A stretch of DNA of 64,000 nt from a virus. Both the position numbers and the translations under genes were made by a program. This document shows, piece by piece, positions 1-64,000 of this stretch (its first letter is position 1; every line of letters begins with the position of its first letter). The notes below the pieces were generated by a model. The model did no database searches, was not told the DNA's origin, and saw nothing but the letters and a program-made list of their open reading frames with translations. The DNA is taken from positions 105 to 64,104 of the IMG/VR virus record IMGVR_UViG_3300027932_000001; one strand, given 5' to 3'.

Positions 1-1
1 A

Positions 2-1537
2 AATATGGACAAACCCGAAGTCTTTCATTATTACGAATTTTGTGTCCCTACCACATACACATGCAGTAGCATTAAGTTCGTAAATTCCAGGAATAAGTGG
101 TAAATCCACACTTATATGCCCTGGTATAACAAAAGAATACCCAGTGTTTATTATCGGCGGAGACGAGTAATTGTATTTCAGAATTATTATGTAATCATAA
201 ATAATGTATATTCCGTACCCGTGGGAATAGAATAAATTTGTAGTGTTAAGTGATTGCCAAAAGAAATCGTTCACAGTATCAACTGCGACATAGCATATGC
301 TAGTATTGAACTTTCCTAAACAGAACATTACCATGTAATTATTATGCTCAAATGAATAGTTACTATACACCAGTTCTGTATCCCCTATAACTAGAGGATA
401 ATTGTCAGGTAGATAAGTCCTCGGATAGAATTCTGGCATATTATTTTGCACTAATATTGTTGCGTTTCTTGGGATGATATTCACGACGTAGCATAGTTCT
501 CTAACGTTATTAGGTGTGAAGAACACTGCAGGGTAGTTAGCATATGGGTAAAATGGCGAAACGTATGAGAACATGAAGAATGAGAAGAATGTTAATAATA
601 TTATTGAAATACTAATTATTTCCTTTATCCTAAATTTAGATATAGCGTCTATGAACGCTATAAATACAGCATAAGTATACAATGAAGAATATTGGAATAT
701 GAAAAGCTTAGGAAAAACGAACCCAGCGGAGCACGTTATGAAAATAAGCACAGTATATGGAACCAAGTTTATTATAAAGTAACTTAATAACGGAACCATG
801 CTGAACGGAAGTAATAATATCGGTATTGTTAGGATTTTATCTATGAGAGGTATTCTGTAACTAGGCGTTGCGTCTAATTTGGCTTCTTTCTCTATTCCAG
901 GGATTATTGTAGGACAGACGTTTGACATGATATAACTTGCTACCAGGATTATTACAGATACTGCAAGCACGTATTTGTTAATTTTCACATTCTTTCTGAA
1001 TACTAACTCTACTGCAGAGTAGAAGACTATCAGTATAACGAAAGGAAATCTAACTAGGGATGCAAGAATTGAGAAGATTATGCTTAGTATCTTGTTATTC
1101 TTAAGTGTGAAGTAATACATAGAGAAGAAAAATAATGTAAACAGAGATTGAAAGTGGTAAGGGAAGAAATAATTGCCCCACAACGGTGCGTATAGCATAA
1201 ATAGTGTGACAGTAAGTATCCTTAGTTTTTCATCCTTCAACTTAATTTTTGTTATATAATATAGTGGAATTATTGCAAGACCTACTGATAACGCTTGTAA
1301 TAGTATCAAACTGTTAACGTTAGTTGGTACAAAGAATAAGATGAATCTATCACCCTGGTAAAGAATAGTAGATATGAAGAACGTAAGACTGCCATGGCAG
1401 TTGTGGATATTATATAGTGTCTGTAATGCGTGACCCATATCCCAGACTGGGATATTAAGTGAATAATATTCGAAAAACATTATGACATATACTAACATAG
1501 AGTAAGAAATTGAAACGACAAAAATGCGGGTTTGCAT
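2..1537 (-). CDS. Multi-pass membrane protein, DUF2079-like (GT-C fold glycosyltransferase candidate); runs off window start
   Basis: Not in ORF track. Hand translation from ATG at 1537: MQTRIFVVSIS...VWDMGHALQTLY...LILLQALSVGLAIIPLYY...LYAPLWGNYFFPYHFQSLF; hydrophobic, and the frame is still open at position 2 in the parts I translated. Confidence 0.6.
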   Translation of the reverse strand, partial: MQTRIFVVSISYSMLVYVIMFFEYYSLNIPVWDMGHALQTLYNIHNCHGSLTFFISTILYQGDRFILFFVPTNVNSLILLQALSVGLAIIPLYYITKIKLKDEKLRILTVTLFMLYAPLWGNYFFPYHFQSLFTLFFFSMYYFTLKNNKILSIIFSILASLVRFPFVILIVFYSAVELVFRKNVKINKYVLAVSVIILVASYIMSNVCPTIIPGIEKEAKLDATPSYRIPLIDKILTIPILLLPFSMVPLLSYFIINLVPYTVLIFITCSAGFVFPKLFIFQYSSLYTYAVFIAFIDAISKFRIKEIISISIILLTFFSFFMFSYVSPFYPYANYPAVFFTPNNVRELCYVVNIIPRNATILVQNNMPEFYPRTYLPDNYPLVIGDTELVYSNYSFEHNNYMVMFCLGKFNTSICYVAVDTVNDFFWQSLNTTNLFYSHGYGIYIIYDYIIILKYNYSSPPIINTGYSFVIPGHISVDLPLIPGIYELNATACVCGRDTKFVIMKDFGFVHI

Positions 1538-1587
1538 GAGAGCTTTATTTGCTATATATATTTATTCTGATGTGTGCAATCAAACAT

Positions 1588-1830
1588 ATGAAAATCGGTA
1601 GATATAAGGTAGAGTGCGACGATGAGTTCTGTTACATTACCAATCCAGACGGGAAAGTAACTACAATAGACAAGGACAATTTTAGCACATTCGCTAAAAA
1701 CTTAGCAAGAACTATAGCATTAGAAAAAATACCAGTGAACGAAATAGAGAATTATGATAAGAGAAAATTAGATGAAATGACTAACCGCATCTATTCCCAA
1801 ATGATGAGATCAGTAATGTATAACACCTGA
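1588..1830 (+). CDS. Small hypothetical protein
   Basis: ORF track 1549-1830; likely ATG at 1588 (MKIGRYKVEC). Confidence 0.6.
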   Translation: MKIGRYKVECDDEFCYITNPDGKVTTIDKDNFSTFAKNLARTIALEKIPVNEIENYDKRKLDEMTNRIYSQMMRSVMYNT

Positions 1831-1848
1831 AAACACAGATGTGTTTTC
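1829..1848. promoter_or_regulatory. Dispersed palindrome copy 1
   Basis: gaaaacacagatgtgttttc, upstream of the 1894 gene. Confidence 0.7.
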
Positions 1849-1893
1849 AAAAGTTTTTTCTCTACTTTTAATATCGTTCTTAACAATACACAT

Positions 1894-2712
1894 ATGCCAC
1901 AACCACCTCCTAACTCTACACCACCTCATGTTTCTACTGCACCACCCCCAACAATACACGTAAGCCCTACATCTGCGGTAACTAGCCTTTTTTCTTTCAA
2001 TTTTTTGTCAATTATACTTATTGCAGTAGTAGTAGGATTCGCAATGATGTTACTGATTATTAAGCTGAAGTCTCGCCGTAATGTCCAGTTGTTTGATGTT
2101 AATGCAAGGAACGCCGACGCTATATTTCTAGTAGTTCAGAAAAAAACCAAAAAGGTAATTCTTGTACCCGCAAGGTATATAGCGACAGGTCTCTTCATAG
2201 GTAACACGAGTGATAATGACATTTATATTATAGCAGTAAAGCCTGACATAACTCCATTTTACATTCATGGTATAAACAAACCATTCTATTTTGCTGTTGG
2301 CGAGACCACAGTATTCCTGACGATGAATTTGTATACATTGTCAGACCTAGCTACTGCTAGGATTTTCAGTGACAAAAGCTTCTCTGAGTTGGTAGCAGAT
2401 ATCCTTTCAGGGTCTACTCAGTATACTTCAAACTTTGTCGTAGGTCAATACAAGCTTGCTATAACTACAGACCTATCTAGCGTACTAGATGACTACCTCA
2501 TATCACTACAAACCAGCAGTGCAGAGAATATAATCCACTTACTTACAAGTGCTGGTAACGAAATAACTAATCTGCAGAAGATATCATTAGCAAAGCAGAA
2601 GTTACAAACAGTATTAGCAACAAATAGGACTAAGTTAATTCTTGCACTAGCGTTAACTATCCCGATAATCCTAGCATTCGTATACATATTACTACACATA
2701 GTAGGGAAGTAA
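1894..2712 (+). CDS. Membrane protein with Pro/Thr-rich N-terminus and two TM segments
   Basis: Hydrophobic stretches near both ends. Confidence 0.7.
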   Translation: MPQPPPNSTPPHVSTAPPPTIHVSPTSAVTSLFSFNFLSIILIAVVVGFAMMLLIIKLKSRRNVQLFDVNARNADAIFLVVQKKTKKVILVPARYIATGLFIGNTSDNDIYIIAVKPDITPFYIHGINKPFYFAVGETTVFLTMNLYTLSDLATARIFSDKSFSELVADILSGSTQYTSNFVVGQYKLAITTDLSSVLDDYLISLQTSSAENIIHLLTSAGNEITNLQKISLAKQKLQTVLATNRTKLILALALTIPIILAFVYILLHIVGK

Positions 2713-2714
2713 AA

Positions 2715-4271
2715 ATGACTGAAGTTTGCCAAAAAATCTACACTACAAGAAAAATAAAACAAGGTGAGGAAGTAAATACTGTAGATAGTACAATACTTTA
2801 TGCAATACCAGACCCATGTATTTACAATGAATATATAACTAAAGTTGTGAAAATAATTAAACCATTAACGTATGAGGTTACGGAACTGCACGATAATGTA
2901 ATAATAAAGTTAAGTAATGGAGATTTTTACATATTTCCAAAAGAAATATACAATGTATTTAAAGAATTAGTAAATAAAAAGAAAGGTAACTCTAACATAT
3001 TATTATACGGTGCACCAGGCACTGGAAAGACGTCGTTCGCAGAGCTGTTGGCAAAGGTAAAAGGTTGGAAGCTACGTTATGTAGGTACTGAGATTTTATC
3101 AAAATATGTAGGAGAAACAGAAAATGAGCTGAGAAATATTTTCATCAAAGCTATTCGTAGTCAACCAATCATACTGTTCTTCGATGATGCGGAGTGGATA
3201 ATAACAAAAAGGGATCTTACGTCAGAAGATAAGAACCACACGCTTTATACAAATTTAATGAACTTAATGCTGAAATATCTAAACTTGTATAACGTTAAGA
3301 ATTATGATATAATAGTAATACTTGCAACAAACGTTAAAATAGACACGATAGACCCAGCATTAATTAGCAGAGTAAAGGAGAAGGTTTACTACACATTACC
3401 AGACCTAGAAGCAGTGTCTGCATATTTGAAAATAAAGGGAATTAGTAGTATCAGCATAAACGGTATAGAGTATAAGAGTGCAGACGATATAGCACGCTAC
3501 TTCGTGAATAATGGTATGAGTTTTAGGGATATCTCACTTTTTGTACGTTCTCCAGAGACTTTTACAATAGTTAACAAGGATGTGGCAAGGCGTGTAGTGA
3601 GCATGAGAAACCAGGATATTAAGTCCCTACTTGAAATGAAGGATTCGTTAAGCGAAATAGTTACATGCGAGATGCCTATAAAGATCTTAATTACAACGAG
3701 ATATCCGCTCACAGTAAAAGCCATAATCAGTTCAATCCTAGTTGACGTTTGTAATTATATAATATTCCAGCCTACAATAGATTCATCGATAAAGGAATTC
3801 TTATTCAATATTGAAATGTATAGAAAGTCTATAGTATTAGTCGAACAGCCTTTACTCGTTGATAATAGCAAACTGTCTGGTCTGGCAGAGATAATTTCCG
3901 ATTATCATAAGAACGTCATTATGTTCACGCAACAAAATTCAAATTTCGATAAAATAGCACAATCATATATGTACACGGTAGACGACCAGAAGATAGTATC
4001 ATCAATTAGGAAATATATGTCATCCTCACTACTTGACGAAAGGATAAAAAGAGCGAAAAACTTCATTAGAGCCGTATTGAATTTTTATGGCATAGATGTA
4101 AAAGAAATTATACTAAGAGGCGAAGTATCTAGTAAACAGACATTTGAGGACATTGCTGGGATAGAAGTGAGAATAGCTGACTCATACGACGATACTTCAA
4201 TTTCAAAATTCCTATACGGTTTCGAAAACTTTCTAAAGAAACCCTCCTTTAAAAACCCAAATAAATATTAG
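2715..4271 (+). CDS. AAA+ ATPase (CDC48/FtsH-like AAA module)
   Basis: Walker A GAPGTGKT, SKYVGETE, Walker B ILFFDDAE, ATN...IDPALISR. Confidence 0.9.
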   Translation: MTEVCQKIYTTRKIKQGEEVNTVDSTILYAIPDPCIYNEYITKVVKIIKPLTYEVTELHDNVIIKLSNGDFYIFPKEIYNVFKELVNKKKGNSNILLYGAPGTGKTSFAELLAKVKGWKLRYVGTEILSKYVGETENELRNIFIKAIRSQPIILFFDDAEWIITKRDLTSEDKNHTLYTNLMNLMLKYLNLYNVKNYDIIVILATNVKIDTIDPALISRVKEKVYYTLPDLEAVSAYLKIKGISSISINGIEYKSADDIARYFVNNGMSFRDISLFVRSPETFTIVNKDVARRVVSMRNQDIKSLLEMKDSLSEIVTCEMPIKILITTRYPLTVKAIISSILVDVCNYIIFQPTIDSSIKEFLFNIEMYRKSIVLVEQPLLVDNSKLSGLAEIISDYHKNVIMFTQQNSNFDKIAQSYMYTVDDQKIVSSIRKYMSSSLLDERIKRAKNFIRAVLNFYGIDVKEIILRGEVSSKQTFEDIAGIEVRIADSYDDTSISKFLYGFENFLKKPSFKNPNKY

Positions 4272-4294
4272 GGTATTTTTTCCAATTAAAATAT

Positions 4295-5362
4295 ATGTAT
4301 AATGTTCTTCTTAAAGTTTCATTACTAAACGATTTAAAAATATACGACCCTATCTTCAATTTATTTCCAAGAGATCAGCGTATAATGGAAGAACTAAAGG
4401 TAAGCATAAAAAAAGATGGGTTAAGGGAACCTATAGTTGTAGACGCAGACAATTATATAATAGACGGAATGACGAGATACCTCGTACTAAAAGAGTTAGC
4501 TAAGGAGAGCGATGAATATTCTAAAGTCCTCACGCTTCAATATAGAGACTTAAAAATAACCAAGGATCCGCAAACTGCAAAGTTGTTAGCACTTGTTCTA
4601 AATGTAATAAGAAGACCGATGAAACTCGAGGAGCTCGTTAATTATATTGAGGAGATATATAAGATCAGAGAATCAACTAATCAAACAGCGAGGATAGATA
4701 ATGATATAGATAAGAAGATAGAGGAAACACTTCAAAACATTACAAAAAAGAAGATACCTATCGATGACGTTAAATATATGGTGTTATGGGTAAAATCACA
4801 TTACCCGCATATTTATAATTATACAAAAAAGAAAGGAATAGTATTTAATAAGAAGGAAATAGAGAAATTATTGAGTTTAACTAAGAATTTTGCTAATGAT
4901 TTCACTGATGAAGATTTAGATTTAATTTTCTCAAATATCCGCAAGGTTATTACAGATTATTATGCTGAACTTAAAGATGCTAAGGATGCTAGGGAATTTA
5001 TGTCAAAACTTAGCGAATTATTAGAAAGAGAAAAAGCTAGAAAAACGGAGAAATTGAGTGCGAAGATAGAAAAGAAAAGGAGTGATTACCGTAGGGACGA
5101 CCATAAGGAAAACGATAATAAGAAAGAAGAAATTAGGATAGAGAAAAATAGTAAAGCAGACCAACAGCAACATATTAGCAAGGAAGAACTTTGTAAATAT
5201 ATTGACTTAGCATCTTTTAGAAAATTTATAGATAAAATTGAGGAGAAAGTTAAGAAGAATGAGGAAGTTGAGATAGATAGGGATCTTTTCTATTCTATCA
5301 AAACGATACTTGAAAATGAGTTATCTGACGGAACCGCCTTTAAATACTTCAAGGTGGTTTGA
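4295..5362 (+). CDS. ParB/Srx N-terminal domain protein
   Basis: SIKKDGLREPIVVDADNYIIDGMTRY motif. Confidence 0.8.
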   Translation: MYNVLLKVSLLNDLKIYDPIFNLFPRDQRIMEELKVSIKKDGLREPIVVDADNYIIDGMTRYLVLKELAKESDEYSKVLTLQYRDLKITKDPQTAKLLALVLNVIRRPMKLEELVNYIEEIYKIRESTNQTARIDNDIDKKIEETLQNITKKKIPIDDVKYMVLWVKSHYPHIYNYTKKKGIVFNKKEIEKLLSLTKNFANDFTDEDLDLIFSNIRKVITDYYAELKDAKDAREFMSKLSELLEREKARKTEKLSAKIEKKRSDYRRDDHKENDNKKEEIRIEKNSKADQQQHISKEELCKYIDLASFRKFIDKIEEKVKKNEEVEIDRDLFYSIKTILENELSDGTAFKYFKVV

Positions 5363-5605
5363 ATGTCTCCGTTCACTGTATTTGTTTTAGTATTTGCGAT
5401 GGCTTTTGCAACAATTATTATATTTGACGTGATTTATTTTTTACAATTACAATACGCCCACACCATAACCATTGTAAACGGACAGCAGTACGCTAACGAT
5501 TACTTCGCAACGCTATCCAGATTCGTAATATATCTCAATGTGTTCGCAATAATAGGTTTTATTCTGTCTATAGTTATATTAATAATGTACTATAAGTCAC
5601 GTTGA
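5363..5605 (+). CDS. Small two-TM hairpin membrane/virion protein
   Basis: Two hydrophobic helices, basic C-terminus. Confidence 0.65.
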   Translation: MSPFTVFVLVFAMAFATIIIFDVIYFLQLQYAHTITIVNGQQYANDYFATLSRFVIYLNVFAIIGFILSIVILIMYYKSR

Positions 5606-6366
5606 ACGACTAATGGCTTCACATTGAATGTAAATTTTGCAAGGATGTAAGATTTTTTATACAATTTTGTTCTGTTTAGGTGTGAATTCATCGGTAATAA
5701 TGCTAAAAATGCATATGCTAGGTGTTTCATATCGCTTAACATATGTTCGTCTGCAGGTAAACCGTCAAGTGGGCATACTCCACTATTATGCTCTGTAAAG
5801 TAGTGTAATTGCAATTCTGATAAGGTTTGTGATTTATACCCGCATACAGGGCATTCGTATTCGTGAGAACCATAGATGTAATGTGTAAGGTTAACGCTTC
5901 TTAGTAAATGTATCTTATCCGCTTTACCCCACACTACAATACGTCTAGACGCAGTACTAGTTACATATAGATCTTCATCCCCAATAAGGTTCCTCAGGAT
6001 ATATTCAAGAATATCTCGTTCTATGCCAGCGACGTTAACACTTAGTATTAACCTAGTGTACGTTGAATCCAATTTCATTAACTTAATTATTACATGTAAT
6101 TTTCTAGAAATAGTGTTTTCTTTCATTGACAAATCTAGCTTAGCGTTTTTCTCTATTTCATTATCAAGCCTTAATATTCTAGGTATGTACGGCTTGTCTA
6201 TCTCGCTTAGGACTCTTATGAAATCTCTATATTTCGGTATATGTATACTAATAACGTTATTCTTACCGTCAAATTTGACGTTAGGATATACGCCAATCGA
6301 AGAAAAGAAGAGGTAAGCTTTCAGTTCATCTATTTCGTCGACATCATGCATTGTAATTACGATCAT
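5590..6366 (-). CDS. C2H2 zinc-finger protein
   Basis: YECPVCGYKSQTLSELQLHYFTEH followed by CPLD...H. Confidence 0.75.
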   Translation of the reverse strand: MIVITMHDVDEIDELKAYLFFSSIGVYPNVKFDGKNNVISIHIPKYRDFIRVLSEIDKPYIPRILRLDNEIEKNAKLDLSMKENTISRKLHVIIKLMKLDSTYTRLILSVNVAGIERDILEYILRNLIGDEDLYVTSTASRRIVVWGKADKIHLLRSVNLTHYIYGSHEYECPVCGYKSQTLSELQLHYFTEHNSGVCPLDGLPADEHMLSDMKHLAYAFLALLPMNSHLNRTKLYKKSYILAKFTFNVKPLVVQRDL

Positions 6367-6371
6367 ATGTT

Positions 6372-6968
6372 TTACTTGAAATGCGTTTTAATAAACAGTA
6401 GTATCTGCATTAATTTCTCTGCAATTGTATATTTACCCTCAGTATAGTCATTGAAATGTAGCACGTCAGTTATATTATTCTCGTTTATTCCAGTTAGTTT
6501 CGTAACCTCCTCATATATCATGCTGTCCTTTATTCTTATTAGTAAGGCTTTTGTTTCAATTACTGCTAACTCGAATTGCTTGATCGAGTCCCTTACGTTC
6601 TTAGTTGTGAACGCTTCTTCAACTCTCTTCATTATTCTGTCAGACTCATTGATCACACTATCTATATTATATGTGCTTATATCCCCCTCAATTCCATCGA
6701 TTATGCTACTATCTACAGAAGACAAAGAGTTCATTTTTCTTGCAAGATTTATACAAAACGATTTAATTACCTTGGATTGTTGTTGTTTTGTACTAGCAAG
6801 CATCAACTCTTTCTTTGTATTGTTAAGTATAGTGTCAACCCCAGGTATTGGTGAGGATAAAATAATCAGCTTATAGAACGATTGAACAGGATGAAGGTCT
6901 ATTTCATTTGAGAGGCATACGTCAACAATTTTAGAGAAAAGCTCTTCCAATTGCGTGTAATTCTGCAT
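6372..6968 (-). CDS. Hypothetical helical protein
   Basis: 198-aa ORF in tight minus-strand operon. Confidence 0.65.
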   Translation of the reverse strand: MQNYTQLEELFSKIVDVCLSNEIDLHPVQSFYKLIILSSPIPGVDTILNNTKKELMLASTKQQQSKVIKSFCINLARKMNSLSSVDSSIIDGIEGDISTYNIDSVINESDRIMKRVEEAFTTKNVRDSIKQFELAVIETKALLIRIKDSMIYEEVTKLTGINENNITDVLHFNDYTEGKYTIAEKLMQILLFIKTHFK

Positions 6969-6994
6969 AACTGATTTTTAGATATCTAGAATAA

Positions 6995-7489
6995 ATGCAG
7001 TTGATGGGTATAATAGTTATCAATAATAAGGAAAAATTAAGAGAGTTTGTTCCTCCTTTAGACGCTGAAATTCTTACAATCAAGTGTAATTTTGAGAATG
7101 AAATAATGAAGAACATCTGTTACTCTCATGTATCAACCAGGATGGTGATGCAAGGATATACGACCTTTAGAATCGCAGAGGGGATATTAGGAGATAGTAG
7201 TGAGTTTGAAATTTACCCTAATATCTACCCTTTACCAGTTACGCTATACGGAAAAGGGAACATAATAAAGTGCGAACTAGGTGGAGATAAGGAAATAAGT
7301 GAATATATTAATAAATTAAAAACCGATGGCATCCTGATACTACACGGGAAAGGGAACTGCATATGTAATGCTGTGCTGAGCTATTATTTTTCAAGCAGTA
7401 ACGATATCGTTATTATGACAGACATTGTAGATAATAAGATCATGGGTGTCTTATCAAAAAGTCTTAAAAAAGTAATTATTTTTTATTAG
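6995..7489 (+). CDS. Hypothetical protein
   Basis: 164-aa ORF, divergent from 6968. Confidence 0.6.
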   Translation: MQLMGIIVINNKEKLREFVPPLDAEILTIKCNFENEIMKNICYSHVSTRMVMQGYTTFRIAEGILGDSSEFEIYPNIYPLPVTLYGKGNIIKCELGGDKEISEYINKLKTDGILILHGKGNCICNAVLSYYFSSSNDIVIMTDIVDNKIMGVLSKSLKKVIIFY

Positions 7490-7528
7490 TCTACCGAATT
7501 TGCCCGAACGTTCGTGCAATTTTGTACA

Positions 7529-8110
7529 TTAACTAAAGAATATCTGATCCTGTTTTGAATGTGTATATAAAGATCTTAGAGATATAAATATTGTATAATT
7601 ACGCAAAGTTGTTATGTCCGTTTTACTGAATAGTAATAATTTTGTTTTAAGCCTCTCTTCTCCGTTCTCATCATTCACATATTTCTTATAGTCAAATCCT
7701 TCAGAAATATTATAATTCTCATCAATAGTGCATAAATATCTCTCGCCACACATTAATAGAAGCTTCCTTATCGTATTAACAGATAAATCCTTATTTTTCT
7801 TTTGAGTTTTAATAGAATAATTTATTGCTTTTTTTGTCAATCTTGTAGTATAATAGAAGAATACAGTATTATGAGTTGTGTTATTATAGAGTAATATGAA
7901 CATTTTTAGGACGTCTAGGTCGTCAATAAACGCTTTATTAAAACTGAAGTTTTTCCTCTGCTTCCCAAATACTATAAACCCAAAACCGAATTTACTCCTT
8001 ACAAACGACGTAGCATTCCACGTTATTTTTTTATCTAAAAGGAACGTATGAGCGACATACTTTACATACGGGGAATAGTCTATGTTGTTCTTTTTCCTTA
8101 GGAACAACAT
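7529..8110 (-). CDS. Basic hypothetical protein
   Basis: 193-aa Lys-rich ORF. Confidence 0.6.
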   Translation of the reverse strand: MLFLRKKNNIDYSPYVKYVAHTFLLDKKITWNATSFVRSKFGFGFIVFGKQRKNFSFNKAFIDDLDVLKMFILLYNNTTHNTVFFYYTTRLTKKAINYSIKTQKKNKDLSVNTIRKLLLMCGERYLCTIDENYNISEGFDYKKYVNDENGEERLKTKLLLFSKTDITTLRNYTIFISLRSLYTHSKQDQIFFS

Positions 8111-8120
8111 TTTCTCATCC

Positions 8121-8588
8121 TCACAGGTCTAATTTACTGAACTCTAATTCCGACATGTTTACTCTGTCTGTTTGCTTTACGGTGTTATGCACTTCAGTAC
8201 ATGGTACAAGGTTAACTGTAATAGATAGTGACCCGCACACCTCTAAGCAGTACTCGTAATTTTTGCCATTATCTACCGCTAAAATTTTGAAAGTACCACA
8301 TTTTTTAGTGTTTTTATCTTCTGAACCAATAAATATTATATCCTTTATCTCTCCAGTACCTGGTACAAGTCTTAAGTTTGAAGGAAGAAACAGGCTAAGT
8401 AACACATATTTTATATAATTTCTCCCCTCTTTAGTTTCAATTTTTTCAAAAATTTTATTTAACACTTCTACTCCGCTCGCATTCATTACCATTTCATTCT
8501 TTAGAAATAATTTTTTCAATATCGGAACAATTTTGTCGTTATCGTCACTAACACGTTTTTTGTTGCTTCCAGGCGTGCCTCCAGGCAT
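8121..8588 (-). CDS. Hypothetical protein
   Basis: 155-aa ORF in operon. Confidence 0.6.
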   Translation of the reverse strand: MPGGTPGSNKKRVSDDNDKIVPILKKLFLKNEMVMNASGVEVLNKIFEKIETKEGRNYIKYVLLSLFLPSNLRLVPGTGEIKDIIFIGSEDKNTKKCGTFKILAVDNGKNYEYCLEVCGSLSITVNLVPCTEVHNTVKQTDRVNMSELEFSKLDL

Positions 8589-8620
8589 ATGCTTAATAAT
8601 ACATTTTATATAATAAGTAG

Positions 8621-8953
8621 TTAAGAACCAGGTTTTCTTATTGCTGTTACATATAAATACAGAAATATTGCAAATAACCCAAGTACTATTATTGTAAGTA
8701 CTATTATAATTTCATTAAGACCTGCTGATGCAATTGAACCATATCCCTGTCTATATTGGGTTGCAAAAGACGACACAACCGAATTATTGAAATTAACATC
8801 CTTATCAGCAGAAGCATTAAGGACATAATGACACTGAACAGATTGTAAAAATGGCACGATAAGGAAATAGATGAAGATTATGGTAGAAATAATTATGCCT
8901 ATAAATATAATAAACCAAAAATATAATGAAAAAGGATTGGAAGAATTACTCAT
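8621..8953 (-). CDS. Small two-TM hairpin membrane/virion protein
   Basis: Two hydrophobic helices, N-glycosylation sequons (NAS, NNS) in the loop. Confidence 0.65.
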   Translation of the reverse strand: MSNSSNPFSLYFWFIIFIGIIISTIIFIYFLIVPFLQSVQCHYVLNASADKDVNFNNSVVSSFATQYRQGYGSIASAGLNEIIIVLTIIVLGLFAIFLYLYVTAIRKPGS

Positions 8954-8960
8954 TTTATCT

Positions 8961-9503
8961 TCACTTTGCTTCGATATGATCTATCCCAAGTACAGTGTGT
9001 TTATACAATTGTGATGTAATCTCTAACGGTAGATTTATTCCTATTATACCCATTATCTCGTTTATTGTCATATGAATAGATATTAAAATTGCAATAGTTA
9101 TTTTTTTCATCTTCTCCATATACATCAAAACATCACTAACGTTCTTCTCTCTAATCGCTTTCCTAATGTTTGCTTGATAATAGGTCATTATTGATGAGTT
9201 TAGTGCCATATAATTATTCACAGCCGACGTGAGAAGTCTTTTGAACGCCTCATCTATACTGCTCGGTGTGACGGAATATTTTATATCGTATTGTTTAAAT
9301 TGATCTGTAATGGTTTTCATAATGTATTTTGCAAGATTTACTACATCTTCCGATGTAGTCCTTATATCTGTATCGTAAATATCTGGAGGCAGATTGTCTT
9401 GGTTTGCGTTATTATACAGTTGTTGGGTCTGCACTGGATCGATTGTAATAAGCTTGAATATTTCGTCCGCAGTTTTCTCATCTTTTTCTTCGTCCTTTGC
9501 CAT
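8961..9503 (-). CDS. Hypothetical protein (likely start MAKDEEK)
   Basis: The upstream part of ORF 8961-9728 is the shadow of the plus-strand gene at 9544. Confidence 0.6.
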   Translation of the reverse strand: MAKDEEKDEKTADEIFKLITIDPVQTQQLYNNANQDNLPPDIYDTDIRTTSEDVVNLAKYIMKTITDQFKQYDIKYSVTPSSIDEAFKRLLTSAVNNYMALNSSIMTYYQANIRKAIREKNVSDVLMYMEKMKKITIAILISIHMTINEIMGIIGINLPLEITSQLYKHTVLGIDHIEAK

Positions 9504-9543
9504 GAGATATAGATTAAAATACCACATTATAAATGTACTATGT

Positions 9544-9891
9544 ATGTCAGCACCATATAGCACTACGACGATTATATTTATACTAATCTTAGCGGGACTT
9601 ATTATAGTACCTTTAGCAATGTTCTTCAGTTTTTCTATATCTACTTCCATTAATACATTAAACAATGTAACAACGCTTATAGCAAAGGACGACAACCAGA
9701 GTATTAACGTTGTATCCAACGGAAACATAAGTATATATTACATTAACGGTTCATATAATCCACCTCAATACCTCGCTGGTTCGTTCTACGTTTATATTGC
9801 ATGTATCTTTAGAAACCCTATAACGCTTGGTGTCCTAATAGGTATATCTATTGTGCTGTCTGCATTATTCTTGAATAAGAAAAACCCCTAA
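9544..9891 (+). CDS. Two-TM hairpin membrane/virion protein
   Basis: MSAPYSTTTIIFILILAGLIIVPL... with an Asn-rich loop carrying sequons and a C-terminal TM. Confidence 0.6.
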   Translation: MSAPYSTTTIIFILILAGLIIVPLAMFFSFSISTSINTLNNVTTLIAKDDNQSINVVSNGNISIYYINGSYNPPQYLAGSFYVYIACIFRNPITLGVLIGISIVLSALFLNKKNP

Positions 9892-9920
9892 TCGCCCGCA
9901 CTTTTGCAGAACTTTGACAA

Positions 9921-9963
9921 AATGAACGGCAAGCCTCACCCTTTAGGGCGTGGAGGAGGTCAG
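9921..9963 (+). mobile_element. IS200/IS605 right-end remnant
   Basis: aatgaacggcaagcctcaccctttagggcgtggaggaggtcag; same motif as at 38430-38480 and 35069-36326. Confidence 0.7.
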
Positions 9964-10066
9964 GAGGAGGAAGTCAGTGGAATGTGAAATCACAGTGGTG
10001 CGGAAAGATGAATTAAGCAAAGCGATATCCTTAAAAACTGTCAAACAAAGCATATCAAGACCTAAA

Positions 10067-10465
10067 ATGGCAAAATACGAGGCAACAAAAGGTGACTATG
10101 CAGGCGGAGTATTAGCAATATTAACACAATACTTCAACAATATGTTTGGTTATCCTGAAATAAGCTTAAAGCTAGCTGGAGAAGAAGCGAATATGAGTAA
10201 AGAAGGAATGATAAGACAGAAACAGATTGTACATGAAATGGTAGAAACTATAAGGAGAGCCTCAGAGCCAATAAGGCAGGGCAGAGGATTCCATGATGCT
10301 TACGTCTATTTCAGTGCAGTACCAGATAACGCACCACCAAACAGTATCGCACTCCCACCACAAGCACAAAATGAAGTTAAAGCTAAATTAACGGCATTAA
10401 TGCAAAAGCTAGCAATGAGAAACCCACAAGGTGTAGCAATCGAAGAGCAAGAATTAGCATCATGA
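10067..10465 (+). CDS. Bicaudavirus coat protein (STSV1 coat / ATV p131-p145 family)
   Basis: [25 protein letters not shown]...LKLAGEEAN...[13 protein letters not shown]...PPQAQ matches the STSV1 coat protein as I recall it. Confidence 0.85.
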
Positions 10466-10526
10466 TAAATTTAAGCTATATTTTTTCCTCCAACATCTTT
10501 ATTTCCTCTATTTCTCTCATTAGCTT

Positions 10527-12740
10527 ATGCAAAAGAAATTAGTTTATGCAGTCATACTATTCTCTTTCCTGCTTCTATTATTATTTTCGTTAAATTCTAC
10601 TGCAGTAAGCTATCAAATACAAATAACAGTAAATGCCCCTTCATCGTTATCTGGTAGCGATATAATATTATTTGACCCACTTCCATCAAGTGCAAATATA
10701 CAAAGCCAATATTATGTTATAAACCAGTGCGGGTACTATGTCGATAGTTACCTGTTTTCAACATATCCGCCATACTTAGTATACTATATAGCTGGGTTAA
10801 ATAACGAGTCATTATTACTAACATATGGAACTGGAGTAACTAGTGAATATGTTACGTGTAACGTGTTTAGTAACCTATTTACATTCTATATATTAAACAC
10901 CACACTTTGGAACGCAACTAATGTCCAGGCTGATGGTCTGCTTACAATGGGTAATAATTCGCATCTCTATTTCCAGTCGTCTATTAGCCGTTATATTTCC
11001 AGCTCTGTCGTGTTTATGTATAACATCCTTCCTTCCTCAGTGTCTGCCAATAATTTTTACGAGGTAGTTAATGTAAAGCCTGGTACTGGAATATTCTTCG
11101 ATTATTTACAGACTCCACAAAAAGTGAAAATACCTTCTTATTACATATTCTCTGGTAAGTACGAAACTATATTCACAAATTGTATACTAAGCAATAATTT
11201 TGATGTAGAACAGAGCGGATTTGTAAAGGTAAATAATGCAGAATTATACACGAAATTAACATGCTTTGTTAAAATAAACGAAGAGGGTAAATGTACTATA
11301 GTATGCGGTACAGTAATTCAGGGATCCCCATCGGAAAAGCCGTGCTGTAATATTTCTACCAATCTTATTGCAGTATATTACTGCAAGCCTTCATGTTCCT
11401 CATACATAGAGGGTAAAGCAAGTGTAATATTTACGCCCTCATTAATAGAAGGAAATTGTTTTTATGCATACGAGAACGGAAAAATGGTAAACCTTGGGAA
11501 GGTGGTATGCAACGTTGTGGTCTCATCTAAACCTAAGATCTTTGTAGTATGCTGTGCGTTCAATACATCATGTGTAAGAATATTCGGCATACCAGTAGGT
11601 AGTAAGGTTATTATATCGTATTCAAACGGTACGTCTGAATGCATATATGTCTCTAATAAGGTAAATAATGTTGGGATAGCTGAAGATAATTTGGTAATAG
11701 GTTATGGTAGCGGTATTTCGAACATATTAATTTACCCTCCATGTTCCAACATTAAATATGACGCAAAGATAGGGTTCACCGATTTTGTGCATGTATACTA
11801 TGTTAACATTTGTAACGGCAAAGCGTATTTATGTGTTAACGGCACTGTATTAACTTCACTAGGAAATGTTACTTTTCCAGCCGACGTAGTTATAGGTGTA
11901 CAAGGAGTAGGAAACACGCAGTATCTTCTAGTTCAAATAGTAACAGATCACGGTGTTACCCAATTCATTTCTGCATCACCTTATACAATTTACAACGTAG
12001 TTCCGTACGTTCATTATGTAACGTATAGTAACACTCCTCTAGTTATTAGTAAGATAGGTGTCACTCTAGCAACTGGCTTATATGATGAAATAAGTGGAAT
12101 AATAAAGACCTCTGTCACTTCTCCGTTCCAAGCATGTTCCGCAATAATAAACGGAATAACAAGTCCTGGGTTAGTAGTTTGTTACTCTCACGGCAAACTT
12201 ACGTGTTACCATGTTTCTAACTCCTCTTCTTCACTTATATTGAAGGGTATGGACGGTGACTCAGTAACTTTAGTTTACCAAAACGTCCAGGAGCAATTCA
12301 TCGTGTCTTCGTGCTTCTACCCGTTGAATATACCTTCTAATACGCCGTTTGTACTGGCAATATCGCCTACAAGTAGGTCAGTAACAATAGATGCTAACGG
12401 TATACAAACCTCTCAGCCTTATGTTAACAAACTAGTTAACCTCAATTCAACTAAGGTTAATAGTAGTACATCACTTACGCCACCACCAATTAAGAACCCG
12501 TTCAGTATAAGTATCAATTCAAACCAGCTTATGGATATAATAATTTACTATATAGGTGGTGGTATTGCGATATATCTTATCAACAGGAACTATAACATAA
12601 CTGGAGTCCTATGGTACGGGTTAATGATATGGAGCCTACTTAGTATAGCACTTTCGTTAATGTTCGGGTTTTATGCATTGCTACCTGGTGCAGTGTTCGG
12701 TTTCGCTTTAGCATATGTCGCGAAATACCTCAACCGCTAA
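10527..12740 (+). CDS. Secreted, membrane-anchored beta-rich virion glycoprotein, Cys-rich
   Basis: Signal peptide, many NxS/T sequons, C-terminal TM helices, about 23 Cys. Confidence 0.7.
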   Translation: MQKKLVYAVILFSFLLLLLFSLNSTAVSYQIQITVNAPSSLSGSDIILFDPLPSSANIQSQYYVINQCGYYVDSYLFSTYPPYLVYYIAGLNNESLLLTYGTGVTSEYVTCNVFSNLFTFYILNTTLWNATNVQADGLLTMGNNSHLYFQSSISRYISSSVVFMYNILPSSVSANNFYEVVNVKPGTGIFFDYLQTPQKVKIPSYYIFSGKYETIFTNCILSNNFDVEQSGFVKVNNAELYTKLTCFVKINEEGKCTIVCGTVIQGSPSEKPCCNISTNLIAVYYCKPSCSSYIEGKASVIFTPSLIEGNCFYAYENGKMVNLGKVVCNVVVSSKPKIFVVCCAFNTSCVRIFGIPVGSKVIISYSNGTSECIYVSNKVNNVGIAEDNLVIGYGSGISNILIYPPCSNIKYDAKIGFTDFVHVYYVNICNGKAYLCVNGTVLTSLGNVTFPADVVIGVQGVGNTQYLLVQIVTDHGVTQFISASPYTIYNVVPYVHYVTYSNTPLVISKIGVTLATGLYDEISGIIKTSVTSPFQACSAIINGITSPGLVVCYSHGKLTCYHVSNSSSSLILKGMDGDSVTLVYQNVQEQFIVSSCFYPLNIPSNTPFVLAISPTSRSVTIDANGIQTSQPYVNKLVNLNSTKVNSSTSLTPPPIKNPFSISINSNQLMDIIIYYIGGGIAIYLINRNYNITGVLWYGLMIWSLLSIALSLMFGFYALLPGAVFGFALAYVAKYLNR

Positions 12741-12911
12741 CGAGGTTTACTACATATCTATTTTTAAACGAAGAATTTGTTTTCATAATGAAGGCAAATG
12801 AATAGGTCAAGCAATCAGGTAAAACCTCCAACACACATGCTATTCATAGTCTATGCGATCCACATAGTATACTATAATTTACTGCTAAGCATGATACTCA
12901 AAGCGAGGTCG

Positions 12912-13298
12912 ATGTTTGCCAACAAGTACCATAACTACCTAGCAACGATAAGAGCGAGACTTATATATTCCACTAATGGTGGAGATAATGGCGACGTAAA
13001 GAGCCATATCGAGACTGTAAAAACAGTTGCTGTAGTTGTTGGTGCTTTAGTAATAATCTTCGTCATGGTATTCTTCGTTTCTGGATTCCTTGGAATACAA
13101 TTGCTGAGCGAAATTAATCCATCCTCATACTCTCCAGGATCAGCACAGTATAACTTAAGCACTGCAGTAGTACACGGAATAACGGGGTCGATAAACAATT
13201 TGCCAACAGTTGAGGACGTACTATTCACAGTAGTAATAATAGCTGTAATATTCCTATTAGTAGGAATAATATTCCAGAAGTTCAACGTAAAATTCTAA
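12912..13298 (+). CDS. Candidate hydrophobic spindle-virus capsid protein (SSV VP1 / SMV1 MCP architecture)
   Basis: Basic N-terminal segment, Gly/Asp linker, two long hydrophobic helices separated by a loop with an NLS sequon; start 12891 or 12912. Confidence 0.5.
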   Translation: MFANKYHNYLATIRARLIYSTNGGDNGDVKSHIETVKTVAVVVGALVIIFVMVFFVSGFLGIQLLSEINPSSYSPGSAQYNLSTAVVHGITGSINNLPTVEDVLFTVVIIAVIFLLVGIIFQKFNVKF

Positions 13299-13367
13299 AG
13301 GTAAATTTTTTGTATTTTCTTTCCACTCCATCTCTCCTTATATACTTCTATATAAATTTTCTAAACC

Positions 13368-13739
13368 ATGGAAGCAGTACTCTCATCGATACGTGAAATA
13401 AACATCAGTTTAAACCAATTTTATGTCATACTCAAATGCTTCTCAAAACGTGGTGAATACTCAATAAGGAAAATTAGGAAAAAGATAAAGAATCTGTTAA
13501 AGGACATTATACCTCATGACGATTTTAACAGAGCTTATAGAGTAGAGTTCATACAGCAGAATAGGAAGGAGTTGGCATTGAAGTTCCTGCTTAAATTTAA
13601 GGGTGAAGTGCCGATACTCAAGATCCATACGTTTTGTTATACAATTGTAATATCTGTAGTAAACATAAGGATAAGTGGTAAGGGTGGCGAGAAATCTGTT
13701 TATATGCAAGTAAAACTCGACTATATTTATGGAAGTTAA
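13368..13739 (+). CDS. Basic hypothetical protein
   Basis: 123-aa ORF overlapping the next start. Confidence 0.6.
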   Translation: MEAVLSSIREINISLNQFYVILKCFSKRGEYSIRKIRKKIKNLLKDIIPHDDFNRAYRVEFIQQNRKELALKFLLKFKGEVPILKIHTFCYTIVISVVNIRISGKGGEKSVYMQVKLDYIYGS

Positions 13740-14724
13740 AATCGGAGATTTTGTAATTCAGGACAGGGATCCAGATAAGGGATTTCTTTATGTAGATTAT
13801 GAAAATGCGATGGGAGGAAAACTGTTAAGATATTTGGATTATCTTTATACTTCCCTAAGAAGCGGTGAGTTGAGCATTTTAATCACTCCTGGATTTGTGG
13901 CAAAGAACGGCGAAATAGTTCCTTCTCTTACGCCGTTTGTAAGGATGTGTTTTCAGGGGTATAGAAAGAGGATACAAGTACAGAGGTTAGTTGTTGTAGT
14001 AGGCGGTCAGGGAGTTGGAAAGTCTGTACTGGCAATTAAGGCTGGTGCTAATATCTATGCACTCAACGATATGAACGAAAACCTTCCTGTAGAGGAAAGG
14101 TTCATTAATTACATTATAACTCTGTATCATATCGGCATTGACCCAATAGAGTTGAATAATTTTATAGAATTCCTTAAGGAGCATGGGCTAAGGTCTCCTT
14201 ATTATATAATAGACGACGCTCAGTTATTGTTCTCCACTAACGTATACTTTACAAATAGGGATTTGTACGTCCATACATCTAACCTATTAACATTGATAAG
14301 GAGCAATATAATGACGTTGGTTATGACTCTTCCTACAGACATTGCCGTGTTGAACTCAACAATTAAGAGAATGGAAGGAATAATACTAACGAAAGTTAAT
14401 GATATAGATAGGTTCACTGGGATAGCACTAGGTGTTAGCAGTTATGATTACAGCAGATACAGGATGTATACAAAAACTAGCAGAAACCGTTTCGTTAGTT
14501 ATTATGTTGAGTATAACGAACTTGACGCAAACGGTAACGTTATACCTTATAAGTCAAGGGAAGGAATATTTTCCAAGTATTTACCAGATAATATTTACAA
14601 TATTTATAATACTATTAGGGAAAACTACATTACACTTATACAGTCCTTATCGAGGAAGAGAATAAATGTGGGTAAAAGTAGAGAAGGAGGAGATGGAGAA
14701 AGCCTTATCGATGATAAAGAGTAA
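13729..14724 (+). CDS. P-loop ATPase (possible packaging-type)
   Basis: VVVVGGQGVGKS Walker A, YYIIDDAQ Walker B. Confidence 0.75.
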   Translation: MEVKIGDFVIQDRDPDKGFLYVDYENAMGGKLLRYLDYLYTSLRSGELSILITPGFVAKNGEIVPSLTPFVRMCFQGYRKRIQVQRLVVVVGGQGVGKSVLAIKAGANIYALNDMNENLPVEERFINYIITLYHIGIDPIELNNFIEFLKEHGLRSPYYIIDDAQLLFSTNVYFTNRDLYVHTSNLLTLIRSNIMTLVMTLPTDIAVLNSTIKRMEGIILTKVNDIDRFTGIALGVSSYDYSRYRMYTKTSRNRFVSYYVEYNELDANGNVIPYKSREGIFSKYLPDNIYNIYNTIRENYITLIQSLSRKRINVGKSREGGDGESLIDDKE

Positions 14725-15763
14725 GTACAGAATTGACGACACTGTTGCAGAACTTATAGCAGACGTTTTCTTCATACTAAAAGGTAAGGAAGTTACAGAA
14801 GAAGGGAAAAAACTCGTTGAAAAGATAAATGAATTCTTCAGGGAGAATGAAGAAATACTACGTGTTATATTAGAGAGCGAACTACCAGACGATTACCTGA
14901 TTAGAATATCCGCATTAATAATACTCAGTTTGAAAGGAGGAAAGAAGGGAGATGCGTATGGAATGATACAGGAAGTAATAAACAAATACCACGAACAAAA
15001 GAAGACCGCTTATGTTCTGTATAAGTATTCTGGAGTTTTTATCAGCCCACAAAAACTTGAGAAGATACCTAACGTTAAAGACATAGTGAGAGGATTGAAA
15101 ATAATAGAAGGAAGCATAGGTAGTAACACAAAAATAAACGGAATTTACCCAGGTTTTGAGGGATTAGATTTCACACAAAACTTTTACGAAGCAAATAGAA
15201 ATGAGAAGGCACTTGCACTTATAGACGATGATATATTAATATATAAGCTACTCAACGGGTTCAAAAAATATCCAGGATATTCTAAAGGTTTCCCATCCGT
15301 ATATGTGCTTATAGATTCTTCACAGAGCATGTCTGCACTTAATAGATTAAGTACTGCAAAGGCAATAGCTCTTGCAGTAGTTAAGAATTCTTTGATAAAT
15401 AAATATAAAGTAAGAGTAGGTTTCTTTAACGAGGCATTAAGGGAAATAATTGAACTTAAAACTCAGGAATCTTTAGAAAGATTTCTAAAAATAGAAGCAG
15501 AAGGTGTCACTGATATAGAATACTCATTGTCACAATTTATTGAAATAGCCGAACCTGCAAGTTCAGTCCTTCTAATAACCGACGCATTAGACGAAATAAG
15601 CGGAAACATTATTACAAAACTCAAGGCAAAAAGGATAATACTCAACGTAATACAGCTCTTCGGGATTTACAACGAAAGGTTAGTTACAATAACTAAAAGC
15701 ACTGGCGGTCTTTATATCGTCGTCAACGATTTAAAAGAGTTGAAAGAAAAAATAATAATATGA
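14666..15763 (+). CDS. von Willebrand A domain protein (MoxR partner)
   Basis: MIDAS motif LIDSSQSM, TDIEYSL, LLITDA. Confidence 0.85.
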   Translation: MWVKVEKEEMEKALSMIKSKYRIDDTVAELIADVFFILKGKEVTEEGKKLVEKINEFFRENEEILRVILESELPDDYLIRISALIILSLKGGKKGDAYGMIQEVINKYHEQKKTAYVLYKYSGVFISPQKLEKIPNVKDIVRGLKIIEGSIGSNTKINGIYPGFEGLDFTQNFYEANRNEKALALIDDDILIYKLLNGFKKYPGYSKGFPSVYVLIDSSQSMSALNRLSTAKAIALAVVKNSLINKYKVRVGFFNEALREIIELKTQESLERFLKIEAEGVTDIEYSLSQFIEIAEPASSVLLITDALDEISGNIITKLKAKRIILNVIQLFGIYNERLVTITKSTGGLYIVVNDLKELKEKIII

Positions 15764-16158
15764 GCAACACCTTTGTAAGGACAAAAAAGCTTGTAATTTG
15801 TCCTATATGCGAGCAAACAAAATACGAGCAAAGAATAATATTCAAAAATGAGCAAAGAATTGATGTTGCAGTATATTTCCAAAAAGTGCCAAAATATGTT
15901 AGAGTATACTTACCAATAGTAGGACTAATAACTAATGTTTACCTATCAGACGCGTTATTTATTACTATATCCCCCTATAAAGAAATAACTTCAAAAACAA
16001 GAGTACTGGTAAACCCTTCTTTTCCGCTAACTACCGTGCTTAACGAAGGAAATAATATATTACGTTTAGTGTTCGGAACTAAAGAAACCACATTGCCTGG
16101 AGTATACATAGTTAAAAAAGAGCTACCTACGAGCATAATTCTAGAAAAAGTGTTCTAA
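15760..16158 (+). CDS. Hypothetical protein with CxxC
   Basis: CPIC near N-terminus; ATGA overlap with the vWA gene. Confidence 0.6.
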   Translation: MSNTFVRTKKLVICPICEQTKYEQRIIFKNEQRIDVAVYFQKVPKYVRVYLPIVGLITNVYLSDALFITISPYKEITSKTRVLVNPSFPLTTVLNEGNNILRLVFGTKETTLPGVYIVKKELPTSIILEKVF

Positions 16159-16194
16159 CCTTTTGCTCTAGAAGGGGCAAAGGTTTGTCGTCCG

Positions 16195-16212
16195 TTATCA
16201 CAGCTGTGATTG
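16195..16212. promoter_or_regulatory. Dispersed palindrome copy 2
   Basis: ttatcacagctgtgattg upstream of the 16308 gene. Confidence 0.65.
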
Positions 16213-16307
16213 CAAAAAGATGGGTTAGTAACGCAGTTCAAAGCGGAGGAAGTCAGCACACTTTTAGCACTTTTAGATTTTTTAGCCAGACTGCAGATCT
16301 TAAGATT

Positions 16308-19300
16308 ATGAACAGGAAGAAAGTACTTGTTGGTATCCTATTCCTGTTATTCCTGATTGAATTAACACCAACAATCATCACTAATTCACAAACACCACCT
16401 TCAGCTTCAGCATACGTATCACCAATAAGCGTCACGTCGAACCCGTTCATCTTGAATACGACGTTACCAGCGATAAACCAGCTAGGCTCAAACATACGTT
16501 TCTTCCAGTACCCTAACTTGACGGGACAGCTGTACGCATATGAACAACAACTACCGCAAACGACACCAACTGTTGATAGTGTTGAGTCTACAGCCTGGAA
16601 AGTGTTTCCTTACTGGCAAAACGGCGAACTGGTGATAAACACTCTTCCTCATTCTGTATCCGTAACAGTGTCAAACTCGCAATCAATCGCTACTCCAGCA
16701 CCTTTCGACCAGTTTCTGAACATAACAGAGTCACAAATAGCTTCAGCTTTAGGTTCAACTACTGCATCTCAGTTATGGCAACAAGCAATGTCAGACCATT
16801 TTCTCAATTTATTATTTAAGCAAAACGGACAAACACTTTATGCTTGGGTACAAAATTACACTGCGTCGTGGGTAGCAGTGTGGGTAAAACTACCTAACTG
16901 TATACCTGCGTCATCTTCAGCTACAATAAACATCTGTTTCACTAACTCCATTCAATACCCTTACACTGGGATCTATTCAGCTGTCTATCCAGGTTACGAT
17001 AACGGTGCAGATGTGTTCACTCAGTACGGCTACTTTGGGAACCAGATACCTAGTGGATGGACAACTGGCGTATATAAAGGATCTTTCAGCCCGACAGCTA
17101 CAGCAGACGGGTTGGAGATGGTAAATGATAAAGGTTGCGAGGGGACTTACGTTTATGCATCGTTACCGAATACTAACAGTTATACAGTAATTGTTTCATG
17201 GTGGTATAAGGGCTGTGGTTGTGCATTAACGCAAGAATTATACGGGAACGTGACAAAGTTGTCACAAGTAGACAGTATAGGATCCACCGCTGGTTGTTAC
17301 ACACCATACGCATCTGGAGGTACCGTAGCACAGAACGAATTTTATAAGTCGACTGCATACATTAAAAACGCGTCAAAATCTGTATCAACTTGCTTTGATG
17401 GGAATGGTGCACATTATGTGACAACATATTTCGCGATCCAGGGTAATACTGAATATTATGGGTACAGTAATCATAGTTCGCCCTTCCAAATAACATTACC
17501 ATCCAGCTTTGTGCCTTTCCATTTGATAACGGATAGGACAGAACCAACAGTGTTCATAGGTGCTGGAACTGGAAAAATAGAGACCGTAGACATTAATGGG
17601 GTAATTCATAGATTTTGTGTGTCTTCTTATATATATCTAGACTTAGTAATCGTGATACCGACACCACCTAATAACGTAATGCCGTCTATAACAAGTGTAT
17701 CAATTGCAGGCGTCGGCGGTCAGTATATAGCCTGGAGATATTCCCCAATATCAAATGCCATCAACGTCACCGTCCACGTAACGTCGTTCCCAATACATCA
17801 TTATAATTCTGGTATTGAGATCTTCTCACCTAACGTAGGAGACCAATCAAGCGATAATAATCCTGGGTTTTACGTGTTATTAGTGGACTTCTATGGCAAC
17901 TCGATATACTTCCACCCCCCAACATCTGGTTGGGAACTACTTTACACTTCTCTACCTCAACCTAACCCTAATTATCCGTTCACAATGAGTGTTATTCTTA
18001 CTGAGAATTCAGCGGGTAACGTTACAGTACAGAGCGTATACATTAACGGCACAGCATACTCTATAAATGTCAATACTCAGTTCCCATGGTCACAAGTTGC
18101 TTATATAGGGGTAAGAGCAGATGCTGGTAACTTATTCTACATTTCCTACTTCGGCGTCTCTCCAGCACCTTATAGTTGTAGTATTGAACAATTTGTAAAC
18201 AGCGTGGAGTCTACAGCCTGGAAAGTGCTACCTTACTGGGAAAATGGTCAACTTGTTGTGAACAGTACGGGAGCAAGTAATGCTGGTCAGTACATAGCAT
18301 GGAGATATTCACCAGTAAGTAACGTCATCAACGTCACCATCCATGTAACAAGTTATCCTAGTGGTATACAAAGTTTCCCAGGTATCGTAGTTTATTCCTC
18401 TAACATCGGAGACCAAACTAGTGATAATAATGTGAACAATTTCCAGGGTCTCCTAGTGACGTTTAGTGGTAATATTTACTATCATTCTACGACGTCAGGG
18501 TATACACTCCTGAAGAGTTCGGCGTTTCCCACACCTTCTACATCCTACCCGTTCATCTTCACCGTCATCTTGACTGAGAACAGTGCTGGTAACATTACTG
18601 TGTCTACTGTATACATTAACTCAACGGCTTACACAGTAAATGTAAACACTCCTTACCCATGGAGTCAGATAGGCTATGTAGGGATAAGAGCGGATTCTGG
18701 TAACTTATTCTACGTTTCTTATTTCAGCGTCACACAGCTGTTAGACGCATACTCTCTTGTTACTAACCCTACCACGCCTTACACTGGCACAGTTTACGTA
18801 GCAGTCTTCCCCTACCCCATCAGCTACGACGTTTACGTATCACCAGCACCGATTGTAAGCTCTCAGTCTCCCCTCCACATGTTCTCACCTTCATTTACTT
18901 TAACCACTACGCTCTACCCAGTGGTTTCAACTAGCACGAGTAGCGGTACCGTTAATGTCATCCCTTCGATAGGTGCGTGGACTTCCACGAATACATCGTT
19001 ATTCCTAACTACGCTAGCTGTAGGGAACCAGATTTATGCGAATATACCTATGGTTGAAAGTATAAGTTGGAAAATCTACCCATATTGGCAGGATGGTCAA
19101 CTTGTTGTGAACAGTACGGGAGCAAGTAATGCTGGTCAGTACATAGCATGGAGATATTCACCAGTAAGTAACGTCATCAACGTCACCATCCATGTAACAA
19201 GTTATCCTAGTGGTATACAAAGTTTCCCAGGTATCGTAGTTTATTCCTCTAACATCGGAGACCAAACTAGTGATAATAATGTGAACAATTTCCAGGGTCT

Positions 19301-20672
19301 CCTAGTGACGTTTAGTGGTAATATTTACTATCATTCTACGACGTCAGGGTATACACTCCTGAAGAGTTCGGCGTTTCCCACACCTTCTACATCCTACCCG
19401 TTCATCTTCACCGTCATCTTGACTGAGAACAGTGCTGGTAACATTACTGTGTCTACTGTATACATTAACTCAACGGCTTACACAGTAAATGTAAACACTC
19501 CTTACCCATGGAGTCAGATAGGCTACATAGGGATAAGAGGCGATACTAGTGACTTATTCTACGTTTCCTACTTCGGCGTCAACTCAATTCCTTTAGTCAC
19601 ACAAAGAGGTGCAACTAATGTAAATACATTCTACTCTCCGTATTCTCTCAATTATATAATTAATGAGACTGTAGTATGCGTATGTAAAACTAAATTATCT
19701 TCTGGATTTAATAGCATAGTTATATCTGGCTCTGGTTTTGTTGCAAGCAGTTTTGCATATGTTAATACTACTTCAAAGTCTGCAGTGTTAGTAATATTGA
19801 ACTGTCCTTACGTGATATTTGATGCGACTTCTAATGGGTTTGAGATAGATGCACCTAGACATTCGGAGATAGTCACAGACACGGGTATGCCACAAAGCGG
19901 GTCTTTTGTATATGAAGACCCTACTATAATACTTTGTTCTGCAAGTACGTTTGTCTTGCCTTCTTATATTACTACTGCACCACCTCCTCCATCATCAACA
20001 CCTTCTACTACATCACCTTCTACTACTGCACAATCTACTCCATCATCCTCATGTGTAGTCATAGAGCCTAACAGTATGAGAATAGAATATAACGGAAGTC
20101 TAAGTTTGACTATGGACATACCTACGTACCCAGAAATTGTAAAATATAATAATGTAATATACGCTTTGCCTTTCACTAATTCATCTGGTGCGTACTTCTA
20201 TCTATACGATTACAATACGTCTGCCAAATTCAATGTTACTTTCAAAATTACATGTAATGGGAAGACTATAGTAGATGAGACAGTCCCAGTGAATAGCATA
20301 GTTAAGATACCTGTAGTTAATTCTACGTCAATAGTATGCATCTCTGCGTTAAACGAGACTATCAGGTTTACCCTATGTCCTATTCAATTACATAGCTTCT
20401 ATTGTAATGTCAAAAAAGCAGTACATAGTGCTTTGAGTGGTACTCCTCTTGCACCTTTCGGCTGTATCCTAGTATTCCTCTTCTTCGGCTCTTTCGCATT
20501 ATCTGCATTATTAAGAAACGATCTAAGGCTAATGGGAATGGGAGGTATAACATATGCAGTATTTATTGCCCCTGGATTATTGCAGTTGGGATTCCCATCG
20601 CCTATAATAGTACCGACTGAGATAGTGTCGTTTGTTATAGGAGTTTATGCGTTATGGATCTCAAACAAGTGA
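16308..20672 (+). CDS. Large virion adhesin/receptor-binding protein with DUF2341-like and repeated lectin-like beta domains
   Basis: Signal peptide MNRKKVLVGILFLLFL; AVWVKLPNCIPASSSATINICF (DUF2341-like); three GQYIAWRYSP domains; S/T/P linker; three C-terminal TMs. Confidence 0.75.
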   Translation: MNRKKVLVGILFLLFLIELTPTIITNSQTPPSASAYVSPISVTSNPFILNTTLPAINQLGSNIRFFQYPNLTGQLYAYEQQLPQTTPTVDSVESTAWKVFPYWQNGELVINTLPHSVSVTVSNSQSIATPAPFDQFLNITESQIASALGSTTASQLWQQAMSDHFLNLLFKQNGQTLYAWVQNYTASWVAVWVKLPNCIPASSSATINICFTNSIQYPYTGIYSAVYPGYDNGADVFTQYGYFGNQIPSGWTTGVYKGSFSPTATADGLEMVNDKGCEGTYVYASLPNTNSYTVIVSWWYKGCGCALTQELYGNVTKLSQVDSIGSTAGCYTPYASGGTVAQNEFYKSTAYIKNASKSVSTCFDGNGAHYVTTYFAIQGNTEYYGYSNHSSPFQITLPSSFVPFHLITDRTEPTVFIGAGTGKIETVDINGVIHRFCVSSYIYLDLVIVIPTPPNNVMPSITSVSIAGVGGQYIAWRYSPISNAINVTVHVTSFPIHHYNSGIEIFSPNVGDQSSDNNPGFYVLLVDFYGNSIYFHPPTSGWELLYTSLPQPNPNYPFTMSVILTENSAGNVTVQSVYINGTAYSINVNTQFPWSQVAYIGVRADAGNLFYISYFGVSPAPYSCSIEQFVNSVESTAWKVLPYWENGQLVVNSTGASNAGQYIAWRYSPVSNVINVTIHVTSYPSGIQSFPGIVVYSSNIGDQTSDNNVNNFQGLLVTFSGNIYYHSTTSGYTLLKSSAFPTPSTSYPFIFTVILTENSAGNITVSTVYINSTAYTVNVNTPYPWSQIGYVGIRADSGNLFYVSYFSVTQLLDAYSLVTNPTTPYTGTVYVAVFPYPISYDVYVSPAPIVSSQSPLHMFSPSFTLTTTLYPVVSTSTSSGTVNVIPSIGAWTSTNTSLFLTTLAVGNQIYANIPMVESISWKIYPYWQDGQLVVNSTGASNAGQYIAWRYSPVSNVINVTIHVTSYPSGIQSFPGIVVYSSNIGDQTSDNNVNNFQGLLVTFSGNIYYHSTTSGYTLLKSSAFPTPSTSYPFIFTVILTENSAGNITVSTVYINSTAYTVNVNTPYPWSQIGYIGIRGDTSDLFYVSYFGVNSIPLVTQRGATNVNTFYSPYSLNYIINETVVCVCKTKLSSGFNSIVISGSGFVASSFAYVNTTSKSAVLVILNCPYVIFDATSNGFEIDAPRHSEIVTDTGMPQSGSFVYEDPTIILCSASTFVLPSYITTAPPPPSSTPSTTSPSTTAQSTPSSSCVVIEPNSMRIEYNGSLSLTMDIPTYPEIVKYNNVIYALPFTNSSGAYFYLYDYNTSAKFNVTFKITCNGKTIVDETVPVNSIVKIPVVNSTSIVCISALNETIRFTLCPIQLHSFYCNVKKAVHSALSGTPLAPFGCILVFLFFGSFALSALLRNDLRLMGMGGITYAVFIAPGLLQLGFPSPIIVPTEIVSFVIGVYALWISNK
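18244..19525 (+). repeat. Intragenic 433-bp direct repeat (18244-18676 and 19093-19525)
   Basis: Identical by eye; offset 849 bp (283 codons). Confidence 0.9.
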
Positions 20673-20690
20673 CCATTTTTTCCTTCTGTT

Positions 20691-20710
20691 GAAATCACAT
20701 CTGTGTTTTC
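20691..20710. promoter_or_regulatory. Dispersed palindrome copy 3
   Basis: gaaatcacatctgtgttttc upstream of the RHH gene. Confidence 0.7.
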
Positions 20711-20754
20711 ACATAAAGCAAAATCGTTAAATTTGCGTGCTTAAGATTCCAGGC

Positions 20755-21075
20755 ATGAAACTTGCGGTTAAGCTTGAGGACTATATATTGGAGCTACTTG
20801 ACGCATACGCGGAAGAAAACGGTATGACACGTAGCCAAGCACTTAGGGTTGCGTTAAAAGAAGAAATACCTCTTATTAACGAAGATGGTGGAGGAAAGAA
20901 GAATAAGATTGCGATATTCTATGTTACGAAAGATCTTCTTGATCATATTGATAAAATTGCGGAGGAAAATGGAGTTACACGTTCAGAGGTAGTAAGAAAT
21001 GCAATATTGAAACTAGTTAATGAATATAAAAACAGAATAATACATAGAGGACGAGTAGGGAAGTTAACGCTCTGA
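20755..21075 (+). CDS. Tandem ribbon-helix-helix (CopG-like) regulator
   Basis: Two RHH units: LAVKLEDYILELLDAYAEENGMTRSQALR and IFYVTKDLLDHIDKIAEENGVTRSEVVR. Confidence 0.85.
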   Translation: MKLAVKLEDYILELLDAYAEENGMTRSQALRVALKEEIPLINEDGGGKKNKIAIFYVTKDLLDHIDKIAEENGVTRSEVVRNAILKLVNEYKNRIIHRGRVGKLTL

Positions 21076-21252
21076 CGACTTCCTCTCCGTTCTTACATAG
21101 AGTACTTTTTCATGAATTTTCAATACTCCAGTTCTATCAAATTCTGCTAATGCATCTAAATATTCCTTGTAAGCTTTGATAATATAATCTACCCTGCTGT
21201 GCATTCTCTCTAGGATCTTTTTCTGCTCGTCAGTTAATTTATGCGTCACCAT
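21064..21252 (-). CDS. Small hypothetical protein between IS605-like end remnants
   Basis: 62 aa; left-end-like sequence at 21297-21332, right-end-like at 21072-21088. Confidence 0.6.
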   Translation of the reverse strand: MVTHKLTDEQKKILERMHSRVDYIIKAYKEYLDALAEFDRTGVLKIHEKVLYVRTERKSSER

Positions 21253-21385
21253 TTTGAATTCCCTATTAAATGTTATACCTAATTTTTTAAATATAAGGGG
21301 TTATCCATCCTCTGACGAAGCTTTCCGTCACCTTAACTCCCTTTCTTTGTATCTCTGTTTTTAATTATCTCTTTTATTATTCATT

Positions 21386-23020
21386 TTGATGAACTCATTG
21401 AGTGTACTAAAGGACGTAATTTTGTCTTTGTCGAATAAGTTTGTAGATAGGGAGGAAGAAGTTCTTGCACTTACATCTTCTCTTGTACTAGGGAAGCTAG
21501 GTGCGAATATGTTACTAATAGGATACCCTGGTACAGCAAAGAGCTCTTTAGTAAAGGAGTTCTGCAGGACTCTAAACCTTAGCTATGGGGAACTCGTTCT
21601 TACTCCTACCATGCTTCCGTCTTCTTCACTTTACTATATAGACCAGATAAAGCTGATTAAGGAGAACAAAGTAGAAGTAAATCCTTCATCGTTAAGTTAC
21701 GCTGATATAGCGTTTTTAGATGAGATAGGTAGGGCTAATGATATAATGCTACACTCAATTCTCTCATATCTTCTTGATAGAGAATTTTTCATAGACCAAA
21801 TAACAGCTAAAATGAAGACGAGGACACTAACTGTTGTCGGGGCTACAAATTTTGTTAACTTAGATAGTAAGTTTGATGCAGTTTATGATAGGTTCACGTA
21901 TTCTATCGTTACTTTTCCGCCGAGCTCGGATGAATTCGAAGCTGTGTATGAGAAGGGTATTGAGATATTAAATAGAAAACTTGATGACGATGGGGACGGT
22001 AACGTTGAAGTTATTCCGATTACTGTCAATAGTAAGAAGCCTAAATTGGATAGAGAAGAAATAATAGAGCTTGCGAGAGTCGCGTTATCTGAAGTTAGCC
22101 AAAGTGACATTTTGATAGCTAAGAAAATCTATTCTGCGTTCAATATGGATAAAATAGGGGAAAATAGGTTAGTCAAAATTACGATTGATGAACTATCTAA
22201 ACCTCTTGCGGATATATTTAAAAAATATGTTGCGGATAGAGAAGTACTGTTCCCTGTAAAGTCGTCAATGAGAAAGTTGCAATTGTTACCTCCTACCCTT
22301 GCGTTATTGCGTATGCTCGGTTATTATGACCCAGTAAACATAGCTAAGGCTATCTCGTGGTTTTTCATAATTCCAGACGAGCAATATTTCCCGCTCTATA
22401 TAAAGTCGCGTGAGGAGGGAATAAGCATACTGCAAAAGAAGATCCTTAACATAATCCATGATCTATTGCCTAAAGTATCCCAACCTACATTTAATGATAA
22501 GATGCTGAACGAGGCAGAAATGATAATCAGATTTTTATCTAACGCACTTATAAGCATTAAGAAAATCCCCAATCATGTGAAGGATGTTATAACTGTAGAA
22601 AGTAATGATATAATAATCCACGTTGACACCTTACTTAACATATTAAGCACAGAAGGAAAACTGAGCGATTTCCAGTTATTCAACTTCGGTCTTTATGGCG
22701 TTAATAAACCCGTATTCAAGCTGATTAGGAAAATTGTATCGCTTTATGATAAAGATATGATAAACACGTTGGATATGCAGAAAAAGCTGGAAATACAGAA
22801 GAAACTACAGTCTGCAATACCGCTCATAGCAACAATCATCAGTGACGTCTATGACATATATGTGGCATATAATAACGGTATTGAAGACAATATGAGCAAA
22901 TCACTCTTCAAAAGAATGCTTAATAACGCTGGCTTAGTTACATCTGCAGACATTAATGATTTTAAAAAGAGAATGTTAGAAGATATAAAGGTCGAACTCC
23001 TAACGAAAATCTCAGCATAA
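21386..23020 (+). CDS. MoxR-family AAA+ ATPase (ATV p618-like)
   Basis: LLIGYPGTAKS, AFLDEIGRA, GATN...AVYDRF. Confidence 0.85.
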   Translation: MMNSLSVLKDVILSLSNKFVDREEEVLALTSSLVLGKLGANMLLIGYPGTAKSSLVKEFCRTLNLSYGELVLTPTMLPSSSLYYIDQIKLIKENKVEVNPSSLSYADIAFLDEIGRANDIMLHSILSYLLDREFFIDQITAKMKTRTLTVVGATNFVNLDSKFDAVYDRFTYSIVTFPPSSDEFEAVYEKGIEILNRKLDDDGDGNVEVIPITVNSKKPKLDREEIIELARVALSEVSQSDILIAKKIYSAFNMDKIGENRLVKITIDELSKPLADIFKKYVADREVLFPVKSSMRKLQLLPPTLALLRMLGYYDPVNIAKAISWFFIIPDEQYFPLYIKSREEGISILQKKILNIIHDLLPKVSQPTFNDKMLNEAEMIIRFLSNALISIKKIPNHVKDVITVESNDIIIHVDTLLNILSTEGKLSDFQLFNFGLYGVNKPVFKLIRKIVSLYDKDMINTLDMQKKLEIQKKLQSAIPLIATIISDVYDIYVAYNNGIEDNMSKSLFKRMLNNAGLVTSADINDFKKRMLEDIKVELLTKISA

Positions 23021-23057
23021 GCAGAACGCTTTTATTCTAGCATTGTTTTCTATTGTT

Positions 23058-23459
23058 ATGGAAAACCTATTCCAAAGGGCTGTGAACAATTTTTCAATCA
23101 TAGTCAATTCCTTGCCTGACGATTATAAAACAATTACGATATCTTTCATACAACAACAAGTACCAGAGGTAAACCAGACATTTTTAGAGGAATTAACTGG
23201 AAGAACAGAGCAGACTGTACCGATATCTAAGTTACCTAAACTCGTTAATGTAACTTTAGATATAGTGAATAAACTCCCAGAATTTATTTCAGAAACTGAA
23301 AATACTAACGTTGTCCCAGAAATATTCGCAATTCAGACAGGTCTACAATTCATTTCACAATATATCCTCCCAAAGTTAATCAAAGTAAATAACGCCTCTC
23401 AGTCACTCTTTGAGTATAATAATTCTGTATCCACGTTACCGAGAGTGATAACGCAGTAG
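23058..23459 (+). CDS. Hypothetical protein
   Basis: ATG at 23058, follows MoxR. Confidence 0.6.
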   Translation: MENLFQRAVNNFSIIVNSLPDDYKTITISFIQQQVPEVNQTFLEELTGRTEQTVPISKLPKLVNVTLDIVNKLPEFISETENTNVVPEIFAIQTGLQFISQYILPKLIKVNNASQSLFEYNNSVSTLPRVITQ

Positions 23460-23602
23460 CTGGTTCTAAGTTCGAACTTTTTTGTATATATACGACTTCG
23501 AACTTTTCCTTCAAAAAATGACGCTAAATTTTTAGTAGATAGTTCGATATTTATACTACCAACAGCACATCCGTTTTTAACCACACGTTTCGTTAGTTTC
23601 TC

Positions 23603-24550
23603 ATGCTATTGAAGCTTGTTGTGTTGAAACTAATAGTGCTGTTAATTTCGTTTGTTGTATACATATTTGTACTTGTAAAATATCCAGATATTTTGTCAGA
23701 ATTACTTATAATTAATACTGCAGAATCGTTATCAACACACCTAATGCCGTTGAATGCAGTAAAGCTAAGATATGAGAAGAAGGTCTGCATGTTATATTTT
23801 TACACTCTTTTCTCGTTTGTGTCGTTATTGTTAATTCATTCGTTATTATGCTATCTCCCTGCAGTGTTCATTTTCACTTTCACAGATATTTACGTTAACG
23901 TTGCAGATGACCGTATGCTAAAGTACTTTTACACTATCCCCAACATTTTACTTTCACTTTCGCTTATCTCTGGGAACCTGCTTGTAAGCTATTACATTTA
24001 CGTAATAGCACGCCTCATATTTCTAAAACCTGAATTTGTTAAGCCAAGCTTTGATAAGAATTTCTTTATAGAGAACCTAAAACTATATCCTAATAATATA
24101 TTAGGATTAATAAAAGGAAGGACTCAGTGCATAATAGCGAGCATATTCAACCCCTGCCCTCTATTCTTCATATTCAATAAGGGCATTAAGACAATAAACG
24201 AACTGAGTGAAACTACAAATAGAATAGATGAGAACCCTAAGAAGTTAGCAATAGGCGTAATGGGGGTTGGCGTTATACTAATCCCGTTTTATTTCTATCT
24301 AGGTTTGGCTGTGTTCTTTACTGCGTTCTCTTTCTTAGCTATAGATAATGCAAAGAAGTTGATAAGATATAAGAAATATAAAGAGTATAATGTTGCAATT
24401 ACATTACCTTTAATTAGTATAGCAGTACTTATAGTAACGTTCTTCATTAGCAGGAATATAATGATACTATTGTCAAGCCCTGGAGTATATTCATTCACTC
24501 AATTTTTAATCTCATCATTTCTTATTAAGAAATATGGGAATACTATATAA
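23603..24550 (+). CDS. Polytopic membrane protein (possibly flippase-like)
   Basis: About 8-9 hydrophobic segments; function is a guess. Confidence 0.55.
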   Translation: MLLKLVVLKLIVLLISFVVYIFVLVKYPDILSELLIINTAESLSTHLMPLNAVKLRYEKKVCMLYFYTLFSFVSLLLIHSLLCYLPAVFIFTFTDIYVNVADDRMLKYFYTIPNILLSLSLISGNLLVSYYIYVIARLIFLKPEFVKPSFDKNFFIENLKLYPNNILGLIKGRTQCIIASIFNPCPLFFIFNKGIKTINELSETTNRIDENPKKLAIGVMGVGVILIPFYFYLGLAVFFTAFSFLAIDNAKKLIRYKKYKEYNVAITLPLISIAVLIVTFFISRNIMILLSSPGVYSFTQFLISSFLIKKYGNTI

Positions 24551-25010
24551 CCTCGTAAATAGCGTTTTCCTAGCTGGTGAGGGCGTAACAATAGCTGGGC
24601 TTGCTATAAATATTTTAGTAAACTTAATACCTTGCATACAAACCTCAATACCGCCAAGCGTTTATGCAACAATTTCATCAATGACTCTTCTGAATTTCCT
24701 CTTCAATATCCTTCACAACCCATTCGTGTCAGTAACGTTGTCTGGACTAGGTGCAATAGTGTCCTTCGTAGTATCATTATCGGCAAGTGTAGAAAGCTAT
24801 ATGCAAGCTGGAATGTATGCAGTTTACGCTTCGCTAATATTCGGAAACCTTGACTGGTTCCTGGTATGGGCAACCACAACAATTTCCAGTTCTGGGTTAG
24901 CAATAGCAACTCAAGCAGTATATCTCATAGGTGTAATAGACAGCATAGTAGGAATTGCACAAGTAATATACATACTAATGGTATTGGGCATAATACCCAA
25001 CACTCTATAG
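24534..25010 (+). CDS. Hydrophobic membrane/virion protein
   Basis: Almost entirely hydrophobic 158 aa. Confidence 0.65.
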   Translation: MGILYNLVNSVFLAGEGVTIAGLAINILVNLIPCIQTSIPPSVYATISSMTLLNFLFNILHNPFVSVTLSGLGAIVSFVVSLSASVESYMQAGMYAVYASLIFGNLDWFLVWATTTISSSGLAIATQAVYLIGVIDSIVGIAQVIYILMVLGIIPNTL

Positions 25011-25019
25011 GGGATAAAA

Positions 25020-25289
25020 ATGAAGATAAGTACTAATTATGACATAATAAAAAGAGTTCTGGAGATAGAAAGCGATACTCCCACACTTATAACTCAAATT
25101 TACGACTCAGTTTCTGCGTTCAATTGCAGAAAAATAGGAAACAAAAAAATAAGGTGTTTGGACATAGATGCACCTCATTTTATAATGGTAAACAACCAGA
25201 TCTCTTCTGCTATTTCTTCTTTTAGAGAAATTACTAACAATGGAAATGATAATGAAAGCGAAGAAGAGAATGAAGAGATTATGTTTTAA
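25020..25289 (+). CDS. Small protein with acidic tail
   Basis: 89 aa ending NESEEENEEIMF. Confidence 0.6.
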   Translation: MKISTNYDIIKRVLEIESDTPTLITQIYDSVSAFNCRKIGNKKIRCLDIDAPHFIMVNNQISSAISSFREITNNGNDNESEEENEEIMF

Positions 25290-25362
25290 TTTTATTTATT
25301 CTAATGTAATAGAGATATTATCCAAAATGTGAGAAAAATAGTGCATAAAATCACTATTTTAA

Positions 25363-25685
25363 CTTTTGGGGGTTAAGGGGGCGGAAGTCCCCCTCCGTAA
25401 GATGGGGGATGGATAGCCCCCTTACAGAAACCTTTTATAGTTATCAAAAAATAGATGTACACAGACCTCTGGCTGTAAGAGCTGAGGTCGTACCCTCGGG
25501 ACTGGGGGAACTTACGCCTGTGGAGAGTGACCCTCCGTAACCCCTCTTCCACACGGGGCATTACAGAACGGTTCCGTTCGATGGAACCTCCGCTGTGGGT
25601 GAAGGGGGATCGAGGTCGCTCTGAGAAGCAGGAAATCCTCATCGCGAGATGGGGATGCCCCGTCCGTTAGGGCGGGGTAGTTCAC
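25363..25685 (+). mobile_element. 323-bp non-autonomous IS200/IS605 element (SMN1-like MITE), copy 1
   Basis: Follows TTTAA; left end matches the tnpB element at 63815; right-end hairpin ...gggcggggtagttcac; inverted copy at 43121-43443. Confidence 0.85.
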
Positions 25686-25739
25686 GTGAACTCTCGCCAA
25701 TGCTACCTATTTAAATACTCGCAATCTATTTCATTCGCA

Positions 25740-26639
25740 ATGGATATCTGGAAATTTGTTATGGCGTATAAAAACTATCCAGAAGTACTTTTTAATGTTA
25801 TATTGAATAGAAAGTCAAAGGCTGAGTTAAGAGATGGTAGAACAGTATATTTATCAGCACCAGCACTAAAAGCATTGAGTGCGTACTACAGGGAAATGCG
25901 TGAGTACCCGAGAGAAATAGAAGACTGCGAAGGAGAATGTAAAACTCAGCTTGAATGCTTTATATTATGTTTTCTAAAGTATCATGAATGGAAGACTAAA
26001 GATAATTATATGTATAAAAATCTTGAAAGTTTAGGTTCTGTTAAGTTCCTTAAATATTATAAGGGGAAAGTAGCCATAGAGCAAACTATCCACGAGATAT
26101 TTGATGAGCAAATTTATAACGACTTTAGAGAAATCAAAGGAGACGTAGTTGATATAGGTGCAGGAATAGGTGACTCGCCTATTTTCTTTGCATTGTGGGG
26201 TGCAAGTAAAGTTCTGGGAATAGAACCTTTACCTACTCCTTATAACGTTGCATTAGAAAATATCAAGCTAAACGAATTAAACAACAGAGTAAGGATACTG
26301 AATGCAATAATAAATTATGAATCCCGTGTAGTTAAAATTAAGGATCACGACGTCGTAGGCAGTGCAGGAGTCTATGTTAGACCGCAGAAGTCAGATATCG
26401 CAGTTAAGAGCGTTACGATAAGCGATTTAGTTAGAGAATTAGATAACCCGTTTATGATAAAGATGGACTGTGAAGGCTGTGAGTACGATATATTGAGGCA
26501 TGAGAAGGAGTCGCTTAAGTATTTTGAGAAGATAATAATGGAATATCATAAGAAGCCACCTATAAAAGAAGTAGAAGAACTCGGTTTTAGTTTAACTAAT
26601 AAAAATGGCAAAATCCTGATATTCTATAGAAAGAAATAA
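25740..26639 (+). CDS. FkbM-family SAM-dependent methyltransferase
   Basis: VVDIGAGIGDS...GIEP...IKMDCEGCEYDI. Confidence 0.85.
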   Translation: MDIWKFVMAYKNYPEVLFNVILNRKSKAELRDGRTVYLSAPALKALSAYYREMREYPREIEDCEGECKTQLECFILCFLKYHEWKTKDNYMYKNLESLGSVKFLKYYKGKVAIEQTIHEIFDEQIYNDFREIKGDVVDIGAGIGDSPIFFALWGASKVLGIEPLPTPYNVALENIKLNELNNRVRILNAIINYESRVVKIKDHDVVGSAGVYVRPQKSDIAVKSVTISDLVRELDNPFMIKMDCEGCEYDILRHEKESLKYFEKIIMEYHKKPPIKEVEELGFSLTNKNGKILIFYRKK

Positions 26640-26684
26640 AGAAGTAATATTATCCAAAACCTGAGAAAAATAGTGCATAAAAAA

Positions 26685-27098
26685 TTATGAAGCCAGCTTT
26701 ATGGTTGAGCGATAATACGACAATATTAACATGCGGATTATTGTAGAAATTTTTACATTGAATATGAAGGCTAGTTTGAACAACTTTGGGGCAACTATAG
26801 GAGATACTGTAAGGTTTATTCTATAAGTTTTTTTACTAGCCGTGTCTCCAGATGAAAGAATAGCGTTATACAGTTCCTCATCGCTTTTATTTAGCATGTG
26901 ATGTAAAATTTTTGTAGCTTCTCTACCGTTTAAGATTACATTAGAAGGTAAAGAGGTAGTAAGATGATACCTGCTGGAATAGACAAGATAAACGTAACAT
27001 TTGTTATCTTTTATCACGTAGCTGAGATACTTGCTCTTCCTTATGGTGCATTTATTTCTAGGTAAAATCATGAGTAATTCTACACCGTTATTCTTCAT
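26685..27098 (-). CDS. Protein with C-terminal RHH-like segment
   Basis: TYRINLTVSPIVAPKLFKLAFIFNVKISTIIRMLI. Confidence 0.55.
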   Translation of the reverse strand: MKNNGVELLMILPRNKCTIRKSKYLSYVIKDNKCYVYLVYSSRYHLTTSLPSNVILNGREATKILHHMLNKSDEELYNAILSSGDTASKKTYRINLTVSPIVAPKLFKLAFIFNVKISTIIRMLILSYYRSTIKLAS

Positions 27099-27585
27099 TG
27101 ATTTTCACCCCATATGAAGAGTTTCTTTTGTAAACAGTATATATATGGTTGTCCCCAACAATCTCTACATTAAAAGGTAATGTAAAATGCGGAATATTAG
27201 AAACTACATAGGATGATATAATCTCGTTGCCTGAAAGCGTAAATAATAACGCCATTATGCTATCTGGTAGCTTGTAAACTAAAAGGACGTCTCTGCAGAG
27301 TAAATAAGGTTCGTCGTCATATTTTATAATCTCAGCTTGGGAGTTCTCAAAACCTTTTATCATCCTACACTTACGCTTTGTTTGTGGGTATAAAAGAATA
27401 GAAACGTCTATGTAATTCAGATTTTCAATTATATTCTTGATAACGCACTTAGCAAAATTTTTATCTTTAGTACATTCGGCTACCTTAAAAAACAACATTT
27501 GCCTAAATTTCTCTATTTCCTCCTTAGGGGGAGTATTTATATTTTTTAATAACATATTTTGGTACATGTGCATCCCCGAAATCAC
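27088..27585 (-). CDS. Hypothetical protein
   Basis: ORF track; true start probably a few codons in. Confidence 0.6.
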   Translation of the reverse strand: MISGMHMYQNMLLKNINTPPKEEIEKFRQMLFFKVAECTKDKNFAKCVIKNIIENLNYIDVSILLYPQTKRKCRMIKGFENSQAEIIKYDDEPYLLCRDVLLVYKLPDSIMALLFTLSGNEIISSYVVSNIPHFTLPFNVEIVGDNHIYTVYKRNSSYGVKINEE

Positions 27586-27597
27586 ATCTGTGATTGC
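27578..27597. promoter_or_regulatory. Dispersed palindrome copy 4
   Basis: gaaatcacatctgtgattgc at the start of the 27088 gene. Confidence 0.7.
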
Positions 27598-27611
27598 AGA
27601 AGAAAAAACCG

Positions 27612-28283
27612 TCAGAATACTCCTGCGTTTTTAAGTATTAAGTACACTGCGTACCTTAGCACTTTAGACCTTGTAACTTTATGATTTATTGCAAAGTTAT
27701 CGAGCTTCTCTAACAACTTCTTATCCATCTTTATCGACAACACACCAGTATCACCGTCAAGAAGCTTCTTATCATCGTAATTGGCATCAATCTCTTTGCT
27801 ATTTAAAATAGTATTAGCAAGTGTATAGCGTATTAATTCGCCAGCAGTTTTACCTATTTTGCATGAATACGAAATAAGTAAATTTTTAATTTCCTTTGAG
27901 ATCTTTACTGTAATTATAATGTTGTTGTGTTCAAGAACATCTTCTCTATATTGTACACCAACACTTTCTAGTCTGTGCACCTTCACTGCAAAAGGCTTAG
28001 GCTTTGCTGTCGTATAAACCCTTATTTTATACAGTAAATCGTTGCCAAACATAAAACTTATACGTTGACCATTCTTATCCATCATCACTACGTATTGACC
28101 ATTATTGAAAGTCACAAAAAATCCGCTCTCGCTTAGTATTTTTAGCAGTACATTAACTTTGTTTTTAGAAATATAATCGAGATGAAAAGTGAATTCTGTA
28201 TCTGCTTCTCTAGTTATAGTGTATTTTATATTTAAAGAATCTAAATGTTCTTTTATTAGATCTACAACTGATGACAGAGTCAT
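27612..28283 (-). CDS. Protein with two C-terminal RHH domains
   Basis: [13 protein letters not shown]...ELIRY and [31 protein letters not shown]. Confidence 0.7.
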
Positions 28284-29149
28284 ATCGCTCGCCCCTCGCC
28301 ATATTTTTTCTTACACCAGGCTATGCAACCAGTGTCGTCATCGCCAGGGTCACCAAAATGAACCTTGCAATCATGAATGCACTGATATAGGTCAGCAAGA
28401 CCCATACTAGAAAGTATACATTTAGGTATGCCGTCACGATATACACCTTCTGGACATCTGCTAATTTCGAAACCCCATATTCCGTTAAGGACATTCTCTA
28501 CAGTCATTGGTCTATCACTAGTTAAATTGTTCAATATTATGCAATTAGCCCCAGCATACTTAAAGAGGCGGGGATGGACTTTCTTTACTTCTTCTAGCAT
28601 TTTCCATGCAACTTGACGTATTTCCCACTGTGCCCTTGAGCATAATCTGAGGGCAAAGAAGTTGTATAACTCTCTGGCGTTCATTGTCACAACGATGTTT
28701 GTATTTACTCCGTTAGGTAGGACGTATCTGGCATCTTCCTCTGGAACACCGTTCTGTAATAGCTCATAGTAGTATTTGTAAGCGTCGTCGTAAGCCTTCT
28801 TAACTAGTTCCTCGTTCCTCTTTTCCGCAGAAGGCGGAGTTACTGGTTGGTAGTACTCATCAACGGGCTTAGCAAACCTATGGCTCATTTGTGTGTATGA
28901 TGCAATGCGGTGTCTCACTAGTTGATGAGAGGCAACCCTGCTTATACCCTCTATTGAGAAGGTATAACTACTGTGTTCTAGTGGTGACCAGTAGCCGTGA
29001 ATGATAGCGTCACGGATCCACACTTCTACTTCCTCATCCGTCATTGTCTTCTCGTGGTAATCCCAACCCTTTCTAGACCTGCTCATCTTAGAAGCGATTG
29101 CTACTATTTTTTCTCCATCTTTCGTATAAGAAACTAGTTCAACTTTCAT
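28280..29149 (-). CDS. thyX: Flavin-dependent thymidylate synthase
   Basis: [25 protein letters not shown] (RHRx7S), [14 protein letters not shown]. Confidence 0.95.
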
Positions 29150-29165
29150 CTTTTTCGCCCCGTTT

Positions 29166-30017
29166 TTAAAATAATTGAGAAATTTTCCTTTCTTCACTAG
29201 CTATTGGTATGTCATATTTGTACGGTGGTTTTAGTTTTTCCCTCAATAACTTTAGCGTGTTTATTATACTTTCGTAGTCGAGCTCAGCCATTAACTCGTC
29301 GTAACTGCTAGATCCATAATATGCTGAATATATTGACCAAGGTGCTTCATAAAGCAAACTGGTTACGTGTTCGACCATATATTTATGAAATAGTAGTATT
29401 TTATTCAAATTTTCAATAAACTCTTTCAGGCATGCCTTAGGTAATGCGTAGCCTTTTATTGATAATAAAGAATTGAGGAGATACAATGCGAGACCAGTAA
29501 CCTTATAGAACCCACCACCTTCTTCAGTTACAAGACCTAGGGCTAACAACGGTACTACGTCCTTTTTAGGTGCTTTAAATCTGAGCGATGAAATGTAAGA
29601 AGTGTATTTATTTAGCAGTTCGGATAAATCTCGCAACTCAATTAAACTTGATTTATGAGCCAGTAGTGTTATGACCAATGCTATAATACCTAGCTCCACA
29701 GTTTTATAATATTCATCGTCGATAAGGTCTACATCAAAATATTTCTTTATAATATCCTCAAATTTGCTTAACGCGTCAGGAGATATATTAAGAATAACAT
29801 CGCTTACAAACCCATTTTTAAAAGCTTCTATTATAAGCCTCTCGTTTTTTATTGGCTTGCTTGAAAAGAAAACATTGAGAAAGTTCATTGCTTCTTCAGC
29901 AACAATATTAGGGGAAAGGGAAGGGCTTTCCACATTTAACACCCCGAGAACAAAATACCAGGTCGCCTTTTTAGAAGATACTTCCGATTTAGAAAAACGA
30001 ATAACTAGAGCTATCAT
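29166..30017 (-). CDS. Hypothetical protein, possible winged helix
   Basis: [21 protein letters not shown] resembles a wHTH wing. Confidence 0.55.
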
Positions 30018-30305
30018 ATTTCAGTTCTTCCTTATTTCAACTGAGGTAGAGATGTTAAAGAGACATATGGAAAACTTTTAGTTCTTACTTATTTCGACAA
30101 AAGTGGGTACTGGTAAGGTAGAATGGAATAGAGTTTTTCAGTTCTTACTTATTTCAACTATTTTTACCCCGTCCCTGGAAGAGGCGGGGCAACTTCCCGC
30201 TACGACGCCCCCTTCCCTCGCTCTACCCATCTTTTAGTTCTTCCTTATTTTAGCTCACTTTCCAAAAATAAAAACTTTTCAGTAGGCACTTTTAGTTCTT
30301 CCTTA
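30018..30305 (-). CRISPR. Degenerate cas-less mini-CRISPR array, 4 full repeats and 1 partial (24 nt)
   Basis: Repeats at 30018, 30075, 30135, 30231 and 30289 (partial); minus-strand consensus GTTGAAATAAGGAAGAACTRAAAR; spacers 33, 36, 72 and 34 nt. Confidence 0.75.
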
Positions 30306-30308
30306 ACC

Positions 30309-30644
30309 CTAGAAGGGGCGAGGTTTATTGCTCGCTTCATCAGCCTCCTCCAGCATCTTATCTAGCATTTTTTCTATAAGTATGTATAAAAATTTCCCTT
30401 TTTCTTCATGTGTAAGCATACTATAATCGGAAAAAATACTGTATAAAATTACTTGTTGTCTATATGGGAGTTTTACAGCTCTAATGACATACCTATAAAT
30501 CTTATCAGCAGACATTGCAATCCCTCGCATTTTGTATAATCCATATATTGAAAGAAAATAATCGATAAGCTTCTTTGTCTGATTATAGTTAAACATAGCT
30601 GACACGGTGTTTGCAAGGTATTCTATAAAGTCTTCACGTTCCAT
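30309..30644 (-). CDS. Hypothetical protein
   Basis: 111 aa; stop codon lies inside an IS605 right-end remnant. Confidence 0.6.
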   Translation of the reverse strand: MEREDFIEYLANTVSAMFNYNQTKKLIDYFLSIYGLYKMRGIAMSADKIYRYVIRAVKLPYRQQVILYSIFSDYSMLTHEEKGKFLYILIEKMLDKMLEEADEASNKPRPF

Positions 30645-30891
30645 TGTTCATCCTCCTTTCTAACTCCTTCCTATGTTTCGTTAGTATTATATCTATAATG
30701 TCATCTAAGTACTCGTCGACTATATCTTCCAGGTCAATTCTATCAAATTTGACGTCGTCAATATCTGCTTCATAAACAGTATCCTCAGCATACGGATAGC
30801 ACTGACTACAACTACCACTACAACCATAGAAGTCACTATCACACCATGTATTTTCCTCTAGGAATTTATAGGGTATCTTAACCTTCACCAT
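30634..30891 (-). CDS. Small acidic Cys-containing protein
   Basis: WCDSDFYGCSGSCSQC; D/E-rich. Confidence 0.65.
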   Translation of the reverse strand: MVKVKIPYKFLEENTWCDSDFYGCSGSCSQCYPYAEDTVYEADIDDVKFDRIDLEDIVDEYLDDIIDIILTKHRKELERRMNNGT

Positions 30892-31059
30892 TCATCACCT
30901 TTTTCTTCTCCTTTCCATTCAACTTCTTTTTTGACTTTTTCACTTTCTTCCATAAAACACCCCCGTTTGTCCCTATACTTTCATTTCAATCATGATCTAG
31001 TTAGCCCTCAACTACTATCTTTATAAACTTAAAACTAACATAATCCTTGGGAAGAAAAA

Positions 31060-31341
31060 ATGTATGTAGAAATTGAATTCCCGCCAAATGGTGGTCTCAA
31101 AGTTCGCAGTGGGGTCATTGATCAAGGTCTGATGGTAATACCGACCACCGACAATAAGTATGTACTGGTCAACTTTACACCAGACGGTGATTTTGTAGAG
31201 CTGTTTGATGACTTTAGAGAGCTTATCAAAAAGGTGCAAGAATATTACGGCGACGATATAGCGAAAATCGTAGAAAATGAATTGCGAGAATATTACGGAA
31301 ATGATCTAGTGGAGAACGAGAGCGAAATGATTCAGGATTAG
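31060..31341 (+). CDS. Small acidic protein
   Basis: 93 aa, D/E-rich, lone plus-strand gene in the cluster. Confidence 0.6.
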   Translation: MYVEIEFPPNGGLKVRSGVIDQGLMVIPTTDNKYVLVNFTPDGDFVELFDDFRELIKKVQEYYGDDIAKIVENELREYYGNDLVENESEMIQD

Positions 31342-31392
31342 GTACCAAATTATTCAAAAACGTTAATCTCAGTTTTTTGCCATTCTTCGGTC

Positions 31393-31842
31393 TTAAGATG
31401 TTTTCAAACGTGGATAATTACCAATAGTATCGCAGTATTCCCAATTATAGCCGTTGTACTTGAAGCCCATTTGCTTAAGTTTGTTAACAAGCTCTGCGAA
31501 CTGCTCACGTGGCAATCTCTTCATTTTTATTGATATGCAATAGTATCCTGGATGGTTAATGGCGTTCTCATCGAACCTATCTAAAATTGCCCTTGCATCA
31601 TATTTACCTAGAATTCTATTATTAATATCATCAATTAATTTAAGAATACTTTCTTTGAATTCAGCCCTGTTCTTTTCGACCATCATTTTTGTGTTATAAT
31701 ATTGTTTAAAAAGTTCTGGATCGATTTTTTGTAGTCTACGTTCATCAGAAATGCTAAGACCTATTTTTGCGTATGGACTACTAGAAGATTTTTGTATTAA
31801 TTTTTTAACCATATCTATTAATTCTTTATCAAATTTACTCAT
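31393..31842 (-). CDS. Hypothetical protein
   Basis: 149 aa. Confidence 0.65.
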   Translation of the reverse strand: MSKFDKELIDMVKKLIQKSSSSPYAKIGLSISDERRLQKIDPELFKQYYNTKMMVEKNRAEFKESILKLIDDINNRILGKYDARAILDRFDENAINHPGYYCISIKMKRLPREQFAELVNKLKQMGFKYNGYNWEYCDTIGNYPRLKTS

Positions 31843-31863
31843 TTCTGACGTCCTCCCCGTCAG

Positions 31864-40188: not shown

Positions 40189-41775
40189 TTAAACCCACCT
40201 ACTGTCCAGGCTTTGCCGTTGCTCTTTTTGAATCTCTTCGATCACCTCAACCTTGACGTTTGGTAAATTCTTTAGCTGTTCTACTAACTTCTTTTCTTCT
40301 TCAAGTCTCTTTTTCACGTCTACTTTGCTCTTAACTTCTTTAGCAATACTTGCTATATCATCAGCCATAAGTTTCCTTCTCTCCAAGAAAGCCCTCAACT
40401 TTGCGTCGTTTACAATCTTTTCAATCTCATTCGGTCTTAGCCCTATCATCAACTTTGCTATTTCTTTATAATCGATATTCTCTCTATGCTTTATCGGTCT
40501 TACTCTTTCTACGTGGATTTTTACTATTTCTGCAATATCGTCTATGCTTGTCGGTGTTAATACTGGGAATAAGTCGTCAAATCTACCAGGTCTTAAGAAA
40601 GCCTCATCAATATCAGAGGCTCTGTTAGTCGTTCCGACGACGATAGCACTTTCCTGACTTGTCATCCATGACAATAGAATGTTTTTTACGCTTCTGTAAA
40701 CTTCATGTTCACCTTCGCTCCTTTTCGTTGCTATCGCATCAAATTCGTCAAAGAAGATTACAGCGTTAGCTATTTCAGCATACTTAAGTAGCGTCTTTGT
40801 TTTCTGCTCACTTTCGCCAACCCATTTACTTAGAAAGTCACCCAAGTCTACTTTGATCATTGGACGAGACAGTGTACCAGCTAACGCCGTGGCAAACCAC
40901 GTTTTTCCAGTACCTGGTGCACCGAATAGTAATATTCCCTTAGGTGGTCTTACACCGTAATCTTTAGCCAACTCCCTATTTTGCCATATCGCAATCCAGT
41001 AATCGTTTATATACTTCTTTAAGAATTTCATCCCACCAACGTCCTCCATTGTGATAGTTGGAGTTATCAATTCCACTCCTAGTTTTCTGAAGAACTCCCT
41101 TTTCTCGTTCATTATTGTTTGCTCATCAAACTCTATACCTTTTGGCGTTACTCTCTTTGATAAGTTTATGACGCCTTGTGCTTCCCATAGCGTCAGCCCC
41201 TTTATGACATCAACCGATGGTAATTTTACTGGTAATCCGTAGGATTTTTCGTAACTCTGTTTCGCCATATCAAGAAGTTGTTGATAATCCTGCTCTGAAG
41301 GCACTGGTTCTATTGTTGGAATGTCGGTGAACTTCCAATAGTAATTATTGCTTATTATCAATATTGGGAATCTTGGTTTTGATGCGTACAACTCAGTATC
41401 CGTATGCAATGCAATTATAACATTTTCAATTGCTTCTGCTTGCTTTGAGTTAATTATATACCTCACAATTACAGGTCTCGAAGTCGCTAACTGTTTTATT
41501 GCTTCGTATAGATTGTTAGCATCGATCGTTTGCAATGTCGCCTTGCCATTCTCATCGTAACTAATATACTGGAACGTTGTTGGAGCTGGAGGGTAACGCT
41601 GTATGTCAAATACAGCTGGCGGTGCTATTGCGACGCTATGAAATTGCGTTAGATCTAATTGTAATAATTGAATATTAACTTCAAAGAGCCTTGCTAGGTC
41701 ATCAGTTATAACAATGCCCAAATTACTGACCTTACTGTCAATTTTTTTAACAATTTCTTCTAACCAAAACGCCAT
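40189..41775 (-). CDS. Ycf46-like AAA+ ATPase
   Basis: EDVGGMKFLK, GILLFGAPGTGKT, SKWVGESE, IFFDEFD, FLRPGRFD. Confidence 0.85.
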   Translation of the reverse strand: MAFWLEEIVKKIDSKVSNLGIVITDDLARLFEVNIQLLQLDLTQFHSVAIAPPAVFDIQRYPPAPTTFQYISYDENGKATLQTIDANNLYEAIKQLATSRPVIVRYIINSKQAEAIENVIIALHTDTELYASKPRFPILIISNNYYWKFTDIPTIEPVPSEQDYQQLLDMAKQSYEKSYGLPVKLPSVDVIKGLTLWEAQGVINLSKRVTPKGIEFDEQTIMNEKREFFRKLGVELITPTITMEDVGGMKFLKKYINDYWIAIWQNRELAKDYGVRPPKGILLFGAPGTGKTWFATALAGTLSRPMIKVDLGDFLSKWVGESEQKTKTLLKYAEIANAVIFFDEFDAIATKRSEGEHEVYRSVKNILLSWMTSQESAIVVGTTNRASDIDEAFLRPGRFDDLFPVLTPTSIDDIAEIVKIHVERVRPIKHRENIDYKEIAKLMIGLRPNEIEKIVNDAKLRAFLERRKLMADDIASIAKEVKSKVDVKKRLEEEKKLVEQLKNLPNVKVEVIEEIQKEQRQSLDSRWV

Positions 41776-41802
41776 ACTTTTCCCCGCTTTTTAAAAAGAA
41801 TA

Positions 41803-42597
41803 TTAAGTTGGGAATAATTCAGCAATAACCTTTTGAATGATATCTTCGGAATAGCCGTTTAATTTTAACATTTTCTCTGCGTAACTTTTATCTCTAGATA
41901 TAGACTTTAATAATTGTAGTGAAACACCATATCTTATACTAATGTCCTTGAGCTTTCTAATATCAATTCCATTATTAGAAGATTTTATCCAAGGATATTT
42001 CCACCAGTCTTTATCATCGTTATATTTCTGCAATAGCTCTTGCGGTACGCTGACGTATCTAGATTGCATTTTAAGGTAATGAGCAAGCCATGAAGATGGC
42101 ACCTCGCCATTAGTAGGTAGATAATTGCTAATTACTACTTTATAATAATAGGAATATTTATCAATGGCAAAAAGATAGCTGTCGAAATAGCTGTTACTAA
42201 AGAAATTAACTAACGTGAATTTTTTGAAAGGAATATTGATATTTGCAATAGCGTTAAGGAATTGTGCTGGCGTTATTAATGTCACATCATTATGAAAACT
42301 TCCGTCATAAATTTTGTGCTGAATCTTATTCGCTTTTAATGAAAGAATTACAACTTCGAATTGCTTCGTTGTAGCAACCACTAAGAAAGGCGTAAAACCC
42401 TCTATTTTTCCGATAAACGTGATGACACTGATAAACCTACTAGAAATAATCTGATTAGCGTCTAATCCTAGTACGTCACATAATTTCGCTAAATCGTCCG
42501 CAGATAGTATGTTTAATGAATATAACATCCTTAATGATGCAACTAAAGGATTTTCTGAAACGTCAAACCTTGCGATAATTTCACTCATTTTTATCAC
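41803..42597 (-). CDS. Hypothetical protein
   Basis: 264 aa. Confidence 0.65.
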   Translation of the reverse strand: MIKMSEIIARFDVSENPLVASLRMLYSLNILSADDLAKLCDVLGLDANQIISSRFISVITFIGKIEGFTPFLVVATTKQFEVVILSLKANKIQHKIYDGSFHNDVTLITPAQFLNAIANINIPFKKFTLVNFFSNSYFDSYLFAIDKYSYYYKVVISNYLPTNGEVPSSWLAHYLKMQSRYVSVPQELLQKYNDDKDWWKYPWIKSSNNGIDIRKLKDISIRYGVSLQLLKSISRDKSYAEKMLKLNGYSEDIIQKVIAELFPT

Positions 42598-42601
42598 CTT
42601 A

Positions 42602-43108
42602 TCATATAATTATAAACTTCCTTTTCTGTACGTTGAAAATCCATTTCTGTCCTAGCGATACTATACTTATTAGTGATAACAAATCAGACGGCATCCCTGA
42701 AACATGCATACTATATTGCTGGAATATCACTGAAAATCTTTTTAGAATACTGGCAAAATTAGTTGGCGTTATTTCGTCTGGAAGAATTATTAATTCTTTA
42801 TCGGTTGATGCAATAAAATCGACCACTTTTTTGGCAACTGAAAATCTTGGATTGCTGATAACACTTTCTGTTGTCGCTACATATCTAATGGAATTATTAA
42901 ATTGTTTAAATAATAAAATCGCTGAAATAGTCGCTTGAACCCCAAAAACTCCGATTACCCCTAATGGCTTTATTGGTATAGGTATTATTTGCTCGTAGTA
43001 GATAGGTGTATTTATCTCCTCAAAGTGATTCAAGATATAATTGATAGATATATCGTCTACCTTTGCTGAATAAAGATCACTTAAATCCAAATTAACTTGT
43101 GCGGACAT
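42602..43108 (-). CDS. Hypothetical protein
   Basis: 168 aa; MITE inserted just upstream of its RBS. Confidence 0.65.
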   Translation of the reverse strand: MSAQVNLDLSDLYSAKVDDISINYILNHFEEINTPIYYEQIIPIPIKPLGVIGVFGVQATISAILLFKQFNNSIRYVATTESVISNPRFSVAKKVVDFIASTDKELIILPDEITPTNFASILKRFSVIFQQYSMHVSGMPSDLLSLISIVSLGQKWIFNVQKRKFIII

Positions 43109-43120
43109 GGGAATCCCCGA

Positions 43121-43443
43121 GTGAACTACCCCGCCCTAACGGACGGGGCATCCCCATCTCGCGATGAGGATTTCCTGCTTCTCAGAGCGACCTCGATCCC
43201 CCTTCACCCACAGCGGAGGTTCCATCGAACGGAACCGTTCTGTAATGCCCCGTGTGGAAGAGGGGTTACGGAGGGTCACTCTCCACAGGCGTAAGTTCCC
43301 CCAGTCCCGAGGGTACGACCTCAGCTCTTACAGCCAGAGGTCTGTGTACATCTATTTTTTGATAACTATAAAAGGTTTCTGTAAGGGGGCTATCCATCCC
43401 CCATCTTACGGAGGGGGACTTCCGCCCCCTTAACCCCCAAAAG
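43121..43443 (-). mobile_element. 323-bp SMN1-like IS605 MITE, copy 2
   Basis: Reverse complement of 25363-25685; TTTAA target at 43444-43448. Confidence 0.85.
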
Positions 43444-43470
43444 TTAAAAACTGACCTCCTGAGAAAAAAT

Positions 43471-43698
43471 TTATGATTTAGGATAAAATAGTATTACAAG
43501 CTCTAGTAATTTAAAAGTCACATAAAAAATCAACATAGCCATAAAAATTACTACAAAAAGGATTAGATGCGTAACTAACGGAAAAAGGTGAAATGAAGAA
43601 AAAATAACATACAATGTGAAAGAAATATAAAAAGAATAAGCTATAATTTTTGTATATTTTACAATTAATTTGAGTTGGTTCGCTTTCTTCTCACGCAT
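43471..43698 (-). CDS. Small two-TM membrane protein
   Basis: 75 aa, hydrophobic. Confidence 0.55.
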   Translation of the reverse strand: MREKKANQLKLIVKYTKIIAYSFYISFTLYVIFSSFHLFPLVTHLILFVVIFMAMLIFYVTFKLLELVILFYPKS

Positions 43699-43726
43699 AA
43701 AGAACTCCCCGATTTAAAATATGAGG

Positions 43727-43921
43727 TTATCTTTCAATCAACATTTTGACATACTCGTCAAGCTTCTTAAAATAACTCTCAGCGTCATTGAACGTCATTT
43801 TTAATACATCGGTACCATCGGGAGCAATGATGTCTATCCTCTTTTTTTCGGGTATCGTGTACAATGTACCTAGTTCTAAACGACCGAGCTGACTCCTCCC
43901 CGTCCATAAAGTGATTGCCAT
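43727..43921 (-). CDS. Small hypothetical protein
   Basis: 64 aa. Confidence 0.55.
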   Translation of the reverse strand: MAITLWTGRSQLGRLELGTLYTIPEKKRIDIIAPDGTDVLKMTFNDAESYFKKLDEYVKMLIER

Positions 43922-43963
43922 TCTTTGTTATGAGGAAAAAGGACATAGACTTAAAATAATCTG

Positions 43964-44281
43964 TTATTTATGTTTAATATCTTTTTTAAGACGCTTGCCA
44001 ATAAGATATTCTACAGCTATTAGCACTATGCCCATAATTGTCATCAATATACTTGTGTGAACGATATCCATTAAGCAATTAAGTCGGTTGTTAAACCACA
44101 AGTGCATGGTTTCATTATAGCCTTGTCCTAGCCATAGTAACGCTGGATTTTGCGACGCATTTTCGTAGTATTTCGCCAGATTATAAGTGCATCTCCAACC
44201 GATGTAACTGATAATGGCTATAGTTATTCCAGTTACGATTAATAACACACCAATAACCACTAACGTTGTACTAAACTTCAT
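43964..44281 (-). CDS. Two-TM membrane protein
   Basis: Hydrophobic termini, CGGGG RBS motif. Confidence 0.6.
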   Translation of the reverse strand: MKFSTTLVVIGVLLIVTGITIAIISYIGWRCTYNLAKYYENASQNPALLWLGQGYNETMHLWFNNRLNCLMDIVHTSILMTIMGIVLIAVEYLIGKRLKKDIKHK

Positions 44282-44318
44282 TTTCGACCCCGATTTTTTA
44301 AAAAGAAAAGGAAGAAGA

Positions 44319-44777
44319 TTAACTTGAGTGCTGAATTATCCATTCATCTAAAACTTTTATCTCCTTTATTAGCTTTATACCTTCATACAACGTCACTCTG
44401 AATTTTTCCCCCTCTTTCGAGGGGGCTAATATCACTGCCCTGTTAGGATATTGTGACGCCTTCTGTTCTGCATCTTGTTTATTTTCAAAAACACCTAGCG
44501 ATTTCATTACAAATGTTATGAGCACTTTCTTGTTTTGCAATAATTGAATTTGTAGATTTATTGGCAAAACGCCAATTATAGCGTCATATGGTTGAATGAA
44601 TTGCTTAAGCTGATTCTGGTCAGTTGGAAGCTCTGGCTTTATGTCAATTTGATTGCATATACTTTCTACATCTTCCTGTTGTATTTGCGTAAGTTGATGT
44701 CTGCTTATCACTAAACATGAATTATATTTTTGAATTTTGTCTTGAACTTGTGATTTAACTTGCGGAACTTCTGCCAT
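44319..44777 (-). CDS. Csx16-like (putative ring-nuclease fold) protein
   Basis: LVISRHQLT...YDAIIGVLPINL resembles the Csx16 motifs SRH and D.ViGtLP. Confidence 0.45.
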   Translation of the reverse strand: MAEVPQVKSQVQDKIQKYNSCLVISRHQLTQIQQEDVESICNQIDIKPELPTDQNQLKQFIQPYDAIIGVLPINLQIQLLQNKKVLITFVMKSLGVFENKQDAEQKASQYPNRAVILAPSKEGEKFRVTLYEGIKLIKEIKVLDEWIIQHSS

Positions 44778-44812
44778 GGGGAAACCCCCGATTTAAAAAA
44801 GATTGAAAAATT

Positions 44813-45013
44813 CTAACTATACCTATTAATTGTCGTATCTTTTATTTTTATCACATCACCGCCTTCAGACTGGATAACCGAAACCCCTAAAAATTTCTTG
44901 CTGTATTCAATTAAAAAATAAACGCCTTTATGTCTTTTCATATATATTTCAGCCCTTTCAATCGATTTAAATTTTTTGACGTTCTGATTTTCATCTATTA
45001 ATAGACATACCAT
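44813..45013 (-). CDS. Small hypothetical protein (start MVCLLIDE)
   Basis: The 5-prime extension in the ORF track runs through GC-rich noncoding DNA. Confidence 0.55.
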   Translation of the reverse strand: MVCLLIDENQNVKKFKSIERAEIYMKRHKGVYFLIEYSKKFLGVSVIQSEGGDVIKIKDTTINRYS

Positions 45014-45049
45014 TACGAACCCCGAAAAAAAGAAAAGAAAATGACTTAA

Positions 45050-45605
45050 GATCCCCTCGGGTAGCCACCCCGCTCGGTCAGCCCTCTTCGGGCATACCGA
45101 GCCACCACGGGGAGCCTTAGGAGGGAGCCATCGGGGTGTGGCATCCCCTCCTGCATCACTCCCCTTCGGCTCAGGGCTTCGCCCAGCGGGATGGGGCATC
45201 CCGCTTCCCCCGTGGGCTCTTTTTGCCCACGGTTTCATCGAGCAGACCCCCGAGGGTTGGGGAGGTATTTGCATTGTCCCCCCTCCCCTGGGGCACTAGG
45301 GATGTTAGTTTTGCTGTGCCCTACCCCCCTTAGGCTTTTCGGGGGGTTAGGCTAAAGAAGTAAGCTTACCCCGTCCCCACCCCCGCACGGCAAGCGGGGG
45401 CTGGAAACGAAGTGCGGGGGTTGCGGGCAACCGTCCACCACAGCCGATGGGGCGGTGGGGGGGACGGTCACCCTACCCTCCCGCTCTTTGTCCTGGGGAC
45501 GCCACTCCCCAGGACAGCACATTGAGGGGTCTTACCGCCCTACCCCTCCAAGGGGGGCACGTAAAATTCCGCCCTAGGGGCGTGCCCTACCCCTAGGGGG
45601 TTTGT
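45050..45605. other. GC-rich, hairpin-rich noncoding region; candidate replication origin
   Basis: Strong GC excess, repeated (G/C)CCCTACCC motifs, palindromes, followed by an AT-rich tract at 45620-45790. Confidence 0.5.
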
Positions 45606-45795
45606 GGCTGTTATCTCCTTACATTTTCCAATTCACAATTATCTTATTTTCACAAGCCTTTAAAAAAGCATTGTCAAAGAAATTTAACAGAAAATTTTAA
45701 AAAGTAATTTTGACGTACTTTTTCACTTCAAAAGTAGCCTCAGATTTATGAATAAAAAAATATATTACTTTTAGCCAGGGTACGAAAAAGAGCAT

Positions 45796-45815
45796 GAAAA
45801 CACAGCTGTGATTAG
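45796..45815. promoter_or_regulatory. Dispersed palindrome copy 8
   Basis: gaaaacacagctgtgattag. Confidence 0.7.
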
Positions 45816-45827
45816 CAGGTAGAAAAA

Positions 45828-46604
45828 TTATTGACTTCCTGAAGTGGGGTTTGTCGTTTGTTTAAACAAACTTAATATATATCCTCTTTCACGCATGATT
45901 TGTCTAAGTTTCTCTTTAATTTCATGTATCTTCTCATCTGCAGGATCGCCGTACCATGCGAAACCACGCTCAAATCCAAATACATAGCATGCGACATGAT
46001 TTCCTCTTATAGTTAGCCTATAGAAAGGTACTCCTGGTATTTCTCTGAGTTCTTTCCCTTCACGAGTAACCGCAAACCCTCCTTCTTTTGGTATCTGTTT
46101 CACTAGCTCTTTAACGTCGTTATCTTCTGGTAAGTCTCCTTCCTTAATCTTAACTAAGAAATTATTGGAAACAGAGATATTAGGCGATATATACTTCCTT
46201 ATCGCTTCCGCTATAACGCTCGCAATGAAACGAATGATGCCAAAATCTGCAAAAAGTTGTGTTTCGTAACCTGGGTCTATAATATCGTAGTGTAATCGTA
46301 GTGTCGCACCTATTTTGTTTTCGTTATCTAAAACGTACTTTAGAATAATTATGCTTCCTTTTGCTTCAATCGTGAAGTTCTTGCTATTAAAAAGTTTATT
46401 AAACCGTTCTATATAACTCTTGGTATCTGTATAAAAGGTAATGACATCGTTATTGACTGCATACTTCTTCATGTAGTCTGCAAGGTCAGAGTTTACGAAA
46501 GTGTAGAACGCTTTCTTAATTTCCTCAGTAGAAGGTGTAGGGACTTCAAGTGTAGAGTCTCTTTGCATTCTGAGGGTTAAAATTACAATTATTTTTTCGT
46601 TCAT
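45828..46604 (-). CDS. Hypothetical protein
   Basis: 258 aa. Confidence 0.65.
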   Translation of the reverse strand: MNEKIIVILTLRMQRDSTLEVPTPSTEEIKKAFYTFVNSDLADYMKKYAVNNDVITFYTDTKSYIERFNKLFNSKNFTIEAKGSIIILKYVLDNENKIGATLRLHYDIIDPGYETQLFADFGIIRFIASVIAEAIRKYISPNISVSNNFLVKIKEGDLPEDNDVKELVKQIPKEGGFAVTREGKELREIPGVPFYRLTIRGNHVACYVFGFERGFAWYGDPADEKIHEIKEKLRQIMRERGYILSLFKQTTNPTSGSQ

Positions 46605-46758
46605 CTTTTTTCACCTGAGACCCCTTTCGTAAAGGCGGGAGTTAAGCATAGATATGAATCAAAGTTAAAAAAGATTGGGGATGTTTCACGCATAAGCGTG
46701 GGTATATTATCCACGCCTACTCCTCCTTTGAAGTTGTGGATATTAATTACCCTAGTCA

Positions 46759-48204
46759 TCACCACTTCCCCTCCAAAACCTCTTTGGGAAATACTTCCTC
46801 CCTAGAGAATAACCTGAAATAAGGCTTAACCATTTCATAGAATATCTCTTCTCTCTCCTTCTCGGATAGTCCTACTCTCTTTAGCAGTATATCAATTGTA
46901 TTATACCATAGTAGGGAAGCTTGCTTGTAGATTGACTCCATGTTACGCCATATTTCATAAACCTTTTCGGCGTCTTTCTCGGTAAGCTTTCCCTCGTCTA
47001 CTAACTTCTTAAACGAAGGCATTGCTTCATAAAGAGAATCTAAATCAGCTTTAGGAGTGTAAATTTCAATCCTAGTTGGAGGTGCTTCCTCATCTTTTTC
47101 GTTAAACTCCCCAGTTAACTGCTTTTCTTTCTCTTCCTCTATAGCCTTCTTCCACTCTCCTACAAAGTCGTATTCATCATTACTTTCGCTATCCTCTCTG
47201 TCAATAGTTTCAATCTCCTCTCCTCTGTCCTCCTCTCCTTCGTCTTCTTCCTCATCTTTTGCCCTGGGCTTACTACCTTTAGCTTTCTTTAGTTTCTCCT
47301 CTGTCTTGATTTTGTTGATAGCCTGGCTTACTGCCATTTTATGATCCAAAATTAGTTGAAGTAGATCGTCTCTCTCCAGGACTTTCCTACCGTCTTTATC
47401 GGTGACTAATTTAGATAGTTCTGGCTTAGGGATGCGTTTGTCCAGGTCTAGTAAGTTCTTTTCTTTTAATAATCGATAAATATCGTAAGCCTTTCTGATA
47501 CCTATTTTACCTTTCTTTTCGTCCCCGATATATTGAATTAACCATGGAGTTTCCTTCTTAACTTGAAGATACTGCCTAATGGTATCTTCATTTATCTGAA
47601 CGTCTGGTGCTAATCTTTTCAATTCCTCCTTTATCTCTCTAGATTCTTGTTTTGTTGAAATTTTATCAGTATCTACTGGTAAAATGCGATGAGGGGTCAT
47701 CGCATTTTGTTCATCTATATTATCTTTTTTCAGTCTCTTTTCTTCCTTTATCTCTCTAGATTCTTGTTTTGTTGAAATTTTATCAGTATCTACTGGTAAA
47801 ATTTGGGGAGCCCTCCCCAAATTTTGTTCATCTATATTATCTTTTTTCAGTCTCTTTTTCATTTCATGAATTTTATCAATTAGTAATACTAGTTCATCTT
47901 TAGTTAAGTGTCTCCTCTTTAAGTTCAGGCTTGCAATAATATCAAGTTCATCTTCTCTCCCGCTTGTCTCGTAGACCTCAACTGGGATTTCTGTTATTCC
48001 TAATTCTCTAGCAATTTTGAGTCTCGTATACCCGTCTAATAATTCTCCGTTCTTATTTACGATAACTGGAAATAGAAATCCCTGGTCTTTTATAGCCCTC
48101 TTTAATTCCTCATATTGGTTATTCTCTGGGATAAGGGATTTGTACTCCTCAACTTCCTTAATATCATTAATGTTTAATTTAGTCCTAACGATGAACCTAG
48201 CCAT
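46759..48204 (-). CDS. ParB-like protein with internal repeat and acidic linker
   Basis: LKRAIKDQGFLFPVIVNKNGELLDGYTRLKIARELG, LNLKRRHL. Confidence 0.85.
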   Translation of the reverse strand: MARFIVRTKLNINDIKEVEEYKSLIPENNQYEELKRAIKDQGFLFPVIVNKNGELLDGYTRLKIARELGITEIPVEVYETSGREDELDIIASLNLKRRHLTKDELVLLIDKIHEMKKRLKKDNIDEQNLGRAPQILPVDTDKISTKQESREIKEEKRLKKDNIDEQNAMTPHRILPVDTDKISTKQESREIKEELKRLAPDVQINEDTIRQYLQVKKETPWLIQYIGDEKKGKIGIRKAYDIYRLLKEKNLLDLDKRIPKPELSKLVTDKDGRKVLERDDLLQLILDHKMAVSQAINKIKTEEKLKKAKGSKPRAKDEEEDEGEEDRGEEIETIDREDSESNDEYDFVGEWKKAIEEEKEKQLTGEFNEKDEEAPPTRIEIYTPKADLDSLYEAMPSFKKLVDEGKLTEKDAEKVYEIWRNMESIYKQASLLWYNTIDILLKRVGLSEKEREEIFYEMVKPYFRLFSREEVFPKEVLEGKW

Positions 48205-48449
48205 TATGCAGACACCAGCTCCTTTAATTGTTTCAAATATTCCCTTCCTTTCTCCGTAATTCTGTACTTATCATTCCTTCCTTCTCCAACTTTTTGTATT
48301 AGCCCATCTAACTGCAACCTGGTTAATGCTCTCCATAGTTTGTTCCTGTCCAGCTTCGTTCTTTCCCTTAATTCTGTGAATGACTTTTCTCCTTTCTCTA
48401 TTTCCTTTAATACTTCTAAGTAATGTATAGGGTATAGATTTTTTGACAT
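48204..48449 (-). CDS. PadR/AspA-like winged-helix protein coupled to parB
   Basis: SFTELRERTKL...LTRLQLDGLIQK...YRITEKG; TAATG overlap with parB. Confidence 0.7.
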   Translation of the reverse strand: MSKNLYPIHYLEVLKEIEKGEKSFTELRERTKLDRNKLWRALTRLQLDGLIQKVGEGRNDKYRITEKGREYLKQLKELVSA

Positions 48450-48550
48450 CTCGATATTCGATACATTTTTGTTACTTATAAACTTATCTCTTTTTATCAA
48501 TTCGATATAGGAGACATAATATTAAAAGAGGACTTTTCAATAATCGAAAC

Positions 48551-48883
48551 ATGAGTAAAAAATTCGAAACTTATGCAGAGGAATTTTTCTCCGCTCATGA
48601 AAGAATGCTAATTGCGTTATGTGAAGAGGATGGAATAACGGTTAGGGAATTAATAAATAGGTCAAAAATCAGTTCTTCAGCTTATCGTTCTCCTTTAGAT
48701 TTCCTAATAAAGATAGGTTTAGTTAAAATAGAGAAAGGCGGAGAGAAGAAGATGATAGTTAAGCTAACCAATAACGGTAGAGAAATTTGTAAGAAGCTTC
48801 AGGAACTTTATGAGATATTGAAAAATATGAAACCTACAATAGAAATCTACCGTTTGTCCCTACACTTTCATTTCACTCATTAA
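48551..48883 (+). CDS. MarR-like winged-helix regulator
   Basis: ITVRELINRSKIS...LIKIGLVKIE...VKLTNNG; divergent from the previous gene. Confidence 0.7.
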   Translation: MSKKFETYAEEFFSAHERMLIALCEEDGITVRELINRSKISSSAYRSPLDFLIKIGLVKIEKGGEKKMIVKLTNNGREICKKLQELYEILKNMKPTIEIYRLSLHFHFTH

Positions 48884-49052
48884 TTCATGATCGAGTGTAG
48901 GGACTTAGTAGGTGGGGCATGAGACTCCAACGGCATAAGGCTCACATCTCTTCTCCCACATCGGCGTGAGAGATCATTATTTATCAACAAAAATTCGTTA
49001 TAAACAAACAAAAAGATTTCTATTAACGTGAAAGAGTATTCAGCCCAGAAAG

Positions 49053-52000
49053 TTAAATTATGAGTATCTGTTTTTGTTGTTTTCCGCTTACTGGCGTGGA
49101 TGTATTGTTTTGTGCGTTTATAATCACAGGTGTGTTTTCGCTGTTGTTATTGTTATTATTGTTGTTATTTTTAGGTGGAGGTGTTGGGGTAGGAGTTGGT
49201 GGGGATATCGTTGTGGTGGTTTGCGGTGGTTGTGGTGTTGGCTGAGTACTGACTTGCGGTATCGTTGTAGATACTGACGATGGTGGGCTGGTATAGCTTA
49301 CACTACTATTAACGTTAATTGGATAGATCTGCAGTTTGAACTTTCTCCTAAGCCTTATAGGTATACTGTTAACATCGTTAATTATATTGCTGAATTGATC
49401 GTTAACGAGGACTGAAATATCCGAATCGTAAATATAGTCGTCGATATACGAAATTAACTGGGCTACTGTTAAGTTAGTTACGTTCTCCGTTAAAATTCCG
49501 TACTTCTGCAGTATTGTTGTTATTTGTGAGATTATGGTACTGTCTTCAATTTCAAGCTTGTTTAATTTGATGAGCACTTGCCTGATGAAGAATAAGAGGT
49601 CTAACTTTGTGCTTATATTTATATCCTCCAGGTTGATGGGTATATTCTTTATTGAGATTTCGCTGAGCACATTAGACAGAGTTGTAACATCGGTGCTATT
49701 GACATAAGATTCTATGCTCTTTACGTCTACGCCTAAATTAGATGCTATCTGAGTTATTTTTTCTGTTTTTATTTCGTTCAACGCATTAGTTAAGAATTCT
49801 AATAGATCCTTAGCTACGTCGTTATACGTCATTCCTTTTAATTTATCTATTGCCTCTTCTATTTTTCCTTCATCTATGTCCTTAAATACCTCTTTAAAGT
49901 CTGATAAAGTCTTTATGTCCTTTATAACATCGTCTAGGGAAACGTTTACACCGTTCAGGAAATCTTCTAGACTATTGAGGTGGAGAGCTCTAAAGTCGTC
50001 CTCAAAGTCCTCAAGGTAGCTCCTCAGCCGTGCCATTATTTGGTCTTTTACGAAATCCTCTACGTCAAAATTGTTGTCCTGTGCAAGTCTATCTACAGCG
50101 TCATTGAATATCTGGTATATGGCGTTTGGGTCTTTCTCGTCTAAAATCTCCAGGGCGTCTAAATACTTCTCCATTATTTTCCCTACTTCCTCTTCTAGAC
50201 TCTCATATACTTTGATACTGTTCTCTGTTGCACTTGGTAGCTTGAGCTGTGCAGATAGTTCTCCTTCCTTAATATTTATACCTAAATTGTCTACTAACTC
50301 GTTCTTTGAAAGGTCTCCAGTTAAATATTTCTCAAGAAGAGAAACAACTTCACTATTATCGCTCTTAAACGCTTCAACTAAGAATTTTTGTAACGCTTCA
50401 TCGTTAGCTAGACTTTCTATTCTGGACTTTAGAGGAACTTCGCCATCCTCCTCCATTTTCTCTATTAGCTTAGTATATAGGTTATCTAATATCTCTGCAT
50501 CTTTTCCTTCGAGCTTTATCAATTGCCTCAGGGATGTTAAGTCATCTCCGTATATCTTTACATCATTTAACAACTGAAATAGACTTATATTTCCTTCCAG
50601 GTACTTCATGAAGAGTTCGGGATCTATATTCTCCATATCTGTTACAGCATCCTTGAACTTTTCAAATTTAGTAAGGAGATCGTTAATATCATGTAGTGCG
50701 TCCAACTTGTTTGGCGTGTTCTTAATGTCATCAACGACTTTCATAAACGCTTTACCTAAATCTGAAGGTAGGTTGTCTGCATTGAGCTTAAGCTTATCGA
50801 AAGCTTCATCATATACTTTGCTTATTAAATCGTCTATTGTAACCTTGCCGTCAAGATAGTCACTTACCAAGTCGCTTATATCGTTAATGTCAAGTTTTTT
50901 CATAACAGATAGTAAGTCCGTATTAAGGCTGAGCTTTTTGATCGCATTTGCAAGGTCGCCCAGACGCTTATATACATCGTTCAAGTTTTTGCTTAGGTCT
51001 TTAAGAGATGATAAATATGAATCCAAGTCGTCCAGATCACCGCTAAGAGAATCTGCCAATTTCGGATCCGATTTAATCGCATCGATAAGTAAACCTTTAA
51101 CACGTTCTATACTGTCAATCAAGTTAGTAAATAATTGCTCATGCCCAAAGTTCCCTTCTATCTTACCTAAAATATCCTTCATTTCATCCTCAAACTTTGT
51201 TCCTTCTAGTTTGCCTGCAACGTCTTTTAACGTACTTAATACTCCGTTAAGGTCGTCGGATGATGTATATATAAGTGAGTTTATTTCGCTCTGTAAGTTC
51301 TGCAATTTAGATAATATTATCCTAGAAACGCTGTCTGGTAGTTCAACTCCCTTCTCCTCATATAGATTCTGTAATGTTGTGTATTTGTCCGTAACAATTT
51401 TAGCAATATCGTCCTTGAGGACTGGTATCATATCGCCTATTCCCTGTACTACCTCGCTGTAAATTACCTTGCCGTTCTCGATATTTGCAGTTACGACTTT
51501 AGCACCCTGAGTTTCTCTTATGAGGTTTGCTTGCCTCGTTATTATTTCTCCTGGAGAGGTCATAGAAGGAGGTTTAACCAACGCTTGGGATTCTGGTGTT
51601 GTCACGCCAATTTCTCCTTTATTATTTATAATAATCTTAGAAGATACTTCTCCTTCTCCAGTAGACTCATTTATTTTACCTATAAGTGTAGCCTCCTTTT
51701 CTCCAGTTTCATATGTTAGGAAGTCCTTTATCTCGCTTACATCGAGGGATTTTACGGAAATCAGCTCCTTATTTGGTATAATTTCCTTCTCTAACTGCAA
51801 TATCTTTAGTTCTGTTGGGCTTATTTGTAAATCATCGGTGCTTAGCTTTACTTCCTTTGGCTCTGCGAGCTTAGTGCTTGAGATTTTATCTATTACAGAT
51901 TTGAATTTAGCATCAAATTCGTCGAACTTTGTTGTTATGTCTTTGGCAAAGTCAGTCTTTGTGAGGTCGGTAGTGAGATTATCGAACTTAGCTTTAATGT

Positions 52001-55000
52001 CATCAAAGGCTGTCTTGATGTCTTGAACTACTGTGTTATTCTTTATATCGTCTTTTACCGAATCTTCAACGGATTTTATAAGCGTATCAACCTTAGCCCC
52101 TATGTCAGTTACTGCGTCGTCACCTACGTCCTCAATATCCGTTGCTAATTTTGTTGTAAGCGGTGATACTCTGCTAGCTAATGCCCTACTTATTCCTATT
52201 CCTCCTAGTATACCAGTCACTATCATAGCTATAGATTCTGGGGTTAGGAGTGCATGAAGGAGGTCACTTGCTATCTGGATCGGGTTGCTTACTCCTTGTA
52301 GATATAGATCTTGTATGCTAGCGATTATTGATAAAGCACCTGCAATATCTACAGCTACATCAAGACCTGGGACTAGTTGTGCAACTACGAATAACGCCCC
52401 TATTACTACTCCAGCTATTATCTGACCAAGTAAGCCAGGGATATGTGAGGTGATGAAATTGCTGAGGTCGTTCATTGCGTCATTAAACGCAGTACCTACA
52501 ATACTTGCAAGGTTTGCAACTACATTCTCTACTGTATCGCTTATTGCGTTTCCAATGTCTGAAAGTATGTTCGACGAATTCGTGTTCTGATATGTCAGTG
52601 ATTCATACTCATTCTTTGCGTTTGTGTATATACTGTTAAGTTTATTGTACATATCACAAAGACAATTAGGGACGCTCTGTCCTAGCTGTGCATAAATGTT
52701 CTTTATGCAGTTTATACAATTCATAGCTTTCTGCGACAGATTCATTAAATTAGAAGTAAGCGACTCTGCAGGCTGTGGAGTAGTATATTGCGAATTTATT
52801 TGATTCATTAAATTCTGCAAATTATTCATCCTATTCTGCAAATTATTCAGCAGATTTACTTGGTTATTGAGCTTCTGAATCTCGCTACATAACTGGCTTA
52901 CGTCCCCTCCTATGTTCTTGAAGTATGGAACTGCGTTTTTGAAGCAGTTTTCTGCGTTTTGTAAGTACGAAACCACGGTAGGAATTGAACTGTGCGAGCA
53001 TTGTGCTGAATCTAAATAAGCTACTGCAGTCAAGTAGTAAGATAACGCTGTAATTAAACAATTCAGTTTATTTCCGTAGTTCTGCATAAAAATTTGTTGT
53101 ATATCCCCGTTCATTCCAGATACTAATGAATTCAGCTTACTCTGTACTGGCTCTAGGTATTTATTTATTATCTGTTGGCGTGGGTTCCCGCTTTTTACCA
53201 GGTTATATCCTTCGGATTGACTGAAAGGAACGTTCTGCATGTAGCTATTTAACGTGTTAATTATGTAGTTCAATTCACTGTGATGAGAATGCATATACGA
53301 ATAGAATTCGTAGAGGTAGTACAAGTGATGATTAAAATCGCTCAGGCAGTGAGCTAATTTTTGTACGCACTGCTCTATCTGATTATTGTCAATCTTATTA
53401 TTACATAAGCAATCTATAGCCTTACTTACAAGGTCATTTGCGGTTTTATAAATAGAAGCAAGTCCTTCGAAGCTTTGAGTGGTATTAGTATTGCAAAGTT
53501 CGTTGTATGCTTGTGCTAAATACGAATAAGCCTTACCTACTACAGTGTAATATTGTGCGTATTGTGAAAGCTGTTCGGATGCAGAAGATAAAGACTGGAC
53601 TTGAGAAGCGATAGCTGATGCTTGACTATATAATGAAGATACCCTCGTGAAGATAGTAGATATTGATTGATAATAATTTGCAGTATTTGCATAAGTAGAG
53701 TTTGATTGTGGTGGTTGCGGTAGATTATTAAGCATATCTTGTGCTTCGGCTTCTAATTGCTCTATTTCTTGGAGTGCATTTAGAGTTGTGCAGACACATT
53801 GTGCGGTTTGCGTAAGTGAAGGTACTGCTTGGGCTACTTGTTGTGAAACAGTTCCAGATGTTTCATATGTTACATTCGTATACTTAGCTACTTGTTCTTT
53901 AAGCTGTTCTATAGTTTTTATTGCTTCATTAGGATCACTTTGAGAAACTGTGCTGTTAAGCTCATTAACTACATTATTAAGTGTCGTATACCCGTCCGCT
54001 AATATTGACGCTATCTGATAAGCGTCATTATAATCTCCTATGTCAATAGGTTGGGAATTGAGTGCCTGAAGGTACTGGTTAGCAGTAGATAGTTGCGGTA
54101 TTACATAAGCTAGGGCTTTCTTAAGAGAAGTGAAGTAAGAGCTTGCCTCTGCAAGAGAGTTTATCTGACCAACGTTAAGACCTTGCATAGCATTATTCGC
54201 AACTGCGATATGATAAGACGCACCTGCCATGTTCCACATCAGTTTTATTGCACATTCACAACATTCATTAACGTCAGGAGGAATTGGCGGGGGTGTATAG
54301 GATGAAGGATTGGTCTGTGCAGTTTCCATTTCTGCTCTTCCGACATGCTTACCTATGTTTCCAGTTTCTATTTCAAACAACGATTGCAACGCAGACGTAA
54401 GGATATCGTATGCCCTCTGATAGTTTCCGCTCTGCATGCAATCTTCTGCTTGTGCTACTGCGTCGTATGCCTTGGACAACTTGCCATATATTTTTGCATA
54501 ATCTTTAGATACGAGCTTCTCTAGGCTCTCCACAATATTACAATAGCATTCTAATGACTGCTGTAATGAAGATACGTCCACACCTAGAGATTGACCGATT
54601 GAGATAGCTGACTTAAGTGTGGATATTGCGTTAGATAATACTGAAATATTATTCTTTATGTTCTTCTCGTTATCACTAAACCAACTAGACAACTCTGCAT
54701 AGTATTGTGCCACTTGCTGTGCAGTTGGGTTATCAGGTGGAGTTGGCATATCTGGTAGGTTGATAAACTTAGCTAAGCATGAGTATGCGTTGGATAATGC
54801 AGAATAGAACTGTGCATAATTTGGATTATTGAGGCTTTCTAATTGTTTTAACGCATTACAATAGCATTCTAATGACTGCTGTAATGAAGATACGTCCACA
54901 CCTAGAGATTGACCGATTGAGATAGCTGACTTAAGTGTAGATATTGCATTCGATAATACTGAAATGTTGTTCTTTATATTGTTCTCATTCTCACTAAACC

Positions 55001-55799
55001 AACTCGATAACTCTGCATAATACTGTGCTAGTTCTTCGAAACAAGGATTATTGTGCAACGGAATAGCCTGCGATTTTTCTATTTCGGGTGGCTTAGGGGC
55101 TTTCGGAATATTTACATACTGAGCAAGAAAATTATAAACTTCAGAAAGGGCAGAATAGAACTGAGAGAACTCTGGTGCTTCTTTATAAATTTCTTTATAT
55201 TGAGAGAGTACAGATGTAAGCTTACTTATATTTGCCCCAGCCTGTTGAAAATTCGCTATTGCATTGTTAATCTTCTGTATATTCTCTTTAGCAATCTCTT
55301 TTACTTGTTGATAATACGATGCTAATTCTGAATAGTATTGCACTAAGGTTGTGAGAGAGGGGTTTGATGGGAGTTGTGGTAATTGTGGGAAATTTTGGAT
55401 TTGAGCAAGGTTAGAGTAAGCGGTAGATAACAGTTGAAATACTAAAGGATTAACTTTTACAAAAGACCTTAGTCCTGATAACGCATTTTCATAATTAGAC
55501 AAGTATTGGTTTAATGTCTGCACTAAGTTATCGTTTTTTAAATTCTCTGCTAATTTTATGGTATTTTTTAGAATACTTACTACTTTCTTCAGAAGTTTAA
55601 TATCACTAGAGGCTACTGGCTCGTACTTATAATAGTATTTATATAGAGAGCCGTAATACTGTGCTAATATTCTATCTACTTCACCCTGAGGAATCGAAGG
55701 AGGTGGAGACGGGGGGTTAGGTATTGATTGATAATCATTAAGCAGATTGTCTACGGTGTTGATGTTATTAAGCACCGTGTTTGTTACTGCTTCACTCAT
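49053..55799 (-). CDS. Giant 2248-aa helical virion protein
   Basis: Q/N/S/Y- and Cys-rich N-half, central hydrophobic segment, D/E/K/L-rich C-half, P/T and poly-Asn tail. Confidence 0.8.
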   Translation of the reverse strand: MSEAVTNTVLNNINTVDNLLNDYQSIPNPPSPPPSIPQGEVDRILAQYYGSLYKYYYKYEPVASSDIKLLKKVVSILKNTIKLAENLKNDNLVQTLNQYLSNYENALSGLRSFVKVNPLVFQLLSTAYSNLAQIQNFPQLPQLPSNPSLTTLVQYYSELASYYQQVKEIAKENIQKINNAIANFQQAGANISKLTSVLSQYKEIYKEAPEFSQFYSALSEVYNFLAQYVNIPKAPKPPEIEKSQAIPLHNNPCFEELAQYYAELSSWFSENENNIKNNISVLSNAISTLKSAISIGQSLGVDVSSLQQSLECYCNALKQLESLNNPNYAQFYSALSNAYSCLAKFINLPDMPTPPDNPTAQQVAQYYAELSSWFSDNEKNIKNNISVLSNAISTLKSAISIGQSLGVDVSSLQQSLECYCNIVESLEKLVSKDYAKIYGKLSKAYDAVAQAEDCMQSGNYQRAYDILTSALQSLFEIETGNIGKHVGRAEMETAQTNPSSYTPPPIPPDVNECCECAIKLMWNMAGASYHIAVANNAMQGLNVGQINSLAEASSYFTSLKKALAYVIPQLSTANQYLQALNSQPIDIGDYNDAYQIASILADGYTTLNNVVNELNSTVSQSDPNEAIKTIEQLKEQVAKYTNVTYETSGTVSQQVAQAVPSLTQTAQCVCTTLNALQEIEQLEAEAQDMLNNLPQPPQSNSTYANTANYYQSISTIFTRVSSLYSQASAIASQVQSLSSASEQLSQYAQYYTVVGKAYSYLAQAYNELCNTNTTQSFEGLASIYKTANDLVSKAIDCLCNNKIDNNQIEQCVQKLAHCLSDFNHHLYYLYEFYSYMHSHHSELNYIINTLNSYMQNVPFSQSEGYNLVKSGNPRQQIINKYLEPVQSKLNSLVSGMNGDIQQIFMQNYGNKLNCLITALSYYLTAVAYLDSAQCSHSSIPTVVSYLQNAENCFKNAVPYFKNIGGDVSQLCSEIQKLNNQVNLLNNLQNRMNNLQNLMNQINSQYTTPQPAESLTSNLMNLSQKAMNCINCIKNIYAQLGQSVPNCLCDMYNKLNSIYTNAKNEYESLTYQNTNSSNILSDIGNAISDTVENVVANLASIVGTAFNDAMNDLSNFITSHIPGLLGQIIAGVVIGALFVVAQLVPGLDVAVDIAGALSIIASIQDLYLQGVSNPIQIASDLLHALLTPESIAMIVTGILGGIGISRALASRVSPLTTKLATDIEDVGDDAVTDIGAKVDTLIKSVEDSVKDDIKNNTVVQDIKTAFDDIKAKFDNLTTDLTKTDFAKDITTKFDEFDAKFKSVIDKISSTKLAEPKEVKLSTDDLQISPTELKILQLEKEIIPNKELISVKSLDVSEIKDFLTYETGEKEATLIGKINESTGEGEVSSKIIINNKGEIGVTTPESQALVKPPSMTSPGEIITRQANLIRETQGAKVVTANIENGKVIYSEVVQGIGDMIPVLKDDIAKIVTDKYTTLQNLYEEKGVELPDSVSRIILSKLQNLQSEINSLIYTSSDDLNGVLSTLKDVAGKLEGTKFEDEMKDILGKIEGNFGHEQLFTNLIDSIERVKGLLIDAIKSDPKLADSLSGDLDDLDSYLSSLKDLSKNLNDVYKRLGDLANAIKKLSLNTDLLSVMKKLDINDISDLVSDYLDGKVTIDDLISKVYDEAFDKLKLNADNLPSDLGKAFMKVVDDIKNTPNKLDALHDINDLLTKFEKFKDAVTDMENIDPELFMKYLEGNISLFQLLNDVKIYGDDLTSLRQLIKLEGKDAEILDNLYTKLIEKMEEDGEVPLKSRIESLANDEALQKFLVEAFKSDNSEVVSLLEKYLTGDLSKNELVDNLGINIKEGELSAQLKLPSATENSIKVYESLEEEVGKIMEKYLDALEILDEKDPNAIYQIFNDAVDRLAQDNNFDVEDFVKDQIMARLRSYLEDFEDDFRALHLNSLEDFLNGVNVSLDDVIKDIKTLSDFKEVFKDIDEGKIEEAIDKLKGMTYNDVAKDLLEFLTNALNEIKTEKITQIASNLGVDVKSIESYVNSTDVTTLSNVLSEISIKNIPINLEDINISTKLDLLFFIRQVLIKLNKLEIEDSTIISQITTILQKYGILTENVTNLTVAQLISYIDDYIYDSDISVLVNDQFSNIINDVNSIPIRLRRKFKLQIYPINVNSSVSYTSPPSSVSTTIPQVSTQPTPQPPQTTTTISPPTPTPTPPPKNNNNNNNNNSENTPVIINAQNNTSTPVSGKQQKQILII
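49120..49139. promoter_or_regulatory. Dispersed palindrome copy 9 (inside the giant gene 3-prime end)
   Basis: ataatcacaggtgtgttttc. Confidence 0.6.
54537..54938. repeat. Intragenic direct repeat of about 84 bp (54537-54620, 54855-54938)
   Basis: Encodes TLKSAISIGQSLGVDVSSLQQSLECYCN twice; offset 318 bp. Confidence 0.85.
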
Positions 55800-55838
55800 A
55801 TGGGTTGGACGTATTGTATACTTAAAAAGATTTTGTAG

Positions 55839-55873
55839 CTGACTTCCTCCTCGTCCTGAAGGTCGAGGGTTCC
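55839..55873 (-). mobile_element. IS605 right-end remnant
   Basis: ctgacttcctcctcgtcctgaaggtcgagggttcc, abutting the stop of the 55875 gene. Confidence 0.65.
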
Positions 55874-55874
55874 G

Positions 55875-56165
55875 TCACTTAGTCCACTTTATTTGCAATT
55901 TTTTGTAATAATGCAAACAAATATCGTTATAAACACGGGTAGGGTTGGCTTTCCACTCACTTTCACTTGAACACCACTCAAATGCTTTTTGTATGCAATT
56001 ATAATCACCATTGCATCTCTTAAGGCGTTTAATATATACGTGTTTAAAAGCAAAACTGCTTGTGTTCACTAAAAGCAAAGACGTTAAAAATAAGATATAA
56101 AACGAAGCTAATGTGAGATCCCTTAAATCCCTTAGGAGATCCTTTAGAGAGTTTAGCTTACCCAT
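55875..56165 (-). CDS. Small TM and Cys-rich protein (start MGKLNSL)
   Basis: One TM followed by C..C..C..C. Confidence 0.5.
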   Translation of the reverse strand: MGKLNSLKDLLRDLRDLTLASFYILFLTSLLLVNTSSFAFKHVYIKRLKRCNGDYNCIQKAFEWCSSESEWKANPTRVYNDICLHYYKKLQIKWTK

Positions 56166-56202
56166 ATAGAAAAATAGAACAGCCACATTTAAACTTGTTT
56201 CT

Positions 56203-56222
56203 GCAAACACAGCTGTGATAAT
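56203..56222. promoter_or_regulatory. Dispersed palindrome copy 10
   Basis: gcaaacacagctgtgataat in a divergent intergenic region. Confidence 0.65.
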
Positions 56223-56286
56223 CGAACAGTAAACATTCGTTCTTTCAAGCGTTCTATTTTTAAGCAAAAATGCAGGAATAAAACTC

Positions 56287-56484
56287 ATGGAAACGTTATT
56301 AATAACTGAAAAGGTCACCGTATTAGCAGACGGTGACCAGGTAGTTTTTAAAATAAAAACTAGTGGGGGTTATTATAAGTACGTGAGGAGAAACGTAGCA
56401 GATATAAAGAGAATAATACCTCTAGGTGACGACGTGATGGTGGTGTTTAATGATGGTAGAGAAAGAAGAGCAACAGATCTTTAG
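56287..56484 (+). CDS. Small beta-rich hypothetical protein
   Basis: 65 aa. Confidence 0.55.
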   Translation: METLLITEKVTVLADGDQVVFKIKTSGGYYKYVRRNVADIKRIIPLGDDVMVVFNDGRERRATDL

Positions 56485-56770
56485 GCATTACGAATGTAAA
56501 GCTGATGAGTGCGAAATAGCAATTAGAATAACGAAAGGAAAGCGTGTTGGCTTAAGCTTTGTAGTAGATGATGAAATAACAAATTATACATATTATAATA
56601 TAATGAAAACTGATTATGGATACGCAATATCGTTCTCAAAACCCGTATATAAAGCTAAGTTAGGAAGGAAAAAGGACAGCGTAATAATAACAGCGGTAAT
56701 TGAAAAGGGATTTTACATAATAACTTTTGATAAAGAAAGAAAAATAATACATCTTCACAAGGTTAGTTGA
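56450..56770 (+). CDS. Small beta-rich hypothetical protein
   Basis: 106 aa. Confidence 0.55.
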   Translation: MMVEKEEQQIFRHYECKADECEIAIRITKGKRVGLSFVVDDEITNYTYYNIMKTDYGYAISFSKPVYKAKLGRKKDSVIITAVIEKGFYIITFDKERKIIHLHKVS

Positions 56771-57505
56771 TTAGCCAGAAAGCTTTCTTAATATTTCGAC
56801 GGCGTCTTTTTCCTGAGTATATTGTACAATTCTTTTGAGATCTTTATGACCCGTTATCTTCGCAATAATTGCTGGGTCTGTGCCATTTTTTGCCAAGAAG
56901 GAGACCAGTGCATATCGTAGCGAATGTGTGTTACACTTCAAGTACTTGAGTGCGAACATCCTTATCCTCGCTTCTAGTTTATCATCAGCAATTGTCAGTA
57001 TCGATTTGTAGGCTAGTCTGTTCCTGATGACGTCGGGAATAATGAAGAATCTCGTATTACCGTGCTTTTCTGCTTTTAGTTGGAACTCCCTTTGCCCAGA
57101 CTCTACGAAAGTCTTGAATGCCTTGATTGCCTCACCTATCCTAGCCCCGTTGGCTAGTTGTATGAAAAGTATCGCGACGTAGACCTCATAGGGCATGAGA
57201 TTCATATCAAACAGTTGTTTGTATGCAGACATGAGTACCTTCTTAGCTTCGAGAAAGTCAACCGAATAGTCCCAGGTATGCTCTATCTTCTTTTTCCCCA
57301 AGGGCTTTAGGATCTTCTTAAGTACCTCGGTCTCCTCTCTCTTTCCTTTCTTCTTCTCCTCCTTTAGCCCTAGTTTTACTGCAATAAGGTCTACAACGTC
57401 AGTCCATCCTTTTTCTCTCGCTTCTTTAAGGTACTCTAAGAGCTTAGGTGAGTTATCTGGAAGGTTCTGAATAATTTGCTTAAGCTCATCCTTGTCCATT
57501 TTCAC
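56771..57505 (-). CDS. int: Tyrosine recombinase/integrase
   Basis: Catalytic residues R (NGARIGE), K (KAEK), HSLR, TGH, Y (QYTQ). Confidence 0.9.
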   Translation of the reverse strand: MKMDKDELKQIIQNLPDNSPKLLEYLKEAREKGWTDVVDLIAVKLGLKEEKKKGKREETEVLKKILKPLGKKKIEHTWDYSVDFLEAKKVLMSAYKQLFDMNLMPYEVYVAILFIQLANGARIGEAIKAFKTFVESGQREFQLKAEKHGNTRFFIIPDVIRNRLAYKSILTIADDKLEARIRMFALKYLKCNTHSLRYALVSFLAKNGTDPAIIAKITGHKDLKRIVQYTQEKDAVEILRKLSG

Positions 57506-57693
57506 TCATCCTCATAGAGATCCTCCATGTCCTCTTCCAAATCCTCCATTTCTTGTTCTTCTTCATAAATTTCGCATATATCACCACATATTTCCGAAGG
57601 ACAATTTTCATGACTTGCTTTCCTGCATATCTCGTCGACTTCTTCCTCTATTTTTTCTATCTCTTCCCAATCTTCTTCCACTTTCACCATCAC
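57502..57693 (-). CDS. Very acidic small protein
   Basis: About half D/E, with C..HENC..IC..IC. Confidence 0.6.
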
Positions 57694-58199
57694 CTCGTCA
57701 GAGTTACGCCTTGTTGTCCTTGGTATTTGCCATGGTAGGGGTTCTCAACTGGTGTTAATGTCCTGGCGAAAATAAGGTGAAGGAATCTAGTCCCCCTCTT
57801 TATCTTTACTGGAAAGGCTGAACCTAGTACTTCTATTGTGAGCTGACCTTCAAAGCCTGCATCTACTATTGTAGGTGGTACAAAAAGACCTAGCCTGGCA
57901 AAAGATGACCTCAAGTTGACAAAAGCCATTACGTCGTTCGGCAGTTTAACGTATTCCTCAGTAACTAGCAGTACGTGTTCGTTAGGGTAAATGATGAATT
58001 CATCGCCTTTCTCTATCTCGTAAAATGAACGCGGATCTTTTCCATCTTCATATATTTCGTCAGTCTTCTTAAAGCGGGCTATCTCTCCGCCCACTCTTAA
58101 ATCGACCCCGTTCTCTCTTATAGTATCTTGAGTAAGAGGAGAAATTACTATCCAACCCTTTTCTAGGTAATATTTTAAATCTCTATCTCCAAGAATCAT
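57690..58199 (-). CDS. dcd: dCTP deaminase / dUTPase family
   Basis: [46 protein letters not shown]. Confidence 0.9.
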
Positions 58200-58218
58200 G
58201 GATGGGTCACCACGAGGT

Positions 58219-58653
58219 CTACAGCGACCACCCCTCATCATAACGCTTAACGTACTCAACCAGACGTTTGAACTGCATAAATTCGTAGACTTTGCACGTA
58301 CCGTCCTTAAGTTTCACTATAACTCTACTGTCTAGGTTTTGTGACAGCAACATTTTGCACAGTACCTCGTTATCGTATCTTCCTATTTCCTTCATTATTG
58401 GTTCCACTACCTCAAATTTTAGGTTACGGTTTCTAATCTCCTCTAGAAGTTTCATCTTCACGCTTTCTGGGACTACTGGAATTAACAGGACTCTTTCATA
58501 TATTTCATGATTTAAGTTCTTTATCTCAGAAAGAAAGTCCTCAACATTGTATATTCCTTTATTATATATACTAATGTAATATCCAGCATCTTTCAATAAC
58601 TTCTCCTGAACTGGTAACATTTTCTCCTTTGAAACCCATACTGCGACCTTCAT
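58219..58653 (-). CDS. Probable paralog of the 44319 protein
   Basis: [16 protein letters not shown]...[10 protein letters not shown]...YEFMQFKRL. Confidence 0.45.
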
Positions 58654-58952
58654 TTGTGAACCACCTCAATAATAACTATTTCGAATTTGTTGGGGTCTAT
58701 TCTGTCTTTATGAAGCTTTTCGGCTTCATACATCCACTCTTCAACACTTTGAAATCCGCTATAATCTGCATACTCACTTAGTGAAAAAGGTGTGACAGGG
58801 GCTATTGCAATAACCTTACCATAAAATCTCCTATCTCCAACTTTCATTACGACCCTCTGACCTAACCTGTAATATCCAGACTTCCTGATTGTCGCGACTA
58901 CTTTAGCACCATTCAAAATGTATTTTTGCACCACAGATGAATTGAAAATCAT
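58650..58952 (-). CDS. ASCH/PUA-like domain protein
   Basis: GAKVVATIRKSGYYRLGQRV...EYADYSGFQSVEEW. Confidence 0.7.
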   Translation of the reverse strand: MIFNSSVVQKYILNGAKVVATIRKSGYYRLGQRVVMKVGDRRFYGKVIAIAPVTPFSLSEYADYSGFQSVEEWMYEAEKLHKDRIDPNKFEIVIIEVVHK

Positions 58953-59281
58953 GGATGGGTCACCTCGCTTATGAAAGGCTTTACTTCTATTTGATCTGTG
59001 AATATTCTCCATAAGAAGTCGTCTAGATAAAGAGATCCGCATCCTCCCTCTGTCTCTAGACATTTTAAACGTACTACAGAAAGATACCAAGGATCCTTGA
59101 ATATTACGTCAAAATCGCCGATGTACCCCACATAACCGTTATATAGTATAATTCTCAGCTTCTGTAATCCCTCTTTCAAGGCATTTAAATAGTCAATTAA
59201 GTCTTTCCATTCTTCCTCATTTAATTCATCTTTTTCCTGTAATTTTCTAACAATTTGCCATAAATATTTCATGTGGGTCAC
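58949..59281 (-). CDS. Hypothetical protein
   Basis: 110 aa. Confidence 0.6.
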   Translation of the reverse strand: MTHMKYLWQIVRKLQEKDELNEEEWKDLIDYLNALKEGLQKLRIILYNGYVGYIGDFDVIFKDPWYLSVVRLKCLETEGGCGSLYLDDFLWRIFTDQIEVKPFISEVTHP

Positions 59282-59545
59282 CTACTGGTCTTGGAGGTCT
59301 CGGATAATCTTTTCCATTTCTTCTATCATTTCTTTGAGACCTTCCAATCTATGTTTGATAACATCCAGTTTTTCAAATTCATCTGTTATCAATTCATTAC
59401 CTAAATATTCCCTGATCTTACTGAGTCTCTTAATTCTATCTCTGATAGAATCTTTTGCATTTTCAAGATTAACTTTAGCTTCGTCCAAACAGTCTAGTAT
59501 TTCAAGATACTGAGTATCAGCCGTTTTGGGGTATGACCTCCTCAT
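59282..59545 (-). CDS. Small coiled-coil protein
   Basis: 87 aa with heptad pattern. Confidence 0.6.
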   Translation of the reverse strand: MRRSYPKTADTQYLEILDCLDEAKVNLENAKDSIRDRIKRLSKIREYLGNELITDEFEKLDVIKHRLEGLKEMIEEMEKIIRDLQDQ

Positions 59546-59557
59546 TGATTTGCTACC

Positions 59558-59800
59558 TCATTCCTCTTCTTCTAGATATAACGGGTCATCACACCCGTCA
59601 GGAAACTCATAACCGTGATCGAATACAGTACAACACATGGCATCATCGTCAGTCTCGCCAACCCGCTCAGAAACAATAACGTCTTTGGACTCTTTCCATT
59701 TTTCAAATTCTTCTAACTGGTCTTTGGGTACACATATATCGTATGTTGTGTACTCGTCGAGTGTGATTCTGTATATATCATATTCTTTATTTTTACTCAT
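59558..59800 (-). CDS. Small acidic protein
   Basis: 80 aa, D/E-rich. Confidence 0.6.
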   Translation of the reverse strand: MSKNKEYDIYRITLDEYTTYDICVPKDQLEEFEKWKESKDVIVSERVGETDDDAMCCTVFDHGYEFPDGCDDPLYLEEEE

Positions 59801-60383
59801 TTTTTGTCACCTCATGTCCCTCTTCAATTTTCCTTATTTCTATTTTATTATCATCATTAAACTCAATTCTGATTTTCTTGTACACTCCAGGGATCTCTAA
59901 ATTTAGCACGTCAGCATAATCAAACCCAGTCCCCATCATCACGTTTTCAACATTGTCAGGATCTATAGGTTCTTTGCATTCATTTATCTCGTATATAGAA
60001 GCAGGTCTAGCCTTATTATCTTCGGCATCATATTCTAAAATTACGGCTACTGGTATTTCATTTCTTCTTATTACTCCGAATTCATAAAATTTTGTATTTG
60101 AAGAATATATTATAATTGGGAGAGGAGCTATATAGCATAAGGAAGACATTACAGATTTTAACATCTGGTAGACGAATCTTTTCCTTATGCAGTCTCCTTT
60201 CAAATTCTCAGCAATACGAGTAAGATGGGTATAGAGATTCTCAAAACGATGATGGGGTTCGAGATCATTTAGCTTATCCTCCTTTAGACCAAGTAGCTCC
60301 CAAAAAAATTGGATTTTATTCCCTTTATTTTGACTTAACTCTCTCTTATTTTCCATTTTGCTTTCACACGTATTCACATCCAA
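59793..60383 (-). CDS. Hypothetical protein
   Basis: 196 aa. Confidence 0.6.
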   Translation of the reverse strand: MDVNTCESKMENKRELSQNKGNKIQFFWELLGLKEDKLNDLEPHHRFENLYTHLTRIAENLKGDCIRKRFVYQMLKSVMSSLCYIAPLPIIIYSSNTKFYEFGVIRRNEIPVAVILEYDAEDNKARPASIYEINECKEPIDPDNVENVMMGTGFDYADVLNLEIPGVYKKIRIEFNDDNKIEIRKIEEGHEVTKNE

Positions 60384-60485
60384 AATCGAACTTATAAATC
60401 TTCATTAAGTTTCGCTTTGGGCCGAAAGAGAAAAGCTGGCAGATAACTAAAAATAATAAAAACAACGGATAACTAAAAATAATTT

Positions 60486-61178
60486 ATGAATCCACTTAAC
60501 ACACTTAACCCGCACCCCCCTACAAGTACCGAAATAATGGCACTACCTTTTTTGGCAGTAGTTGCAATTGGATTATTTCAATATGTTGTATATACTAAAG
60601 TAAAAAAACGTGGATATAGAATTTCATGGCGTGAGATATTAAGATTTGAAATGACTATATTAAAATCAACAATTATTGATACGTCACACTTCGTTTTATT
60701 ATTTCTAATAATGACTTTACCATTAATTGGCATAGGTGTATCTACCGAGTTATCTGTGGTATCTGTGGTAATCCTTGAAGACTCGCCACTCGGCAATGTG
60801 CGGTGTCCTTTACCAGTTGGTACTGAAACCACGATCATCTCTTTCTTGTCTTTATTGTCTTTACTTGCTAGTGTTATACTTATGCACTATTTCTTGGATA
60901 AGTACGGAGCAGTCTACAAATTGTCACTTATGTATTTCGTTAGAGACGATATCAGACGGTTCTTAAAGAAACACATAGATATATACCCAATGCTGATGAC
61001 AGGTTTTACGATGTACGTTGCGACAATTGTTGCCCTTTTTGAAACGCTCGTGGTTGCACCGTTGATTTTGTCAAAAGAGATTGCAGGCATGATTGTTGTA
61101 TTTCTGCTCGTTGAGGTTCTGGCAAACGAAGAATACCAGAACGCTTTCAGTCTTGTAGAAAAAATAATGAAAGTGTAG
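60486..61178 (+). CDS. Polytopic membrane protein, paralog of 62553
   Basis: MHYFLDKYGAVYKL...FLKKHIDIY. Confidence 0.7.
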   Translation: MNPLNTLNPHPPTSTEIMALPFLAVVAIGLFQYVVYTKVKKRGYRISWREILRFEMTILKSTIIDTSHFVLLFLIMTLPLIGIGVSTELSVVSVVILEDSPLGNVRCPLPVGTETTIISFLSLLSLLASVILMHYFLDKYGAVYKLSLMYFVRDDIRRFLKKHIDIYPMLMTGFTMYVATIVALFETLVVAPLILSKEIAGMIVVFLLVEVLANEEYQNAFSLVEKIMKV

Positions 61179-61226
61179 AGGCAAACGGCTAAAGAGAAAC
61201 AACTCTCTTCTTCTTAATTTTTTTCT

Positions 61227-61742
61227 CTACAAGGTATTAATATTCTCCTTTCTCTCTCCTGTTATCGTTTTTGCATCTATTACTTCTATCTCCCCTTCTT
61301 TTCCCAAATATTCTAACACTGCGTCACTATCATCTATCATTATTACCTTATCTTGGTCATATTTTTCCCTGAGCCTCCTTATGGCGTCTCTCTTAAACTC
61401 ATGGTCTTTCCTGAAGTCCTTCTCAGCCCTCAGCACGACTTCGTTCGGCTCTATCCCTATCTCTGACAGCTGTTTGAGAGTGGCTTCGCGTTGTTTTTCC
61501 GAACGTCCGCTGACTACGGCGATCACTTCTGGTTCTTTCTCCTCAATTAACTGTTTGACAAACTTGATAACTTCCCACTTAGGCTTGTCCAGGTTCATGA
61601 ACCTCGGTGATTGATAACATTCCCAAAACACACGGTCGGGTACCCAAAACAGGCGATTGTTTTTGTTGGACAACTTCTTGCATTCGTTCCACCTGCCGAT
61701 TGTATCGAAAAGCGTACCGTCCAAATCTAGGACTAACATCAT
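61227..61742 (-). CDS. HAD phosphatase (T4 PNKP phosphatase-like)
   Basis: DLDGTL, SGR, LRAEKDFRKDHEFK, IDDS. Confidence 0.85.
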   Translation of the reverse strand: MMLVLDLDGTLFDTIGRWNECKKLSNKNNRLFWVPDRVFWECYQSPRFMNLDKPKWEVIKFVKQLIEEKEPEVIAVVSGRSEKQREATLKQLSEIGIEPNEVVLRAEKDFRKDHEFKRDAIRRLREKYDQDKVIMIDDSDAVLEYLGKEGEIEVIDAKTITGERKENINTL

Positions 61743-61973
61743 TTGGATCCACTCTCTCTTGTTTGTTTAAAACTTAATATTGTTATTTTCCCATTCTCTT
61801 CTTTGAAGTCTAGCTCCTTAGCTTTGCTCTATACGGATTATCGATATCATACTTGACGACGAACAACTTAGGAACGAACTGCTTAAAAAGCTGAGAAGTC
61901 GTAAAATTAACGTCTCATCAATAATTGACGCGAAGGATGAGAAAAATGCAAAACGTTAAAAATACGTTCTTTG

Positions 61974-62011
61974 TCGTCGGGAATCCCGACGATATCGTCG
62001 GGAATCCGACG
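61974..62011. promoter_or_regulatory. Nested tandem palindrome immediately before a TATA box
   Basis: tcgtcgggaatcccgacga tatcgtcgggaatccgacg, then tatttaaaa. Confidence 0.6.
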
Positions 62012-62046
62012 GCATGTATTTAAAATGACGTGAGGCGGGATTAAAC

Positions 62047-62223
62047 ATGGTGAAAAGAAAAATGAACAAGATCACGGACGGAGTTAAGATATCGGTCTAC
62101 GTCCCACGCGAATGGCATGAGCAGATGAAGGAGTTAGCGGAAAAGAACCATATAGCTATCAGCGACGTATACAGATTAGCCGTGAAAGAATTCGTCGACA
62201 GGCGTTTCGCCATGAAGGTCTAA
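62047..62223 (+). CDS. Ribbon-helix-helix protein, 58 aa (not in ORF track)
   Basis: MVKRKMNKITDGVKISVYVPREWHEQMKELAEKNHIAISDVYRLAVKEFVDRRFAMKV. Confidence 0.8.
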   Translation: MVKRKMNKITDGVKISVYVPREWHEQMKELAEKNHIAISDVYRLAVKEFVDRRFAMKV

Positions 62224-62260
62224 AGTTAATTCGTTTTTCCCCAAAAAGCAGAACATTTTT

Positions 62261-62446
62261 TTATTTAACAATTAACGCAGATATTAGAAATATTCCTATT
62301 AACTCTAAAACTCCTGCAAAAATCGCAAATAAACCTGCATCTTCTCTAGTTGCAATATAGATCAAAGCTCCAAGGATTATTTCAAATATAGCAGACACTT
62401 CCACTATTAAGAATAATATCCCTACGTCCATACTTATCTCTACCAA
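62261..62446 (-). CDS. Small two-TM protein
   Basis: 61 aa, hydrophobic. Confidence 0.5.
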   Translation of the reverse strand: MVEISMDVGILFLIVEVSAIFEIILGALIYIATREDAGLFAIFAGVLELIGIFLISALIVK

Positions 62447-62552
62447 ACTTAAAGTATTTAAACTTCACGGTTTATCGAAAACTGCAAGGCTTTACGCCCC
62501 CTTAGTCATCAATTTAAATAATAGTTTAACAAAAAGTACGCTTAGAGCGAAA

Positions 62553-63203
62553 ATGGACACATTTATAGAAACCAAAATAATAACATTTATAGCACTTTTA
62601 GTAGTCCTGCTTGCATTATTAGAGTATAGCCTATATACTGTATTAAAAACAAAATATTATTGGAAAACACGTAACGAGATATTAAAACTTGAAATAATTT
62701 TATTAAAATCTTTATTTAAACTAACGATTATTTGTGTGCCACGCCTCGCTTTATTATTTCTAGTTATATCTTTACCATTGATTGGCATGGTTTTGTCCAC
62801 CGAGTTTTTTGTGTTATTCTCACTTAGCTCCTTGCTACTCTTCAAGGTGTTATCGCCTGGTCTTTTACTTATTGATGTCGTGATCATGCACTATTTCCTA
62901 GGTAAGTACGGATCTTTATACAAATTGCCCATCTTATTTTTTATAAGAAACGATACCAGGCAGTTCTTAGAAAAACACCTGGATATCTATATCATTCTAA
63001 TGATGGGTTTTACGGTGTTTGTCGTATCTGTTGTAGACCTTTTGATATTTCTCGTAGACACACCTACGGTTTTATCAAAAATTGCTGTAGGCATAATTAT
63101 TACACTTCTGCTCTTTTATGTTATACATAATAAGAAGTACGAGAAAGCTATAAACCTACTGACTTCCTCACGTCATAAAGGACGGGGATTTACGCCCTCT
63201 TAA
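62553..63203 (+). CDS. Polytopic membrane protein, paralog of 60486
   Basis: MHYFLGKYGSLYKL...FLEKHLDIY; its 3-prime end is an IS605 end remnant. Confidence 0.7.
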   Translation: MDTFIETKIITFIALLVVLLALLEYSLYTVLKTKYYWKTRNEILKLEIILLKSLFKLTIICVPRLALLFLVISLPLIGMVLSTEFFVLFSLSSLLLFKVLSPGLLLIDVVIMHYFLGKYGSLYKLPILFFIRNDTRQFLEKHLDIYIILMMGFTVFVVSVVDLLIFLVDTPTVLSKIAVGIIITLLLFYVIHNKKYEKAINLLTSSRHKGRGFTPS

Positions 63204-63229
63204 TCCCCAGAAAGTTAAACAAACTTCCT

Positions 63230-63249
63230 GAAAACACAGTTGTGATTTC
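63230..63249. promoter_or_regulatory. Dispersed palindrome copy 11
   Basis: gaaaacacagttgtgatttc upstream of the 63319 gene. Confidence 0.7.
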
Positions 63250-63318
63250 AAATAATACGCCCTAAAATTTAATGAAAATGAAGAAATATTTTTAAATCAC
63301 AAAATTAAAGCTTAACAT

Positions 63319-63582
63319 ATGGAAACTCCAATTAAAAGGTATTACATCGCAACTATGACAGAAAATGAGAGGAACTTTGCTAATAGAGTATTGCGGACAC
63401 TAAACAGTATAGCAGACCCAAGGACTGGAATAGTGGACATTGACTGGACAGAGCTAATAAACGCAGTAAGAATATTAACTGGGCTAGAGGCAATTGACAG
63501 TTACAAGCTACTTAAAAAAATGGAGGAATACGGTGCAATACAACTAAAGCCTTTTGTGAGAGTTCTAAGAAGCGAAATTTGA
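63319..63582 (+). CDS. Small winged-helix-like protein
   Basis: WTELINAV...YKLLKKMEEYGAIQL. Confidence 0.55.
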   Translation: METPIKRYYIATMTENERNFANRVLRTLNSIADPRTGIVDIDWTELINAVRILTGLEAIDSYKLLKKMEEYGAIQLKPFVRVLRSEI

Positions 63583-63626
63583 CCTTATTTCCCGTCCTTA
63601 CGGACGGGTAGCTCATGCCATGCTCT

Positions 63627-63814
63627 TTAATTTTCTAACAGCTTCTTATACTCGTATAATTTATTATCACCCTTCAACATCTTCATTATCTCGTCTTTAT
63701 CATATCCTAGCAGTTGTAGAGTATATGCTCTCTCCTTCAAATGCTTCAATATGTTCCCGCTCACACCAAAAGTATTTGCTATTTCTTCTCCAGTTACAAT
63801 CGGTTCTGTTATAC
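63627..63814 (-). pseudogene. 3-prime fragment of a gene cut by the tnpB element; resembles a CCA-adding/poly(A) polymerase C-terminus
   Basis: ITEPIVTGEEIANTFGVSGNILKHLKERAYTLQLLG...; no start codon before the IS boundary. Confidence 0.45.
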
Positions 63815-64000
63815 AAATTGGGGGTTAAGGGGGCGAAAAACCTCACCCTTCAGGGCGGGGATGGATAGCCCCCTTACAGAAAGTTTAAATACTTTTTTGT
63901 AAAAATTTCTCTTAATGCCCGACGTAGGGTTCCGTTTTAGAGCGTACACTGACGTACAGACATTGAGGGCGTTAAAAGCCCAGTTGAAGTTAGCATGTGA
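63815..64000 (+). mobile_element. IS200/IS605 (ISC1316-like) element: left end and start of tnpB; truncated by window
   Basis: ttgggggttaagggggcg...ggggatggatagccccc left end, TATA box, then tnpB ATG. Confidence 0.8.
63915..64000 (+). CDS. tnpB: TnpB N-terminus (partial)
   Basis: [29 protein letters not shown], a typical Sulfolobales TnpB start. Confidence 0.8.

Follow-up and report, generated by a model that had tools for sequence, protein, structure and literature searches.

Why should a virus that encodes no Cas protein carry a CRISPR array, whose machinery would read it and what would it be aimed at? These questions are raised by a short cluster of degenerate repeats that begins at position 30018 of the window, the 64,000-nucleotide stretch of viral DNA analysed here, which is nearly the whole of a 64.1-kb virus record that is ∼91% complete. 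PADLOC and Pfam found no cas gene among its 76 ORFs (a match to Csa3 covers the HTH only), and the ring-nuclease candidates of the virus had no PADLOC match. Its 27-34 kb region shares 87% identity with Acidianus tailed spindle virus (ATSV; Bicaudaviridae, host Acidianus sp. CHAS). That such a locus exists was already known, as the ATSV record (GenBank KU645528, 11703-11992; 2016) labels the orthologous stretch, between the same two genes, a 'possible viral CRISPR locus'. That record names neither a host repeat nor a target; the host repeat family, a likely effector type and two targets are named here.

Organization of the viral array

The original prediction described five degenerate 24-nt repeats on the minus strand. 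Four complete copies and a 17-nt partial copy were located, and the intervals between the 24-nt repeats are indeed 33, 36, 72 and 34 nt. The degenerate repeat pattern has four matches in the window against 0.02 expected from shuffles. In host arrays the side on which the leader sits points to the minus strand of the window as the transcribed one, and degenerate repeats gather at the far end. In order of transcription, all on the minus strand, the locus would then comprise a 17-nt remnant of the 3′ part of the fifth repeat (30289-30305), a 34-nt segment (30255-30288), a degenerate repeat with an intact 3′ end (30231-30254; three mismatches to the host consensus), the 72-nt unit, a repeat (30135-30158; two mismatches), the 36-nt spacer S2 (30099-30134), the repeat that gives S1 its 8-nt tag (30075-30098; two mismatches), the 33-nt spacer S1 (30042-30074) and the last, trailer repeat (30018-30041; one mismatch). 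The 72-nt unit consists of a 5′ part, S3 (30191-30230), followed by a GC-rich 13-bp hairpin. The array is real, but with two normal spacers and one long guide-and-hairpin unit rather than four spacers. The open peptides that had been quoted for spacers 1 and 2 are present on the reverse strands of both.

The 34-nt interval previously counted as a fourth spacer behaves instead as a promoter segment. It is conserved and contains a BRE/TATA-like site (∼30268-30281) upstream of which lies the repeat remnant, although the site is less canonical in this virus than in ATSV. The distance between TATA box and transcription start is known for archaea, and on this spacing transcription would begin inside the degenerate repeat at 30231-30254 and would keep its 3′ tag. 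A host-like leader was not evident at the viral array, which showed no similarity to the leader on contig L011 (p 0.96) and marginal similarity to that on L079 (p 0.015). Rfam returned no family for the array region, and a sigma-70 promoter scan was set aside as irrelevant to archaea.

The IS605-type hairpin reported within the 72-nt interval is present at 30163-30192. Five orthologues preserve its structure, and one compensatory change occurs among them, but this number of sequences is too small for significance. The proposal that the fifth repeat was cut by an IS end fared less well. A 17-nt stretch on the plus strand (30307-30323) recurs without mismatch in an IS605-type end at ∼38446, but there is no IS body, the same nucleotides are also the end codons of the ORF at 30309-30644, and ATSV and four further orthologues lack the identity, yet have their fifth repeat cut at about the same place. 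Truncation by an IS end is thus a weak explanation. Contrary to what had been thought, the last repeat probably does not sit directly before a gene start. In each of the five same-locus orthologues the ATG at 30017 either runs into a stop or lies out of frame, whereas a GTG at 29933 with a Shine-Dalgarno site is conserved and is annotated as the start of ATSV B256. The downstream gene, the function-unassigned orthologue of B256, therefore probably spans 29166-29933 on the minus strand, and the link between the last repeat and its start would be incidental.

The repeat belongs to a host family

The viral repeats differ by 1-3 nt from an Acidianus/Stygiolobus repeat that was found ∼2,800 times, in long arrays with spacers of 34-36 nt. 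Among its carriers are Stygiolobus sp. CP850M, S. azoricus, A. infernus and Acidianus contigs from Yellowstone. The match is thus near-identical, not identical. Six spacers of the host arrays match this virus perfectly and many others nearly so. They strike both of its strands (8 sense, 13 antisense), with CCN at the 5′ side in 16 of the 24 matches to the window (≤4 mismatches). A comparison with 2,385 host spacers recovered none of the viral ones. In S. azoricus, degenerate repeats of this family also form small orphan groups apart from the main arrays (L173:5961-6022, L174:5910 and L171:19238-19331).

Hosts with this repeat encode Cas6, which adjoins the arrays, an I-D-like module and, in three hosts, type III modules. 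In Acidianus contig L101 the Cas10 beside the array (4197-6533) has an HD motif and lacks a GGDD motif, so this type III module, several subunits of which also match III-G profiles weakly, probably cannot make cyclic oligoadenylate. A Cas10 module without that output would, if this is true, be safer for a virus to borrow. The I-D-like module comprises Cas3d, Cas5d, Cas7d and an unassigned 550-aa HD protein (L169/L170, Stygiolobus sp. CP850M contig 75, and L098), and accompanies arrays whose protospacers show CCN, not GTN, the known motif for I-D of S. islandicus.

S1 matches an integrated satellite

A search of 47 Sulfolobaceae genomes with S1 identified integrated elements in two of them, G098 (30/33 positions; 32/33 for orthologous spacers) and G164 (27/33). 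At the contig level S1 matched L121 and L126 at 30/33, where its orthologues reached 32/33, and L155 at 28/33, where they reached 30/33. Matches at the 30/33 level are expected by chance ∼2 × 10−6 times in 100 Mb. The S1 of the window has three mismatches to its best target, only one of which is a G-U wobble. Matches in host housekeeping genes (L123, L124), with 8-9 mismatches, were taken as chance. The best self match of the viral spacers has 11 mismatches, and no protospacer was present in the INPHARED phages or IMG/VR contigs searched; the targets found are integrated elements.

More complete copies of the target element (L155-L157) were reached when the peptide read from the S1 target served as query for a profile search. 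This element is a 4.8-kb satellite, bounded by att repeats in tRNA-Lys (one copy at L156:7174-12033), that encodes an SSV-type integrase, A154-like and B251-like proteins (the latter an ATPase), a VP1/VP3-like capsid protein and a zinc finger resembling B129; no replication protein was recognised in the L156 copy. It is related in DNA to NC_010011 and NC_013777, which we take to be pSSVx and pSSVi, and a close relative of it was not found in IMG/VR. A154 and B251 are packaging and replication genes common to the satellite pSSVx and fuselloviruses (PMC9608457). The flanking genes are Acidianus hospitalis-like and the contigs are Acidianus, the genus infected by ATSV. In metagenome Ga0326758 the satellite is on one Acidianus contig (100113); on a second (100039), the repeat is accompanied by spacers against the virus and by a neighbouring type III module. 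Genome G098, which carries the S1 target, has no assembled array of this repeat type.

S1 is antisense to a 32-codon ORF with a TATA box at the spacing of a leaderless transcript and a long hairpin at its end, features that predict a small RNA. In L121, positions −2, −3, −5 and −7 of the viral tag are paired with the flank of the target; speculatively, such pairing might dampen the activation of Cas10 while RNA cleavage remains. Some primase-polymerase integrative plasmids (G164, L153, L158; L127:10320-10365) also contain 45 nt of the S1 target, as an insertion in the 3′ end of a SIFV gp19-like gene that is carried by 2 of the 46 homologues found.

These data provide a real protospacer for S1, as well as the host repeat match described above, and so support the original prediction of a cas-less array that borrows host Cas proteins in a conflict between elements. 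The mobile element that S1 matches is an integrated, fusellovirus-derived satellite and not, as had been suggested, another autonomous virus.

S3 is probably a diverged guide

S3, the first 40 nt of the 72-nt unit, gives a gapped alignment to the part of the satellite immediately beside the S1 target. Its score was reached by none of 500 shuffles for the window, ATSV, L059, L088, L076 and L092, and in both virus lineages discussed below S3 comes after the 3′ tag of a repeat. The satellite region beyond the S1 target is an imperfect inverted repeat, and its inside is flipped between L126 (14100-14190) and L156 (8065-8130), possibly reflecting an invertible or origin-like palindrome. Because of this flip most S3 variants pair with both orientations, while for the S3 of the window pairing is significant with just one partner, the non-coding strand of L126. 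S3 is therefore a probable third guide, old and diverged, to the S1-target region, followed by a hairpin of the IS-end type, a weaker result than that for S1. A 17-nt match of the satellite fragment in a host cas3d (E 0.08) did not extend to the viral S3 and was taken as chance.

S2 was seen in this virus only. Its target was not found in INPHARED phages, PLSDB plasmids, IMG/VR or 47 family and 325 order genomes; the best match had 10 mismatches. The sequence after the last repeat likewise had no target in the 47 genomes.

The cassette is shared between viral lineages

The cassette is present at the same locus in ATSV, L059, L076, L088 and L089, and at an unrelated locus in SMV4 (L007) and the SMV4-like contigs L002, L004, L053, L092, L109 and L114. 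It appears to have moved between the ATSV-like and SMV4-like lineages, because in L092 and L114 SMV4-like flanks surround an array 79.5% identical to that of the window. S1 is the last spacer in nine other viral contigs from the two lineages, with 1-3 substitutions. The position before it is occupied by S2 in this virus and by another, shared spacer in ATSV, L059, L088, L089, L092 and L114; S1 has been lost in ATSV, and all spacers in SMV4. Comparison of these sequences thus shows a cassette that is evidently old, in which S1 is near-fixed and the guide in front of it variable. The promoter segment, the 3′ repeat tags, the hairpin and S1 are all kept across contigs whose flanks are 80-90% identical or unrelated.

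In SMV4 (L007, 546-700) and L053 the promoter and hairpin lead into a single repeat without a spacer, and the sequence beyond this repeat contains 9 nt that are complementary to its 3′ end. This form is possibly a decoy version of the cassette.

A guide in sibling viruses matches a rare Acidianus gene

The other shared spacer, in ATSV, L059, L088, L089, L092 and L114, matches DFR85_04900 of A. brierleyi at up to 32/36 positions, in antisense. This gene (L128:16717-18942) encodes a 741-aa protein and was found in 1 of the 47 family genomes and in hot-spring metagenomes. It adjoins a cmr (type III-B) operon and has a constant 89-aa neighbour, and a distant homologue lies beside a Cas4-like nuclease. 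The protein belongs to no PADLOC, PHROG or convincing Pfam family. Its structural model, helical and rich in winged helices, is weak (pLDDT 55) and lacks a useful fold match, while an Atlas match to DUF505 scored well but is a lead only. DFR85_04900 may be a defence gene or a mobile-element remnant, and the sibling guide marks it as a candidate for antiviral activity.

Neighbouring repeats and insertion sequence ends

The mini-array was said to lie about 2.5 kb from a TIGR-like array of 38-nt period, and the latter does start ∼2.45 kb away. The TIGR-like array (32781-33850) and a 343-aa Nop-type gene (33857-34888) are orthologous to a repeat region of ATSV that is cited as previously observed in the TIGR-Tas paper (PMC12045711). 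Host CRISPR spacers target the Nop-type gene (matches at 34314 and 34800). The TIGR spacer pairs had no match in the satellite, and a single 16/18 match in L131 falls within a rough chance estimate; the two arrays thus gave no sign of a functional link. Between them is a 274-aa SMV3-like gene (31864-32688) that is not at that place in ATSV. Further along, a DDE transposase gene (35241-36290; DUF4322 and DDE_Tnp_1) appears to lie inside the palindrome of an IS605-type end (35078-36326), with halves at ∼35080-35093 and 36300-36326. Host CRISPR spacers also match two other IS605-type ends, at 9929-9964 and 38432-38467, in each case with 3-4 mismatches (L050, L108).

How the guides may act

The model we prefer, and consider fairly probable, is that host Cas6 and a host type III complex act against the satellite through viral guides. 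A short pre-crRNA would be transcribed on the minus strand from the promoter in 30255-30288. Host Cas6, given the near-identity of the repeats, would cut it into guides S3, S2 and S1 with 8-nt tags, and these would load into the type III complex. S1, probably with help from S3, would then pair with the small transcript of the tRNA-integrated, capsid-gene-bearing, pSSVx/pSSVi-like satellite, a step for which the match itself is observed, and the satellite would be suppressed during infection. There is precedent for such silencing, as plasmid-borne mini-arrays drive Cmr RNA silencing in Sulfolobales (PMC4288192). Both guides with an identified target are antisense to a predicted RNA and lack an adjacent CCN, whereas host spacers strike both strands, a bias that rests on two guides.

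In an unlikely alternative, the guides direct DNA targeting by the host I-D-like type I system, S1 and S3 striking opposite strands of a palindromic, origin-like satellite region. In L126 the two are head to head on opposite strands, the S3 of the window pairs best with the non-coding strand, and in Stygiolobus the arrays with this repeat are bordered by Cas6 and a Cas3d/Cas5d/Cas7d module. However, CCN, present at two-thirds of the host protospacers, is beside neither the S1 target nor the sibling-guide target, and the flipped interior of the inverted repeat lets S3 variants pair with both orientations. It is similarly unlikely, and if anything slightly more so, that counter-defence is the main purpose. 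The guides would then silence chromosome-resident obstacles to infection in Acidianus, the satellite being one of these, as a defence island, and the 741-aa gene another in the case of sibling viruses. The antisense match to DFR85_04900, the rarity of this gene and its position beside a type III-B operon, together with the Cas4-like nuclease near its distant homologue, are consistent with this purpose. The sibling guide is not in this window, however, the gene product has neither a recognised family nor a confident model, and A. brierleyi lacks this repeat family; the mechanism, moreover, overlaps the one we prefer, and it is the purpose that differs.

Two further explanations give the spacers no current role. 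Decoy RNAs, acting as RNA anti-CRISPRs that tie up host Cas6, Cas5 and Cas7 while the spacer matches are historical, would explain the degenerate repeats, the missing host-like leader and the spacerless single-repeat form in SMV4 and L053, and would fit the heavy targeting of this virus by host arrays. A decoy would need neither a conserved S1 nor a target, yet S1 is kept at 30-32 of 33 nt in two lineages and still matches living satellites; we regard this explanation as improbable, and the decoy role for crRNA-like RNAs raised in the original prediction consequently has little support. A decaying relic without present function seems very improbable. The repeat mismatches, the less canonical TATA box and the fact that ATSV has lost S1 and SMV4 every spacer would fit decay, but the promoter segment, 3′ tags, hairpin and S1 persist over many contigs regardless of how far the flanks have diverged.

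Suppression of the satellite through a host type III complex suggests a conflict between bicaudaviruses and fusellovirus-derived satellites, a link for which there was no report in the literature searched. A further suggestion is that a viral mini-array can be an RNA-silencing module that is stable and shared horizontally, and not a fast-turnover record of sibling viruses. More broadly, and as a tentative proposal that we think has a minor chance of being right, large spindle-shaped viruses may share a mobile, leaderless type III cassette, with near-fixed guides, that silences both a capsid-encoding satellite, which may parasitise or block them, and a rare gene, maybe part of an undescribed antiviral system. 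If true, this would be the first archaeal conflict of virus and satellite fought with a borrowed RNA-targeting Cas system, and the guide would single out a new defence gene. The named targets make the ATSV locus directly testable in Acidianus.

Comparison with known systems

The closest counterpart is the ATSV locus itself (KU645528; Hochstein et al. 2016), which has the orthologous place, the promoter segment, the degenerate repeats and the hairpin unit of 71/72 nt. It differs in having one normal spacer, that with the A. brierleyi gene match, where this virus has S2 and S1. RNA anti-CRISPRs, or single repeat units (Camara-Wilpert et al. 2023, reviewed in PMC11656645, which also names the PLE satellite), are likewise viral, cas-less, degenerate host-like repeats with their own promoter. 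By contrast, the locus described here is a four-repeat array with a target-matched spacer, the solitary repeat being confined to SMV4 and L053. The Vibrio phage ICP1 uses its own type I-F Cas proteins to target the DNA of PLE. There, too, a virus directs guides against a chromosome-resident satellite, but in the present case the Cas proteins must come from the host.

The mini-arrays of SPV1, SPV2 and ATV are cas-less, contain one or two spacers and a host-type repeat, have their own promoter and target other mobile elements (PMC6858448, Medvedeva et al. 2019); one SPV1 spacer targets an integrated pRN1-like plasmid (PMC6858448). Virus-borne origin, missing cas genes, a host-type repeat, a probable promoter of its own and a mobile-element target all recur here. 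The SPV arrays, however, have host-like leaders, and their spacers differ between the two viruses and mostly target sibling viruses (PMC6858448). In the present locus there is no leader, the repeats are degenerate, one guide is near-fixed over two lineages and the targets are antisense and without CCN; a sibling or self target was not found in the INPHARED and IMG/VR contigs searched. The locus is therefore best filed with the mini-arrays of SPV1, SPV2 and ATV as working in the same way, in the form of a leaderless, near-fixed and probably RNA-targeting cassette common to bicaudaviruses.
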